A DNA stretch of 60,509 nt from an uncultured Candidatus Sumerlaeota bacterium (GTDB taxonomy: Bacteria; CAYMEV01): assembly GCA_964389675.1 (NCBI GenBank), contig CAYMEV010000011.1, positions 62,001 through 122,509 on the forward strand, read 5' to 3'. The stretch's first letter is position 1; each line of letters begins with the position of its first letter. Both the position numbers and the translations under genes were made by a program. The notes beneath the pieces were generated by a model. It saw only the letters and a list, made by a program, of their open reading frames with translations, had not been told where the DNA came from and ran no database searches. Of this stretch, positions 1 to 60,509 are shown in pieces.

Positions 1-1
1 C

Positions 2-661
2 TCCCATCAGATGCATCGGTATATGGGACTGGCAAAATACCTGGGATATCAAGGCGCAGAACCTGGCCCCTATATACCAACACCCCTGGATGATCACATT
101 GGCGATAAGGTCTTCCTTTACCGTTTTATCTCAAAAAGGCTTGAAAGAAATATCACAGTCAGGAAACACACGATAGGAATAGCTCCGGGAGCCAAGTACG
201 GCCCTGCAAAGATGTGGGGCGAGGGAAATTTCAGAAATCTCATTAGCCTCCTCCTTAAGATCAGGGATATAAACATTATTATGATAGGCTCAAGGGAAGA
301 TTATCAGCTTTCAGAGAAAATCAGGGAACCATTTTCTGAAAACCCGCATGTAATTAACTCATCCGGATATTTCAGCCTGATTGAGAGCCTGTATATTATA
401 GGCGAACTGGATCTGCTGGTATCAAATGACTCAGGAGCAATGCACATGGCGTCTGCAAGGGATACAAATATTGCAGCAATATTCGGGCCTACCGTCTTTT
501 CCCATACATCTCCGATATCTCAGAAAGCGACGATCTTTTTCAAAAAGGTTGACTGCTGGCCGTGCAGGTTCAGGAAATGCCCCAGGAAAACCCACAAATG
601 CATGGATCAGATAAAACCCGAAGAGGTATATGATAATATTCTTCAGAGGTTAGGGCTCTGA
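2..661 (+). CDS. waaF: Glycosyltransferase family 9, LPS heptosyltransferase II-like (5'-truncated by window edge)
   Basis: Frame is open from the window start. Motifs IAPGAKYGPAKMW, SNDSGAMHMA and AIFGPT, plus a C-terminal CWPC..KC..HKCM typical of GT9/WaaF. Confidence 0.8.
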   Translation, partial: SHQMHRYMGLAKYLGYQGAEPGPYIPTPLDDHIGDKVFLYRFISKRLERNITVRKHTIGIAPGAKYGPAKMWGEGNFRNLISLLLKIRDINIIMIGSREDYQLSEKIREPFSENPHVINSSGYFSLIESLYIIGELDLLVSNDSGAMHMASARDTNIAAIFGPTVFSHTSPISQKATIFFKKVDCWPCRFRKCPRKTHKCMDQIKPEEVYDNILQRLGL

Positions 662-1132
662 AATGGATTGTTTTCTCTCCATACCAATAAGATACTCTTT
701 TCTCCACAAACCACAGGAAAAGCCGGTCAGATTGCCATTCTTTCCAATTACCCTGTGGCATGGGATTATTATAACATAGGGGTTTCTTTTAAGTATCTGC
801 CCGACAGCCCTGGCAGACTCAGGCCTGTTTGCCCTTTGTGCAAGACAGCTGTAACTTATCGTATGCCCATACGGGATCCTGGAACACTCCTGCAGAACGC
901 TTTTCTTAAAATTACTGCCTTGCAGCGCAATTTTCAGGTCAAATTTTGTTCTTTCACCCTTGAAATACTGATCCAGCTGGCTGACAGCAGCATTTATGAT
1001 CCTGTTTTTACGTTCACTGCTGATTGACTCACCATTATCGCAAAATCCTGCTTTCAAAAGATGCTTTTCATCTGCCTCCAGGACAATCAACCCGGCAGGG
1101 CATCTGTAATATCCCCTGAATATATCGGCCAT
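650..1132 (-). CDS. ogt: Methylated-DNA--protein-cysteine S-methyltransferase
   Basis: Active-site IIPCHRV, ARAVG HTH segment and IPYGHTISY. Confidence 0.95.
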   Translation of the reverse strand: MADIFRGYYRCPAGLIVLEADEKHLLKAGFCDNGESISSERKNRIINAAVSQLDQYFKGERTKFDLKIALQGSNFKKSVLQECSRIPYGHTISYSCLAQRANRPESARAVGQILKRNPYVIIIPCHRVIGKNGNLTGFSCGLWRKEYLIGMERKQSISEP

Positions 1133-1134
1133 AT

Positions 1135-3462
1135 CTACCTGAGCTTTTTATTCAGGTATTTGCCGACAGCCTTCATTGCCCTGTCAGCTGACCTGAAGAC
1201 AGCAAAACCCTTCTTCCTCAATGCAGCAACATAATCATTAAAAAGGTCCCCTGAATCAACTACAAACAGGATCGGTTTATTGCTTCTGCCGGCAAGGTCC
1301 GCTATCCTTTCCGGAAGGTTGCCTGGATCTGCTATATCGCTTCTTAGGGTCTTCATTGCTGCAGTCAGGGGAACTGCCCCGACAATTACCATATCAACTG
1401 ATTCTTCACCGTTTACATACCTGATAATATCTTCATATGCAGCGTCAGTAGCCATAGGCGTAATATCAAGGGGATTGCTGCAGTTCACAAGGGTATTGAT
1501 CTTATTTTTTTCAAGTATGCTGTAGAGCCCCTTGTTAAAAGCATTATCATTCTTGTATAAAAAGACATCTCCGCCGGATCTTAGATTGTCAGCCATTCCT
1601 ACAGCTTCGTAGCCTGCATTGGAGATACAGAAAACCATATTGCCCTTTATGGCTTTATCATGGAAAGAACCAGCAATCTGCAGGATATCTTCAAATTCAT
1701 TAAAATTGTCGCAAACCACAGCTCCGCAGTCAGATAAAATAGACTCACATACATTGTAATCGCCGGCAATAGAAGCAGTATGCCCGCTTGTAGCTGTCTT
1801 TCCCTCAGGTGACCTGCCTGCCTTATAGAATATAACATCTATATCAAGATCTCTGGCGATCTTTACACTCCTTGCAAACTCAATACCGTCAAAATCATTG
1901 AAGCCCTCTACATAGATTCCAATCACCCTTATATCGCTGTCATCCTTTACATAGGCCAGAAAATCAGTCGTTGACAGATCGATCTGGTTCCCTGTTGAAA
2001 TATCATAAAGGGTGCTTAGATGGGGCAGATTGCTCATCCTTGTTATCATGAACGCTCCTGACTGGCTTATCAGAGCTGTATTGCCAATTTTTATTTTTGG
2101 CTTGGGCAGTTTGCTCTGAGGAATAAATAATGTGTCATAATTCCCTTTTTTTGAAAGTATCCCAAGGCAGTTGCCTCCAACAAAAACAGGCCCCCCGTTT
2201 CCTGAAGAATGTGATTTCGTGATAAGTTCACTAACCTCTTTTTCAAGTTTTTTACCCTCTTTGGTCTCACCCATCCCGCCTGGAATAAGGATGACGGATT
2301 CCGCCTTATCATAATTAATTATATCTTTTACAGTATCGGGCACCTGTTCTGCAGATATGGCCAGTACAAGCATGTCGACCTTCTCAGGAAGGTCTTTAAT
2401 AGAGCGGAATGCATTTATGCCGTCAACAGCTTCCCCATCAGGCCTGACAAGGTATATCTTTTCGCTGTTGAACTTATTTTCCAGCAGATTCCTTAAAATA
2501 ATCCTTCCGGGATTCATTCCCTTTGATGATACCCCTATGATTGCACAGCTTTTCGGCTCAAGCAGCTTTTTGATCTTATGGATCGGCTTGGATACAGTCC
2601 TGCCCCTGTTTTTCTTAAATCTCAAAAGCCCGTCAATTGGCATTATATCAGAACCGAAGCATACAAAAGGGTTGATCTCCATCTCAGATATTATAAAATC
2701 TGAATCCCCGGCATATGAATAATGCCTGGCAATTTCAGACATTATGCCTATCAGGCCCTTCAGCCTCTCTTCATCTACTATACGTTCCTTACCCCTCAGC
2801 AGGCCCGCAAGCCTTTTATAGCTAAGGCTGTTCTGGTACTTGCTGAAGATCGAATCATTCCCTGATACCAGAGGCGATGCGATCACTGCTGAGCATTCCT
2901 TTTTAAGATTTTCCGCAAAAAGCTCTGTATTGACGCCCCCTATCCCTATACTTATAATATTATCAAACTCTCTGCTATGCCTTAATCCAATAAACAGCTC
3001 CGTCCCGAAATCATCCTTTTCATAATTAACATACTCCATTATAAGTATGCCTACAGTATCGGCAATGACCCTTTCTAAAAGCTCGTCATCCTCCAGCCCT
3101 TTGTATTTTCTGGGTACCATGCTTTTGTTTGCAAGCAGGAAATCTGAAAACTGCCTGGGAGTGTGCGTAAGCATATAATTTATATTTTCCAGCACATTAT
3201 GGGGGCGTTTTTCTACTACCTTTACCCCTCCGAAATCAGTTTTATGAAGGATATATGGATGTATTATCTTCAGAACAATCTTATCTGAATTAAAACTGGT
3301 AAGAAAAGATGGCTCAAATGTGTCATCCTGTTTATAGACCTGAAACATGGGTATCCTGATATCAAGGCTGTCAAGTACCTCATATACCTCATATTCATAA
3401 AGGAAATCTCTGCCCTGCCTGTCAGCGTTTTTTATAAGATTGTCCATATACTTAAAGTTCAT
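1135..3462 (-). CDS. ADP-forming acyl-CoA synthetase (acetate--CoA ligase family), fused beta(ATP-grasp)-alpha order
   Basis: N-terminal ATP-grasp (HKTDFGGV, EMEINP). CoA-binding domain (LLEPKSCAIIGVS, GGNCLG), then ISQSGA, KAGRS..G..A..GHTAS (phospho-His) and NPLD. Confidence 0.9.
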   Translation of the reverse strand: MNFKYMDNLIKNADRQGRDFLYEYEVYEVLDSLDIRIPMFQVYKQDDTFEPSFLTSFNSDKIVLKIIHPYILHKTDFGGVKVVEKRPHNVLENINYMLTHTPRQFSDFLLANKSMVPRKYKGLEDDELLERVIADTVGILIMEYVNYEKDDFGTELFIGLRHSREFDNIISIGIGGVNTELFAENLKKECSAVIASPLVSGNDSIFSKYQNSLSYKRLAGLLRGKERIVDEERLKGLIGIMSEIARHYSYAGDSDFIISEMEINPFVCFGSDIMPIDGLLRFKKNRGRTVSKPIHKIKKLLEPKSCAIIGVSSKGMNPGRIILRNLLENKFNSEKIYLVRPDGEAVDGINAFRSIKDLPEKVDMLVLAISAEQVPDTVKDIINYDKAESVILIPGGMGETKEGKKLEKEVSELITKSHSSGNGGPVFVGGNCLGILSKKGNYDTLFIPQSKLPKPKIKIGNTALISQSGAFMITRMSNLPHLSTLYDISTGNQIDLSTTDFLAYVKDDSDIRVIGIYVEGFNDFDGIEFARSVKIARDLDIDVIFYKAGRSPEGKTATSGHTASIAGDYNVCESILSDCGAVVCDNFNEFEDILQIAGSFHDKAIKGNMVFCISNAGYEAVGMADNLRSGGDVFLYKNDNAFNKGLYSILEKNKINTLVNCSNPLDITPMATDAAYEDIIRYVNGEESVDMVIVGAVPLTAAMKTLRSDIADPGNLPERIADLAGRSNKPILFVVDSGDLFNDYVAALRKKGFAVFRSADRAMKAVGKYLNKKLR

Positions 3463-3607
3463 AATATCACTCCTTTCAGAAAATTCTTTTAATAAAAAAT
3501 TTCATAAAAACTGTACCGGTACAGAACAATCTAATCCAAACCGGAAAAATTATCAACAATATTTCAGTTTTCATATAACAATAATGGGTTCTGTCCTGTT
3601 TTGATTC

Positions 3608-3635
3608 TTGATTTATCATATAAACCTGATATAAA
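3608..3635 (+). promoter_or_regulatory. Possible sigma70 promoter of the cyclase-STAND gene
   Basis: TTGATT-16 nt-TATAAA with TGn just before the -10. Confidence 0.3.
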
Positions 3636-3663
3636 TAACTAAAATATTCTATCAGAGCGGATA

Positions 3664-6600
3664 ATGAGCTATCTACCCCGTTTTATTTGCAGCAGGTATA
3701 TAAATAAGTCATCAGGCGGACATTTCAAAGCTGCCTCTTTATATATCGATTTTGCAGGATTTACTGCAATGACTGAAAAACTCATGAAAAGGGGGATTGA
3801 AGGAGCTGAAATTCTCTCTGATATTCTGAATAATCTTTTTTTCCATCTTGGCAATATTGTTCAGGGTAACCGGGGGTTCATCACACAGTTTGTGGGTGAT
3901 GCATTTTTTGCTGTCTTCCCGGAGGATACACGCTGTATTGATGCTGCTACTGCATCAGTTGAAATGATACAGCTCCTCAGGGATAAAAAACTGCAGAGAT
4001 CCCATATTGAAGAATACGATATCACCGGGAAAATAGGGCTGTCATCTGGTAATGTCATCTGGGGGATAATTGGAAAATCAGGCAATAAAAGCTATTATTT
4101 CAAGGGGGAAGCAGTAAAAAAATGCATTTTATCCATAGGGCATGCGTCCGCGGGAATGATAACAGCAGACAGGGCATTCTGTGAAAATCTGGATGATACC
4201 ATCAGCACAAGGAAAATAAATAATGAATTCTATGAGATAATACCCTCTGAAATAAAAAGTACTGATACAGTAAAAATAATAGACCAGTGCGATTTTCCAT
4301 TCATGGAAGATTTCTTCCCGGATGAGATACTCAGTAAAGATATAAGGGGGGAATTCAGGGATATTGCAAACCTTTTTATCGGGTTTGAGGAACTCACAGA
4401 TGATTTAATCATAAGAACGAAGGAAATTGCAAAATTCTTCGGGAAGCATAATCTTAAGATAATATTTGGAGACAAGGGAGAGACCATTTTCATAACATTC
4501 GGGGCTCCAGTAGCATATGAAAACAGTATAGAAAGGGCTGTAAATATGGCTCTCCACCTTAGGGAAAAGCTCAGCTGCAGGCTAAAGGCAGGCATTACAA
4601 GCGGAAGGGTATTTTCAGGGCTTATAGGCTGTGATCTGCTGAAATGCTATGATGTCCTGGGGTCAGCAGTCAATCTTTCAGCAAGATTAATGGAGTATTC
4701 AGACTGGGACAGAATACTGATATGCAGGGAGATAAACGACAGCATAAGAGAATTCTGTGAGACCGAATTTATTGGCAAAAAGCTGTTGAAGGGCTTTGAG
4801 AAGCCCGTAACTGTTTACGAGCTTACTGACAGGAAAAAACTGAGAGAGAGTCAATTTTTCAGCAATAAAATGGTTGGGAGGACAGCTGAAAAGAATAATC
4901 TGATTAATATGTGCAAACCCGTATTTAAGGGAAAATTTGCAGGAATTACTTATATTTACGGAAATGCCGGAATTGGGAAATCAAGGCTTGCCTATGAAAT
5001 GATCAGTTCCCTCAGGGACAGAGCTAAGATATTAATACTGCAGACCGACAATATTATACAGAAAGGCCTTAACTGCTTTGAATATGCATTCAGGGAGTAT
5101 TTCAACCAGCACATTGAAAAGGATCAGAATGCTCAGAAAATGGTCTTCTGTTCAATATATGATGACCTTGTGAGGGAACTGGAGGATAACTCATCAGATC
5201 CCAGAAAAGGTGAGATTATCTCAGAGCTTAAAAGGACCGAATCGATAATAGCTGCACTTATCGGGATCTACTGGGAAAACAGCCTTTATGAGTCACTGGA
5301 TAATAGAAGCAGATATGAAAATACGCTTTTTGCCATCAAGAATCTCATCAAAGCTCAGAGCCTCCTGAAACCTGTCATAATACTGCTTGATGATCTGCAC
5401 TGGATTGATGACTCTTCAAAAGAAGCATTTGAAGTATTAACGCGCAATATTGAAAATTACCCTGTTGCAATAGTGATAGCAAGCAGATACAGGGATGATG
5501 GAACAAAACCCGCTCTGAACACCGCAGAAAACATTGAAATAAATGAAATATGCCTGGATTACCTGGACAGATCTTCAATTAAAATCTTTATTCAGATGAT
5601 ACTTAAGAAAAGCGTCAATAAAAGCCTGTTTGATTTTATACGTAACAAGACATATGGCAATCCCTTCTATATTGAGCAGTTCTGCCTTTTCTTAAGGGAA
5701 AACAATATGCTTGAGCTGAAAGATAATGAGTTAAGCCTTATCAAATCAGACATTGAGATTCCTTCTACAATTAACAGGATCTTGACCAGCAGGATCGACA
5801 GACTGTCCCCGGAGCTTAAGAACGCAGTACAACTGGCCTCCGTTCTGGGCAAGGAATTCGAGGTAGAAGTGCTTTTCAGGTTAATAATGGAGGTGAATAA
5901 TAATATATCCTACAGGAAAGCAAACCACCTCGTTGAGATCGGCAAAAATGAACAGATATGGGCTCCAATATCTGAAATCTTTTATATATTCAAGCATACA
6001 CTGCTTTATGACTCTATTTACGGTATGCAGCTGAAGTCCCAGCTCAGACTTGTACACGAGATTGCAGCCGGAATACTTGTTTCCCTGTACTCAGGCAGAG
6101 AGGAACGTTTCATCGAAATAGCCCACCATTTCTACCAGTCAAGGAACAAGGAAAAAGCTGCATTATACTATCAGAAGGCAGCGGCCTACCTGTCGCGCAT
6201 CTATGACAATAAGAAGGCAATTGAGGCATATAACAAGCTTCTGTCCCTTATAACGGAAAGGTCCGAAAAGATACCTGTAATCCTGGAGCTTTCAGAACTG
6301 CTGTCCATAACAGGCCATTGGGATGATGCTATACACCTTTTAAAAAATGCATTAAAGGCCATCAATGCAAAAAACGGGGAAATAATCAATGAGTGCAGGC
6401 TGAAATACAAGCTCTCAAGCCTTTATACCAATAAGGGTGAATATGCCGATTCCATGAAACTGCTTAATGATATAATTGTCAGGCTTAAAAGGAGGAAAAA
6501 GAAGGAATTCAGAAGCATTCTTTCCTCTTCATACGGGATGCTTGCAATTAATTACCATTCCATGAGCGATTATAAGACTGCGCTTAATTTTTACAATAAG

Positions 6601-7611
6601 CAGAAAATAGTATCTGAAAAGATCAGGGACTTAAAAGAGACAGGCAGGGTGATGATCAATATGGGGCTGTTGCACTTTGAGAGGGGGCAATTCGATAATG
6701 CCCTTGAATGCTATGAAAGGGCAAGAACAATACATGAAAAGCTCGGTGATAAAAGCGCTCTTGCAGGAATATACTTAAATATGGGGCTTCTGTATTTTGC
6801 AAAGGATGAGCTTGAGAAGGCTCTGGAATGCTATTCATACGCCAAAGCTGTACAGACAGAGATTGGCAATAAAAAGGAAATGTCCCTTATAATAGGAAAT
6901 ATAGGCAATGTGTATTTCAGACAGGGTAATTACCAGCATGCTCTGGACTGCTATACCTATCTGAAGAATATCTGCACCGAGACTGGAGATAAGAGGGGAC
7001 TCGGAATGGCATTTGCAAACATAGGAAGCATATATTATGAATCATACGGAAAATTGGATTCCGCAGAACTATACTTTAAGAAAAGCATTAAAATATCAGA
7101 AGAAATAGGAGAAAAATTCGGCCTTAGCATAGTCTCCGGAAACCTCGGAAGGCTGTACTCAGAACAGGAAAAAGTAACCAAAGCACTCCATTTCCTGCTA
7201 TACAGCCTGAATACAAGCAGGGATATCGGCTACCACAGCAATGAGGTCTCCATACTGGAATACCTTTCAGAATTATATTATTCTATTTCAGATATTAAAA
7301 AGGCTGAACAATGTTTAAGCGATGCCTTCTCAATAATCCGGGAGAATAATCTCAAATACTATGATTTCAGCTTAAAGGTGCTTGATGCGGTAATAAAAGG
7401 CATTACAGATAAAGACCTGGCAGCCGGAATTCTGCAGGAAATGACATACAATTTCAGCGAAGATTCAGAACAGGCCAGGCTTTATTACGAACTCTGGAAA
7501 ATATCAGGAAAATCATCCCACAGAAAAAAAGCTCTCTCCATCTACGAAAGCCTTTCTAAAGCATCACCGGCCAATCATTATAAAAAGGTCCTGAATGAGC
7601 TTAAAGCATAG
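3664..7611 (+). CDS. Soluble-adenylyl-cyclase-like protein: two class III cyclase domains + STAND AAA ATPase + TPR repeats (paralog 1)
   Basis: C1: YIDFAGFTAMTEK, FVGDA. C2: GDKG, YDVLGSAVNLSARL. Walker A GNAGIGKS, Walker B LLDDLHWID, GNPFYIEQ, FKHTLL. C-terminal NxG..Y TPR repeats. Confidence 0.9.
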   Translation: MSYLPRFICSRYINKSSGGHFKAASLYIDFAGFTAMTEKLMKRGIEGAEILSDILNNLFFHLGNIVQGNRGFITQFVGDAFFAVFPEDTRCIDAATASVEMIQLLRDKKLQRSHIEEYDITGKIGLSSGNVIWGIIGKSGNKSYYFKGEAVKKCILSIGHASAGMITADRAFCENLDDTISTRKINNEFYEIIPSEIKSTDTVKIIDQCDFPFMEDFFPDEILSKDIRGEFRDIANLFIGFEELTDDLIIRTKEIAKFFGKHNLKIIFGDKGETIFITFGAPVAYENSIERAVNMALHLREKLSCRLKAGITSGRVFSGLIGCDLLKCYDVLGSAVNLSARLMEYSDWDRILICREINDSIREFCETEFIGKKLLKGFEKPVTVYELTDRKKLRESQFFSNKMVGRTAEKNNLINMCKPVFKGKFAGITYIYGNAGIGKSRLAYEMISSLRDRAKILILQTDNIIQKGLNCFEYAFREYFNQHIEKDQNAQKMVFCSIYDDLVRELEDNSSDPRKGEIISELKRTESIIAALIGIYWENSLYESLDNRSRYENTLFAIKNLIKAQSLLKPVIILLDDLHWIDDSSKEAFEVLTRNIENYPVAIVIASRYRDDGTKPALNTAENIEINEICLDYLDRSSIKIFIQMILKKSVNKSLFDFIRNKTYGNPFYIEQFCLFLRENNMLELKDNELSLIKSDIEIPSTINRILTSRIDRLSPELKNAVQLASVLGKEFEVEVLFRLIMEVNNNISYRKANHLVEIGKNEQIWAPISEIFYIFKHTLLYDSIYGMQLKSQLRLVHEIAAGILVSLYSGREERFIEIAHHFYQSRNKEKAALYYQKAAAYLSRIYDNKKAIEAYNKLLSLITERSEKIPVILELSELLSITGHWDDAIHLLKNALKAINAKNGEIINECRLKYKLSSLYTNKGEYADSMKLLNDIIVRLKRRKKKEFRSILSSSYGMLAINYHSMSDYKTALNFYNKQKIVSEKIRDLKETGRVMINMGLLHFERGQFDNALECYERARTIHEKLGDKSALAGIYLNMGLLYFAKDELEKALECYSYAKAVQTEIGNKKEMSLIIGNIGNVYFRQGNYQHALDCYTYLKNICTETGDKRGLGMAFANIGSIYYESYGKLDSAELYFKKSIKISEEIGEKFGLSIVSGNLGRLYSEQEKVTKALHFLLYSLNTSRDIGYHSNEVSILEYLSELYYSISDIKKAEQCLSDAFSIIRENNLKYYDFSLKVLDAVIKGITDKDLAAGILQEMTYNFSEDSEQARLYYELWKISGKSSHRKKALSIYESLSKASPANHYKKVLNELKA

Positions 7612-7665
7612 AAATTTGCTGATTCACCAAAATAGATTATTTATAAATTTATATTGTAAAACGAC

Positions 7666-10600
7666 TTATTTTAGTTCATCTATCAGTTTTCTTGTCTGAA
7701 AGGATGGTTTTTCCTTCAGCATCTGTTTGTATATCCCGAGTGATTTTTCCCTGTGGCAATTATCTCCGGTAATTTTCCAGATTTCATAATGAATGCGCCC
7801 GGTCTCCTTAATATCCTGAAATACTGTAAGCATTTTTAAGATCGGTTGCGTATTATTATCCCTTTTAGCAAGAACCTTGCTTTCCAGCAGCTGAGCCTCG
7901 AACCTGAATCTCTCTATCTTCAGCTCATCTGTCAATTTTTTCAGCGCTTCTGCAGACTCATAGGCCTTTTCGTATAATCCAGTACTGTAATGCAGTGTCC
8001 CAATCTGGGCCAGAAGTACCAGCAGTCCGTATTTATAGCCTACCTCACGGCATATAGACCTTGCATTCTCAAACAGTTCAGAAGCCCTGTCATATTTTCC
8101 TGACTCCATAAATACAGAACCCAGATTGGTCAGAATATTGATCAGGTTCATTTTGTCCCCTGCTTCACAGGCAAGTTCCCTCGCCTTCTCAAGCACCAGA
8201 AGTGCTTCTTTATACCTTCCTTCGGCATAATGGATAGCACCTATATTTGTAAGGGATGCATTCAGTATAGCTTTGTCGCCTATCTCCAGGCTAATCTTTT
8301 TAAGGAATCTGAAGCATTCAAGTGCTTTTTCATAATCTTCAAGCTGAAAATAAACACTTCCCATATTTCCGGTAATTATGCCCAGTTCCCTCCTGTTTCC
8401 GATCTCTTCAAAAATCTTCCTGCTTTTCTTAAACAGCTCCATTGCCCTTTCTGTATCCCCTGTATTAAAATATAATCCGCCAATATTTACCAGCAGAGGA
8501 GCGAGATTTGCTTTTAGATCCAGTTTTTCACAGATATCCCTGCTTTTGTTATAGTAAAGCAGGGCATTCTCGTAGTCACCTCTTTCAAAAAATATATATC
8601 CGATATTAATAAGTACCCTGCTTAATTTGCTGTCATTTCCCTCTTTCTCGTATATTTTCCTCTCATCATCATAATACTCCATTGCCTTTTTATAATCTGA
8701 CATACACTGATAATTGTTTCCCAGGATCGATATCGCCCTGCTGTATATATCCTCTGATCCGGAAATTTTTTCATTCTTTATGCTTTCAATCACAGAGGAT
8801 GCAATTTCAATGGATTCTGAGTACTCTCCTTTGCTTCTCTGAACATTTGCTATCCTGTTTTTTATTTCAAGCTCCAGGATGGTTTTTTCAGATGGTTCTG
8901 GAAGCATTTCCATCGCTTTATATAAAATGCTCAGGGCTGAATTCCATTCAGCAAAGAGAAGAAGTACATCCGATTTTTGCATATAAAGCCTGATAATCTC
9001 ACTCTTTTCTTCTGTAAGCTCAATAAGCCTTTCCAGCACATCCAGCGCCTTTTTATTGCTGAAGTTCTTAAGCAGAAAACTCAGAGCCTTTCTATAATAT
9101 AGGACAGCCTTTTCATTCTGTTCTGCCTTATCAAAATGATTTGCTATTTCAAGGAATTTGGATTCTGTACCGCTGTATTCCTTTTCAATCAGCTCCCCTG
9201 CCATCCTGTGAAGCTTTCTTAGATTAGTTTTCAGCTGCATATTATAGACAGCTTCATGAAGAAGGGCATGCTTGAAGATATACCTGATTTCTGAAAGAGG
9301 CGCCCATATCTGCTCCTGTTTTCCAATCCCGATCAATTCATCAAGTATGGAGCCTGAAAGCTCTTTATCCACTACATTTATCAGGTCTACCAGCAGGTTT
9401 GTTTCAAATTCTCTTCCAAGCACTGAAGCTATCTGAACGGCCTGCTTCAGCTCCAGTGACAATCTGTCAATCCTTGAGATAAGGATATGATTAATTCCTG
9501 CGGGAATATCTGTTTCTGTTTTTACAAGGGAAGCCTTCCCGTTTTCAATGCTGATAAGATCATTTTCCGATAAATAAAGGTAAAACTGCTCAATATAAAA
9601 TGGGTTCCCTGACGATTTAGTCCTTATAAAATCCCTGAGCCTGTTATCGATCCTGCTCTTAAACTGGCTTTGTATAAGATTGTCAATCTCCATATCCTCC
9701 AGAAAGCGCAGGTTGATCTCATTGCATATGGCAGTGTTTTCATGGCCAAAAAGGACCGGCCTGGAATTATCATCATTATACCTTCCTGTTGCGATTAATC
9801 CAATCCTGAAATTATCAATATCAGAGAATATAAGCTTGAATGCTTCTTTTGATGCATCGTCAAGCCAGTGTATATCCTCAGCAAGCAGTATAACCGGACA
9901 GATAAGGCTTTGAGCCAGGAAAAAGTTCCTTAATGAAAACAATGTGTTCTCATATCGCCCCTTCGGGTCAAGAGCTTCATAAAGGCTGTCTTTCCAGTAG
10001 ATCCCTAACAATGCCGCCAGGATTGATTTTGTCCTTTTCAGTTCATTAATGATTGATTCCTTCTCGGGATGAACGATATTATCTGAAGAGATAAGCTTTA
10101 TCATATTATCATAGATATTTTCGAAATACTGCCTGCTCTCTTCTGTCTTTCTTATCTTTAGCTGTTCAAAATAGCCTTTCAGAGCATAAATAAATGGATA
10201 CAATTCTGTCTCAATAATATTGTCCGTTTTCATTACAAAGACCCTTTTATCACAGTCAAAGCGCTGTACCACCTCAGCAGCGAGCCTTGACTTTCCAATG
10301 CCGGGAATTCCATATATATAAATAATGCCTGCTGACCTTCCCTCCTGTAAGGGTTTCAGCCATTCAAGGGCAGTACCTGTTTCTTCCTTTCTTCCAATAA
10401 TTGGAGCAGAATACTCTGATTCCTTATGCATTAATCTTCTTCTAATAATTGAGTAAACCCTCTTAGGGGCTTTAATACCCTTAAAATGCCTTTTACCAAG
10501 ATACTCAATATCATATTCATCCCTGACAGCAGCTTCAGCTTCATGGGATATTAAGATCTCATTCCAGTCAGCAGCCTCCATGAATCTTGCAGACAGGTTA

Positions 10601-11625
10601 ACTACATTGCCTAAAATATCATAGTTGAACCTCGAATGACCGCCAATTATTCCTGTATAGACCTGCCCGTGTGTAATACCTGCTTTCAGCCTTATTCCGG
10701 GAAATTTATCCCTGACATCTGATACCAGTCTTACACCTCTCTGTATATTATTCTCGTAAGAAATAGGGGCACCGAATATCACCATGATCGTATCACCTTT
10801 ATCACCGTAGAGGACCCTGAACACCTTTTTTCCAAACTCATTGGATAACTGCTGTATATCAATAATCAAATCATCACTCAGATTGTCAAAACCTATGAAA
10901 AGGCTCGCTACATACCTGAATTCACCGCTTATTTTCAGTTTCAGGATTTCATCAGGGATAAATTCCCTGAGTATATCATCTCTGCAGAAATAGCCTTTTT
11001 CTGCAGTCTTTTCGACAGACAGCTCAGGTATTTTGCAGTCAATAAGCTCAAAATAACTCCCTTCAGCCTCTTTTGCCTTTACAGGATAATCCCTGCAGGC
11101 ATCAATAAAATCCCTGTCCGTTATAATCCTGAATTTGCTGGCTGAACTGCAGCATTTTACACTTTCATAAATTGGAGCACCCCTGAAGTAGTATAGCCTG
11201 TCTTTCGTTTTCCCGATTATGGCCCATTTCAGCTTTCCGAGAGAAATCCCTATCTTGCCTGATACCTCAAATCCTCCCGGTACTGTTTTCCTTGCATTAT
11301 TTGCCTTAAGTGCCCTGATCATCATTACTGAAGCATCGCACGCACCAGAAGGGGTACCATGACAGGGAAAAAGGGCAAAAAATGCATCCCCTGCAAAATG
11401 AGAAATAAAACCCCCTTTTTCATGGACAATTTCAATAAGGGGTTCAAAAACGCTGTTTACTAATTTTGAAAGTTCTTCTGCCCCTTCTTTTCCGGATGAC
11501 ATAAGCCTTTCTGTGATCTGAGTAAATCCTGAAATATCAAGATAGAGGCATACAGCCTCAAATTCCCCGTGGTATGACTTTTCATCAAATTTTCTGCAGA
11601 TAAAATCTGGTATGATCCCCTGCAT
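7666..11625 (-). CDS. Soluble-adenylyl-cyclase-like protein: two class III cyclase domains + STAND AAA ATPase + TPR repeats (paralog 2)
   Basis: C1: YLDISGFT, FAGDA. C2: GDKG, YDILGNVVNLSARF. Walker A GIPGIGKS, Walker B LAEDIHWLD, GNPFYIEQ, FKHALL, then TPRs. Colinear with 3664..7611. Confidence 0.9.
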   Translation of the reverse strand: MQGIIPDFICRKFDEKSYHGEFEAVCLYLDISGFTQITERLMSSGKEGAEELSKLVNSVFEPLIEIVHEKGGFISHFAGDAFFALFPCHGTPSGACDASVMMIRALKANNARKTVPGGFEVSGKIGISLGKLKWAIIGKTKDRLYYFRGAPIYESVKCCSSASKFRIITDRDFIDACRDYPVKAKEAEGSYFELIDCKIPELSVEKTAEKGYFCRDDILREFIPDEILKLKISGEFRYVASLFIGFDNLSDDLIIDIQQLSNEFGKKVFRVLYGDKGDTIMVIFGAPISYENNIQRGVRLVSDVRDKFPGIRLKAGITHGQVYTGIIGGHSRFNYDILGNVVNLSARFMEAADWNEILISHEAEAAVRDEYDIEYLGKRHFKGIKAPKRVYSIIRRRLMHKESEYSAPIIGRKEETGTALEWLKPLQEGRSAGIIYIYGIPGIGKSRLAAEVVQRFDCDKRVFVMKTDNIIETELYPFIYALKGYFEQLKIRKTEESRQYFENIYDNMIKLISSDNIVHPEKESIINELKRTKSILAALLGIYWKDSLYEALDPKGRYENTLFSLRNFFLAQSLICPVILLAEDIHWLDDASKEAFKLIFSDIDNFRIGLIATGRYNDDNSRPVLFGHENTAICNEINLRFLEDMEIDNLIQSQFKSRIDNRLRDFIRTKSSGNPFYIEQFYLYLSENDLISIENGKASLVKTETDIPAGINHILISRIDRLSLELKQAVQIASVLGREFETNLLVDLINVVDKELSGSILDELIGIGKQEQIWAPLSEIRYIFKHALLHEAVYNMQLKTNLRKLHRMAGELIEKEYSGTESKFLEIANHFDKAEQNEKAVLYYRKALSFLLKNFSNKKALDVLERLIELTEEKSEIIRLYMQKSDVLLLFAEWNSALSILYKAMEMLPEPSEKTILELEIKNRIANVQRSKGEYSESIEIASSVIESIKNEKISGSEDIYSRAISILGNNYQCMSDYKKAMEYYDDERKIYEKEGNDSKLSRVLINIGYIFFERGDYENALLYYNKSRDICEKLDLKANLAPLLVNIGGLYFNTGDTERAMELFKKSRKIFEEIGNRRELGIITGNMGSVYFQLEDYEKALECFRFLKKISLEIGDKAILNASLTNIGAIHYAEGRYKEALLVLEKARELACEAGDKMNLINILTNLGSVFMESGKYDRASELFENARSICREVGYKYGLLVLLAQIGTLHYSTGLYEKAYESAEALKKLTDELKIERFRFEAQLLESKVLAKRDNNTQPILKMLTVFQDIKETGRIHYEIWKITGDNCHREKSLGIYKQMLKEKPSFQTRKLIDELK

Positions 11626-11700
11626 TATTTCCCTTGATCAGTTAATAGAACAGAAAACAGCTTATAAAATATCCCTCTGCTTAAGGTGTGCCTCAATGCG

Positions 11701-12444
11701 TCAGAATGCATAAGACAGCCCGCCTTTTATCATAAGGCCGTCAAAAAAGCCGATATCTGCATAAAGGCTTGCATTCTCATAGAAATAGTACTTCAGGCCG
11801 GCGCTGAGTGCAAATATGGGGATATAATCAGTGTCAAGATCCTCTATCTCACTGAAATCCTGGCTGTCGGAAGCAGAGTAATACTCCTCCCCTTGCGGGC
11901 CATAGAAAATCCCTTCAGAAAAATATGAGACATCACCCTTCAAGGGGCTTATTCCTGCACCCAGTGAAATATAGGGCCTCAAACTTGATTCAGGCGAGAA
12001 TTCCCACATCAGGTCCAGAATATAGGACCTGATATCAAAATTGATAGTACCCTCTGCATTGCCTATAAATACACTGTCAGAAAGAAAATACTGCGTCAAA
12101 TTTCCTGTCAGGTCCACAGTCGCATCAAAGGATACATAGCCAAACCCAATAGAAAATATCCCGTTTTCACCTTTGGGGTATATCCTTATATTGAGCCCTA
12201 AGCCATTTCCGCGTGAATCATAATCAAAATTATAATCAAGATTTGAAAGGATCTCATCCGGAAAATCCTCTCCAAACTGCTCCTGTATCTCTTCTTCAAT
12301 AGAGTCTTCAACGATATCGAGGATGATACCCTTAAAATGCTGTATATTCCAGTAATTAGCACCCAGGCTTATCTCAACCTTAGCACTGCAGTAGAAAGGT
12401 GCCTGAAGCAGAATAATAAAAAGAACTGCCGTTAAATATTTCAT
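11701..12444 (-). CDS. Outer-membrane beta-barrel protein
   Basis: Signal peptide, amphipathic beta-strands (LRPYISLGAG, AGLKYYF) and a terminal GGLSYAF beta-signal ending in Phe. Confidence 0.75.
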   Translation of the reverse strand: MKYLTAVLFIILLQAPFYCSAKVEISLGANYWNIQHFKGIILDIVEDSIEEEIQEQFGEDFPDEILSNLDYNFDYDSRGNGLGLNIRIYPKGENGIFSIGFGYVSFDATVDLTGNLTQYFLSDSVFIGNAEGTINFDIRSYILDLMWEFSPESSLRPYISLGAGISPLKGDVSYFSEGIFYGPQGEEYYSASDSQDFSEIEDLDTDYIPIFALSAGLKYYFYENASLYADIGFFDGLMIKGGLSYAF

Positions 12445-12962
12445 TTATTTTCTATACCCCACCATTCAAATTTTATTATATCTGAGTTGAAAGCTACCCT
12501 GAACTCATCCTCAGTATTATAATGTTTGTTTGTAAAATATACCATTGTCATATTGCCGTCCGGAAGCACCTCATATCCGTGCATGACTCCATTTGGTATC
12601 CTTACTGCTTTCAGAAAATATTCCCCGCATACTATGCTGTTGGCATAAAGATATGTAGGGCTGTCCTTCCTGATATCAACAAGGGTTATCTTTGCTGTCC
12701 CCCTGACAGGCAGGAAAATATCAGTCTGTTCCATATGGTAGTGGAAGGCTTTGATGACCCCCTGCCTTGTCATTGTAATGGAAGACTGCTTAACCTCAAA
12801 ATCTTCCGATATGGGGTCAGATGTCCTGAATATCTCAGCAAAAAACCCTCTGTCATCCGGAAAGAGAGTAAGCTCCCTGATGTGGACCCCCTCAATGACC
12901 CCTTTTGACTTATTTGATATAATATTACTATGCTGCCTTATTTTTCCTAATTCTACCTGCAT
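12441..12962 (-). CDS. rmlC: dTDP-4-dehydrorhamnose 3,5-epimerase family (RmlC-like cupin)
   Basis: DDRGFFAE, GVIKAFHYH, VDIRKDSPT and IPNGVMHGY. ATGA overlap with the beta-barrel gene. Confidence 0.8.
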   Translation of the reverse strand: MQVELGKIRQHSNIISNKSKGVIEGVHIRELTLFPDDRGFFAEIFRTSDPISEDFEVKQSSITMTRQGVIKAFHYHMEQTDIFLPVRGTAKITLVDIRKDSPTYLYANSIVCGEYFLKAVRIPNGVMHGYEVLPDGNMTMVYFTNKHYNTEDEFRVAFNSDIIKFEWWGIENK

Positions 12963-13052
12963 CTTCCCCTCCGTTAAATATTGATTATTAAGCTATATTT
13001 AAGACTATACTTAATAATTTATCAATAAAAAAACTTTATTATTTAATATCTC

Positions 13053-13061
13053 TGGTATATT
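13053..13061 (+). promoter_or_regulatory. Extended -10 element 8 nt before the ATG (possible leaderless transcript)
   Basis: TGGTATATT at 13053-13061, ATG at 13070, no SD-like purine run between. Confidence 0.4.
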
Positions 13062-13069
13062 TATATTAT

Positions 13070-13627
13070 ATGAAAAATATTTTCTGTATGGGTGATTCTC
13101 TTACATATGGATTTTATCCCTATTTCCTGAAATCCCGCCTTAAAACACATAAAGGCCGTATAAAAGTGATCAATCTCGGGATACAGGGCTTCAATTCAGG
13201 TATGTATCTGAATTACCTGAAAAAGAATTTAAGCCTCATTACCAGCCATAATGAAAATATTTCTCTTTTAATGCTTGGAACAAATGATATCAGATTGGGT
13301 TTAAAGTACACATTATGCAGAAAATACAAAAAAAATATGGAATCAATAATAAAAATGCTTCTTGACAGGAATTTCAAAATCATACTATCCCTCGTTCCTC
13401 CAGTCACAAGGACTGTATTCCCCTATTACCTGAAATCCTGCATAAAAAGGCTGGATTTATGCATCAATCAGATTATTCCATATTTATCAGATGAATATGT
13501 ACTGCCTCTTGCAGACAATTATAAAAGTATGATAGGCCAGAATTTTCCGGACGGCATACACCCGGACCTTAAAGGCTATAAACAAATGGCTGATACATGG
13601 TATCAGGAACTTAAAAAAATTATATAA
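13070..13627 (+). CDS. SGNH/GDSL hydrolase
   Basis: Blocks GDSLT, NLGIQG, LGTND and DGIHP. Confidence 0.9.
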   Translation: MKNIFCMGDSLTYGFYPYFLKSRLKTHKGRIKVINLGIQGFNSGMYLNYLKKNLSLITSHNENISLLMLGTNDIRLGLKYTLCRKYKKNMESIIKMLLDRNFKIILSLVPPVTRTVFPYYLKSCIKRLDLCINQIIPYLSDEYVLPLADNYKSMIGQNFPDGIHPDLKGYKQMADTWYQELKKII

Positions 13628-13637
13628 AGGAGCTTAA

Positions 13638-14726
13638 ATGGGCATCCCTTTTAAGAAAAGGCATCTGACAATACTGTTATCTGCTCTGCTGTCTGCAGGG
13701 CTTATGTATTATCTGTACAGGGACTTTAATTTCCTCGAGCTTTTTTCAGACCTCAAAAATATTAACAAATATTACTTATTATCATTCATCGGCATATATC
13801 TGTGCACTGTCTTCATAAGGACATTCAGGTACTGGTTTCTGGTAGGAACGCATAATATAGGCTTCTTCCCCATATTCCTCACAACAATTGTAAGGAATAT
13901 GTTTGTCGATCTTCTGCCTGCACGGTTAGGTTCAATATCATATATCATAATACTGAAAAAGAAATTCAATATTGATTATGATATAGGGGCCGTTTCCCTC
14001 GGCTTATCGATATTTTTTGATATTGCCGTAATGTTTCCCCTTCTGCTGATGGCAGTGATATACATGCTGTACCACATCGGAAGCGATGTCATAAATATCG
14101 ACTACAACCTTTACATAGCCGTTCTTCTAATGGTAAATATTGTTTTTATTATTGCCATATTTTTTCTGGACAGACTGATACTGATGGCAAAAAAGATAAC
14201 AGATTATTTCTCAAACCTACTTAGGCTAAGATCCTACAAAGTCCCTAAAATCATCCTTGAATTCCTCGACAGGATATTTGCAGATATAATAAAAGCAAAG
14301 AAGAACAGGACCTATTTCCTCATCTTCATTCTTTCATTTGCCCTAAGGATACTGAAGTATATGGGGCTCTATTTCCTCCTGCTTGCCATTGTCTTTCCGT
14401 TCGGCCTTGAAAACTATGAAAACCTGAGCTTTTTCTCGAGCTTCCTTGGAACTGCAGCAACTGAAATGAGCGAGTTTCTGCCCATAAAAGGCATAGGGGG
14501 CATAGGCACATGGCATTTTGTGTGGGCAAAAACATTTGAATTTCTCAATATACTTGATTTTGAGCTTGCAAAAAAAGCAGGTATAATGCTTCATACGATC
14601 ACACAGCTCATTGAGTATTCAGCAGGCATAATAGTACTTTTATATATAATATCCCTGAAAAAAAGAATGGATAAAAAAGCGCTTCAAAAAGAGGAATTTC
14701 AGAATAAAAGTTCTATGAACCTGTAG
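13638..14726 (+). CDS. Lysylphosphatidylglycerol-synthase-TM / flippase-like membrane protein (UPF0104)
   Basis: Multi-TM, with IRTFRY.FL, LLPARLG and LPIKGIGGIGT. AGGAG RBS. Confidence 0.75.
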   Translation: MGIPFKKRHLTILLSALLSAGLMYYLYRDFNFLELFSDLKNINKYYLLSFIGIYLCTVFIRTFRYWFLVGTHNIGFFPIFLTTIVRNMFVDLLPARLGSISYIIILKKKFNIDYDIGAVSLGLSIFFDIAVMFPLLLMAVIYMLYHIGSDVINIDYNLYIAVLLMVNIVFIIAIFFLDRLILMAKKITDYFSNLLRLRSYKVPKIILEFLDRIFADIIKAKKNRTYFLIFILSFALRILKYMGLYFLLLAIVFPFGLENYENLSFFSSFLGTAATEMSEFLPIKGIGGIGTWHFVWAKTFEFLNILDFELAKKAGIMLHTITQLIEYSAGIIVLLYIISLKKRMDKKALQKEEFQNKSSMNL

Positions 14727-15331
14727 AAGAACCTCAGGAAAAACATCAGGATCCATCCGGCAATACCGAAGTATATAAATCCAAGCAGTATAAGAAAGCC
14801 GAAGGGCTCAATCTTCTGGTAAAACTCCTCAACCTTTCCTGAAAATGCATTCCTTACGATATGGCTTCCGTCCAGCGGAGGTATGGGGATCAGGTTAAAT
14901 AATGCGAGGACAAAGTTCAGCACCATGGCTGAAAAGAGTATCTGCATCAGCCTGACTGAATTGGGGAAAACAATGGAGCCTGCTTTTGCAATTGCAAGGA
15001 AGACTATAACCAGGGCAAGGTTTGATGCAGGTCCTGCAAATGATACAAGTATCTCATCTCTTCTTCTGTTCCTGAAATAAAAAGGGTTTACCGGGACTGG
15101 CTTGGCCCAGCCGAACAGGATCCCTGCATTCATTACAATAAGGATAAGGGGCACAATTATGCTTCCGACAAGGTCAATATGGGGAATGGGATTCAATGAA
15201 AGCCTGCCCCTGTCCCTTGCTGTAGTATCTCCGCACAGGTAAGCAGCATAGCCGTGGCTTATCTCGTGGATTATGATTGAATATATCAGAATGATAATAG
15301 TAAAAACAAGTACAACCGGATCACTGAACAT
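14699..15331 (-). CDS. Site-2 protease (peptidase M50)
   Basis: HEISH zinc motif, GWAKPVPVNP, AGPASN and FNLIPIPPLDG. Confidence 0.95.
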   Translation of the reverse strand: MFSDPVVLVFTIIILIYSIIIHEISHGYAAYLCGDTTARDRGRLSLNPIPHIDLVGSIIVPLILIVMNAGILFGWAKPVPVNPFYFRNRRRDEILVSFAGPASNLALVIVFLAIAKAGSIVFPNSVRLMQILFSAMVLNFVLALFNLIPIPPLDGSHIVRNAFSGKVEEFYQKIEPFGFLILLGFIYFGIAGWILMFFLRFFYRFIELLF

Positions 15332-15333
15332 AG

Positions 15334-17652
15334 TTATCTTCCTATCTTAAGCCTGTCTGCGAGGATTCTGGGCAGGTTTTTATCCTTTATCTTCGAAATA
15401 ACACTCTTTATGTCATACCTTAGCCTTATAAACTTCAGTATATCCTTTTCAAGTATGACATAGCAGGCCCTGTTGTCCTTATCTCTCGGCTGGCCTACTG
15501 AACCAATATTTATTAATGCTCTCTGGTAAGCCCTGAGGTCAAAGCTGAACTCATCTCTTTTTTTCTTATGGTCAGATTCCGGAAGCGGTTCAAAATGAAC
15601 GGCATCTTCTTCTTCTGAATACGAATAGATGCCGGTAAGATGGGTGTGCCCGTAAAAACAGTATTTTCTTCCCTTAAATCTGTCAGCAGAAAAATTTTCC
15701 TTAGCAGATTTTGGATTATTTATATATTCAAAAAAGGGATACTTCGGAGATGCATGTATGAACAGATAATCTCCGAATGCAACTCCCCGCAGGAATCTGG
15801 CAACTGTCGAAATATCTGTTGAACCCATATTATTCTTTGTCCATTCTATAGCTTCCTTTGCATAGCTGTTAAAACCTTTATCACCGTTAAAAATAGCATT
15901 TTCATGGTTTCCCATGAGTATAAAATCAAATATTCTCGAAAGCTCAAGCACTTCCTTGGGATTAGGGCCGTATCCAACAATATCTCCGAGACAGAATATA
16001 AAATCAACATCCTGGTCGTCAATATCCTGAAGAACACTCTGGAACGCCTCCAGATTAGCGTGTATATCACTTATTATTGCGATTTTTGACTCTGAAAGGA
16101 GATCCCTGAACAAAGTCTCCATATCCAGGCTGGACTCATACCTTTTGAGAAAGTTTATGTGGTTCAGGATGCGCGATTGGGCAGTAAGGAGATCTTCCCG
16201 GATAATATTATATCTGTTTATAAAAAATGCTAACTCATTTTTGCTCGTGATATCCAGCAGATTTATCTTTCTTTTTTCCTTCTCATCAACATTAAGATTC
16301 ATCATTTCAAGGTTTTTGGAAAACAGGAACCTGTCAAAATCATAGAAACCGAGCCTCTGGATCTGGCCAATAAACTTCTTCACCATCTCCAGGTAGTTGA
16401 TCTGAAGGCTCAATGTCCCTTTATTAAGCTCATGGAAAATTATATTAATAAAGAAGTATTCCTCGATCAGATTAATAAGCTCGCCAAGAATGTTCATCCT
16501 GCTCTGGTATGACCAGAAGCTTCTGTTTTTCTCCATATTGTTCACTATGATCTTCATCATGTAGAAAAAGCCCTTATTACCGAAATCAGTCTTCAGTTCT
16601 ATCATAATCTTGAGAATATACCTGAAAAACTTTTCAAACTCCAGTTTAGACTCATAGAGCTCATTGAACTTCTTTTCTACCAGGGATTCATAGCCCTCAT
16701 TATGGATTTTCCATGAATTAGAGAACAGCTCGATCAGTATTGATTCTATTGCAAATGGTATATCCGTATCGCTGTAGCGTTGCCTGAGGCTTAAGACTAC
16801 CTCTTCAAAATTGCTTCTCCGGCTCTCAGGGTCTATGCTCTCCAGGTCCTTAAGCTGGGATATATTGAAAAGCCTGTCTACAAAGCTGAGGTCCTCCTGG
16901 GTTCTGGCATTACTGTTTAAAAAATCCAGAAATACCCTGAAAAGCTTATTCTGATACGGGTGTTCCTTATATAATATGGAAAGGAATTCCAGCTTCAATG
17001 AGCCTTTGATCTTCGTTTCCTGAGAAAAGACCTGCTTAAGAATATCATAGAATTCCAGTGACCTTTTCCATATCAGAGAAAAGGCTATTACTGTAGACTT
17101 GGACAGGCTTACGTTCTTGTCAAGGACATCCTGCAGTATGTCAGGGCTGTTTAATGGCAGATCCCATTCATTCAGGTCGCTTTCATTGAACGGAAAGGGA
17201 TTTTCACCCTTGAAGAAGCTTTTTACGGGAGTAAACAGCAGAAAGACATTCCTTATAGGGTGAAGGAACTCAAAAATATCGTTTGAGGGGTGTAATGATC
17301 CTATAGCGACCTTTACATCCCCTGTTTTGGTCTTTCTTTTTGACAGCAGTTTGAGAAGGATCTTGGATGTATCTTCAGATGATACCTTTTTCTCATATGC
17401 GTCTCTGCGGTAAAGGCATAATACATCGCCATAATGTGTCAGCTTCTCGTCTGTGAGGATGATCTCTTTTGAATAGCATTTTATGTGGAGTTTTGATTCA
17501 TCATTTTTATCACTGTGCTCAAATTTAATGAATTCCTTGGCAAAATTTCCGCTTTTCATTGACAGATTGGGGGTGTTTATATCCAGTCCGATATCGCCAA
17601 TATATGATATATCAATTAGATAATCTGAAAATTCAAAAAATAAGTTATGCAT
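15334..17652 (-). CDS. Metallophosphoesterase (calcineurin-like, PPP/YfcE type) with a ~520-aa unassigned N-terminal region
   Basis: C-terminal ISDIHAN, LGDIVGYGPNP, GNHE, HASP, GHTH and NIGSVGQPRD. N-terminus not recognised. Confidence 0.8.
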   Translation of the reverse strand: MHNLFFEFSDYLIDISYIGDIGLDINTPNLSMKSGNFAKEFIKFEHSDKNDESKLHIKCYSKEIILTDEKLTHYGDVLCLYRRDAYEKKVSSEDTSKILLKLLSKRKTKTGDVKVAIGSLHPSNDIFEFLHPIRNVFLLFTPVKSFFKGENPFPFNESDLNEWDLPLNSPDILQDVLDKNVSLSKSTVIAFSLIWKRSLEFYDILKQVFSQETKIKGSLKLEFLSILYKEHPYQNKLFRVFLDFLNSNARTQEDLSFVDRLFNISQLKDLESIDPESRRSNFEEVVLSLRQRYSDTDIPFAIESILIELFSNSWKIHNEGYESLVEKKFNELYESKLEFEKFFRYILKIMIELKTDFGNKGFFYMMKIIVNNMEKNRSFWSYQSRMNILGELINLIEEYFFINIIFHELNKGTLSLQINYLEMVKKFIGQIQRLGFYDFDRFLFSKNLEMMNLNVDEKEKRKINLLDITSKNELAFFINRYNIIREDLLTAQSRILNHINFLKRYESSLDMETLFRDLLSESKIAIISDIHANLEAFQSVLQDIDDQDVDFIFCLGDIVGYGPNPKEVLELSRIFDFILMGNHENAIFNGDKGFNSYAKEAIEWTKNNMGSTDISTVARFLRGVAFGDYLFIHASPKYPFFEYINNPKSAKENFSADRFKGRKYCFYGHTHLTGIYSYSEEEDAVHFEPLPESDHKKKRDEFSFDLRAYQRALINIGSVGQPRDKDNRACYVILEKDILKFIRLRYDIKSVISKIKDKNLPRILADRLKIGR

Positions 17653-17701
17653 TTCTTAAAATCTACCCAGATTCAATACTTTATATGAAAAAAGGCAATA
17701 A

Positions 17702-18610
17702 TCAAAACAAAATATTGTAATTAGCATATATAAATATGCTGTAAAGTAATAGAATACACAAAATTACCAACTTAATAAGAAAAATAATATAGTCAAACCT
17801 GGCTTTCTTAAAGTAATCCTTTTCGACATTTTTAAGGAGGTTTTTCTTATGCTTTGCAAAAAACCCCCCAAACAGCTTGAATGAAAAAACATATGAGAAA
17901 AACTGGTAAAGCAGTATTATAACTGCTGTCGGAAATAAGATCCTGTGAATATTCCATCTATTGCCTTTATGAACTGTTTCCTGCACTGTTGATCCGGGTT
18001 CTGATAAGCTTTTTTCTCCGGCCTCAGGCTCTTTGGGCTTGCTCTTATCAGCAGGTGAGACCTTGCTGAATATCACGCTTTTTGGATCTGAAGGCTGTAC
18101 AGGCCTATCCTCTTCTGGTTCTGGAAGGTCATCTTGAGAAGATGCAGGCTCAGCAGAAGTATCATCAGGACTGGGTTCTTTACCGGGATCGACCTCAGTG
18201 CTGACAGCATTCCTTTCCCGGACAGAGATAATAATACTCCTTGTCCCGGGATTTATGCTGTAGAAAAGCTCTTCCTCAGCAAGGCCAGTATAAAATACAA
18301 CCCTCATTATATCCTTTTTGAATTGCCCTGTCCTTATTCGGTTTATATACGTATCATAGGTCTCATCATAGCTGTATGTTTTCGGGAGTGTCATCCCGCT
18401 GAAATCAAAAACAAGCCTGGTCCTGGTCTCCTTGCTTATACCGTCCAGAGTAAATGCTTTATATGCACCGCTGAAGTCCTCTTTCAGGAATACAGTAGTC
18501 CTGTACTCATCATTTTCAATTTCAGTCTCTATTCTTTCCACTTCCTGCCCTGAGAGCAGGTATGCCGCTGAAAAACAAATGAATAAAAAGAAAATCAATC
18601 TTTTATGCAT
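17702..18610 (-). CDS. AMIN-domain protein with a Pro/acidic linker and C-terminal TM helices
   Basis: Signal peptide, AMIN signatures (YKAFTL..RLVFDF, INRIRTGQF...MRVV), PEP-rich linker, two C-terminal hydrophobic segments. Confidence 0.6.
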   Translation of the reverse strand: MHKRLIFFLFICFSAAYLLSGQEVERIETEIENDEYRTTVFLKEDFSGAYKAFTLDGISKETRTRLVFDFSGMTLPKTYSYDETYDTYINRIRTGQFKKDIMRVVFYTGLAEEELFYSINPGTRSIIISVRERNAVSTEVDPGKEPSPDDTSAEPASSQDDLPEPEEDRPVQPSDPKSVIFSKVSPADKSKPKEPEAGEKSLSEPGSTVQETVHKGNRWNIHRILFPTAVIILLYQFFSYVFSFKLFGGFFAKHKKNLLKNVEKDYFKKARFDYIIFLIKLVILCILLLYSIFIYANYNILF

Positions 18611-19311
18611 GATATTGTCCTTTTTATCTGATCAATCTTTTCAGGCGAAATCTCAATATAATCTCCGCTTTTTATGCCATCAATTGTAAACGGCCCCAGC
18701 TGAAGCCTTATAAGCCTTACAACCTGCATATTATAAAATTTTGCAAGATTTCTGATCTCTCTCTTTTTCCCTTCATGAATACCGATATTAAACCATGTAT
18801 TTGATTTAGTATACGATATATTGCCTATCCTATCAACATAATATCTTTCCTTGTCAGTTTTATGCCCTCCTTTTAGTGACAGGAGAAAATCCCTGTCCAG
18901 CAGGCCTCTAACCTTTATCCTGTAATTCCTCATAATTTTATTGGAAGGGTGTGTAAGCATATTGATCAGGTCCCCGTCATTTGACAGAAACACTAATCCT
19001 TCACTGTTTATATCCAGCCTTCCGGCAATAAAGAGGTTTTTGTCCCTCACAATATCATAAACTGTCTGACGGCTGAATTCATCACTTTTTGTGCACAGGT
19101 AGCCCTGGGGCTTATTCAGCACGATATAACGCTTTTTCTTAACAGAAATATTCTGCCTGTCCAGTGAGACGGTATCTGTATCAGGGTCAATCTGCATATT
19201 AAGGTCGAAGACCAGTTTGCCGTTGACCCTGATCCTGCCTGATTCAATTATTTCCTTGGCCTTGCGCCTGGATGAAATCCCGCAAAGGCTTATAAACCTA
19301 GTAATCCTCAT
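18595..19311 (-). CDS. rluB: rRNA pseudouridine synthase (RluB/RsuA family)
   Basis: S4 domain (SRRKA..I..GRIRVNG), LNKPQGY, catalytic GRLD and HEGKKREIR. Follows scpB. Confidence 0.85.
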   Translation of the reverse strand: MRITRFISLCGISSRRKAKEIIESGRIRVNGKLVFDLNMQIDPDTDTVSLDRQNISVKKKRYIVLNKPQGYLCTKSDEFSRQTVYDIVRDKNLFIAGRLDINSEGLVFLSNDGDLINMLTHPSNKIMRNYRIKVRGLLDRDFLLSLKGGHKTDKERYYVDRIGNISYTKSNTWFNIGIHEGKKREIRNLAKFYNMQVVRLIRLQLGPFTIDGIKSGDYIEISPEKIDQIKRTISCIKD

Positions 19312-19840
19312 TGTCCAGCCCCTGTTTCAGCATATTTATCTCAATAGGTTTAGGCAGGTCATCAAGGCTTTTTAACCCGAAGACTTCAAGGAATCTTTCT
19401 GCTGTCTTAAAAAGCAGAGGCCTGCCCAAAGAATCCTTTCTGCCTGATATTTCTATCATATCCTTCTCCAGAAGGGTTTTTATCGGTCCCTCTGAATTTA
19501 TGCCCCTTATCTGGTTAATTTCCGGTATTGTTACAGGCTGTTTATATGCGATTATTGTAAGCACATCAAAACCAGCTTTTGAGAGCCTGATCCTTTTTTC
19601 CTTTCTGAAATAATCCCTTATGAAATCATCATAAAAGGGGTCAGTTCCCAGCCTGTACCCGCCTCCGGCATCAACAACCCTTAAGGGAAGCTGATTTTCG
19701 ATAAGCATATTGCCTATATCCTCCATTGCTTCTGCAACCTCATCTTTGTCGGCTATCTTTTCAAGGGATTCAATCTTCTGAGGGGTGCCTGAAAACAGAA
19801 GACATAAAAAAACCCTATTTCTTAATTCTTTTTCTCTCAT
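19298..19840 (-). CDS. scpB: SMC-Scp complex subunit ScpB
   Basis: LSKA..VLTIIAYKQPVT..EI..IRG, GRP.LF.T..FL..FGL.SL.DLP. Confidence 0.92.
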   Translation of the reverse strand: MREKELRNRVFLCLLFSGTPQKIESLEKIADKDEVAEAMEDIGNMLIENQLPLRVVDAGGGYRLGTDPFYDDFIRDYFRKEKRIRLSKAGFDVLTIIAYKQPVTIPEINQIRGINSEGPIKTLLEKDMIEISGRKDSLGRPLLFKTAERFLEVFGLKSLDDLPKPIEINMLKQGLDNEDY

Positions 19841-20588
19841 TACGCCTCTTTATTATCCTTATATCATCAAAATTTTCTTCCTGGTAACACCTTATATAAT
19901 TATCTTTTTCCAGAGAGAGTATGGTAAAAAAGGCCAGTGCCAGGTCCTCTCTTTTTTTTTCTAAGCTTATTGCAGGACACAGGTCCTGTTTAAATCTCAG
20001 TTCCTTTATTTTCCTGACACAGGCAAGTATCCTGTCCCTCATCTCCTGCACAGAAAGCTCTACTTGAGAAAGAGCCTTTTTTAACGGAAACTCCTCATAA
20101 TACAGGAAAAGGTCTATATAAGACTGAATAATGGCTGAAACCGAAACTTCAAAACTCTCCTCCATGGTCTCATATGTATCGGAACAGATAAAATCATTCA
20201 TGAAATATATTTTCTGCTGGCACTCGAACATCCCTTTCAGTTTTGATGAAAGATTTTTGATTTTCTGGAATTCCAGAAAGCTATCATAATCATCGGCATC
20301 CTGCTCAATGTCAAGTAAATCAAGTTTATCTTCACCCTCTGATTCAAACAGAAGGCTTTCAATCTTCATCAGGATAAGCTTGTTTATAAGGCTGATGGAG
20401 GATTCAAGAATGTTAAAATCAATGCGATCAACAACTCTCTCATTAAGCTGTTCAACAATATCCTTCATAATTACCTCATCAATACCGATCTCCTTTTTCA
20501 GGAGGATATGGAATAGTATATCAAGAGGGCCTTTATAAAATCCCAGATCTATATTAAAACTGCTGTCTGATAATAACTCTGATATCAT
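19815..20588 (-). CDS. scpA: Segregation and condensation protein ScpA
   Basis: YKGPLDIL N-terminal motif and C-terminal FFTILSL...QEENFDDI. Adjacent to scpB. Confidence 0.8.
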   Translation of the reverse strand: MISELLSDSSFNIDLGFYKGPLDILFHILLKKEIGIDEVIMKDIVEQLNERVVDRIDFNILESSISLINKLILMKIESLLFESEGEDKLDLLDIEQDADDYDSFLEFQKIKNLSSKLKGMFECQQKIYFMNDFICSDTYETMEESFEVSVSAIIQSYIDLFLYYEEFPLKKALSQVELSVQEMRDRILACVRKIKELRFKQDLCPAISLEKKREDLALAFFTILSLEKDNYIRCYQEENFDDIRIIKRRNERKRIKK

Positions 20589-21844
20589 TGAATCTCTTTT
20601 AAAAAGGGAGACTTTTTGGGTATTATCACAATTCCATTCTCTGAAACTGCAAAATACTTTCTGTCGCTTTCAGGGTCAAGGCCGATCTTGTAATTATCCG
20701 GAATGATGACTTCCTTGTCAATTATAGCATTCTTTACCACGGCATTCCTTCCAATAATACAGTCATTCATAATGATCGAATTTTTTACATATGCATAGCT
20801 GTTGACCCTGACTCTGGGTGAAAGAATTGAATTCTCGACCCTTCCCCCTGAGATAATAACACCGCCTGATATAAGCGAATCAAGTACAATACCGGACCTT
20901 TCAGGAAGGTCGGGATAACTGCCGGAGCCAAAAACAGTCTTAGCGGGCGGAAGCTGCCGCTGGAATGTCCTTATAGGCCAGCTTGAATCATAGAGGTTGA
21001 ATTCAGGGTCTATACCCACAAGGTCCATACTGGTACGGTAATATGAATCAAGAGTACCTATATCCCGCCAATACTGCACTTCTTTCTTATTCTCATCATA
21101 AAACTCATAAGCACTTACTTTTGCAGAAGATATTACGGAAGGGATGATATTTTTTCCGAAATCATGTTCTGTATCGCTTTTTGCGTCCCTTCCAAGGGTT
21201 TTTACCAGAAAATCTGTATTAAATACATAAATCCCCATATTGCATAAAGCAAAACTCCCGTCACTCGGGATTGGCTCAGGATGCTCAGGTTTTTCCTTAA
21301 ACGAGACTATTCTTTTCTGTTCATCAATCTTCATAACACCGAACTTGCCTGCTTCAGCAAGGGGAACTTTGAAGCATGCTATCGTAAGGTCTGATCCTGT
21401 ACCTGCATGGAAATCGAGAAGCCTGGAATAATCCATCTTATATATATGGTCTCCGCTCAGTACGAGCAGATATCGGGGCTTCATCATCTCAAGAAGGTAT
21501 ATATTCTGGAAAATCGCATCTGCCGTGCCTGTATACCAGTTGTCCGTCAGCCTCTGCTGGGGGGGCACAGTATATATGAATTCACCAAGCTCGGACCTGA
21601 AAAGATAACTCCAGCCAAGGTTTATGTGTTTTTCAAGAGAGTAGCTCTTATACTGGGTAAGAAGGAATATCTTGAACAGCTTTGAATTAATGCAGTTTGA
21701 AAGAGTAAAGTCTATTATCCTGTAGATGCCTCCGAAAGGGACTGCAGGCTTTGACCTGTGCTTGGTGAGGGGGTGAAGCCTCTGGCCCTGCCCGCCTGCC
21801 AGAATCATGGTCAGGACATCTTCTGAAAGATTGATACTGCTCAT
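20585..21844 (-). CDS. glgC: Glucose-1-phosphate adenylyltransferase
   Basis: LAGGQGQRLHPLT..RSKPAVPFGG, GTADAIFQN, SGDHIYKMDY, FKEKP, DFGKNIIP and YWRDIGT. Confidence 0.97.
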   Translation of the reverse strand: MSSINLSEDVLTMILAGGQGQRLHPLTKHRSKPAVPFGGIYRIIDFTLSNCINSKLFKIFLLTQYKSYSLEKHINLGWSYLFRSELGEFIYTVPPQQRLTDNWYTGTADAIFQNIYLLEMMKPRYLLVLSGDHIYKMDYSRLLDFHAGTGSDLTIACFKVPLAEAGKFGVMKIDEQKRIVSFKEKPEHPEPIPSDGSFALCNMGIYVFNTDFLVKTLGRDAKSDTEHDFGKNIIPSVISSAKVSAYEFYDENKKEVQYWRDIGTLDSYYRTSMDLVGIDPEFNLYDSSWPIRTFQRQLPPAKTVFGSGSYPDLPERSGIVLDSLISGGVIISGGRVENSILSPRVRVNSYAYVKNSIIMNDCIIGRNAVVKNAIIDKEVIIPDNYKIGLDPESDRKYFAVSENGIVIIPKKSPFLKEIQ

Positions 21845-21849
21845 AATCT

Positions 21850-22233
21850 CTATGCTTTTTCCGTTTCCTTAAGTACCCTTATGACTGTCTCTTTTAACTC
21901 AGTAAGATCAGAAGATTTAACAACATATGCATTTGCGCACCAGCTCATAAAATTGTCTTTATAGCTTGAATATGCAGAATTTAATATCACAGGAAGCTTG
22001 TTGTTCTTTGACAATATCTTCCCCAAGGCCTCAATGCCATCCATCTCAGGCATGCATATATCCATAATAAGGAGATCGGGTTTTTCCCTGTCCAAAAGCT
22101 TTAATGCCTCAAGAGCACTTGGGGCTGTAACTACTTCATAACCGTCTTCTTCAAACTCCAGCTTGTAAAGTATGAGTATATTCTCCTCATCATCGGCTAT
22201 CAAAAGCTTCTTCTTTTTCTTATCCTTATCCAT
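21850..22233 (-). CDS. Single-domain response regulator (receiver)
   Basis: IADDE, phospho-acceptor LIMDICMPEMDG, NSA and VKS. Confidence 0.93.
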   Translation of the reverse strand: MDKDKKKKKLLIADDEENILILYKLEFEEDGYEVVTAPSALEALKLLDREKPDLLIMDICMPEMDGIEALGKILSKNNKLPVILNSAYSSYKDNFMSWCANAYVVKSSDLTELKETVIRVLKETEKA

Positions 22234-22245
22234 ATTGAATCTCCT

Positions 22246-23283
22246 TTAATATACTTCAATTTCTCTAAGGTACTTTGCAGCTTCTTCGGGAGAAACAGGA
22301 TTAATATAAAACCCTGTACCCCATTCAAAACCTGCAGTAGGGATGATCTTGGGCGTCAGCTCAATATGCCAGTGCCAGTCATATTCAATTGTCTCCCAGT
22401 AATAGCTTCTTTTTTTTGAGCCTTTTATATTAGGCGAATTATGTATTATCAAATTATAGGGAGGATTATTCAATGCTTTGCGAAGACGAAGGAGTATCTC
22501 CTTAAGCAGTTCTGCCAGCGAAAGCATCTGCTTCTCGTCTATAAGGGTGAAATCATGGGAGTGCTTCATGGGCGCTATCCAGATCTCAAACGGAAATCTC
22601 GATGCATAGGGAGTATAACCGATAAAATCCTGTGTAACCTTTATAATTCTCTCGCCCATTTCTATCTCATATTGAAAAATATCACAGAACAGGCATCTTT
22701 CTTTCAGCTGATAATGCTCTTTTGCGCTTTTAAGTTCCATTGCAACATTTCGGGGCGTAATGGGCAGTGCAATAATCTGGCTGTGCGGGTGGTCAAGAGT
22801 ACTCCCTGCGCTTTTTCCAAAATTCTTAAATCCCAGTACATACCTGAAACGGCTGTCCAGGGACAGATCTATCATCCTTTCCTTGAATGCCTTAAGTATC
22901 TTTGAAATATTATTTACAGACATATCAGGAATATCTTCATTATGGAAAGGGGTCTCAATAATAACCTCATGAGCCCCTATACCCCTCATTACATCATAAT
23001 ATCCAACACCTTTTCTTTCCAGGTTTCCCTCTATCCTCAGTGCAGGATACTTGTTGGGTACTACCCTGACCCTCCATCCCCTGCCATTTTTAGGCATATC
23101 CGCGTCCCTGTAGGCCAGGATCTCCCCGGGGGTCTTGTCCTCATTCCCCTCACAAAATGGGCAGAATTCCTCTTCTCCTGGATTTTCCTGTGTAACCTGA
23201 TAGAATGAACTTGGCCTGATACCTCTTTCAGGGGCTATTATAACCCATCTTTTCTGTATAGGGTCGTGTCTCAGATCTGACAT
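22246..23283 (-). CDS. galT: GalT-family nucleotidyltransferase (galactose-1-P uridylyltransferase / ADP-glucose phosphorylase-like)
   Basis: LRHDP...WVIIAPERG.RP, CPFC, VVPNKYPAL, HEVIIE, catalytic HPHSQ and AGFEWGTG. Confidence 0.85.
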   Translation of the reverse strand: MSDLRHDPIQKRWVIIAPERGIRPSSFYQVTQENPGEEEFCPFCEGNEDKTPGEILAYRDADMPKNGRGWRVRVVPNKYPALRIEGNLERKGVGYYDVMRGIGAHEVIIETPFHNEDIPDMSVNNISKILKAFKERMIDLSLDSRFRYVLGFKNFGKSAGSTLDHPHSQIIALPITPRNVAMELKSAKEHYQLKERCLFCDIFQYEIEMGERIIKVTQDFIGYTPYASRFPFEIWIAPMKHSHDFTLIDEKQMLSLAELLKEILLRLRKALNNPPYNLIIHNSPNIKGSKKRSYYWETIEYDWHWHIELTPKIIPTAGFEWGTGFYINPVSPEEAAKYLREIEVY

Positions 23284-23392
23284 TTCAACATCCTCTTATC
23301 CTGTTTTTTAATCATATTATTATAAAGGATCATATCATATTAAGGCTGTAATATCTACATTATTTTTTATCCGGGCGGATATCAGCCCTGTT

Positions 23393-24157
23393 CTAAAAGA
23401 GATTCAACTTCAGTATATCTGCGATCAATCCAAGTGATCTAATTCTTATATTAAAGTGATACTTTATATATAAGGCCATTATTTCGATCAATTTCGTTAT
23501 GTATACGGAATCGTACTCAATATTCTGAAGGTCACTGAATCTGCTCAGCTTGATTTTATGAATAAAATACCTCTGTTCGGGCTCAATCCTGAAAAAGCGG
23601 TCCTCTGCATAAGGCTTACAGCACCTGGAACAGCAGATTCCTCCTTCAAGGCTGAAATAGCAGTCATCACCCGGTTCATCCCTGCATGATATGCATTCTT
23701 CCATCCTGGGAGATATTCCAAAGAGCTGTGCAAGCTTGATCAGTATGAATAACAGCAATATGCCGGTATCCTGGTCCCATTGCCTGATAAATGCAAGGCT
23801 CCTGGCCAGAAACCTGTATATCTGGGCATTCGGGTCCCTGTCCGCCGTAAGCTTTTCCGTCACCTCTATTATTAATGAATAAAGAAGGTATTTCTCATAT
23901 GAATATGTCAGCTCATGATAGGATTCCTCAATGCTGAAATCCCCCAGGAATAATAATTCCCTGTCCCTGGGCTGAAACCTGACCTTTAGTATATTATACG
24001 GTTCAATTCCCAGCTGGGGCCTGTTATTTTTCCCTTTGGCGCTCTTTTTATACAGTTTTACCTTTCCAAAGTCCTCAGTATAAAAAGTATAAAGCATGTC
24101 ATATTCTTTTATATCTGTCTTTTTCAGCAATACTGCATTGGTTTCTTTCAGTTCCAT
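23393..24157 (-). CDS. recO: DNA repair protein RecO
   Basis: N-terminal OB fold (AVLLKK.D..E.D....YT..FGKV) and Zn motif CISC...GGICCSRC. Confidence 0.88.
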   Translation of the reverse strand: MELKETNAVLLKKTDIKEYDMLYTFYTEDFGKVKLYKKSAKGKNNRPQLGIEPYNILKVRFQPRDRELLFLGDFSIEESYHELTYSYEKYLLYSLIIEVTEKLTADRDPNAQIYRFLARSLAFIRQWDQDTGILLLFILIKLAQLFGISPRMEECISCRDEPGDDCYFSLEGGICCSRCCKPYAEDRFFRIEPEQRYFIHKIKLSRFSDLQNIEYDSVYITKLIEIMALYIKYHFNIRIRSLGLIADILKLNLF

Positions 24158-24239
24158 AAATTTTTCTTGTAAAATTTCAGTATGGTATATTATACTTAAA
24201 ACTGGAATTATTAATATATTTTTTGATGGGAGTTATCAA

Positions 24240-24527
24240 ATGGATGACAGAGATGGCCTGAAGAAGGACAAGGAAGCTTTAAGCGAAAACAGCAGCATAA
24301 ATACTGACAAGATGGTAAATGACCTTCTGGGGCAGATACTCATAAAGATCAAACAGCCAGAACTCACAGAAGATGATGTAGAGCGTGCGGAGGCTTTGAA
24401 AACAGACAAGAAATACGTGGCCAAAAGGCTTGGCGAGATACTGACTGAATTAGGGCTTGTCACTGAACAAGAGGTTGAATCTGCATTAAAAGAACAGGAG
24501 AAAATTAGAAAATCCAAAAAAAGCTGA
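24240..24527 (+). CDS. Small stand-alone MshEN-motif protein (candidate c-di-GMP binder)
   Basis: ATG at 24240 has a GGGAG RBS; the longer 24096 start overlaps recO. RLGEILTELGLVTEQEVESALKEQ fits the MshEN 24-mer, preceded by a degenerate LLGQIL copy. Confidence 0.7.
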   Translation: MDDRDGLKKDKEALSENSSINTDKMVNDLLGQILIKIKQPELTEDDVERAEALKTDKKYVAKRLGEILTELGLVTEQEVESALKEQEKIRKSKKS

Positions 24528-26731
24528 CCCTACTCTCTTATATCGTATTACTGATATGCTTCATAATCTTTTTTCTCCCCCTGTTTACCGGAAAAGTATT
24601 CTACTTCCATGATATAAAGACATTTTACTATCCTGTCTGGCTTCAGGGACAGCAGATCATTTCAGAGGGCTTTGTCCCTTTGTGGAGCATGTATGCTTCT
24701 TTTGGGTTTCCTATCCTTGCAGAAAGCCAGACCGGCCTCCTTAACCCGCTCGGAATGCTGTTCTTCTTCATCTCGGACCCGATAACAGCATTCAGCCTGC
24801 TCATGGTATCAGGTGTTTTGATAGCCCTTTTCGGATCCTGGGCACTTTTCAGAGAGCTTGGTTTTGACAGGGGCACCTCGGTATTCTTATCAGTTACATA
24901 CGGTTTTTCAGGATTTTTCATATATCATCTGATGCATATAAATATAATCCTGCCGGCATCCTATTTTCCCCTTACACTGTTTTTGTGCATCAGGATTCTA
25001 AATACTGATAAAAGGAAAATGCTCCACATTCCGGCCCTGGCACTTACCATAGCTCTCCAGGCTATATCAGGCACTTTTCAGTATGCCCTTTATAATATAA
25101 TCTTCTGCATAATTCTTTCTGTCGTCCTTACAGGTCATAAAACATCCCGCAGGTCATTGCTTTTAATGTGCCTGGTAATTGCAGGAGGCATTATGCTTGC
25201 ATCATTGCAGCTCTTCTCAACGATCGAGCTGGTCAGCCTCTCTGAAAGACAGCAGGGGCTTGACCCTGAGGAAATATCCCAGAAAAGCTACCCTCCTTTC
25301 AGCCTTATTACCTATATATACCCTTACTCTTTCGGATTCCAGAGGCCATCAGACATAATCGGCTATGGCTTTCGAACTCCTTCTTATTACGGACCCGGCG
25401 CTTACTGGGATATAAACAGCTATATGGGGCTGACTTCGATAATACTGTTTTTCATCCTGATTTTGAATATATTCGGCTCAGGGCTTGAAAACAGGAGAAT
25501 AATCCTGATCCTGCTTTTTTTACTCTTTTTGACCTATCTCATAATGATGGGGAAGTATTCGCCATTCTTTGGAGTCCTGGCAAAAATCCCGGTGTTAAGC
25601 TATTTTAGAGGTCTTTCACGCCTTATCTATATTTTTAACCTTATTCTGCTTATCCTGTCAGGTTATGCTCTTAAGGCTATCGGGGAAAAAAGGGTAAGAA
25701 AGTCTTCCTTCCCTGCAGCTGCTTTTGCCTTACTGTTCATTCATCTGATCATTGATGCCTTTTTCAGGCATGTGCTTCAGGGCTATTCTGAAAGACTTCC
25801 TGCATTAATCTCACATTTAAGCTATTTTAACAGCTTAAGCAGAGGCTTTTACAACCGGACACTGGTCTTCGGGCTAATCTCAGCAGCACTCTTATATCTG
25901 TTTTACAGATATCCGAAACTGATATTTGCCCTGATCCTTTTCAATATCATTGATATATACTCAATAAACTCCAGCTACAATACCTGTACAGAAACAGCAG
26001 AAGCATTATCGGAACCGGTGTCTGTCTCTGCAATAAAAAAGACTGCCTATTTTCCGAGGATTGCAAATGCCATAAGACGGCCGCTGCCCTGGCTCGATAC
26101 TGACAATCTTAAGTCTTCGGTCTCACTTATATGGAATGTATCGGATGTTTTCCTGCCATCCCCTCTTCTGCCTGTTAAACTTAAGCTTTTTCTTGAGGAT
26201 AATGCGCTCCTGTACCATCCTTTCCTGCTCAGCGAAAAGATAGACAGGATCTTTGACAGCCTTTCTGATATAAGGTCAGCTGGAATAACACATATCATAC
26301 TGCCTTCCGATTACCTGAATAGATCTAAGGCCCCCGGTATTAAAACCGTATACTCTGATGATCATATCGGAGCCCTTGAAATTGGCGCAGAGCCCCTTAT
26401 CAGCATCTATCCGTCAGGATTCTGCTCTTTCAGCAGTATAAGCCCTGACGGCTATACTGTATCATACAGGACAGGCACTCTGAATGAGGAAGCTGAAAGC
26501 TCTATCCTTATAAGGTACATGCAGTACCCGGGATGGAGATTTTCACTAAGTGGCCAGGAGATAATCCCTTCAGCCTATAATGATATATTCTACAGGATAC
26601 CTGTCCCATCAGGATCAGGTGAACTAAAAGCGGAATATATACCCGGATATTATAAACTTTCTTTATATATCATTATATTTATTGTTGCTATGTCTATTAT
26701 TATTTTATATTTATTTGAATTTAATCATTAA
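24524..26731 (+). CDS. YfhO-family polytopic membrane protein (GT-C-like glycosyltransferase)
   Basis: Frame is open from 24509 and encodes a TM plus HDIKTFYYP..G..PLWS upstream of the tracked TTG (24680). Also YMG, FRGLSR and YPGW motifs. Exact start uncertain (CTG 24524 assumed). Confidence 0.75.
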   Translation: MTLLSYIVLLICFIIFFLPLFTGKVFYFHDIKTFYYPVWLQGQQIISEGFVPLWSMYASFGFPILAESQTGLLNPLGMLFFFISDPITAFSLLMVSGVLIALFGSWALFRELGFDRGTSVFLSVTYGFSGFFIYHLMHINIILPASYFPLTLFLCIRILNTDKRKMLHIPALALTIALQAISGTFQYALYNIIFCIILSVVLTGHKTSRRSLLLMCLVIAGGIMLASLQLFSTIELVSLSERQQGLDPEEISQKSYPPFSLITYIYPYSFGFQRPSDIIGYGFRTPSYYGPGAYWDINSYMGLTSIILFFILILNIFGSGLENRRIILILLFLLFLTYLIMMGKYSPFFGVLAKIPVLSYFRGLSRLIYIFNLILLILSGYALKAIGEKRVRKSSFPAAAFALLFIHLIIDAFFRHVLQGYSERLPALISHLSYFNSLSRGFYNRTLVFGLISAALLYLFYRYPKLIFALILFNIIDIYSINSSYNTCTETAEALSEPVSVSAIKKTAYFPRIANAIRRPLPWLDTDNLKSSVSLIWNVSDVFLPSPLLPVKLKLFLEDNALLYHPFLLSEKIDRIFDSLSDIRSAGITHIILPSDYLNRSKAPGIKTVYSDDHIGALEIGAEPLISIYPSGFCSFSSISPDGYTVSYRTGTLNEEAESSILIRYMQYPGWRFSLSGQEIIPSAYNDIFYRIPVPSGSGELKAEYIPGYYKLSLYIIIFIVAMSIIILYLFEFNH

Positions 26732-26850
26732 TAACCCCATTAACCCCATATTATATAAATATCTCATTTTTTCATGTATTGTACTTTATATAGATTTATA
26801 GATTTATTATATATTTATAAAATATAAATACTTAAGATATTATAATTTTC

Positions 26851-26878
26851 TTGCATTTTATATCGTCCGTTTTATAAT
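26851..26878 (+). promoter_or_regulatory. sigma70 promoter directly before the ATG (leaderless candidate)
   Basis: TTGCAT-16 nt-TATAAT, then 7 nt (ACTTTTT) to the ATG at 26886. No SD. Confidence 0.6.
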
Positions 26879-26885
26879 ACTTTTT

Positions 26886-28304
26886 ATGAATAGGAAAATC
26901 TTCTCAACATCTTCTTATATGCTTATTGCAGTTCTTATCCTGGCCTTATCGGGATATCCATCTCTTTCCCAGGATACAGAAGAGTACTTCAGCTATCCTG
27001 AGTTCATACCGCAAGTATTGCCAGACAGCCCCTTTACAGCAGCCTGTGAAATAATACCTGTTGCAGAGGGCATTAAAGCTATGCTTTCTGCCGGAAGTAT
27101 TGAATCCTCCTATGCGGTAAGGCTCACAAATACCCTTATAGATGCGCACACTTACGATATAATCCTATTTATCGGACTGCCGGAGGATAGATCTGCCATA
27201 CCGCTTCTCATTAACAGTTCGATGGACATCATTTTCAGGTTTTTAGCCGAAAGGGAGTGCATAGATGCTTTAATAGAATTTAAGTACAAAGATCTGGAAA
27301 AGCATCCTGAAACACTTCTTAAAAAGGGCTTCAATTATAAAAGAATAAATGGAAGTCCCCTGTTGGCCCATTTATCGCACGACACATATATCCTTCCCGG
27401 TATATCATTCAGCCTTATCAGATATGCCCTGCCCTTTCCTCAAAAGATAAGGGTCCTTCCGCTCTGGATATCCAGGGATACCCTTTATGTGCCATTGGAG
27501 GGACCGGGCTGTTGCCGGGATGCTTCAGGTTATATATATGATTCAGTCTTTGAAAAGGGCTTCTCGCAGAGTAAGGTATTCTCATTAAAGATCAGAAATG
27601 AATACAGCTATCTCAGTTTTATTGAAAGCAGGCTCAATGCCCTGATCCAAGAACTGAAGGACAACCGGGCAAGCCATGCTTATGCCATCTGCATGGAATT
27701 GATGAGTATACTTAAAACCGACAAAAGCAAAAACGAAGACAAAGGCAAAAACAATATTCCTGAAATATCCCTTACTGACTCTCATAGAGATTATTTATAC
27801 AATTTTCCTAAAGTATTACTTGAAGTTATATCTAATTATCCCGTTAATAAGTGCTACTTTGAATCATCTTATTTTCAAAAACATATTCAGGAGGCAAAAG
27901 CAGTATCTGATGCTTTTGGAAACGGCCCGGACGGAAAAAAACTGACAGGCCTGCTTATGTATATGGATTATTATATCAGAAAACTGAAGGATTCTGATTA
28001 TGATAATGAATCTTTCAAAAAGTACATATCATCATTTTCCCATTTTTCCAGGATGCTTTCTGTGCAGTATTACCGTGATATTGATTTAAATTCATCAGTC
28101 ATATCCCTTCTGGATCTGCTGGAAAGAAGCAATATAAGGATAATATTCACTGATGAAAAGGGTGATCTGTTCTCGGAAAACCCTGATGAAGATATCGAAG
28201 ACCTTATAATTATCGACAGAAAAACGAGAAACTTAAAGCTTTTCAGCAGGAAAACTCAGCATATTACGCTTAAGACTGGAAAGAAAAGCCATCCGGACAT
28301 TTAA
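26886..28304 (+). CDS. Hypothetical exported protein
   Basis: 472-aa ORF with an N-terminal signal peptide (..LALSGYPSLS-Q). No motif recognised. Confidence 0.65.
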   Translation: MNRKIFSTSSYMLIAVLILALSGYPSLSQDTEEYFSYPEFIPQVLPDSPFTAACEIIPVAEGIKAMLSAGSIESSYAVRLTNTLIDAHTYDIILFIGLPEDRSAIPLLINSSMDIIFRFLAERECIDALIEFKYKDLEKHPETLLKKGFNYKRINGSPLLAHLSHDTYILPGISFSLIRYALPFPQKIRVLPLWISRDTLYVPLEGPGCCRDASGYIYDSVFEKGFSQSKVFSLKIRNEYSYLSFIESRLNALIQELKDNRASHAYAICMELMSILKTDKSKNEDKGKNNIPEISLTDSHRDYLYNFPKVLLEVISNYPVNKCYFESSYFQKHIQEAKAVSDAFGNGPDGKKLTGLLMYMDYYIRKLKDSDYDNESFKKYISSFSHFSRMLSVQYYRDIDLNSSVISLLDLLERSNIRIIFTDEKGDLFSENPDEDIEDLIIIDRKTRNLKLFSRKTQHITLKTGKKSHPDI

Positions 28305-28335
28305 CTGAAGCTGAACTTCATTTAGCGTTAATGTT

Positions 28336-29163
28336 CTATATTTCTTCTTTATCAAGAATTTCAGCAAGGGTATTTAGTTCAACCGTCCTGAGCTCTATAT
28401 TGTTTATTGCTGTATCAAGTTCAGATTCCACTATCAGGTCAGGTGTGAGGTCTATCCTGGAAAGATCAAGGATCATAGTAGAGAGGGAAGCCTTTGTAGA
28501 CTCTATTTTCAGCTTAATCATCTCCTCAGCTTCAATCAGCTTTTTATATTTTTCTATCTGATGCTCCAGCACCTTTATATGATCTAAAAGGTCATTTTTA
28601 AGCTTATCATTCTCTGTACTCGAAAGCCTCTGCTGAAATTCCCTTTTTCTGCCTTCAATAATATTCAGGTCTGTCTCTTTAAGCACCAGATCAATACCCC
28701 TTCCCTTTTCAGCAAGGACCCTGATTGAGCTTATTATGCTTTCCACATCCTTCATAATCCTGTTCTTATGGTTTTTGACCCTGGAACTGCATTTATCAAT
28801 AAGCCTGCCGATCTTCACCCTGGTCTCTTCAATATCCTTATAGACAAGGTCATAGAAAGATTCCTGGTATTTTTTGCCCCTTTTTTGCTCATGAAGGTCC
28901 TTTGTTATATCACCTGCCAGGCCAAGCTTTGTCCTGTCTGAAAAATAGTTGAATATGCCGGCTACCAGGCCTATGCCTGTACCGAGGAGGACAAATGAAG
29001 GTATTGTGAATCCGCTCTTTAGTATAAAAAGGTCCAGCAGAATCATAATGGTATTTATCTTCAGAAAGCTCAGAATTTTACCATACAGCCTTTTTTTTGC
29101 CTTCTTAATACCTTCAATCCTTTTTATTTCAGCATCTGCTGCTTTTTTATCATTTGCATCCAT
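28336..29163 (-). CDS. Hypothetical membrane protein, 2-TM hairpin plus long coiled coil
   Basis: Two N-terminal hydrophobic helices (2TM-domain-like) and a heptad-rich C-terminal half. Confidence 0.6.
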   Translation of the reverse strand: MDANDKKAADAEIKRIEGIKKAKKRLYGKILSFLKINTIMILLDLFILKSGFTIPSFVLLGTGIGLVAGIFNYFSDRTKLGLAGDITKDLHEQKRGKKYQESFYDLVYKDIEETRVKIGRLIDKCSSRVKNHKNRIMKDVESIISSIRVLAEKGRGIDLVLKETDLNIIEGRKREFQQRLSSTENDKLKNDLLDHIKVLEHQIEKYKKLIEAEEMIKLKIESTKASLSTMILDLSRIDLTPDLIVESELDTAINNIELRTVELNTLAEILDKEEI

Positions 29164-29241
29164 ATGATCTTATCCTGCTATCGATTTAAGTATTATAATG
29201 AAAAACAGTGGTTTATCAACCCTTATCTTTATATTCAATAT

Positions 29242-30453
29242 TCAGTATTCATATTCAGCTCTATCAGCTCTATTATATGAAATTATCCATTCATACCCCC
29301 AGTACCCTTTTTTAGTACGTATATTCACTGAATCTCCGTTATCATAATCCTCATAATCGCTGGAGGAAACACTCAATTTTATGTGTTTTTCAGGATTATT
29401 CCAGTTATTGACAGTAATATGGTATGACTTGGAGTTCTTGTTAGTCGTTATATACTTATCCTGTACGACAGCATTATAGTAATGTACATCAGACTGGTCC
29501 ATGTAGCCGTTTGTAAAGACAAGAAATCCCATTGTACCTAAAATAAAGCCCGGAATTGTGATGGCCAGCAGGACAATTGCAATAGTATGCGAGTCAGATC
29601 TTCCCTTTATTAGGGGAATAATAAATATCCAGAAGAGTAAAATCAGAGGGAGGGAATACTTAAAGGAATCAAGGAAAAGAGAGCCATCCACAAGTTTATA
29701 ATTTATCAGCCCGTATATAAGCATAAATAATCCTGCCGCATCAATGGCAATAGCTGATGCATATAGCATCACCACCGTTTTTTTCCGGGATTTTTCCAGG
29801 CCGGGCATTTCAAAGCCTGCAGACCCGGAAGGCATATCTTCCGTAAGTGCATGGAGCAGGCCTGCGCACCGCTCCAGCTGAGCCCTGTCGAGTTTGTCAA
29901 TCCTGGTTCTGGCCAGTGGAATATTTATGCTGATCTCCCCCTTTTTCATCTCTATTGAACTTACCTTCAGGCCCTCATTATCCAGTATGTCATCTATCTG
30001 TTCCCGCTTCTTTCTGTCACTGAGGAATAAACGGGCAAATTCATCGCTTCCTGTGTTGATGAAGTATTTATCGTCAAAGCTCTTGTCACCTGTCTGAAGC
30101 TCTTTAGTAAGCCCGATTCTCTTTGCAAATGATTCAAAGGAAGACTCTTTCTTTATAATGACCTTTTTATCAAACGGTATGGGGTAAAAGACTTTCAGAT
30201 ATGGCGGCTGGTTCTTTGCCCCCTGAAAATAAAGTATCCTGAGTTTATGCCCATTATGGTCACCATCATAGATATTCTGCAAACCCTTTCTTCTAACTGC
30301 GTTAAATGGCTGCAGAAGGTCATCAATAATGAATTTTTTGGTACTCCTGGATTTTCTTACCGCAAAGATCACGATCAGGATGGTCACAATCACGGATAAA
30401 AAGATAATGGCCATGGCAATGAGAAATGCTGACTGACTTTCCATAACACACAC
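29242..30453 (-). CDS. Hypothetical membrane protein
   Basis: N-terminal TM, soluble domain (TGDKSFDDKYFI), 3 TMs and a C-terminal OB-like beta domain. Confidence 0.6.
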   Translation of the reverse strand: MCVMESQSAFLIAMAIIFLSVIVTILIVIFAVRKSRSTKKFIIDDLLQPFNAVRRKGLQNIYDGDHNGHKLRILYFQGAKNQPPYLKVFYPIPFDKKVIIKKESSFESFAKRIGLTKELQTGDKSFDDKYFINTGSDEFARLFLSDRKKREQIDDILDNEGLKVSSIEMKKGEISINIPLARTRIDKLDRAQLERCAGLLHALTEDMPSGSAGFEMPGLEKSRKKTVVMLYASAIAIDAAGLFMLIYGLINYKLVDGSLFLDSFKYSLPLILLFWIFIIPLIKGRSDSHTIAIVLLAITIPGFILGTMGFLVFTNGYMDQSDVHYYNAVVQDKYITTNKNSKSYHITVNNWNNPEKHIKLSVSSSDYEDYDNGDSVNIRTKKGYWGYEWIISYNRADRAEYEY

Positions 30454-30482
30454 CTTTACATATATATATTATTTATATAGAT

Positions 30483-31892
30483 TTATTTACTATTATTAAA
30501 TATATAATTATTAATAACTTGTAATATTTTTTCTAATTGAATGCCCCTTGAACCTTTAATCAGTATTTTATCATGATCTTTCAGCTTTGAAATAATAGTA
30601 TCAATACTGTCTTCTTTTCTGAGAAAGCTGTACAGATTCTCATTCCTTACCCGTGATTTAATACTGTAGAACTCACTGCCTATGGTAATGACTGTTTCAA
30701 TCCTCTTGCCGAAAGCGTATCTTACTGATTCCAGATGATACCTTCTGCTTTCTTCGCCAAGCTCAAGCATATCACCTAATATCACCATCTGTTTTTTTCC
30801 CCCCATCACCTTTGAAAATGCATCCAGGGTACATTTAAGTGCATATGGGGAAGAGTTATAGCAGTCTTCATAGATGATATACCCATTGCTTTTATAAAGC
30901 CTGCTTCTCATATCCGTGCCGCTGAATGAGCTTAATCCCTTATAGATGTCAAATGGGGATATCTGAAGGCAATCACAGAGGCATGCTGCAGAGACAGCAT
31001 TTATCAGATTGTGTTCACCCGGCAGCTTCAGCCTGACATCAATAACAGGCAGCCCTGATGGGAGAAGCATAGAAAATTCATGCAGTCCCATACTGTCAAC
31101 TGCATATCTTGCGGGCTTCAGGCTGTATTTATCATTCAGGCTGTATCTGATTGTTTTTCCTTTCCATTTTTCCATAATACCTTCATACAGGATCCTGTCG
31201 TCATTAAAGAATATTATCAGCCCTTCGGGGTCCATATATTCAATAAATTCAAGCTTTGCGTCCCTTATTTCAGACAGACTGCTGAAGAACTCCCTGTGCA
31301 CATCCTTAATATTGAGTACCAATGCAGTATCGGGCTCAATTATCCTGGAAAGCCTGGAGATCTCTCCCTTAAAGCTCATGCCAACTTCAAATATCATTAT
31401 CTCCGGATCATCTTCCATGGAAAGGATTGAAAGAGGTACTCCTATCTGGCTGTTGTAGTTTTTTGGGGTGATGAAGGAGGAAATGCCTGAGCTTGAAAGA
31501 ATGCTTCCAGTCATTTCCTTAACTGTTGTTTTGCCGACACTTCCAGTTATGATAGCCCTTCTTGCCTTCCTGAACCGTTTCATAAAAAGCCTGGCAAGAT
31601 GCTGGACAGCATTTACGGTATCATCCACAAAAAGATAGGATATATCATCCCTTATTCCGGGAAGCCTGCCTGATTCAGAGCATATTATCAGTTTTGCACC
31701 CCTGCTGACAGCTTCCGGAATGAAATCATGACCATCAAAGGTATCCCCTCTTATGGCAAGAAATATATCATTTTCCCTTATCAGCCTTGAATCCGGGCTG
31801 ATCCCCCTTAATGGAGCACTCTTGAGCCTCTTTTCCAGGACAGGAAGGCTGTCAAGATCATCATATAGATCAAAGTGTATATCCGTTCTCAT
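30483..31892 (-). CDS. murF: UDP-MurNAc-tripeptide--D-Ala-D-Ala ligase
   Basis: DSR..G..FDGHDF, TGSVGKTT, NYNSQIGVPL, EVGM...GEI, DCYNSSP, LGDMLELG and KGSRG. Confidence 0.93.
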   Translation of the reverse strand: MRTDIHFDLYDDLDSLPVLEKRLKSAPLRGISPDSRLIRENDIFLAIRGDTFDGHDFIPEAVSRGAKLIICSESGRLPGIRDDISYLFVDDTVNAVQHLARLFMKRFRKARRAIITGSVGKTTVKEMTGSILSSSGISSFITPKNYNSQIGVPLSILSMEDDPEIMIFEVGMSFKGEISRLSRIIEPDTALVLNIKDVHREFFSSLSEIRDAKLEFIEYMDPEGLIIFFNDDRILYEGIMEKWKGKTIRYSLNDKYSLKPARYAVDSMGLHEFSMLLPSGLPVIDVRLKLPGEHNLINAVSAACLCDCLQISPFDIYKGLSSFSGTDMRSRLYKSNGYIIYEDCYNSSPYALKCTLDAFSKVMGGKKQMVILGDMLELGEESRRYHLESVRYAFGKRIETVITIGSEFYSIKSRVRNENLYSFLRKEDSIDTIISKLKDHDKILIKGSRGIQLEKILQVINNYIFNNSK

Positions 31893-31907
31893 AGTATTAC
31901 TGGTTTA

Positions 31908-33062
31908 TCACCTCAGCTTTATGAACAGGAGTGAGACAGCGCTGAAAAGTCCTGCAAGTATCCACAGCCTTATTACAAGCTTTGATTCTGAATATCCCTT
32001 AAATCGGAAATGATCGTGCAGAGGGGCCCTGTAAAGGATTCTCTGGCCGAGATTCAGCCCTCCATTGTTAACCCCTCCTATCTGGTCCTGAATAAAGGAG
32101 GAGAACATTTCCAGGAAGAATAAAAAACCTGCAAAGAACAATAACAGCTCCTGTTTCAGCAGTACAGCGGTAGTAACTATAATACCCCCTATGGCAAGCG
32201 ATCCGCTGTCTCCCATAAATATCTGGGCAGGATAGCTGTTATACCACAAAAAACCTATAACAGACCCGAAAAAGGCTGCAATGAATATGCTGATCTCACT
32301 GGCACCTTCGATCCAGTAAAAGTTCAGATAATCAGACCAGTGCAGATTACCCAGTATATAGGCATATATCGCATAGACCCCGAATGTAAATATACTGCTT
32401 CCTGCCAGAAGGCCGTCAAGGCCGTCTGTAAGGTTCACTCCATTGGTAAATACCCATACAAAGAAAAGGATCACCACAAAATAAATAAGGAATGGCAGAT
32501 AAATGACAGGGTCTTTCATAAAAGGCACAAAAAATGCGCCTTCAAGGCCGGAGCCTTCCGAATACGGCGAGATCTGTTCAAAACAGACAAAAACAGCCAG
32601 CATCAGGCTGAATATGCCCTGCAGGAGCAGTTTGGTAATACGTAATATGCCCTTGTCAGCATCCTTATAGATCCTGATCTTGCTGTAATCATCCAGCAAT
32701 CCCATGGTGCTGAACCAGACCAGTGAGAACAGGAGGATATGTATGAAACGGTTGCTGAGGTCTGCGCATATAACGGATGCAAAAAGGGTCGAAAGGATGA
32801 ATATGATCCCGCCCATCTGTACTGTGCCCTTTTTCCCCTTCTCATCAATGACTGAATGAGCCTTCAGGCTCTCACTGCTGTGGTATTTTCTTGAATAATC
32901 GACAAAACCCATCTTAAACAGCAGTATTATCAGCCTTTTGCCCAAAAAGATAGCTATCAGAAATCCAATTATAGCAGCCAGTATTGCCCTGAAATTTACA
33001 TATCCGAATAACCTTAAAGTTGAAAAATAAGGGAAAAAATACTTGTATATCAGGTAAAGCAT
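31908..33062 (-). CDS. mraY: Phospho-N-acetylmuramoyl-pentapeptide transferase
   Basis: GLLDDY, NGVNLTDGLDGL, NSYPAQIFMGDSGSLAIG and APLHDHF. Confidence 0.93.
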   Translation of the reverse strand: MLYLIYKYFFPYFSTLRLFGYVNFRAILAAIIGFLIAIFLGKRLIILLFKMGFVDYSRKYHSSESLKAHSVIDEKGKKGTVQMGGIIFILSTLFASVICADLSNRFIHILLFSLVWFSTMGLLDDYSKIRIYKDADKGILRITKLLLQGIFSLMLAVFVCFEQISPYSEGSGLEGAFFVPFMKDPVIYLPFLIYFVVILFFVWVFTNGVNLTDGLDGLLAGSSIFTFGVYAIYAYILGNLHWSDYLNFYWIEGASEISIFIAAFFGSVIGFLWYNSYPAQIFMGDSGSLAIGGIIVTTAVLLKQELLLFFAGFLFFLEMFSSFIQDQIGGVNNGGLNLGQRILYRAPLHDHFRFKGYSESKLVIRLWILAGLFSAVSLLFIKLR

Positions 33063-36000
33063 CAGCTCTTCTCCACCATTTTTAATAGCTTATTATAGTT
33101 CTCTTTTATCCTGAACAGCGATTCATGGTCATTACTTGTCAGCGGTATTGAGTCAAGTTTTTCACTTACCCTGGCTATGCTTTCGGCTGTGCTGTTTCGC
33201 TGAAGGTATGAGATTATCCCTTTGATCGCAGAATTTCTCAATTTCCAGTCAAAGGCATCAACTTCTGAAAGGAGCAGTTCAAGGTCGGCAATATTATTGC
33301 TTGTACAGCCAAGAGTAAAAAGAGCTTCATATTTGACCATGAAATACCTGTCTCTGGCAAGCAGCCTTATATGCTTTACAATATCATCATTTACATGCTC
33401 AGCAAAGCCTCTTAATGCAATCAAAGCATAGGCTCTCACCTCAAAATGCCTGTCTGTAAGGCCTGATATAAGAATCTTCTCTACGCTATTATTATATAAC
33501 CCGATCTTATTCAGGGCTTCTATCGCATTTCTACGTATAATTGCATTATATTCATAATCTCCTGTCAGAAAACTGAAAAATATATTTCGTTTCCCGGCCT
33601 TTCTGGTTAATACAGAAGCAAGAAAACCTGTCTCATCATCCTTTCTCATATTCCCGATCAGCTTTACAGCGCAGTTTTTCAGCCACCATGAACGTCCATA
33701 CCTGAATGAATTAAGCCTTAGAATAAGGTATTCTCTATCGAATTTCATAAGCTTTTCATAGGGAAGCTGGGCAAATTTCAGTGCAGGCCCGCTTTCTGGA
33801 TCTTCTTTCCGCATCTGAGCGCCGGTTTTATCCTTTCCAGCCTTTTTCAGAGGCCCCTTAATATTAAGTATCCGGCTGAATACACAAAAACCTGTTGCAG
33901 AAACTGCAAGGGGAATGAACAGTGCCCATCCGCTGTCTGCCCTGTTGAACCTGAAACACAGGATCCCGAATATAAAAAGGCTGAATATTATAATAAGCTT
34001 CGTAGATTCTTCAATCCTGCCATAATTATCAAAAACAGAAGCAGGAGCTGCTTTTCCATCTTTCTTCGGCCAGCCTGTTAAAAGGGAAAGGAGAATGAAA
34101 ACAAGTGCATACAATGAAAACAGGACTGATATGCCTATTGCATTTATATCAAAAAGCGCCTTTAATGCAAGGTCAGATAATAAAATCCCGCTGAATATAA
34201 TAATATAGGACCTTCTTGCAGCAAGCTTCTGCATCCTGATAAGGACATATACTATGGGAATCAGGGTCAGCAGAGGGCTAAGCATAATAAAAAACGGGAA
34301 TATGATGCTTATATTCCTGTTTGATATAAAACCAGAAAGCAAAAATTGCAGTTCCCTCGAAAGCAGAAGAAGGACGATTATTACAGGCAGGGTATAAAAC
34401 AATATTCCCCTGATAAAGCTGTCTATAATGAATATATCATTACCTGTTTCTATTCTGCGGGCAAACTTGCCCCTTACCATTTTTACTATCAGGTTAATGA
34501 ATGGAATTAAGAAAAGCAGCGAGACTGCAAGGTATTTATAAGAAACAGGGTCTTTTTCATTTACATAAAATAATGCGCTGAAGAAGAACAGAGTAAGCAA
34601 AGATGCCTCGCAGAAACAGACCAGATCATTTACCGGGCTGCATCCGGCCTGTCTCTTCATGCCCTTTGCCAGGAAAATAATGAGCAGGACCGCATCCGAG
34701 ACCAGAAAATATATGCTTACCCATATATAAAAATACGAAATGCTCAGACTGCCGTAGAAGAAAACTGATAAGGCGGAAAGATATGCCAGAAACAATACGG
34801 CCTCAAACTCATTTTCTGATTTGTTTATCAGCTTTCTCAGCATATTATCTACTGATATCAGCACCAGTAATGGTATATACAGCACAGATATATTATCATC
34901 AATATTATAAAGAAGCAGATAGCATGCTGTCATTGCAATTATGGCGGAAACAGCATATGATAAATTAGAGACATATATTTTAAGGCCTTCTCTGCAGAAA
35001 TTATCCTTCCTTAAAAGGTAAAGGAAAAAATACATGAGGAAGATAATTGCTGATTCAATACCTGTAAAATCAACTCTCCTGGAGTAATATAGAAAGGCCA
35101 TCGCTATTACTCCAAGTACAATAAGCATACGGACCATAATTGACAGGCTGGTGCGAATATGCCTTAAATGCTTTTCTTTTCTTTCTTTAAGCTCTTCTTC
35201 AATAAACCCTGCTGAAAGCGCTTCGGTATCTGCAGGTTTATAATCCAGAAGATTCTGCTGTATTTTCAGGAAGGATTCATCTTCCCCTAAAAAAGCCTCA
35301 AAAAGCTCTAAAAACCTTTTTTTGCTTATTATTATCTCTGATCTATCACCTTCTGTCTTTTCCCTGTATTCATAAAGTATCATCCCCAGCCCGCTTTTAT
35401 ATATCTCCCTGCAGTTCTTCAGCTGATGCTCACCTGCTATTTCAATTTTTGGAATAAATATGGCGGGTATGCCTGCATCCAGGACCTCGAAAGCAGAACC
35501 TGCACCTCCCCTTACTACTGCAAGGTCGCATATACTAAGGAAATCGGTCATATTGTACAGAAACCTGTGAGGCTTATAGAAATCGGAGATATCCTCAGGT
35601 AAAAAGCCGGATTGCTTTATGACCGAGAGGGTATATTCATATGCATCATATTCATCATCACTGTACAGGCCTGTAGAATGGATGATGCATATTTTCCCCC
35701 TGTATTTCGAAAGCTCCCCTATGGATTCTGCGATCAGCTTATTGATATTCTTTGCACCCTGGCTTCCCCCTGAGACAAGAATGATCTTTCTGTCCTCAGG
35801 TATGCCGAGTTTTTCACGCAGCATTGCCTTTTTATCCTCTTTCATCCCCCTGATGTCCTTTATTTCGTGCCTGACCGGATATCCTGTATATACAGCCTTT
35901 TCGCCGTATAACCTTCTGGTATCATCAAAAGCTGTAAATATCCTGTCGCTAAGGAGGCCGAAAGTGCTGTTTGCCAGACCCGGATCAACATTGGGCTCCA

Positions 36001-36409
36001 CAGAAAGTATCAGGGGAGGCATTTTGAAGACAATTCTGCAGAAAATACGGTATATTGCTGATGAAACAAGAACAGGTACAGATACAAAACCGCCTGATGA
36101 TATGACTATATCCGGCCTGTAGATAAAAAGGTAGAAGATGCTGAGAATAATGCCGAAAAGCATTTCCCTCAGGAAGCTGAACCACTGAAAGGGATCCTTG
36201 CTCCGCGGAAACTGATGTGCCCTGACAGGCAGAAATCTGTAGTCAGAATATTCTTTCCTGTTTATGATCTTATATTCAGGCCTGCTCTTCAGCCCCAGAT
36301 AAAATATCCTGTCAATTTCTATGCTCTTTCTTAGATATCCGGCAAAGGCAAGATTGGGATAGACATGTCCGCCTGTGCCGCCCCCTGCGAGAAAAAGCCT
36401 GTAGCCCAA
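33062..36409 (-). CDS. murG: MurG (GT28) fused to a polytopic membrane domain and C-terminal HEAT repeats
   Basis: AGGGTGGHVYP, SGGFVSVP, EPNVDPGLAN, TGYPVR, GGSQGA, RGGAGS and EHQLKN within ~400 aa. Then ~14 hydrophobic segments and HEAT-like repeats (IRRNAIEAL, D.HFEVRAYAL, D.YFMVKYEAL). TTG start with GGAG RBS. Confidence 0.85.
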   Translation of the reverse strand: MGYRLFLAGGGTGGHVYPNLAFAGYLRKSIEIDRIFYLGLKSRPEYKIINRKEYSDYRFLPVRAHQFPRSKDPFQWFSFLREMLFGIILSIFYLFIYRPDIVISSGGFVSVPVLVSSAIYRIFCRIVFKMPPLILSVEPNVDPGLANSTFGLLSDRIFTAFDDTRRLYGEKAVYTGYPVRHEIKDIRGMKEDKKAMLREKLGIPEDRKIILVSGGSQGAKNINKLIAESIGELSKYRGKICIIHSTGLYSDDEYDAYEYTLSVIKQSGFLPEDISDFYKPHRFLYNMTDFLSICDLAVVRGGAGSAFEVLDAGIPAIFIPKIEIAGEHQLKNCREIYKSGLGMILYEYREKTEGDRSEIIISKKRFLELFEAFLGEDESFLKIQQNLLDYKPADTEALSAGFIEEELKERKEKHLRHIRTSLSIMVRMLIVLGVIAMAFLYYSRRVDFTGIESAIIFLMYFFLYLLRKDNFCREGLKIYVSNLSYAVSAIIAMTACYLLLYNIDDNISVLYIPLLVLISVDNMLRKLINKSENEFEAVLFLAYLSALSVFFYGSLSISYFYIWVSIYFLVSDAVLLIIFLAKGMKRQAGCSPVNDLVCFCEASLLTLFFFSALFYVNEKDPVSYKYLAVSLLFLIPFINLIVKMVRGKFARRIETGNDIFIIDSFIRGILFYTLPVIIVLLLLSRELQFLLSGFISNRNISIIFPFFIMLSPLLTLIPIVYVLIRMQKLAARRSYIIIFSGILLSDLALKALFDINAIGISVLFSLYALVFILLSLLTGWPKKDGKAAPASVFDNYGRIEESTKLIIIFSLFIFGILCFRFNRADSGWALFIPLAVSATGFCVFSRILNIKGPLKKAGKDKTGAQMRKEDPESGPALKFAQLPYEKLMKFDREYLILRLNSFRYGRSWWLKNCAVKLIGNMRKDDETGFLASVLTRKAGKRNIFFSFLTGDYEYNAIIRRNAIEALNKIGLYNNSVEKILISGLTDRHFEVRAYALIALRGFAEHVNDDIVKHIRLLARDRYFMVKYEALFTLGCTSNNIADLELLLSEVDAFDWKLRNSAIKGIISYLQRNSTAESIARVSEKLDSIPLTSNDHESLFRIKENYNKLLKMVEKS

Positions 36410-36422
36410 GTCCTATCTCCTG

Positions 36423-37832
36423 TTATATATTAAAATCAAATTCTTCCAGCAGGTCAGGGATAATTATCCTGTCCTTATCCCTGATATCAAACCTGTCTTC
36501 GATCTTTGCCTTGAATTCTGTAAGTGAATCAATTTCACCATGCACCAGTATTACTTTTGGAGGGATCCTGTCAAAATCTGCAAGCCAGTCAAGCATATCG
36601 TTGTAGTCTCCATGCGAAGATAGCCCTGTCATCTGCCTTACTTTCAGCTTTACAGGAAAATAGCTTCCATGTATTTTTATCTTTTTGATTCCGTTAAGTA
36701 TTGCATCCCCTCTGGTACCCGGACTCTGAAAACCGCTGAGCAGCATCATATTGTCAGGGTTTGGAAGCCTGTATTTCAGGTGGTGCAGTATTCTTCCCCC
36801 TGAAAGCATGCCGCTTGCTGAAATAAGTATCATAGGCCCTGCTTTCTCATTGATCTTTTTGCTTTCATTGGGAGTGGTTGTAAATATTGTCCTTTCCGGG
36901 TAAAGCCTGTTGAATTTACGGAAATAACTGCTCAGCTCCAGCTTCTTCTTATTATATATATGTGTTGCCTTTATTGCAAGAGGACTGTCGACATAGAGCG
37001 ATACCGCAGGAGGAAGCTTTCCTTCAGTTTCCATCTGGTAGAGGTAAAAGAGTATGTTCTGTGTCCTTTCCACTGCAAATGCAGGTATTATAAGGGTTGA
37101 TTCCTTTTTGAGTATATATTTTATGCAGTCATCCAGGACTTCGGTTATATCCTCTTCCTCATGGAGCCTGTTGCCGTATGTGCCTTCCATTATCAGAATA
37201 TCCACATCCTTCTTTATAGCTGGATCAGGCGATATATCATCATCCCTGGAATTTCCGAAATCACCGGTAAAAAGCATCTTGAATGGCTTATTATCCCTTA
37301 AGACCTTGAATTCAATAAAGGCGGACCCGAATATATGCCCTGCATTTGAAAATTTAAACTCGAATACATCATTCACTCGAAAAGGTGTTTCATAATCAAT
37401 TCCTCTCAGCAGCTGGCTTGCTGCGATAGCATCCTGTGTATCATACAGCGGCAATGGTTCCAGGTGCTTTGAATACCCCCTTTTTCTTGCAAACTTTGTA
37501 TCCTCTTCCTGTATATGGGCACTGTCGGCAAGAAGAATTTCTGTCAGTTCCTTGGTGGTCCTGGTGCATATTATAGGATTATCATAACCGAAATGTGTCA
37601 TCCTCGGCAAATAACCGCTGTGGTCTATATGCGCATGACTGAGGAAGATATAATCTATAGGCATCCTGGTGATACCGTCTGTACTCCAGTTCATTTCCCT
37701 GAGTTTTTTCTTCCCCTGGAACAGCCCGCAGTCAAATAGAAACCTGATTGATTTCCCTTTGTAATCAGCTACTACATAATGCTTTGACCCGGTTACGGTC
37801 TGCGCTGCACCAAAAAATTTAATCTTTGACAT
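36423..37832 (-). CDS. Metallo-beta-lactamase / beta-CASP ribonuclease
   Basis: FGAAQTVTGS, DCGLFQG, HAHIDH, AGHIFGS, EGTYGNR, AVER, SGMLSGGR, SSHGD and VHGE. Confidence 0.92.
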   Translation of the reverse strand: MSKIKFFGAAQTVTGSKHYVVADYKGKSIRFLFDCGLFQGKKKLREMNWSTDGITRMPIDYIFLSHAHIDHSGYLPRMTHFGYDNPIICTRTTKELTEILLADSAHIQEEDTKFARKRGYSKHLEPLPLYDTQDAIAASQLLRGIDYETPFRVNDVFEFKFSNAGHIFGSAFIEFKVLRDNKPFKMLFTGDFGNSRDDDISPDPAIKKDVDILIMEGTYGNRLHEEEDITEVLDDCIKYILKKESTLIIPAFAVERTQNILFYLYQMETEGKLPPAVSLYVDSPLAIKATHIYNKKKLELSSYFRKFNRLYPERTIFTTTPNESKKINEKAGPMILISASGMLSGGRILHHLKYRLPNPDNMMLLSGFQSPGTRGDAILNGIKKIKIHGSYFPVKLKVRQMTGLSSHGDYNDMLDWLADFDRIPPKVILVHGEIDSLTEFKAKIEDRFDIRDKDRIIIPDLLEEFDFNI

Positions 37833-37916
37833 AATCAGTCCTTCCTTTATATATGTTTTGTTCTATATTTATCTGATATAGTACATTAAAAATAATATTT
37901 GAAAAGGAAAGATTAT

Positions 37917-39152
37917 ATGGATACTGCAAATATTTTTTCCAAAAGAGCATTAAACCTGAAGCCTTCACCCATAAGAGAGCTTTTTAAATACTCTGCTGAC
38001 AAAGAGATAATATCCTTCGGAGGAGGCTATCCTGCACCCTGCACTTTTCCTCTTGAGCAGGTCAGCCTCAGGACGATTTACGGACAGGAGATAAGCATAT
38101 CCAAAAAAGAGATCCTGGCATTTCTTCAATATGGGCCTTCTCAGGGAGATTCGAGCCTTCTTTCATCGATTGCAGGGTGGCAGCTATACAAAAACAATGT
38201 TAAAATGGATAAAAGCAGGTTTCTTATCCTTAACGGTTCACAGGAAGGCATATTTGCTCTGGGGTTCCTCATGATTGATGACGGGGACCTTATCGCAGTC
38301 ACAGAGCCTACATATCCAGGCACGATCTCTGCTTTCAATGCCTTCAGGCCGGAATATCTTTCAATCCCCGTAACTTCTAACGGCATAGACCTTGACTTTT
38401 TTAGAGAAAAAATTGCTGAACTGAAGGGTGCAGGCAGGAAAATGCCAAAATTCATATATATAATCCCCAATGGCCACAACCCCGCAGGGGTAACGATGGA
38501 CCTGAAATGCAGAAAAGCGCTGCTGGAAATATGCAGCAGATTTAATATCTGTATCATTGAGGATGATCCCTATGAGCTTGTAAGATTTCATGATAATCCT
38601 GTCCCTACCCTCCAGTCGCTTGACACAAATGAGCTTGTCATCCGTCTGGACAGCTTCTCCAAGATCCTGATACCCGGACTAAGGATAGGCTATGTTTCAG
38701 GGCCGGTACCTGTGATAAAAATGATAGAATTATTCAAGCAGGCTTCAAACCTGCATACATCATCATTTGCCCAGGGGCTCTTATGCGCTTACCTCAAAAG
38801 CACAGGATTTGATGGATTTTCAGGACATATAAAAAAGGTTGCCGGATATTACAGCCAGAAAATGGAATATACAGCCACGCTCCTTGATGAACATATCAGT
38901 CCCTATGCAGATTATGAAAGGCCTGATTCCGGGCTTTTTATCTGGCTTACGCTAAAGGAAAAAATAAATGCAGGAAGGCTTCTTTTTGACAATATAAGCC
39001 GGCATAAGGTCATAGCCGTTCCCGGAAGCAGTTTCTCAACATCTGGAGGGCTTCATAATTCATTGCGCCTGTCATTCGGCACTCTTGACAATGAAGATAT
39101 TAAAAATGGCATATTGAGGCTTAAAACCCTTCTTGATACATACTCTCAATAA
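37917..39152 (+). CDS. PLP-dependent class I aminotransferase (LysN/2-aminoadipate transaminase-like)
   Basis: SPIRELF, ISFGGGYP, QYGPSQG, HNPAG, EDDPY and SFSKILIPGLRIG. ATG 37917 follows an AAGGA RBS. Confidence 0.9.
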   Translation: MDTANIFSKRALNLKPSPIRELFKYSADKEIISFGGGYPAPCTFPLEQVSLRTIYGQEISISKKEILAFLQYGPSQGDSSLLSSIAGWQLYKNNVKMDKSRFLILNGSQEGIFALGFLMIDDGDLIAVTEPTYPGTISAFNAFRPEYLSIPVTSNGIDLDFFREKIAELKGAGRKMPKFIYIIPNGHNPAGVTMDLKCRKALLEICSRFNICIIEDDPYELVRFHDNPVPTLQSLDTNELVIRLDSFSKILIPGLRIGYVSGPVPVIKMIELFKQASNLHTSSFAQGLLCAYLKSTGFDGFSGHIKKVAGYYSQKMEYTATLLDEHISPYADYERPDSGLFIWLTLKEKINAGRLLFDNISRHKVIAVPGSSFSTSGGLHNSLRLSFGTLDNEDIKNGILRLKTLLDTYSQ

Positions 39153-39173
39153 TTACTGCAATAAATACTGCCA

Positions 39174-40853
39174 TTAATCCTCAAAAAATGGATTGAGTTC
39201 CTCTATTTCTTCATTCTGAAGGATCTCAAAGATCTTTTCCGGAGTCTCGGCAGCAATAAGCTGCTCTTTTATATCGGGATTATGGCCGAATATCTTTGCA
39301 ACTGTTGCAAGAGCATTCAGGTGAAGGTCATAATGAGCTTTTGGCGTTGCAATCAGAATAACAATATGAACTGGCCGGTCATCCAGGGCCTGAAAATCTA
39401 TTCCATTCTTGAAAATACCTATAACGCCGCGGATTTTCGGCCCGCCTTCTATAATTGCATGGGGTATGGCAATATTATCGCCGATTCCTGTCGAGGATTC
39501 CCTTTCCCTGTCCATTACGCTCTTCAAAAGCTGGTTATGCTCTACATCCTTGCACTTATGGACCTTATACAGAAAATCTACCATCATCTCAAGAGCATTC
39601 CATTTATTGCCTGCTTTGGAATGTATAACAATATACTCCTCCTGGAGAAAATCAAGAAGGCGCAGCCGGTTCTTTGCCTCTTCGCCGGACCGGCGGATTA
39701 CCCAGGATGTCATCACAGGCCCTATAAGTTCGAAGAATATTACAGCAGTAAGTATTATGCCGCTTATTTCTGATGAAATTGAACTGAATGCCGGATTTCC
39801 GCTTATAAATAAAATCAGTATTATTGCAAGGCCGGACAGCGGATAGAGAGAAAATCCCACCGCATGCTGCACTGTATTGCTGGTTTTCGCAAAATATGCT
39901 CCTGTCCAGGGGCCTGCATATTTGCCGGCAAAGCGCAGGATTATCAGGATGATCCCTGCGATCCCTGCACTGTAAAGGACTCTAAAGTTGATATGAATAC
40001 CTATGAGGACAAAGAAGATCATATAAATCTCATTCTCTATTTCAGTAAGCGCGCTGAAGAATTTTCCCCTGTGCTTTGAGAAGTTCGTAATGATCATCCC
40101 GAGAAAAAGAGCAGATAACAGGCTGCTGAAGTGAAATGTTTCTGAAATACCGACAGTTATGAATACTGCGAATATGACCATGCTGAAAAATGAAATATTC
40201 TGCCTGCTCTTATTGCTCAGCATTATAAGCATAAGGCCTACCGATCCGCCAAGTATCAGCGATTCAAAAAGATAGATCTCCGGCTGGATCAATGCATTTC
40301 TCAGGCTGAATCCGCCTGCATGGGCTATCATATGAAACACCGAATAGAATATGATAAGTACAATTACATTGTTCAGCGCTACAACTGCTAGTATTGTCTT
40401 GGTCAATATCCCCCTGGCCTTTTTTTCCATAACAATATGAATGATAACCTCAGGTGTTGTCAATCCCGCAATAATTGAACAGAGAAGGCTGACCTGAAGT
40501 GATACGCCAGCAATATAGTAAAGCCCGCAGAAAACAAGAGGCATTACTGCAAAAAGGTCAGCGAATGTAATCCAGAGGATTCTCCTGCCTGCATTCTTAA
40601 GCCTTACCAGATCAAGATGGCTCCCGATGGTCAATCCTACAAGGCCCATTATAAAATTGATTATAGGCCACAGCTGGTTAAATGCCTGGTGTGAAACCAT
40701 GTGAAGGAAATAGGGGCCGAGCAATATCCCTCCGATCAGCTGGCCTGTCTCGGTGGGGAGTTTTGTGAGCTTTGCAAGCCTGGTAAACAGCATCCCGGTC
40801 GCGATCAGAACAGAAAGAAGAAGAAGAGGGCTTACATTATCAAGGACTGCCAT
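39174..40853 (-). CDS. Cation:proton antiporter (CPA2-like) fused to a PTS EIIA domain
   Basis: About 12 TMs (KLP..TG.LIGGILLGP, FFVLIG, ELIGP), then RE...STGIG.NIAIPHA (phospho-His) and ALDDRPVH. Confidence 0.88.
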   Translation of the reverse strand: MAVLDNVSPLLLLSVLIATGMLFTRLAKLTKLPTETGQLIGGILLGPYFLHMVSHQAFNQLWPIINFIMGLVGLTIGSHLDLVRLKNAGRRILWITFADLFAVMPLVFCGLYYIAGVSLQVSLLCSIIAGLTTPEVIIHIVMEKKARGILTKTILAVVALNNVIVLIIFYSVFHMIAHAGGFSLRNALIQPEIYLFESLILGGSVGLMLIMLSNKSRQNISFFSMVIFAVFITVGISETFHFSSLLSALFLGMIITNFSKHRGKFFSALTEIENEIYMIFFVLIGIHINFRVLYSAGIAGIILIILRFAGKYAGPWTGAYFAKTSNTVQHAVGFSLYPLSGLAIILILFISGNPAFSSISSEISGIILTAVIFFELIGPVMTSWVIRRSGEEAKNRLRLLDFLQEEYIVIHSKAGNKWNALEMMVDFLYKVHKCKDVEHNQLLKSVMDRERESSTGIGDNIAIPHAIIEGGPKIRGVIGIFKNGIDFQALDDRPVHIVILIATPKAHYDLHLNALATVAKIFGHNPDIKEQLIAAETPEKIFEILQNEEIEELNPFFED

Positions 40854-41105
40854 TTCTCATACCGTTCCTTAATGCTTTTCTGGTTTTTTCTCTTTGAAAC
40901 CTTTAACATTTTATAATACCCGTCCGGCACTGATCTATTCAAACATCAGGCCCCCGTTAATTAAACTGGAATTTCTCTCCATCTCCACTTCAGGAAATAG
41001 TACTGTCAATCATATTATTTCTAATTTGCCTAAAAAAAGATCATCCCAGCTGTCTGCTTCATCAATACAGCATGGGGGCAAACCTTAAGCAGGCTTATAT
41101 AAAGT

Positions 41106-41134
41106 ATATTACAAAAAAACACCGCTTTAGGCAA
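41106..41134 (-). promoter_or_regulatory. sigma70 promoter for the antiporter-EIIA gene (implies a ~250-nt leader)
   Basis: Minus strand TTGCCT-17 nt-TAATAT. Confidence 0.5.
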
Positions 41135-41171
41135 GGCTAATCTCAGGGCGTATAAACGCAGGGTCAATCCA

Positions 41172-41801
41172 TTATCCTGCAGCCTGCAGGGTGATCTCCC
41201 TTATTATCATGGCTGCTGCATCTATCAGCATATTTTTAGGGATATGGCATATATTCACATCCCTTTTTGCAAGCAGGCTGGCTGTATATTCAGTATCAAA
41301 GGGTATATGTAAAAAGATGCAATTATATGGCTTTTTTCTGATGTAAAAATACATGAAACTTGTATAATAAACAAGATTGCATATAAAGGTGCCTGCACTA
41401 TAGCTGACTGCTGCAGGGATGCTTTCCTTCAGCAGGATGCTCTGGCAGGCATGCAAATCCAGGCCGGATATAAATCCGTCAGGGCCGTCATGTGCTATCT
41501 TCCGGAAGGGTATTATTCTCCCCTCATTATCTTCTTTCCCGCCGTAATCCAGAATATTCAAAGCTGTCTTTTCAAGAAGGATTTTTGATGTATCCTTTTT
41601 TAATCCTATATTGATTATAAATTCCGGATTTATTTCATTGATATACTCATTATATATGGTTCCTGCAGAAGATGAGACGGGTAGGGTCCTGGATACTGTA
41701 TCCATACCGCTGAGGATCCTGACAATTTCCTCAGCAACCATGCCTGACGGATTATAGCTGAAATCTCCGAAAGGCTGAAAACCTGTGATCAGTATGCTCA
41801 A
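41172..41801 (-). CDS. pcp: Pyroglutamyl-peptidase I (C15)
   Basis: ILITGFQPF...NPS. Catalytic Glu (LLEKTALN), Cys (AGTFICN) and His (FLHIP). Confidence 0.9.
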   Translation of the reverse strand: MSILITGFQPFGDFSYNPSGMVAEEIVRILSGMDTVSRTLPVSSSAGTIYNEYINEINPEFIINIGLKKDTSKILLEKTALNILDYGGKEDNEGRIIPFRKIAHDGPDGFISGLDLHACQSILLKESIPAAVSYSAGTFICNLVYYTSFMYFYIRKKPYNCIFLHIPFDTEYTASLLAKRDVNICHIPKNMLIDAAAMIIREITLQAAG

Positions 41802-41802
41802 A

Positions 41803-42357
41803 TCAGTCCTGTTTTATAAGGTTATTAATGAGCTGAAGCAGGTCTTTCTGGCTGAATGGCTTGCTCAGGTATCCCTTGGCTCCGACAAAATAACCTGTTT
41901 TAATATCATCTTCAGTGCTCTTTGCTGAAAGCATTACTATTGGTATATCACGGGTGATAGGGTCCTGATAGACGGTATCACAGAACTCAAAACCATCCAT
42001 CTTCGGCATCATCACATCTAATATGATCAGGTCCGGTTTGACCTTGAGCACCATTTCCAGCCCGGCAAAACCGTCCTCGGCAAAAAATGATTCATAGCCT
42101 TCCATCTCAAGGAAGGTTTTAAGAAGCTCCCTTATAGCAGGATCATCATCTACGATAAGGATCTTCTTGCCATTTTTGACAGGTTCATGCCTGAGTGATT
42201 GAGTTGATTCAAGGCCGCTTTCAGATATTTTCTTTTTGATCTCCATCAGTGATGTTTTATGCTTAATAATAACATTATTGATCCTTGTAATTTCATTGCT
42301 GAGCTTGTCCAGATCAATTAATATCTGAGTTATATGAGCATCCAATTTTTCTTGCAT
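41803..42357 (-). CDS. Response regulator: N-terminal coiled coil plus receiver domain
   Basis: ILIVDDD, LDVMMPKMDG, MLSAK and YLSKPF, after a ~50-aa heptad N-terminus. Confidence 0.88.
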   Translation of the reverse strand: MQEKLDAHITQILIDLDKLSNEITRINNVIIKHKTSLMEIKKKISESGLESTQSLRHEPVKNGKKILIVDDDPAIRELLKTFLEMEGYESFFAEDGFAGLEMVLKVKPDLIILDVMMPKMDGFEFCDTVYQDPITRDIPIVMLSAKSTEDDIKTGYFVGAKGYLSKPFSQKDLLQLINNLIKQD

Positions 42358-42437
42358 ATTTATACACTCCTAAACATAATGTTATAGGTTTAATATACTA
42401 TTATAATTGCCCAAAGGCAAATAAATACTAAATCCCT

Positions 42438-43661
42438 ATGAAAAGCTTTATCTATATTTTATTTCTTATTTTAGGCTTATTTATTGGTTTTAAGCTCTTA
42501 AGAAGGCTTATTTACAAAATCATCGCAGGAAAGCCATACAGATTCAGGTCAGGCAATGCCGGGACAGCTTTAATAAAGACAGATTTCTACCCCAGGCACT
42601 GCTTTACCGATGGGGATAACCTCTATTTTTCATCGGAAAAGGGATCAAGATCATATCTTCACAGGCTTGAGGGCAGTAATTTTGTTAATTTCTTCCAGTC
42701 GGACAGGAAACTGATGGCAGTACCATTAATTTCTGATGAAAGAATGTTCTGCGTTTTGGGAAACAAGCTGGAATTTTACAGGTCATTAAAGATGGTCTGG
42801 CAGGCTGATATAAAAAAAAGCCCCATTTCAGGCAACCAGATCTCACCCAGAATTGATGAGGATTTCCTCTACTTTCCTGAGTCAGACCTGATACTCGGTA
42901 AACATAAAAACAGAGCACCCGTCTCCGATCAGGCCCCCGGAATAAAAAGGTTCAACATTGATAATGGCCGTATCGACCTCGAGCTTCCCTTAAGCTATAT
43001 AAAATCCAGGTACGGCTTTTTAAGCGGGTGCGATACAAATCTCGTATTTGATGACTGCTTTTTTTATGCAGGATTGCAGACCGGCTATTTCTATAAGATT
43101 GACAAAAGGACATTCATGGCAGCATGGTCCGTCAAACTCCCTGAGACCTCAAAAGATTACAGAAGAAGGACTGATTTTGATTTTGACCCCATCCTGGATG
43201 AAAAATATGCCTATATAGGTTATAATGGCCTGCTTTGCGTTATTGACAAGGAAAGTGCGGAGATAAAGGCGCGGGTCAAATACTATCAGGAACCGGGCTC
43301 TATGGTACTGACAGAAAATTCAGGGTATTTTTCAACAATGGGAAGCATATACAGATTAGATAAAGACACACTGAAGGAAGAGCAGTTTGTATCATTAAAC
43401 AGGAAATACATTTTCCTTACTGCTGTCAATAATTCTATTATAGCAGCATTAGCGACCAGCAGAAGGCCTGCATATAAAAGGCTTTTCAACAGATACAGCG
43501 GGATTCTCCTTCTGTTAAATGCAGAAACCGGGGAAAAACTGCTGGAACTGGAAATTTACAATATTGGGAACCCTGCTATAAAGATCTGGAATAACAGGCT
43601 TGTAATAAGGAAGGAAGATAATGCTGTTATGCTTATAGATATCCCGGACAGCCTACTTTAG
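42438..43661 (+). CDS. Membrane-anchored PQQ-like beta-propeller protein
   Basis: N-terminal TM, then repeated blade-like segments (FYKIDKRT..AAW, VIDKESAEIK, LNAETGEKL). Confidence 0.6.
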   Translation: MKSFIYILFLILGLFIGFKLLRRLIYKIIAGKPYRFRSGNAGTALIKTDFYPRHCFTDGDNLYFSSEKGSRSYLHRLEGSNFVNFFQSDRKLMAVPLISDERMFCVLGNKLEFYRSLKMVWQADIKKSPISGNQISPRIDEDFLYFPESDLILGKHKNRAPVSDQAPGIKRFNIDNGRIDLELPLSYIKSRYGFLSGCDTNLVFDDCFFYAGLQTGYFYKIDKRTFMAAWSVKLPETSKDYRRRTDFDFDPILDEKYAYIGYNGLLCVIDKESAEIKARVKYYQEPGSMVLTENSGYFSTMGSIYRLDKDTLKEEQFVSLNRKYIFLTAVNNSIIAALATSRRPAYKRLFNRYSGILLLLNAETGEKLLELEIYNIGNPAIKIWNNRLVIRKEDNAVMLIDIPDSLL

Positions 43662-46187
43662 CGTTTTGAGGTCATCCTTAAGGGCATTGCCTATTTTCTG
43701 GATCTCTGAAATAAGCACTTCGATCTCGGCGACTATCTTATTGTCCCTTTCATAGATAGAGCTGAGATTATCAAAGGCTGACCCCTGGGTTCTGGCCTCA
43801 GGAATGGCACTTGATAAAGCCGAATTCAGCTTTTTAATCTTTTCTGTCAGGTTTTTCAGGTCAGACTCAAACATAAGGAGGTTGCCGGACATCTTGGAAA
43901 AAACCCTGGTAACTGATGAATTCTGTTCCTTTAGTTCATTTTTATTTTTCAGTGCATCTGAGAACCTTTCTTTTATTGTCTCGACATACTCATTTATATT
44001 CCTGAGCTCATCGTATATCGTCTGGGAATTATCGTTTATCATATGGGTTGAGTCAGATTGTTCAGTAATGCTCTTATAGATAATACTTATCTGGTCAAGT
44101 GTCGTCCTGGCCTTGTCCACAATGATCCTTAGATTGTTCCCGGCATTCTCGATCAGTTTCAGTCCATTCTCCAGCGTCGACCTGCCGAGGTTCAGGGCAT
44201 TGGTTATACTCTCGACATTATCTTTGATACTTCCTACCATCTTTTCAATGTCCTTTATTGAAACTGTAGTTTTTTCAGCAAGTGAATGTATCTCATTTGC
44301 TACTATAAGAAAGCTTTTGCCGTATTCGCCTGATTGAGAGGCAATTATTGATGCATTAAGCGATAACAGATTGGTTTTTTTTGCGATTTCATGGATAACC
44401 TCAATAATAAAATCAATATTATTGGTCTTGTCTCCAAGATTTTCAATAAGGTAGGTGATATTGCTGAAATGGTTGTTTATCTGATAGAATGCATTCTTTG
44501 TCTTGTCTATAATTAATTCTCCATTTTCAGATGAATTGAAAGTGCTTTGCGCCAGTTCCCTTATTTCATTTGTAATTATCTGTATATGCTTAATGCTTGC
44601 ATCGAGCTCCGAAAGCCCTGAACTGCTGTCAGAGGATATCTGAAAGAGGTTCCCGATTATTTCGTGCATATTTGTCAGTTCATCGTAAAATTTTTCAAAG
44701 AGGCTGCTGTCCTTTTCAATTATAGTGTTAATATTTGTGATATCTCCGGATAATTTGGTTATTAGAGGATGGAAATCCTCTAATTTTGACTGGATATTAT
44801 TTCCTGATTTCTTGAGTTCTGAAGAAAGCTCCATGTTTTTATCCATATCATTGTTCAGTGTGCCGGATTCAAATCCCAGCCTTTCAAGCAGGGATTTTGC
44901 AGAATTGATATGAAGCCCGATATTATGAAGCTTATCCTTCACCATGCTGTTAATAGATAAGATCAATTCATCTATCTTCCTGAATTTTTCAAAGATATCA
45001 TTATACCTGAAAACCATCATATTTATCTGGTAATCCAGAGCCCTGAACTCAGTATGCGATATAACATCAGTAATTTTTGGGCTATTGCCTCTGTTAAAGG
45101 CTTCTATCTTGTCATGAAGCACACTCAGGCTGTCCCCGTATGATGATGATATAAAGAACCCTGCAATGATAAGCAGGATAACCGCATAGGCCAGAATAAT
45201 ATATTTATGCCTGGCTTTAGAGAATATGCCAGTGAAACGGGACATGTCAAACCGGAAGATCATGCAGGATTCACCCATGTCCTTGAGCAGGTAAAACTGC
45301 CTGTCATTTGCATCCTCAATGAACAGAAGGCCATCCAGTTCAGTTTTACGGGTCTGCACAATATATGCAATTCTTTTTTCCTCAGCATCATCAATAAATG
45401 CAGATGATTTAATTATATTCTTCCCGACTGGATCAATAATTATTATATCGAACGGCATTTCATCCCGGAAAAGGTTAGCATCGCCTGATTTATAGTTTTC
45501 AATACATTTGTCTATATAAGGCCTGTTAAAGGAAGAGATCATGATCTTGCCGTATCTTGAGCATTCAAGGTTTGAATAGACGATTGCGACAAAAGAGAAA
45601 AAGATTATTATCATGGACAGGATCAGCGCCATGGTTTTTTTGAAGGCAAATCTGTCATAATGGCTTGTTTCTCTCTGTATATCCAGAAAAAAATCGTATT
45701 TATTTATCAGAATGCAATAATAGTCCTGCATCATCCTGTTAAACAGAATATATTCAAACAGGAATATAAAAAAGGCTGTTATAGCGACAGCCATAAAGCT
45801 CAGAAGAAGCCTGGCATATGATATGCTGGAGTATTTATACTTAAGAAAAAAGGATATCAGTATCATGCTGAATATAAAAAGCGATGTCCCCATTAATGAC
45901 ATTGCAGCTGGAAAGTTCTGGCCTGCCTTATAAGCCTTTTCAACATCTTTCCTCTTCTCATACCGCTGTGCAGGTTTCATCATCGGCACAAAATAATACC
46001 TGCGTGCTATCAGATAGTGGCATGTGATTGATAAAACCGCTGCAATAAACAGGACAAAAGAAATGGAATAAAAATAGTTCCAGATGAGGGAAAGTGTAAT
46101 ATAATTAACAAAAATATACAGGAATGGGAGCACTATTCCAAGACTTATGATAATTGCCAGAAAAAACCTTTTAATATAGCTTGTCAT
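43653..46187 (-). CDS. Methyl-accepting chemotaxis protein with a multi-TM N-terminus
   Basis: Hairpin-tip motif IAKKTNLLSLNASIIASQSGEYGKSFLIVANEIHSLAEKT, about 6 N-terminal TMs and long coiled coils. Confidence 0.85.
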   Translation of the reverse strand: MTSYIKRFFLAIIISLGIVLPFLYIFVNYITLSLIWNYFYSISFVLFIAAVLSITCHYLIARRYYFVPMMKPAQRYEKRKDVEKAYKAGQNFPAAMSLMGTSLFIFSMILISFFLKYKYSSISYARLLLSFMAVAITAFFIFLFEYILFNRMMQDYYCILINKYDFFLDIQRETSHYDRFAFKKTMALILSMIIIFFSFVAIVYSNLECSRYGKIMISSFNRPYIDKCIENYKSGDANLFRDEMPFDIIIIDPVGKNIIKSSAFIDDAEEKRIAYIVQTRKTELDGLLFIEDANDRQFYLLKDMGESCMIFRFDMSRFTGIFSKARHKYIILAYAVILLIIAGFFISSSYGDSLSVLHDKIEAFNRGNSPKITDVISHTEFRALDYQINMMVFRYNDIFEKFRKIDELILSINSMVKDKLHNIGLHINSAKSLLERLGFESGTLNNDMDKNMELSSELKKSGNNIQSKLEDFHPLITKLSGDITNINTIIEKDSSLFEKFYDELTNMHEIIGNLFQISSDSSSGLSELDASIKHIQIITNEIRELAQSTFNSSENGELIIDKTKNAFYQINNHFSNITYLIENLGDKTNNIDFIIEVIHEIAKKTNLLSLNASIIASQSGEYGKSFLIVANEIHSLAEKTTVSIKDIEKMVGSIKDNVESITNALNLGRSTLENGLKLIENAGNNLRIIVDKARTTLDQISIIYKSITEQSDSTHMINDNSQTIYDELRNINEYVETIKERFSDALKNKNELKEQNSSVTRVFSKMSGNLLMFESDLKNLTEKIKKLNSALSSAIPEARTQGSAFDNLSSIYERDNKIVAEIEVLISEIQKIGNALKDDLKTLK

Positions 46188-47512
46188 ATACTGCTCTCCG
46201 AAAATTCAATATAATCCCCCTTTTCAACATCACATTCAGATTCCGGTGTAAGAACTGCTTTCGAGAACAGTTCATCCGCTTCCAATACCTCTATGAAGCA
46301 TCCGGAGTCATTCTCAAACCCCAGCAGCAGTCCATTTACCGGGTCTTCGACAAGGGCATCACTGCTGAATACTTCAAAACGGTCTCCTGTCTTTACGTTC
46401 TGAAGCCTGCCGGCATTTATATAGACATGCCCGTCAGATACATCTGCAATCCTTCCTCTGAAAGGCTGAACGACTATCTGCTCCAGCATATGATAAACAG
46501 CATTTGTAACAGCCCTTTCAAGGATCCTGTATGCCAGCTTTGCGCTGTACTCCACACCACCGCCGATATCGGATATGTACACAGTTGTCACACTCTCCTC
46601 TGCCTCGCTTTTCTGAGCATATAATACTTCTCCGGTCACAGCATCCACAGCCCTTAGGTCAACACTGCACTTCAGTTTATAGTTCTTTACATCCAGGTGG
46701 TCAGTATACCATATCATATCTCTTGCAGATTTTGGTTCCTTCCCGGATATGGCCCACACTGTAAGATATAGCAGTGCACCTGTCGGAACGACGCTTTCTA
46801 CATGTTTCCTCTCCAGAAGAAAGTTGGAAATGTTTCCCATAAACAGAACCTCAGCATTCAGAAGGTTCCCGGCTGTTCTAACTGAACGGCTATCCAGAAT
46901 GCCATCCTCAGCAAGCTTCTGCTCGGACATAATATCGTCTATTCTCTGTCTTTCAAGCAATATGAACATGTTCGACCTGTCAAGGTTAGTAGTAATTATT
47001 GCTGATGCCGCCTCCGAAAGGGCAGAATCGTAACTGCCAGCAGGGTTGTCTCCCTCAAGGGCAAATCCGATATTAGCATATCTATCAGGGTCCTCAATAC
47101 CTGCCCCGATAAGCCCTGCTTCCTGCTGGTCGATAACAGACCTTAAGTTGACAAGGTCCTGCCTTCCTTCATCATCAAGGTTTTCATTCATCAAAAGGTA
47201 ATAGTTTGCCTTATTAATTCTGTAGGATGACAGAAGTTCCGCAGTATCGCTGTCCAGGCCTGAAATATCGTCGCAATAGGGAACGCTGTCTCCTGCATAA
47301 AGCATTCCCAGCGCTTTCACCTTGTTTGAAAAATCAGTATTATCATATACCCTGAGAACAGCAGCAGTCTTTTTTATGACAGGGAAACCGACAGGTTTGA
47401 CCTCAAGCATTACCTGCTTCTTTGAAGAACATCCCGGCAGGAGTAATAAAAAAACTGCACATAACAATAAGCATAAATGCTTTTTGATAAAGCCTGAGCT
47501 ATTATACATCAA
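46184..47512 (-). CDS. CsgG/HfaB-family lipoprotein with an FlgT-C-like domain
   Basis: Lipobox LPGC, F.LLERQRIDDIMSEQKL, A..L..G.IS.F, VDLRAVDAVTGEV and a C-terminal VYINAG..NVK.GD.FEV. Confidence 0.75.
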   Translation of the reverse strand: MMYNSSGFIKKHLCLLLCAVFLLLLPGCSSKKQVMLEVKPVGFPVIKKTAAVLRVYDNTDFSNKVKALGMLYAGDSVPYCDDISGLDSDTAELLSSYRINKANYYLLMNENLDDEGRQDLVNLRSVIDQQEAGLIGAGIEDPDRYANIGFALEGDNPAGSYDSALSEAASAIITTNLDRSNMFILLERQRIDDIMSEQKLAEDGILDSRSVRTAGNLLNAEVLFMGNISNFLLERKHVESVVPTGALLYLTVWAISGKEPKSARDMIWYTDHLDVKNYKLKCSVDLRAVDAVTGEVLYAQKSEAEESVTTVYISDIGGGVEYSAKLAYRILERAVTNAVYHMLEQIVVQPFRGRIADVSDGHVYINAGRLQNVKTGDRFEVFSSDALVEDPVNGLLLGFENDSGCFIEVLEADELFSKAVLTPESECDVEKGDYIEFSESSI

Positions 47513-47539
47513 AATATCCCATAGATATATATCAATCAG

Positions 47540-47920
47540 TTATTCGTGTGCAATCCCCTCAATCTCGATCATTACGGACTTTGGAAGCTCTGATACCTCC
47601 ACAAAGGCCCTTGCAGGAAACTTTTCGGTAAAATAACCGGAATATATCTCATTAATAGTGGCAAAATTTCCCATATCTTTAACGAATACATTTACCTTGA
47701 CAAGGTTAGACATATCCATTCCGGCCTCCTTAAGGATCGCCCTGATATTTTCCATTACCATTTTCGCCTGCTCTGCAATCCCTCCCTCTACAATGCTTCC
47801 GGTAGCCGGATCAATAGGGATCTGCCCGGATAAATAAAGGAATCCGTCAATCATGACAGCCTGGGAATATGGGCCTATCGCCTTTGGGGCATTGGAAGTT
47901 GCAATAATTGTTTTTTCCAT
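47540..47920 (-). CDS. ridA: RidA family enamine/imine deaminase
   Basis: APKAIGPYSQA, SGQIP, FPAR and LPK...IEIE. Confidence 0.95.
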   Translation of the reverse strand: MEKTIIATSNAPKAIGPYSQAVMIDGFLYLSGQIPIDPATGSIVEGGIAEQAKMVMENIRAILKEAGMDMSNLVKVNVFVKDMGNFATINEIYSGYFTEKFPARAFVEVSELPKSVMIEIEGIAHE

Positions 47921-47970
47921 TCTATAATCTCCTTGCTGTATTATTTATAATAATAGCTTATTTGTCTAAA

Positions 47971-48996
47971 CTAATCAACAACTACCTTTTTAAGCAGCTT
48001 CAGGTTATCCAGCATGGCTCCAGCTCCAAGGGCAACACAATATAAAGGCTCCTCAGCAATTGTAATTGGAAGGTCTGTCTCTTCCCTCAATCTTATATCG
48101 AGGTTCTTCAGCAAAGCCCCGCCGCCTGCTAGTACTATACCCTTATCAGCAATATCTGCAGATAATTCAGGGGGTGTCCTTTCCAGGGTAGCCCTTATAT
48201 TTTCCACTATCTGCTGTACAGTTTCACTGAGTGCCTGCCTTATTTCATCGTCCTTTACAAGGATAGTCTTGGGCACTCCTTCTGTAAGGTCTCTTCCCTT
48301 TATCTCCATTGTAAGCCTTTCTTCGAGTGGAAAGGCGCTTCCGATCTTTATCTTTATCATCTCCGCTGTTCTCTCCCCTATAAGAAGAGAATAATTGGAC
48401 CTTATATATTTTATGATTGCCTGGTCCATTGCATTTCCTGCGATCCTGATGGATTTGGACACTACTATTCCAGCAAGTGAAATTACCGCTACCTCGGTAG
48501 TCCCTCCTCCAATGTCTACTATCATTGAACCGCTTGCTTCCTCAACCTTTATGGCAGCCCCTATTGCAGCAGCCATCGGCTCTTCTACAATATGTACCTC
48601 TGAAGCGCCTGCCCTCAGGGCACTGTCCCTTACAGCCCTTTTCTCCACCTGTGTTATCCCGGAAGGAACCGCAATTATAATCCTCGGCCTTATAAGGGTC
48701 TTTCTGTTGTGTACCTTTCGGATAAAATACTTCAGCATCTGCTCAGTACTGTCAAAATCAGCAATGACACCGTCCTTCATCGGCCTGATCGCTTCAATGG
48801 TACCCGGAGTCCTGCCCAGCATCTCCTTGGCATCTTTTCCAACAGACTCAACTTTTTTTGTAAGGGTGTTTATTGCAACAATGGATGGTTCTGAGAGGAG
48901 TATGCCTCTTCCTTTTACATATACCAGAGTATTCGCTGTTCCTAAATCTATTGCCAAATCTTTTGAAAACATACGGAAAAAGCCTTCAAATACCAT
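47971..48996 (-). CDS. mreB: Rod shape-determining protein MreB
   Basis: IDLGTANT, RPMKDGVIADF, EEPMAAAIGA, VDIGGGTTE and GGGALL. Confidence 0.97.
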   Translation of the reverse strand: MVFEGFFRMFSKDLAIDLGTANTLVYVKGRGILLSEPSIVAINTLTKKVESVGKDAKEMLGRTPGTIEAIRPMKDGVIADFDSTEQMLKYFIRKVHNRKTLIRPRIIIAVPSGITQVEKRAVRDSALRAGASEVHIVEEPMAAAIGAAIKVEEASGSMIVDIGGGTTEVAVISLAGIVVSKSIRIAGNAMDQAIIKYIRSNYSLLIGERTAEMIKIKIGSAFPLEERLTMEIKGRDLTEGVPKTILVKDDEIRQALSETVQQIVENIRATLERTPPELSADIADKGIVLAGGGALLKNLDIRLREETDLPITIAEEPLYCVALGAGAMLDNLKLLKKVVVD

Positions 48997-49033
48997 GTCT
49001 ATCTCCTGTCATGTAATTAATTAGCTTTAAGCT

Positions 49034-49348
49034 TCATTCTTTAGTGAACCTTTTATCAATTTTCTGCTTAAGGTCATTAATGGTCTGCATATGCTGGCTG
49101 TTCAGAAGCTTTGATAAAACTTCCCTGTCCTGACTTATGTCAACATCATTCTCAATCTTCTGTTTAATCTCCCCGCCAAGTATTATTAAAGTCAGTATTA
49201 TTGGATTTGGATAAAGGGTAACCTCGGTCTGTATCTGAAAGGAAATATTTCCCAGTCTGACCTCAGACAGCCTTCCCATCGGCAGATTCTCAGAGCGGAG
49301 AGAAAAGATCGTATCTCTTGTAATATTCGGTTTATTATTTTCATCCAT
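49034..49348 (-). CDS. Conserved-looking small hypothetical protein
   Basis: 104 aa in operon context, with a GRLSEV...FQIQTE...P.I.T....GG...QH pattern. Confidence 0.6.
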   Translation of the reverse strand: MDENNKPNITRDTIFSLRSENLPMGRLSEVRLGNISFQIQTEVTLYPNPIILTLIILGGEIKQKIENDVDISQDREVLSKLLNSQHMQTINDLKQKIDKRFTKE

Positions 49349-49357
49349 ATTTTTTTT

Positions 49358-50431
49358 CTATACCTTCAATAAAAAGCTGTCATCCCTTTTAATGCTGTAT
49401 AGCAGGTTGTTTATAAGTTCAGATGTAGCATCAAGATCATCCAATGATCCGACTTCTGACTGATGATGCATATACCTCAACGGGATATCTATCTGTGCAG
49501 CAGCAATATCCCCCGCTACCTGAATCACATTTGCATCTACAGGGGCCGGTTTTGCATAAGCTCTCAGCTGGTATGGTATCTGAGCTTCTTTTGCAGCTTT
49601 CTCAATAATATTAAAAAGCTTCGGATTGGTATTCGGGCCCCTTGTGATTATTGGCCCCTTACCAAGCTTAACATCCCCTGACCTTGTTTTGATGCATCCT
49701 GGTATATCCATGCTGTCCCCGACATCAATGGATATTCCAGCCTTCAGTCTGATATTCCGGCTCATAAAGGTTTTTATTCCCCGGAATCCGGATTCTTCCT
49801 GAGCAGTAAAGAGAAAATATACAGGTATATCGAGTTTTGAAGGATCAATGGCCAATATGGATTTTACCAGCGCCATCACACCTATCTTATCATCAAGGGA
49901 CCGTGATGCAATACGGTTATTCATCAGCTGGACAGGGCCCTTGTCAATGACCACCGGGTCGCCTACCGAAACAAACTTCAGCGCTTCATCCCTTGATGAT
50001 GCACCGATATCTATCCAGATAGAGTCTATTTCTGTCTCGGACTGCTTTGAGTCTTTACCTGATTTATCCTTGTATTTATTCCCAATTATACCCCTGGCAA
50101 TTCCATTCGCATTATAGATCCTTACATGCTCCGATATAATCTTGTTCGGGTCAGCTCCATACCCATTGGTGAGGTAGATGAGCCCGTCATCATCTATATA
50201 CTTGACTGCGAAACCGATCTCATCAATATGTGCTGCAAGTATGATACCGGATTCATCCCTGTTTTTACTGTTTATTACAGCACAAAAATTATTAATTGAG
50301 TCTGTTATAATATTATCTACTTTACTTTTTATATAATTGTGGACTATTTTCTGAGCCTGTACCTCATAACCGGAAATACTGCATACATCAGATATCTCCT
50401 CCATAAACTTAAAAGGTGAAAATCCATTCAT
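49358..50431 (-). CDS. M42 family metallo-aminopeptidase
   Basis: AAHIDEIG, SLDDKIG, QEESG, SIDV and IPLRYMH. GAGGAG RBS. Confidence 0.9.
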   Translation of the reverse strand: MNGFSPFKFMEEISDVCSISGYEVQAQKIVHNYIKSKVDNIITDSINNFCAVINSKNRDESGIILAAHIDEIGFAVKYIDDDGLIYLTNGYGADPNKIISEHVRIYNANGIARGIIGNKYKDKSGKDSKQSETEIDSIWIDIGASSRDEALKFVSVGDPVVIDKGPVQLMNNRIASRSLDDKIGVMALVKSILAIDPSKLDIPVYFLFTAQEESGFRGIKTFMSRNIRLKAGISIDVGDSMDIPGCIKTRSGDVKLGKGPIITRGPNTNPKLFNIIEKAAKEAQIPYQLRAYAKPAPVDANVIQVAGDIAAAQIDIPLRYMHHQSEVGSLDDLDATSELINNLLYSIKRDDSFLLKV

Positions 50432-50690
50432 CAGTGTAAACTCCTCTTATAGTATTTTGCTATTATTTCATATATTAAATTTTCAAATATAGCAATGAAT
50501 TTTTTGCATAAATATCGCAAAATATATAGCAGAGATGGCAATTAAAGCAGATATTGCGCATAAAACAGCAGTGGACAATTCATCTTCTGCAGTACGTGCC
50601 AGCCCTTCTGCCTTCTTTTATTTCCCTTTTTTCAGCAGTTATTTTTATGATCCAGAGGCGGCATCTGTACTGACAGAAGCCGGTCTTTGA

Positions 50691-51152
50691 TCATCCGGCA
50701 TATACCTTATACCTGCCTTCCAGCTTTTCTATGAAAAGATCGCAGAAATCGATAAATTCTGAACTTTCTCCTTCTTTCCCGCTTAAGAAAATCGTTTTTA
50801 CAAAATCCTGCCCTGCACATTCATATATCTTCCCTGCAGTATCCTTGTCAATCCCCTGCTTATCCAGGCTGAGATAGATGCAGACAATACTGTGCACATT
50901 CTGAAGGAGCTGGTATTTCAATCTCCACAGGATATCCCTTTCACTGCAGTGACTGTATTTGAAACTGCACCTGTCAACAGGCAGTCTCCTGCATCCGTCA
51001 GGCAGCTCTATATTCTGATCGGTAAGGATTATATCCCCGACATTCTCCAGGTATCCCAGTTTATGGTTTTCCCTGATCTTTTCATTTCTGTACTCATTTA
51101 TACGGCTCTGCAGATAGCTTTGGTATTCAGATTCTTTAAGGCTTATAAGCAA
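50691..51152 (-). CDS. Hypothetical protein
   Basis: 153-aa ORF starting 10 nt after the pepA stop. No motif recognised. Confidence 0.5.
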   Translation of the reverse strand: MLISLKESEYQSYLQSRINEYRNEKIRENHKLGYLENVGDIILTDQNIELPDGCRRLPVDRCSFKYSHCSERDILWRLKYQLLQNVHSIVCIYLSLDKQGIDKDTAGKIYECAGQDFVKTIFLSGKEGESSEFIDFCDLFIEKLEGRYKVYAG

Positions 51153-51161
51153 AACTGTATT

Positions 51162-52706
51162 CTACCTTCTTCCGCCTATTTTAAACAGGGTATTTCCGCG
51201 GCTTATCAGATTTTCGAAAAACTCCAGAAAAAGCCTGACGCCATGTCCTGATGCACCCTTTGGAGAGAGTGCAGTCTCCTCATCAAGCCATGTTACCCCT
51301 GCAATATCAAAATGAATCCATGGCGTCTCTTTTACAAAATAACTCAGGAAAGCACCTGCGGTTATTGCACCCGCTTCCCTTCCCCCATGGTTCTTAATGT
51401 CTGCAACAGGGCTTTCAAGCTGTCTTTTGTAGATTTCCCAGAGGGGCAGCTGCCAGATCCTCTCATTAATGTTTTCACCGGCCTGAATAAAAAAGTCTAC
51501 CAGTTCCCTGGAATTTGTTACTGCTCCTATTGCATGCCTTCCCAATGCTATGGTACATGCTCCTGTAAGAGTTGCTACATCAACCATGATATCGGGGTCA
51601 AGCTTCTCCCCGTAGCATAGTGCATCCATCAGCACCAGCCTTCCCTCTGCATCAGTATCAATGACCTCGACGTTAATGCCATTCATTGCTTTAATGACAT
51701 CCCCTGGTTTCAGCGAGGTACTGCTTATCATGTTTTCACACAGCGGCAGAACTCCGATAAGATTTATCTTCAGGCCCAGCCTTGCCGCGGTCATTATTGC
51801 GTATAGAACAACAGCTGCACCTGCCATATCATCCTTCATCCTGTACATACCCTGGGAGTCCTTCAGTGATATCCCCCCGCTGTCAAAAGTAAGGCCTTTT
51901 CCGATAAGGACTACAGGTTTCTCCTGTCCTGCCCCTGTGTACCTTATATCTACAAGCCTGGGCTTGTTTACTGATGCCCTTCCGACTGAATAGAGGCCCT
52001 TCATTTTCATGTCAAGTATCTGCTTATCATTATAGACTGTACATTCCACACCCTTTATGGAGGTCATTTTCCTGGCTTTCTCTGCAATATATCTTGGGGT
52101 AACTATATTGGAGGGAAGGTTAATTATATCCCTGGCGGTATATACTCCATCCGCAATTATATCCGCTCTTTTCATCCCGTTTTCTGCAAGCCCTGCTACT
52201 GCCTGGTCAGGTTCTATTATATTGATCCTTTCAATATCAAAAAGCTTCTTTTCCTTCAGTGTAAGATTGTGTGAGAACTGGTACAACCCAAGCTTTGTTC
52301 CTAGAATTATGGCCTCTGTAAGCTTTTGGGCAGGAATTCCCAATGTCTTTGCATGGATTACGGTACTGAATTCCTTAAGCTGGAATTTTCTGATCACCTT
52401 TGCAAGAAGGCCTGATAATTCAGCCAGTTTAACAAGAGAAAAATCCTCCCTTGAACCGAGTCCAAGCAGAAATATCCTTTTTGGGCCGTAATCATCATTG
52501 GTATAAGCCCAGTCAGCCTCACCGTAATTGCCCCTGAAATCACCATGAGTAAGCATAGGCTGTATGGTTTTATAGAATTTATAAAACGGGTCTTTTATAT
52601 CTATGCTTTCCGTAAAGGAAGGCCTTAGATCTGAAAAAAATGAGATAACAAGTCCCTGAGTATCAACTGACTCATAACTGCTGTTGATAATCCTTGATTT
52701 TATCAT
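51162..52706 (-). CDS. pepA: Leucyl aminopeptidase (M17)
   Basis: GKGLTFDSGGISLK, MKDDMAG, DTDAEGRL, ATLTGA and HFDIAG. Confidence 0.95.
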   Translation of the reverse strand: MIKSRIINSSYESVDTQGLVISFFSDLRPSFTESIDIKDPFYKFYKTIQPMLTHGDFRGNYGEADWAYTNDDYGPKRIFLLGLGSREDFSLVKLAELSGLLAKVIRKFQLKEFSTVIHAKTLGIPAQKLTEAIILGTKLGLYQFSHNLTLKEKKLFDIERINIIEPDQAVAGLAENGMKRADIIADGVYTARDIINLPSNIVTPRYIAEKARKMTSIKGVECTVYNDKQILDMKMKGLYSVGRASVNKPRLVDIRYTGAGQEKPVVLIGKGLTFDSGGISLKDSQGMYRMKDDMAGAAVVLYAIMTAARLGLKINLIGVLPLCENMISSTSLKPGDVIKAMNGINVEVIDTDAEGRLVLMDALCYGEKLDPDIMVDVATLTGACTIALGRHAIGAVTNSRELVDFFIQAGENINERIWQLPLWEIYKRQLESPVADIKNHGGREAGAITAGAFLSYFVKETPWIHFDIAGVTWLDEETALSPKGASGHGVRLFLEFFENLISRGNTLFKIGGRR

Positions 52707-52945
52707 AAAGAAACTCCTTAATATAATTAGTAATCCGTAAATATAACCTATTCTACCTGTTTGCTGCCAGAAAAAAAGAAAAAATACGATATACCCTCAT
52801 TTATTACAGGCATAATAGAGGAAGGCCATAAAAACTGATCAGCTATGTGAATTACCATAAAAATACAGGATTGCAGCTTATAATAAAATGGCATATTGCG
52901 TTTTGTATTTACAAAACATGCAAATGGTATAATTATTTATCTTCT

Positions 52946-54043
52946 ATGAAACCCTATAGACTATTTGCAGTTGTTCAGCCCGGCCTGGAGAAGATCGCAA
53001 AAATGGAGCTGGAAAAGGAAGCCTCAGGTAATTTTGCTGAATATCCGGGAGGATTTGAATTTATCGGCCATAACTCTTCCATTTACAGGCTCAATAATAC
53101 ACTAAGGACAATAAGCAGAATACTTATAAGGCTGTCTGAGTTCTATGCAGATTCATTCTGGATGCTTGAAAAAAATATAATGAAGCTCGACTGGGGACAA
53201 TTTATTAATGAACAGGCCCCTGTAATAAGGGTAAATACACACTCTTCAAAGCTTTATCACAGGGATGCAATAAAGGAAAGGGTAATCAATGCAATTAAAA
53301 TGAGCTTAAAAAGGGACCTGACAGATACATCTGAAAATAAAAAGCCAATTCTGTTAGTGATCAATATACGAGAGAACCTTGTCTCCGTGAATATCGACAC
53401 TTCCGGGGAGCACCTGCATAAAAGAGGCTATGCAGACTGGAAGTCATCTGCGCCTATCAGGGAAACAATAGCTTCAGCAATGGTATTATCAAGCCTTAAT
53501 AAGACTTCCATAAAAAGGCTTGTGGACCCCATGTGCGGTTCAGGAACGATAATTTTTGAAACTGCGGCAATACTTATGAATCTCCCTCTTTATCCTTACA
53601 GGAATTTTGCCTTTGAGGATTTCCCCTGTTTCCAGGAAACTATATATCATTCAGTAAAATCTCAATTATCCGATGCAATTTTACCATTAAGAACAGATCT
53701 ATACGGCTATGATATAAGCAGGAAGGCAATAGATACTGCAACTCATAATATCTGCAGGATGAAACTTCAAAACTATATATATCTCCAAAAAAAGGACTGC
53801 ATGAATATTCCCTCCAAAGAGTTCTCCAATTCTGTTGTAATTACAAATCCGCCCTATGGAGAAAGGCTTCCAGCCCGCAATACAGGAAGATCAATAGACC
53901 ATTTATACTCCATCAGGAAAAAGGGCCATATATCCAGCCTGTCTTTCATTATCCCTTCCTCTCATCAAAAATACAAACATATGCTTTCAGCTGATTTCAA
54001 AACCAGGAACGGAGGCATTCCCGTAAACTGTTTTTCATACTGA
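52946..54043 (+). CDS. THUMP-domain SAM-dependent RNA methyltransferase (RlmL-N/YpsC-like)
   Basis: PGLE..A..EL, LHKRGY, APIRETIA, DPMCGSGTI and ITNPPYGERL. Start taken as ATG 52946, downstream of TGGTATAAT. Confidence 0.85.
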   Translation: MKPYRLFAVVQPGLEKIAKMELEKEASGNFAEYPGGFEFIGHNSSIYRLNNTLRTISRILIRLSEFYADSFWMLEKNIMKLDWGQFINEQAPVIRVNTHSSKLYHRDAIKERVINAIKMSLKRDLTDTSENKKPILLVINIRENLVSVNIDTSGEHLHKRGYADWKSSAPIRETIASAMVLSSLNKTSIKRLVDPMCGSGTIIFETAAILMNLPLYPYRNFAFEDFPCFQETIYHSVKSQLSDAILPLRTDLYGYDISRKAIDTATHNICRMKLQNYIYLQKKDCMNIPSKEFSNSVVITNPPYGERLPARNTGRSIDHLYSIRKKGHISSLSFIIPSSHQKYKHMLSADFKTRNGGIPVNCFSY

Positions 54044-54071
54044 GCAAGGTCTGTCATTTTATATTTTAAAC

Positions 54072-54100
54072 TTGCCATTAAATGCTATAATTTCTATAAT
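54072..54100 (+). promoter_or_regulatory. sigma70 promoter
   Basis: TTGCCA-17 nt-TATAAT, upstream of the AGGA RBS and ATG 54137. Confidence 0.6.
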
Positions 54101-54136
54101 CAGCAAGGATTTAAAAATTTATAATTAGGATTTTTC

Positions 54137-55441
54137 ATGGACAGGCGCGAATTTTTGAAAAACATTGCTGCTGCCGGTATAATTGCCTCACTGGGAAAAC
54201 ATGCCACTGCCGGGAAAACGGCAGTATCTAGTAGTTTCAACAGGCCGGAAGGAAGAAATACATTAGTATTTATAAGTGATCTGCACATGAATATAAGTTC
54301 AGGATATTCATGGCTTTCAGATCATATTCAACCCCTCGCAGACTTTCTCTCAGGCTTAAACACAAGAACAGATGTATCTGAACTGATAATACTCGGGGAC
54401 CTGGTTGACAACTGGGTAACCCCGGTAGATGCATCACCCCAGTCATTTTCTGATATTCTCTCAGACAGTATAAACACTCCTGTTATTTCAGCACTGCAGA
54501 ATATCTGCAGTAATCCGGATATAAAAGTCACATATGTTACAGGCAACCATGATATGCTGAACTTTGAACCGGAAAATCAGAATATCCTTCTGTCCTTTTT
54601 CCCTGATATGAAGATAATTACAAATAGCCCCGGCTATGGATCATATGCACTGGATAACATACTATGGGCTGAACACGGGCACCGCTACTGCCTGTTCAAT
54701 GCCCCTGACACATGGAGCAGGAATAACGGGAATATTCCTTTGGGCTATTTTATTACAAGGCTTGCAGCATCACGTTCATTATCAGATAACCAGGTACATA
54801 CCACTCCTGAGGTACTTGATTATTTCATGAAGCTTCCGGGTGAAGAACTGAACAGAATATTAGCTGAATATAAAGGCCAGAGCATCAAAGCCCCTGAAAA
54901 GGGAATAGTAGAGGATGCACTTATTATTGCTGTATATGAAGCCATCTCTGTCTGGGCAGGGATAGCCCCATGGGACAGGTATATTATGAACGGCCTGGAT
55001 AACTGGGATACAAATCCTCTTGTAGCAAGCATAGGGATTATATATGATGAGATCTTCTCAAAATGGCCTGACAGACAGGATATCGTAGGCAATATTGAAG
55101 CAGTCCTGGATGACATAGGCCACCTTGGAGGCGCTGCCAACCTTCTCTTTGAGATGCCTCCGTGGCTAAAGAAAAGCTACCCTTTTACTCCCGGGATCGT
55201 ATTGTTCGGGCATACTCATCATGCTGCCATGCAGTACCATGCTGAAGGGAATGGTACAATATATGCAAATACAGGAACATGGATTGATAAGTCACCAATG
55301 TCATGGGTTGAAGTGATAATCGATAATAATTCTAACAGCCGTCAATATACGGTAGATCTATGGTTTCACGGAGACAGTGAACCCAAGCAGTCGGCCTCCA
55401 TCTCAGTCCCAGCTGATAAAGATAATATACAGAAAAGATAA
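54137..55441 (+). CDS. Tat-exported calcineurin-like metallophosphoesterase
   Basis: MDRREFLK twin-arginine signal. ISDLH, LGDLVD, TGNHD, EHGH, FGHTH and NTGTW. Confidence 0.88.
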   Translation: MDRREFLKNIAAAGIIASLGKHATAGKTAVSSSFNRPEGRNTLVFISDLHMNISSGYSWLSDHIQPLADFLSGLNTRTDVSELIILGDLVDNWVTPVDASPQSFSDILSDSINTPVISALQNICSNPDIKVTYVTGNHDMLNFEPENQNILLSFFPDMKIITNSPGYGSYALDNILWAEHGHRYCLFNAPDTWSRNNGNIPLGYFITRLAASRSLSDNQVHTTPEVLDYFMKLPGEELNRILAEYKGQSIKAPEKGIVEDALIIAVYEAISVWAGIAPWDRYIMNGLDNWDTNPLVASIGIIYDEIFSKWPDRQDIVGNIEAVLDDIGHLGGAANLLFEMPPWLKKSYPFTPGIVLFGHTHHAAMQYHAEGNGTIYANTGTWIDKSPMSWVEVIIDNNSNSRQYTVDLWFHGDSEPKQSASISVPADKDNIQKR

Positions 55442-55444
55442 AGG

Positions 55445-56581
55445 CTATTTAAGCCTGATAGCTCCCTCAGGGCACATTTCCTGACAGCAGTAGCACCTTA
55501 TGCACTTATGGTAATCAATCTCTACAGACTTTCCGTACTCCTTGCCGGGTTTGGATTTGAACCTGATCGCATCAGCCGGGCATGACTTGATACAGATACC
55601 GCATCTTGTGCATATTCTATCGTTAACCCTTGGAAAAATCAGTATAAACCTGTCAATTATCCTGTGGACAAAACCGGGCAGTTTATAGAATGTAAGGCGG
55701 TTTTTCCTTGGAGGCTTGAAATCTTTGATCTTCAGGCTTTCAATTGATTCTCCCTCTATTTCAATATTTTCAATGCTATACTCGGGAATGCCCAGTTTGA
55801 TCCCTGAATCTATTACAGGGACATCTTCCGGCTTAAACCTGACTATATCACAAATCACCCTGTCAAGGGAATGAGCACTTTCTGAGGCTGATAAAAACCC
55901 TGTTTTTCTCCCCTGGCCTGATTGAGGCCCATTACCCTCCATGCTGTAAACTGCATCCAGTATGTTCAATGATGGTGAAGCGAACCTGCAGAGGTCTATC
56001 AGAAACCTCGCAAATACGCTGTAGTCATCCTTTGCTGCCATATGCCAGTGCAGTTTCTTATAGCCGGAAACAACACCGAACATATTCTTTACAGCAAGGG
56101 TAAGCATCATCATTCCATGAGTCTTGAGCTTTGCCAGGTTGATGATCCTGTCATAATCCAGGATATGGCTGTCCATCTCAATCTTCTTAAAAAGGTAACC
56201 ATCTTCAAAAGGATATTCCTTCGGGCTGTCAAACTCGATTATTGGTACTGAATGCCTCCTGCAGACCTCATAATAACCTGCCCTTTTTGAATTCCACACA
56301 GCAGAACCGAAACCGGGGCTGTCACCCAGTTCAGGCTTCCCTCCGCATTCCCTGACAAGATTGATAACTGCTTCAATGACCGAGGGATGAGTATTCACAC
56401 AATTCTCGGGCGGCTTCCCTATCAATATATTCGGTTTCAGCAGTACCCTGTCCCCGCTTCTGACAAAAGCCTCGATCCCTCCGAGAAGGTCAATGCTTTT
56501 TTTCAGGGCTGTATGGACTTCTTCCAGATTATATGAATCGCATTTTACCAGAGATACTTTGTATTTTCCCATAGCTTTCAT
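55445..56581 (-). CDS. DUF362 domain protein with a C-terminal 2x[4Fe-4S] ferredoxin
   Basis: LLKPN, THPSVI, KLKTH...TLAVKNMFG and MEGNGP, plus two CxxCxxCxxxCP motifs. Confidence 0.88.
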   Translation of the reverse strand: MKAMGKYKVSLVKCDSYNLEEVHTALKKSIDLLGGIEAFVRSGDRVLLKPNILIGKPPENCVNTHPSVIEAVINLVRECGGKPELGDSPGFGSAVWNSKRAGYYEVCRRHSVPIIEFDSPKEYPFEDGYLFKKIEMDSHILDYDRIINLAKLKTHGMMMLTLAVKNMFGVVSGYKKLHWHMAAKDDYSVFARFLIDLCRFASPSLNILDAVYSMEGNGPQSGQGRKTGFLSASESAHSLDRVICDIVRFKPEDVPVIDSGIKLGIPEYSIENIEIEGESIESLKIKDFKPPRKNRLTFYKLPGFVHRIIDRFILIFPRVNDRICTRCGICIKSCPADAIRFKSKPGKEYGKSVEIDYHKCIRCYCCQEMCPEGAIRLK

Positions 56582-56795
56582 TCCTGATTGTAAATGGTCT
56601 GCAGGTCTGAGATTTTAATTGTTATTCCAATAAAATCAATATTTTATTCAGCAATTCAACTTCACCTGTTTACCTTTTACAATTAATAATAGTTTTCCTG
56701 GAAATATTACTGGATGTATTTAGACTGCTCTCAAATCCATTCATTTAAGGCCAGGAAATACCCGATGTAAAATCATTATAATAGATGGCTGACCA

Positions 56796-58202
56796 TCAGT
56801 CCAGCTTCCTGATCGAGTTGAGTATTCTTCTGTATATATCAAGCTCGGTCTCATCTTCATAAAAGCTGTACCTGTTTTTTGAATACAGGTATTCAAGTGC
56901 TTCCCTGTCTGTCCCTATATGCCAGCATGATGGAGGGGGCTGCCCTTCATCATACCTCTCGGATACATAACCGCCATTATAATAGCGAAATATACTATAG
57001 CCTTCCTTATCAGACATGTATTGCCCCTGGCCATTCTTAAGCCTTGAGATTATCTCCTGCTTTGTCTTTACAAGCTCTTTATAGCTCTCCAGATTTTTAT
57101 AATCCTTTCTTGCATTGCTGTTAAGAAGCACTGCTGTCTTAAGATAACCCTTTTCAAGCGCAATATCATAGGCAGTCTTTTTGTTTTTATCCCTTAAAGA
57201 AGTATCTGCACGGCACTGAATAAGGGCCTTTGCAATCTTGTGCCTGTCATTCCTTACAGAGATCAAAAGCGGGGTATCACCCTGTTTATCTATTATATCC
57301 GGATCAGACCCGTTTTCAACAAGAATACTTACTGCATCAGCATTCCTTTTCAGGTCCGTATTCCCTGCAAGGTAATGCAATGCTGTCTTTCCCGTGCTGT
57401 CTATCGCATTCACATCTGACCCTGCTTTTATAAGCATCCTTACAGCTCCCGGCCCGCACCTGTTTGAACATAGAACATGGAGAGCGCTTTTGTCATCATC
57501 ATTTACTGCTGTCACATCAGCTCCCCTGGAAAGCAGGTACTTTGCACCCCTTTCGCTGTAATTTCCTTTAAGATAAAGCATCAATGCAGTATTTCCCCGG
57601 CTGTCTGAATCATTTACCAGGGCTCCATGGCTTATATTAAGCTTTAATATATCCAGTTCCCCGCATGCGACAATGTTCAGCCATGCAGTTGTAAAGCTTC
57701 CGTCACCGTAAAAGATCCTCCTGTTGCAATCAGCTCCATTCTTAAGGAAAAACTCTACAGTATCATGGTCATGAGACCTGTATGCAAGAAAGAATGCAGG
57801 GAATCCCTGCTCATCACATGCATTTATGTCAGCCCCATGCTCTACCAGCTCCTTTATCCTGTCCAGCATCTTATATGACCTTATGCATGAAGCATCAAGG
57901 AGTAGCTCATTCAGCTCATCCATGTCTAATTTATTATAATCCAGAGGCTTATCCCAGTTCTCTATAAAACAAACCAGTTCATCCCTTGCCTTTTTCAGCT
58001 TCTTTATTTCTCTGTCTGTCAGATTATGCCCGTGGAGTTCCTCTGTTATTATATCCCTGAATACCCGCCTTACTTCAGGGACTTCAACATTTATGCCGTT
58101 TGATCTCAGTATCCTTGCGCATGCATGGTATCTAACCAGGTAATCTTCATCCAGGATCAGTTCAAGGTCATCTTTATTTATCATTCCAAAATCCTTATGC
58201 AA
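56796..58202 (-). CDS. Ankyrin-repeat protein
   Basis: About 7 repeats (GADINA.D..G, GNTALM, KSALH, GKTALH, GDTPL, KTAYD) with unique N- and C-terminal regions. Start may be ATG 58184. Confidence 0.88.
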   Translation of the reverse strand: MHKDFGMINKDDLELILDEDYLVRYHACARILRSNGINVEVPEVRRVFRDIITEELHGHNLTDREIKKLKKARDELVCFIENWDKPLDYNKLDMDELNELLLDASCIRSYKMLDRIKELVEHGADINACDEQGFPAFFLAYRSHDHDTVEFFLKNGADCNRRIFYGDGSFTTAWLNIVACGELDILKLNISHGALVNDSDSRGNTALMLYLKGNYSERGAKYLLSRGADVTAVNDDDKSALHVLCSNRCGPGAVRMLIKAGSDVNAIDSTGKTALHYLAGNTDLKRNADAVSILVENGSDPDIIDKQGDTPLLISVRNDRHKIAKALIQCRADTSLRDKNKKTAYDIALEKGYLKTAVLLNSNARKDYKNLESYKELVKTKQEIISRLKNGQGQYMSDKEGYSIFRYYNGGYVSERYDEGQPPPSCWHIGTDREALEYLYSKNRYSFYEDETELDIYRRILNSIRKLD

Positions 58203-59250
58203 GCATCCTTATTCATATAATTCTTACCACATATCCCTATAATTATATAAATAATACTGAAAATTCTATATATTTCTGAAGGATCTTACTTATTTTAATT
58301 TAATCTTCCTTATGCTTATACCAGTTCTAAATATATTTTTTATGAGTGCACTACCACAGCTGAAGATACAGAAACTAAATAATAACACCTATCCGTTGAT
58401 TTTTGAAAAAATATAGCATGGATTTTACAAATAATTTTTAATTTCCATAAGAATATCTGGAGAATACGCAATAAAAGACCTTGACTTGGACTAACAGTTT
58501 CCTGAGTATTCTATCCGTTTGAGTACCAAGTTTAAAATCATATTTCTCTAAATAAGCTACTATTGTACTGACCCAGCCTGTTGCAGCAGCAAACAATAAT
58601 ATTATAAAGCAATCTCTATTGTTAATTGCATAATAGATATGACCGTCTTATTGGTATCAGTCATAAAAAAGATATCCATGTAATTAAAACAAAAACGAAA
58701 TGTCTCACAAACAAATGGTATTAACAGGTGCAAATAGTAGGTATGGAAGAATTAAAGGGATTTCCATTTAGTACTTATTGCTCAGAACACCAGTATTATG
58801 CTTTTATTTCACGTAAAGGGAAACTTTTTTTCTACAGATAGGTGATATTTATGTCCGCTTTTTTCTCATTGGTTCTATTAGGGTTATATAAAATAAATAC
58901 GAATTTAAACCTAATTTCTATATTTACTTTTTGTCTCACATAAGCATAAGAAATTATCCTAATAGATTGCTCCAACTATTCTATAAGGGAAAATATCGGA
59001 TTCAAGAAAACTTTTCCAAATGATGGCACTGAGTATGACTTAAAGCATCTACCAAAGCTGAATACCATAGAAATTAGGAGCATTAAATTGCAAATTGCAA
59101 AATATAGATTCATGGTTGCTTCCATATTTTAATAAGATCCTTAATGAAATAACCCGAACAGGGCGGGAAATGAGAGGAAATAACCCTTTCCCTGATAATG
59201 ATTGGGTACATATACTCAAAATACTGAGAAACAGCATTTTTAAAAATCCA

Positions 59251-59278
59251 TTGACATTCAAAGATTTATTTTTATTCT
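59251..59278 (+). promoter_or_regulatory. sigma70 promoter directly before the ATG (leaderless candidate)
   Basis: TTGACA-16 nt-TATTCT, then 8 nt to ATG 59287. No SD. Confidence 0.55.
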
Positions 59279-59286
59279 ACCCTAAT

Positions 59287-60387
59287 ATGAAAAAGCTTTT
59301 TTATATTATTAAGAATTTACTTTTTGTAACAGTTCCCACAATCTTAATAATTCTAATTATCCTTGAGCTTGTTTTTCGAATTGCTGTTAGCGAATCTGAT
59401 ATGCCAGTTGGATTCTTTGATGAAAACGATAAAATGTTTCTGTTTTATGATAAGGGTGGCAGGGGAATGACTGCTGGCAGCACTGGAGAGACTGATGTCG
59501 TCTGGAGAATTAATAATATGGGATGGAATTATCCCATTGATTATGATCAAACAGATAATAAGAAAATGATTGCAGTAATTGGCGATTCATTCATTGAAGC
59601 CTTATTGATTAATGTTGATAAAAACTATCCCTACCTTCTGCATCGTATGCTTTTTCCTGATTACAGGGTGTATGCTTTTGGGAAGTCAGGAGCGCCTTTA
59701 TCACAGTATCTTCATATCTCAAGGTATGTAAATAAATACTTTAATCCTGATATACTTATCATAAATGTTGTCCATAATGACTTCGATGAGTCAATTTATG
59801 AGTTATACCCAAAAAAAACCCAATTTATGCAGTTATCCATAAACAAGGATAAACATATATCTGAAATATCACCCCGTGGTGATCCCAAAATCTCTTTTGA
59901 ACGATTTAGATGGTGGAAAAAACTATTGTATCGTAGTGCCTTATTCAGGTATGTAAGCAGACAATCCATTGCAGTGGGAAACAGGGCTTTTCTGAGATTC
60001 TATCCCACAAATTTTGAAGCAAATGTAAGGGTAGATAAGATAAATGAGCACAGAGACAGTATCTACCTGGCTGTTAATTATATAGTAGAAAAGATCAGAA
60101 CCGAAAATAAGGATAAAAGAATTATATTTTTGCTTGATGGCTCAAGATATGCTATTTATAATGATAGGCTTGATTATAGCAAAGTTTTATGGATGCATGA
60201 GATGATGAAACAGGTTTGCAGTGTTCATAATGCTGAATTTTATGATCTTAACCCCGTAATGCTTGCAGACTACAAAGCAAATAAGACAATGTTTAACAGT
60301 GAGACCGATGGGCATTGGAATGAATACGGCCATAGTTTTGTTGCTGAGTTTCTTTATGAGGTAATTACAGGAAAAAGAAATAATTAA
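59287..60387 (+). CDS. Membrane-anchored SGNH-family protein (AlgJ/AlgX-like polysaccharide O-acyl-modifying enzyme)
   Basis: N-terminal TM ending LELVFR, then INNMGW, IGDSF, FGKSG, VHND and DGHWNEYGH. True start is likely ATG 59287. Confidence 0.75.
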   Translation: MKKLFYIIKNLLFVTVPTILIILIILELVFRIAVSESDMPVGFFDENDKMFLFYDKGGRGMTAGSTGETDVVWRINNMGWNYPIDYDQTDNKKMIAVIGDSFIEALLINVDKNYPYLLHRMLFPDYRVYAFGKSGAPLSQYLHISRYVNKYFNPDILIINVVHNDFDESIYELYPKKTQFMQLSINKDKHISEISPRGDPKISFERFRWWKKLLYRSALFRYVSRQSIAVGNRAFLRFYPTNFEANVRVDKINEHRDSIYLAVNYIVEKIRTENKDKRIIFLLDGSRYAIYNDRLDYSKVLWMHEMMKQVCSVHNAEFYDLNPVMLADYKANKTMFNSETDGHWNEYGHSFVAEFLYEVITGKRNN

Positions 60388-60509
60388 ACTTATATTATAT
60401 TAAGCCTTGGAAAAACATTATTATTACCTGAATTTCTTTTCTCTCTTAAATCAGAAAGGTTATGTCAAAATTTTTCTGTAAATTTTTTAGCCTGAATCCT
60501 AAGTTATCT

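Follow-up and report, generated by a model that had tools for sequence, protein, structure and literature searches.

The sole MurG of this uncultured Candidatus Sumerlaeota bacterium is one part of a 1115-residue protein in which a GT28 catalytic domain (residues 1-352) is joined to an orphan block of 14 hydrophobic helices (residues 422-848) and a HEAT solenoid (residues 896-1115), an anatomy proposed in the initial annotation and now supported by Pfam, hydropathy and AF2. MurG is in textbook terms a peripheral enzyme that completes lipid II, and it is a matter of continuing debate how MraY, MurG and the flippase hand lipid I and lipid II on to one another. On sequence comparison the fusion is an unusual local form of the MurG-HEAT/MraY gene pair, which is itself widespread; what is novel here is the 14-helix block only, since MurG is joined to HEAT repeats throughout the family and often to MurJ as well. 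We see about an even chance that the protein is the single MurG of a MraY-coupled HEAT subfamily whose block acts mainly as a membrane platform or tether, holding MurG and the HEAT tail beside MraY; the topology, the platform role and the contact with MraY are what we infer.

Within the window, the whole 60,509-nucleotide stretch of DNA that was analysed, the gene is a single unbroken ORF on the minus strand (33062..36409) with a TTG start and a TGA stop (33064-33062). A Shine-Dalgarno-like AGGAG, read from the sequence (36417..36421, minus strand), lies 7 nt 5' of the start, and a gap of 13 nt lies between the gene and the stop codon of the beta-CASP gene upstream. The same frame is present in the one genome of the same genus (G001), as a colinear ORF of 1110 aa with 54% identity and the same neighbours, and in an orthologue from a third assembly (P0004) that retains both domain junctions; these three sequences, all from one uncultured lineage, make up the sample for the protein with the block. 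Almost no credence can be given to the explanation that the long ORF is an artefact, in which genes for MurG, a membrane protein and a HEAT protein have been joined by mis-assembly or a lost stop. The junction of MurG with the TM block (about 35154-35325) does have same-strain coverage from the probable source run only, but we trust it because the orthologues show the same junction, and the passage from the last membrane helices into the HEAT repeats is bridged by a contig from another study's run (33558-34150) with 0 differences. Nor does the block have a stand-alone relative among 1.84 billion protein representatives, or among the 7999 top-ranked candidates by word sharing (245-790 aa). The fusion ORF is thus confirmed as a real gene.

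The MurG domain (35354..36409, minus strand) is defined by Pfam, NCBIfam and alignment with the orthologues and with solved MurGs. Both Pfam families exceed their cut-offs, PF03033 (Glyco_transf_28) at residues 6-150 (51.5 bits, E 1.4e-13) and PF04101 (Glyco_tran_28_C) at residues 209-351 (69.7 bits, E 4e-19). The NCBIfam murG model TIGR01133 gives 156.7 bits (E 7.6e-46), under its equivalog cut-off of 250.25 bits; in three other genomes the sole MurG, also HEAT-fused, likewise falls short at 216-240 bits, and the cut-off is passed in just 9 of 14 control genomes. The motifs GGTGGH, GGF, GGSQGA, RGGAGSxFE and HQxxN, which we take to be the MurG signatures, are all found in alignment with 3s2u, 7d1i and 1f0k, and VEPN replaces the HEQN of relatives in all three orthologues. 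With the canonical MurGs of E. coli (1F0K/1NLM), P. aeruginosa (3S2U) and A. baumannii (7D1I) the fusion shares the signature of the GT28 two-domain fold and the nucleotide-sugar and G-loop motifs, in an alignment that spans residues 2-347. Canonical MurG, however, is a peripheral protein of ~360 aa encoded in the dcw cluster, whereas the fusion is 1115 aa long, is predicted to be membrane-integral, lies directly upstream of mraY and murF, and has an insertion in the C-domain that is common to HEAT-tailed MurGs.

A possible second murG had been raised as a point to check; TIGR01133 finds a single match, this ORF, in the genome (G000, 93.79% complete), and the whole protein likewise has a single match in G001. 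Because it is the only MurG match in a genome that also holds MraY, MurF, MurJ and SEDS proteins, the domain is probably catalytically competent and would transfer GlcNAc to lipid I; we say probably because the TIGR01133 score lies below the cut-off and VEPN stands in place of HEQN.

At the other end of the protein, the alpha-solenoid tail (33065..33724, minus strand) is recognized by Pfam HEAT_2 at residues 955-1033 (29.7 bits against a cut-off of 27.7) and is confidently folded by AF2 into 13 helices (pLDDT 88.2, pTM 0.85). In structure it comes closest to HEAT-like alphaRep designs (6ft5, E 1.5e-4, TMq 0.62), and next to CpcE/F and YibA. It aligns at 23-30% identity with the tails of other HEAT-tailed MurGs, with which it has in common the motifs N-x-A/G-[VI]KL[IA]G, RRN, D-x-[HY][FY]E[VA]R and T-[ST]-x-[DN]..F-x-[IV]-[KR]; by these sequence criteria the tails are homologous.

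The HEAT-tailed MurGs form a widespread and apparently undescribed family. All 23 non-self database matches carry both MurG and HEAT, 7 without a TM domain and 14 with MurJ, which in 4 of the 14 lies between MurG and HEAT. A HEAT-only profile yielded 156 confirmed genomic loci, and the 80 kept for survey comprise 59 MurG-HEAT and 19 MurJ-MurG-HEAT arrangements and 2 with HEAT alone. MurJ is often found in the same polypeptide, or in the next gene but one. In a tree with four canonical MurGs the HEAT-linked proteins are one clade (support 100/99). Examples include a 722-aa ORF of Desulfacinum infernum DSM 9756 (locus L066) and proteins from Syntrophobacteraceae and Acidobacteriota MAGs; they resemble the fusion in belonging to a homologous MurG clade, in the HEAT tail, in having mraY next with overlapping stop and start, and in being the sole MurG of a genome, but they have no 14-TM block, and the lineage of the fusion sits on a very long branch (1.79 substitutions per site). 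No other strong MurG match accompanies the HEAT-fused MurG in D. infernum and two MAG chromosomes, and two complete MAG chromosomes encode no MurJ apart from the fused one.

These MurG-HEAT, MurJ-MurG-HEAT and MurG-x-MurJ-HEAT proteins are uncharacterised, automatically named and coupled to MraY, and a full-text literature search returned no description of the HEAT-tailed MurG/MraY pair or of its MurJ fusions. Natural chimeras of other peptidoglycan-precursor enzymes in one polypeptide (MurE-MurF, MurG-MurC, MurC-MurB, MurC-Ddl, MurD-FtsW and MraY-MurG) have been interpreted as stabilising a Mur complex (PMC10214165); in the portion of that survey available, no chimera of MurG with MurJ, HEAT or a membrane domain is named, 'HEAT' never appears, and MurJ is mentioned a single time, in a figure legend.

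The gene for MraY, which catalyses the membrane step before MurG (384 aa; 31908..33062, minus strand; TIGR00445 239.3 bits, above cut-off), begins within the stop of the fusion, its ATG overlapping the TGA by 1 nt (TGATG), and a murF-type Mur ligase gene (30483..31892) follows 15 nt beyond it on the same strand. Across the survey mraY is the next gene downstream in 76 of the 77 HEAT-profile loci with enough downstream DNA, and the commonest spacing is a 4-nt overlap (49 loci). By this arrangement, the fusion belongs to a subfamily that is, on sequence grounds, translationally coupled to MraY. The suggestion in the initial annotation that the HEAT repeats are a scaffold or docking platform fits this link to mraY; the novelty of the fusion lies in the 14-TM block and not in the rest, which the survey of homologues shows to be widespread.

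The block itself (33866..35146, minus strand) lies between a linker predicted to be cytoplasmic (residues 353-421; 35147..35353, minus strand), with 38% and 32% identity to the two orthologues, and a second, Lys-rich cytoplasmic linker placed by orthologue alignment (residues 849-895; 33725..33865, minus strand). Hydropathy and AF2 secondary structure alike place 14 helices within it, all 14 are kept in both orthologues, and every loop is of <=24 aa. We assign an N-in/C-in topology because K+R are in excess in the predicted cytoplasmic loops over the periplasmic ones in all three orthologues (19:7, 19:6 and 21:3), which fits such an orientation. The block aligns across the orthologues almost without indels, its helices are proline-rich, two patches are strongly conserved (RGI[IL]FYTLP[VI]II and LSPLLxLIP), and no internal repeat was detected. 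Structure prediction, which was informative for the HEAT tail, gave no fold for the block: the AF2 model from the three-sequence alignment is unusable (pLDDT 39.5, pTM 0.28) for comparison with the MOP fold of two six-helix lobes plus TM13-14.

Searches for relatives of the block returned just two among 1.84 billion proteins, the orthologues already described, and it is absent from all 80 surveyed loci and the 21 other database relatives. Neither Pfam nor PDB sequences match it at E<=10, although the blocks of single orthologues give two weak DUF matches. The impression that the membrane segments carry no recognisable MurJ or SEDS motif agrees with profile comparison: hhalign probabilities against MurJ profiles are 0.1-0.5%, no better than for SEDS, MraY, a Na/H exchanger or an unrelated polytopic ORF, where MurJ against MurJ gives 100%; neither PF03023 nor related MurJ domains are matched by sequence or profile; and the two SEDS proteins of the genome give 0.2%, with no PF01098-type Pfam match. 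Against this, an Atlas protein-language-model search with an orthologue's block places it nearest to MOP-flippase clusters (Polysacc_synt, MurJ and MatE; score 0.90-0.91), the ten best matches that carry a family all belonging to one clan, as also happens for one-third of shuffled proteins; by its own calibration the search gives weak evidence (recognition 2270, below 2300; 118-137 of 256 features shared), and this protein's own block gave no usable match. There is thus a weak lean in the model output towards the MOP superfamily, which contains MurJ, and the block could be either a diverged MurJ/MOP-type domain or an unrelated membrane protein.

These results bear on whether the block actively flips lipid II or some other glycan linked to undecaprenyl, as a diverged MurJ/MOP domain or a new family, a reading we consider rather unlikely. 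One polypeptide would then make and export its product, as is presumably the case for the MurJ-MurG-HEAT fusions of relatives, and the recognisable MurJ that is the only membrane domain fused in those relatives, together with the Atlas lean, argues for it and against a simple platform. MurJ has 14 TM helices with cytoplasmic N- and C-termini, as predicted for the block, and the block holds the place that MurJ occupies in the four relatives with MurJ between MurG and HEAT. A long cytoplasmic loop precedes its last two helices, and invariant polar or acidic residues (E601, N639 and D746) are predicted to lie within the membrane. However, the conserved arginines that we associate with the first helix of MurJ were not identifiable by eye in the alignment, and the MurG tree groups the lineage, on its long branch, with the N-terminal-MurJ proteins and not with the internal-MurJ ones.

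The gene inventory also stands against a flippase. Canonical murJ, whose presence was one of three findings that the initial annotation said would together defeat the flippase idea, is present, in two copies of 274.6 and 264.7 bits, alongside two SEDS genes, and G001 likewise has two strong MurJ matches. Between the two species the block evolves much faster than the genuine MurJs: identity is 44% for the block, compared with 50% for HEAT, 72% for the MurG domain, 67% and 80% for MurJ-b and MurJ-a and 83% for MraY, so that the block, set against linkers at 33-38%, is barely better conserved than these. The conservation in relatives on which the flippase idea also turned is therefore real but slight, is confined to one genus-level lineage, and suggests weak constraint. 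It is quite unlikely, in our judgement, that the block is a working transporter of lipid-linked precursors, whether as a MurJ descendant forming a new MOP branch or as a wholly new family, hard-wired to the only MurG and through HEAT to MraY.

The platform reading draws on the same inventory and the same contrast in conservation, and on the even helix count in all three orthologues, which with the positive-inside bias is what a topological spacer needs. Fourteen helices are nevertheless more than a tether requires, and their full retention, the conserved patches and the intramembrane E601, N639 and D746 would be expected more of a transporter or of a membrane domain that binds a ligand. A further reading makes the block a sensor or regulator of the lipid-carrier pool that binds undecaprenyl phosphate or lipid I/II and gates MurG or recruits partners via HEAT, with no transport. 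The proline-rich helices and the polar residues conserved within the membrane would suit such a role, as would the position, with a catalytic domain on one side and a protein-binding solenoid on the other; fast sequence change, too, is better tolerated when a module is regulatory and not essential. We nonetheless think a sensor improbable: the block shows no similarity to known sensor domains in Pfam or PDB sequences, its AF2 fold is unusable, and since a comparable insertion is missing from all 80 surveyed relatives, the function would not be family-general.

Taking the block as a platform, we propose that in one genus-level lineage a 14-helix module was inserted between the MurG catalytic domain and the HEAT tail. 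Because both ends of the module would be cytoplasmic, MurG and HEAT would remain at the cytoplasmic face, and a usually peripheral enzyme would have become an integral membrane protein. Fixed in the bilayer beside MraY, MurG could receive lipid I directly, and lipid II would be flipped by the two canonical MurJs, which are encoded separately.

The occurrence of the HEAT-tailed MurG/MraY pair, and of MurJ fusions to it, points to a hard-wiring of these steps of precursor synthesis in many uncultured bacteria, and this locus is an extreme case, in which a domain with two orthologues and no further detectable relatives is predicted to anchor the sole MurG permanently in the membrane. A block that handles lipid II would represent a new flippase-like family and offer a natural experiment in how synthesis is coupled to export; were the transporter reading true, a deep-branching sediment lineage would possess a single-polypeptide 'make and flip' lipid II machine. 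If the block is a tether only, permanent integration into the membrane is something that MurG tolerates and may even profit from, and the HEAT tail is the conserved piece worth study.

The fusion gene is a single uninterrupted frame of 1115 amino acids (33062..36409, minus strand) that starts with TTG, 7 nt downstream of an AGGAG motif. A gene for a beta-CASP/RMMBL RNase of the metallo-beta-lactamase fold (36423-37832, minus) ends 13 nt before this start, and the TGA of the fusion shares one base with the ATG of mraY (TGATG), which lies directly downstream (31908-33062, minus) and is followed after 15 nt by a gene for a murF-type ligase. The three-part anatomy proposed in the initial annotation, which left the strand unstated, is correct. 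Pfam places the two GT28 halves at residues 6-150 and 209-351 and a HEAT_2 match with a score above its cut-off at residues 955-1033, the NCBIfam murG model matches with 156.7 bits (E 7.6e-46; the equivalog cut-off of 250.25 is not reached), and hydropathy and the AF2 secondary structure agree on 14 helices in residues 422-848. In the surrounding DNA, a single 559-aa ORF (39174-40853, minus) joins a Na+/H+ exchanger-type membrane domain to a PTS EIIA-2 domain at its C-terminus. At E<=0.001 Pfam matches none of three ORFs near the mur genes, one polytopic and of 683 aa (24680-26731, plus), one of 472 aa (26886-28304, plus) and one of 403 aa with membrane helices (29242-30453, minus).

An ORF of this length might arise through mis-assembly or loss of a stop codon at a domain junction, a possibility raised at the outset, and we consider either source very unlikely. 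The same-genus genome G001 contains a colinear ORF of 1110 aa (54% identity), also with a TTG start, between a 469-aa ORF upstream, which is the size of the beta-CASP gene, and mraY downstream; a partial protein from a third assembly (P0004, 45% identity) includes both domain junctions. Runs of three other studies yielded contigs with near-identical DNA, one of which bridges the junction between the last membrane helices and the HEAT tail (33558-34150) with 0 differences; for 35154-35325 the only coverage comes from the probable source run, and no independent contig spans it. The runs carrying near-identical DNA are marine-sediment and sediment metagenomes of several studies, and no RNA dataset is among those listed.

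The fusion is the only MurG of the organism. A search of its genome (G000; 3.57 Mb in 58 contigs, 93.79% complete) for MurG returned one match, the fusion ORF itself, so that the second murG for which a check had been proposed was not found in this assembly, and the single MraY above cut-off is the product of the neighbouring gene. What we take to be the defining motifs of MurG are present when the fusion is aligned to solved structures, with one exception at residues 137-140 (35990-36001, minus), where VEPN stands in place of the HEQN of related and solved MurGs. This motif is replaced in all three orthologues (IEPN in P0004), with the E and N retained and the H and Q lost. Because the MurG motifs are present the enzyme is probably catalytically competent, a reading from sequence that is qualified by the change from HEQN to VEPN. 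A search for relatives of the genome returned 40 others, one from the same genus and 39 labelled just 'same domain', and the organism thus seems to be without relatives between the genus and the domain level in the genomes searched.

The fusion belongs to a subfamily of HEAT-tailed, MraY-coupled MurGs. A protein search yielded 23 non-self relatives, every one of which combines MurG with a HEAT tail; seven are MurG-HEAT proteins of approximately 680-720 aa, ten have an N-terminal MurJ (two of these are fragments), four (P0019, P0022, P0023 and P0024) have MurG, an insert of about 130 aa, MurJ and HEAT in that order, and only two, the orthologues P0003 and P0004, contain the 14-TM block. The HEAT tail of the fusion is 23-30% identical to those of the relatives, and the alignment reveals common motifs. 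Scanning genome contigs with the whole protein gave no match. A profile made from three HEAT tails confirmed 156 loci in species-representative genomes, an alignment of eight tails being too diverse for search patterns, and the best 80 of these loci were retained. They derive from Syntrophobacteraceae, other Desulfobacterota and Acidobacteriota; among the sources are Desulfacinum infernum DSM 9756 and D. hydrothermale DSM 13146, both cultured. Fifty-nine of the HEAT-bearing frames encode MurG-HEAT, 19 encode MurJ-MurG-HEAT and two encode HEAT alone. The last two (L052 and L094, with HEAT ORFs of 498 and 306 aa from stop to stop and no MurG match) may each reflect a split or frameshifted gene, or a HEAT protein that stands alone before mraY. 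In genomes G016, G035 and G036 the long open frames around murG sit amid many long overlapping frames.

Among the best 80 of the 156 loci, 77 have sufficient downstream DNA, and in 76 of these MraY follows directly; by far the commonest spacing is a 4-nt overlap (49 loci). One acidobacterial chromosome has the order MurG-HEAT, MraY, MurJ; D. infernum and two MAG chromosomes have no strong MurG match besides the HEAT-fused gene, and two MAG chromosomes encode no MurJ other than the fused one. The MraY encoded beside the fusion is 43-46% identical to those following HEAT-tailed MurGs in Syntrophobacteria and Acidobacteriota, while the MurG domain is less similar to the same groups (about 30-34%). 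The survey of homologues called for in the initial annotation shows MurG-HEAT to be widespread and the TM block to be shared, among the relatives returned, by two orthologues.

In a tree of MurG domains the HEAT-linked proteins form a clade (support 100/99) apart from four canonical MurGs, within which the three-member fusion group stands on a stem of 1.79 substitutions per site. Its sister group (99/96) consists of two MurJ-MurG-HEAT proteins rather than those with an internal MurJ, although the long branch makes this placement uncertain. We reject the idea that the TM block is an in-situ remnant of the MurJ common to the proteins with an internal MurJ, since the tree places the lineage elsewhere, with some doubt because of the same long branch.

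The 14-helix insertion is specific to this lineage, and is the part peculiar to this locus; the block is known from three sequences of one uncultured lineage. An exhaustive phmmer search of 1,835,955,588 representative proteins matched the block to the two orthologues only (44% and 33% identity), a profile of it found no relative among proteins of 245-790 aa, and there is no paralogue in its own genome. Pfam at E<=10 gave nothing on the block itself and two weak DUF matches, each on a single orthologue, and a profile search of PDB sequences at E<=10 likewise gave nothing. Tests for an internal repeat (7+7, 6+6 and 5+5) yielded probabilities of <=1%, and AF2 with the three-sequence alignment reached a pLDDT of just 39.5, too low for structural matches to the model to carry meaning.

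The initial annotation suggested that the block might be a flippase, a lipid-carrier sensor or a scaffold. The case for an active flippase, be it of a new family or a MurJ/MOP domain that has diverged, draws on the MurJ fusions of its relatives, on agreement with MurJ in topology and in the number of helices, on buried polar residues that are conserved, and on a weak lean in the Atlas, a protein-language-model feature lookup. The profile signal is nonetheless absent altogether: when hhalign compared the block with MurJ domains from 4, 8, 12 and 31 relatives, the probabilities were 0.1-0.5% and the scores did not exceed those obtained with SEDS, MraY, an unrelated polytopic ORF or a Na/H exchanger, whereas a positive control of MurJ against MurJ gave 100%. 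Alignment of hydropathy profiles has no discriminating power, the forward score with MurJ (214) being below the reversed control (234) and close to the scores with MraY and NhaP. In the Atlas the block itself had no usable match; that of an orthologue fell, counting named clusters only, with Polysacc_synt, Polysacc_synt_3, MurJ and MatE, which are of the MOP-flippase type (scores 0.90-0.91), a match that is weak by the lookup's own calibration (recognition 2270, below the 2300 mark; 118-137 of 256 features common), in which one third of shuffled proteins likewise score ten of ten matches in one clan. The genome moreover contains two canonical MurJ genes (274.6 and 264.7 bits) as well as two SEDS genes, while Amj was looked for in the 93.79% complete assembly and not found. 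With low conservation of the block also counting against it, the flippase interpretation is rather unlikely, and we give little probability to the block acting as a sensor of the lipid carrier.

All three orthologues have 14 hydrophobic segments joined by loops of <=24 aa, with 19, 19 and 21 K+R in the predicted cytoplasmic loops versus 7, 6 and 3 in the periplasmic ones. This bias fits an N-in/C-in topology, in which MurG and the HEAT tail are both predicted to be cytoplasmic, and provides the topology prediction that had been sought. The block has conserved patches and invariant E601, N639 and D746 within the membrane, but overall it is only weakly constrained. Between G000 and G001 it is 44% identical, compared with 33-38% for the linkers, 50% for the HEAT tail, 67% and 80% for MurJ-b and MurJ-a, 72% for the MurG domain, 78% for the beta-CASP RNase and 83% for MraY.

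The HEAT tail is predicted with greater confidence (pLDDT 88.2, pTM 0.85, 13 helices), and Foldseek matches it best to alphaRep designs, which are HEAT-like (6ft5, E 1.5e-4, TMq 0.62), followed by the CpcE/F lyase (5n3u) and YibA (1oyz). The model suggests a generic protein-binding solenoid, and by itself points to no partner; a complex prediction of MraY with the tail gave a median score of 0.28 against a mark of 0.32.

An alternative lipid II synthase is reportedly the subject of one published study. No paper on a fusion of MurG with HEAT, with MurJ or with a membrane domain came up in our literature search. Natural Mur chimeras that have been described are MurE-MurF, MurG-MurC, MurC-MurB, MurC-Ddl, MurD-FtsW and MraY-MurG (PMC10214165); the main text of that paper does not contain 'HEAT' and has MurJ only in a figure legend, and its supplementary figure might list more chimeras.

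The locus is an orphan 14-TM insertion in a widespread, apparently undescribed MurG-HEAT/MraY module, and the interpretation offered in the initial annotation is supported in part. We favour a role for the block as a membrane platform or tether, a reading to which we give about an even chance, because flippases are not missing from the genome and the sequence of the block changes nearly as quickly as that of the linkers. Retention of an even number of helices would be explained in that loss of one helix would move the HEAT tail to the periplasm. As a platform or tether, the insertion would position MurG and its HEAT tail next to MraY, and flipping would fall to the two canonical MurJs.
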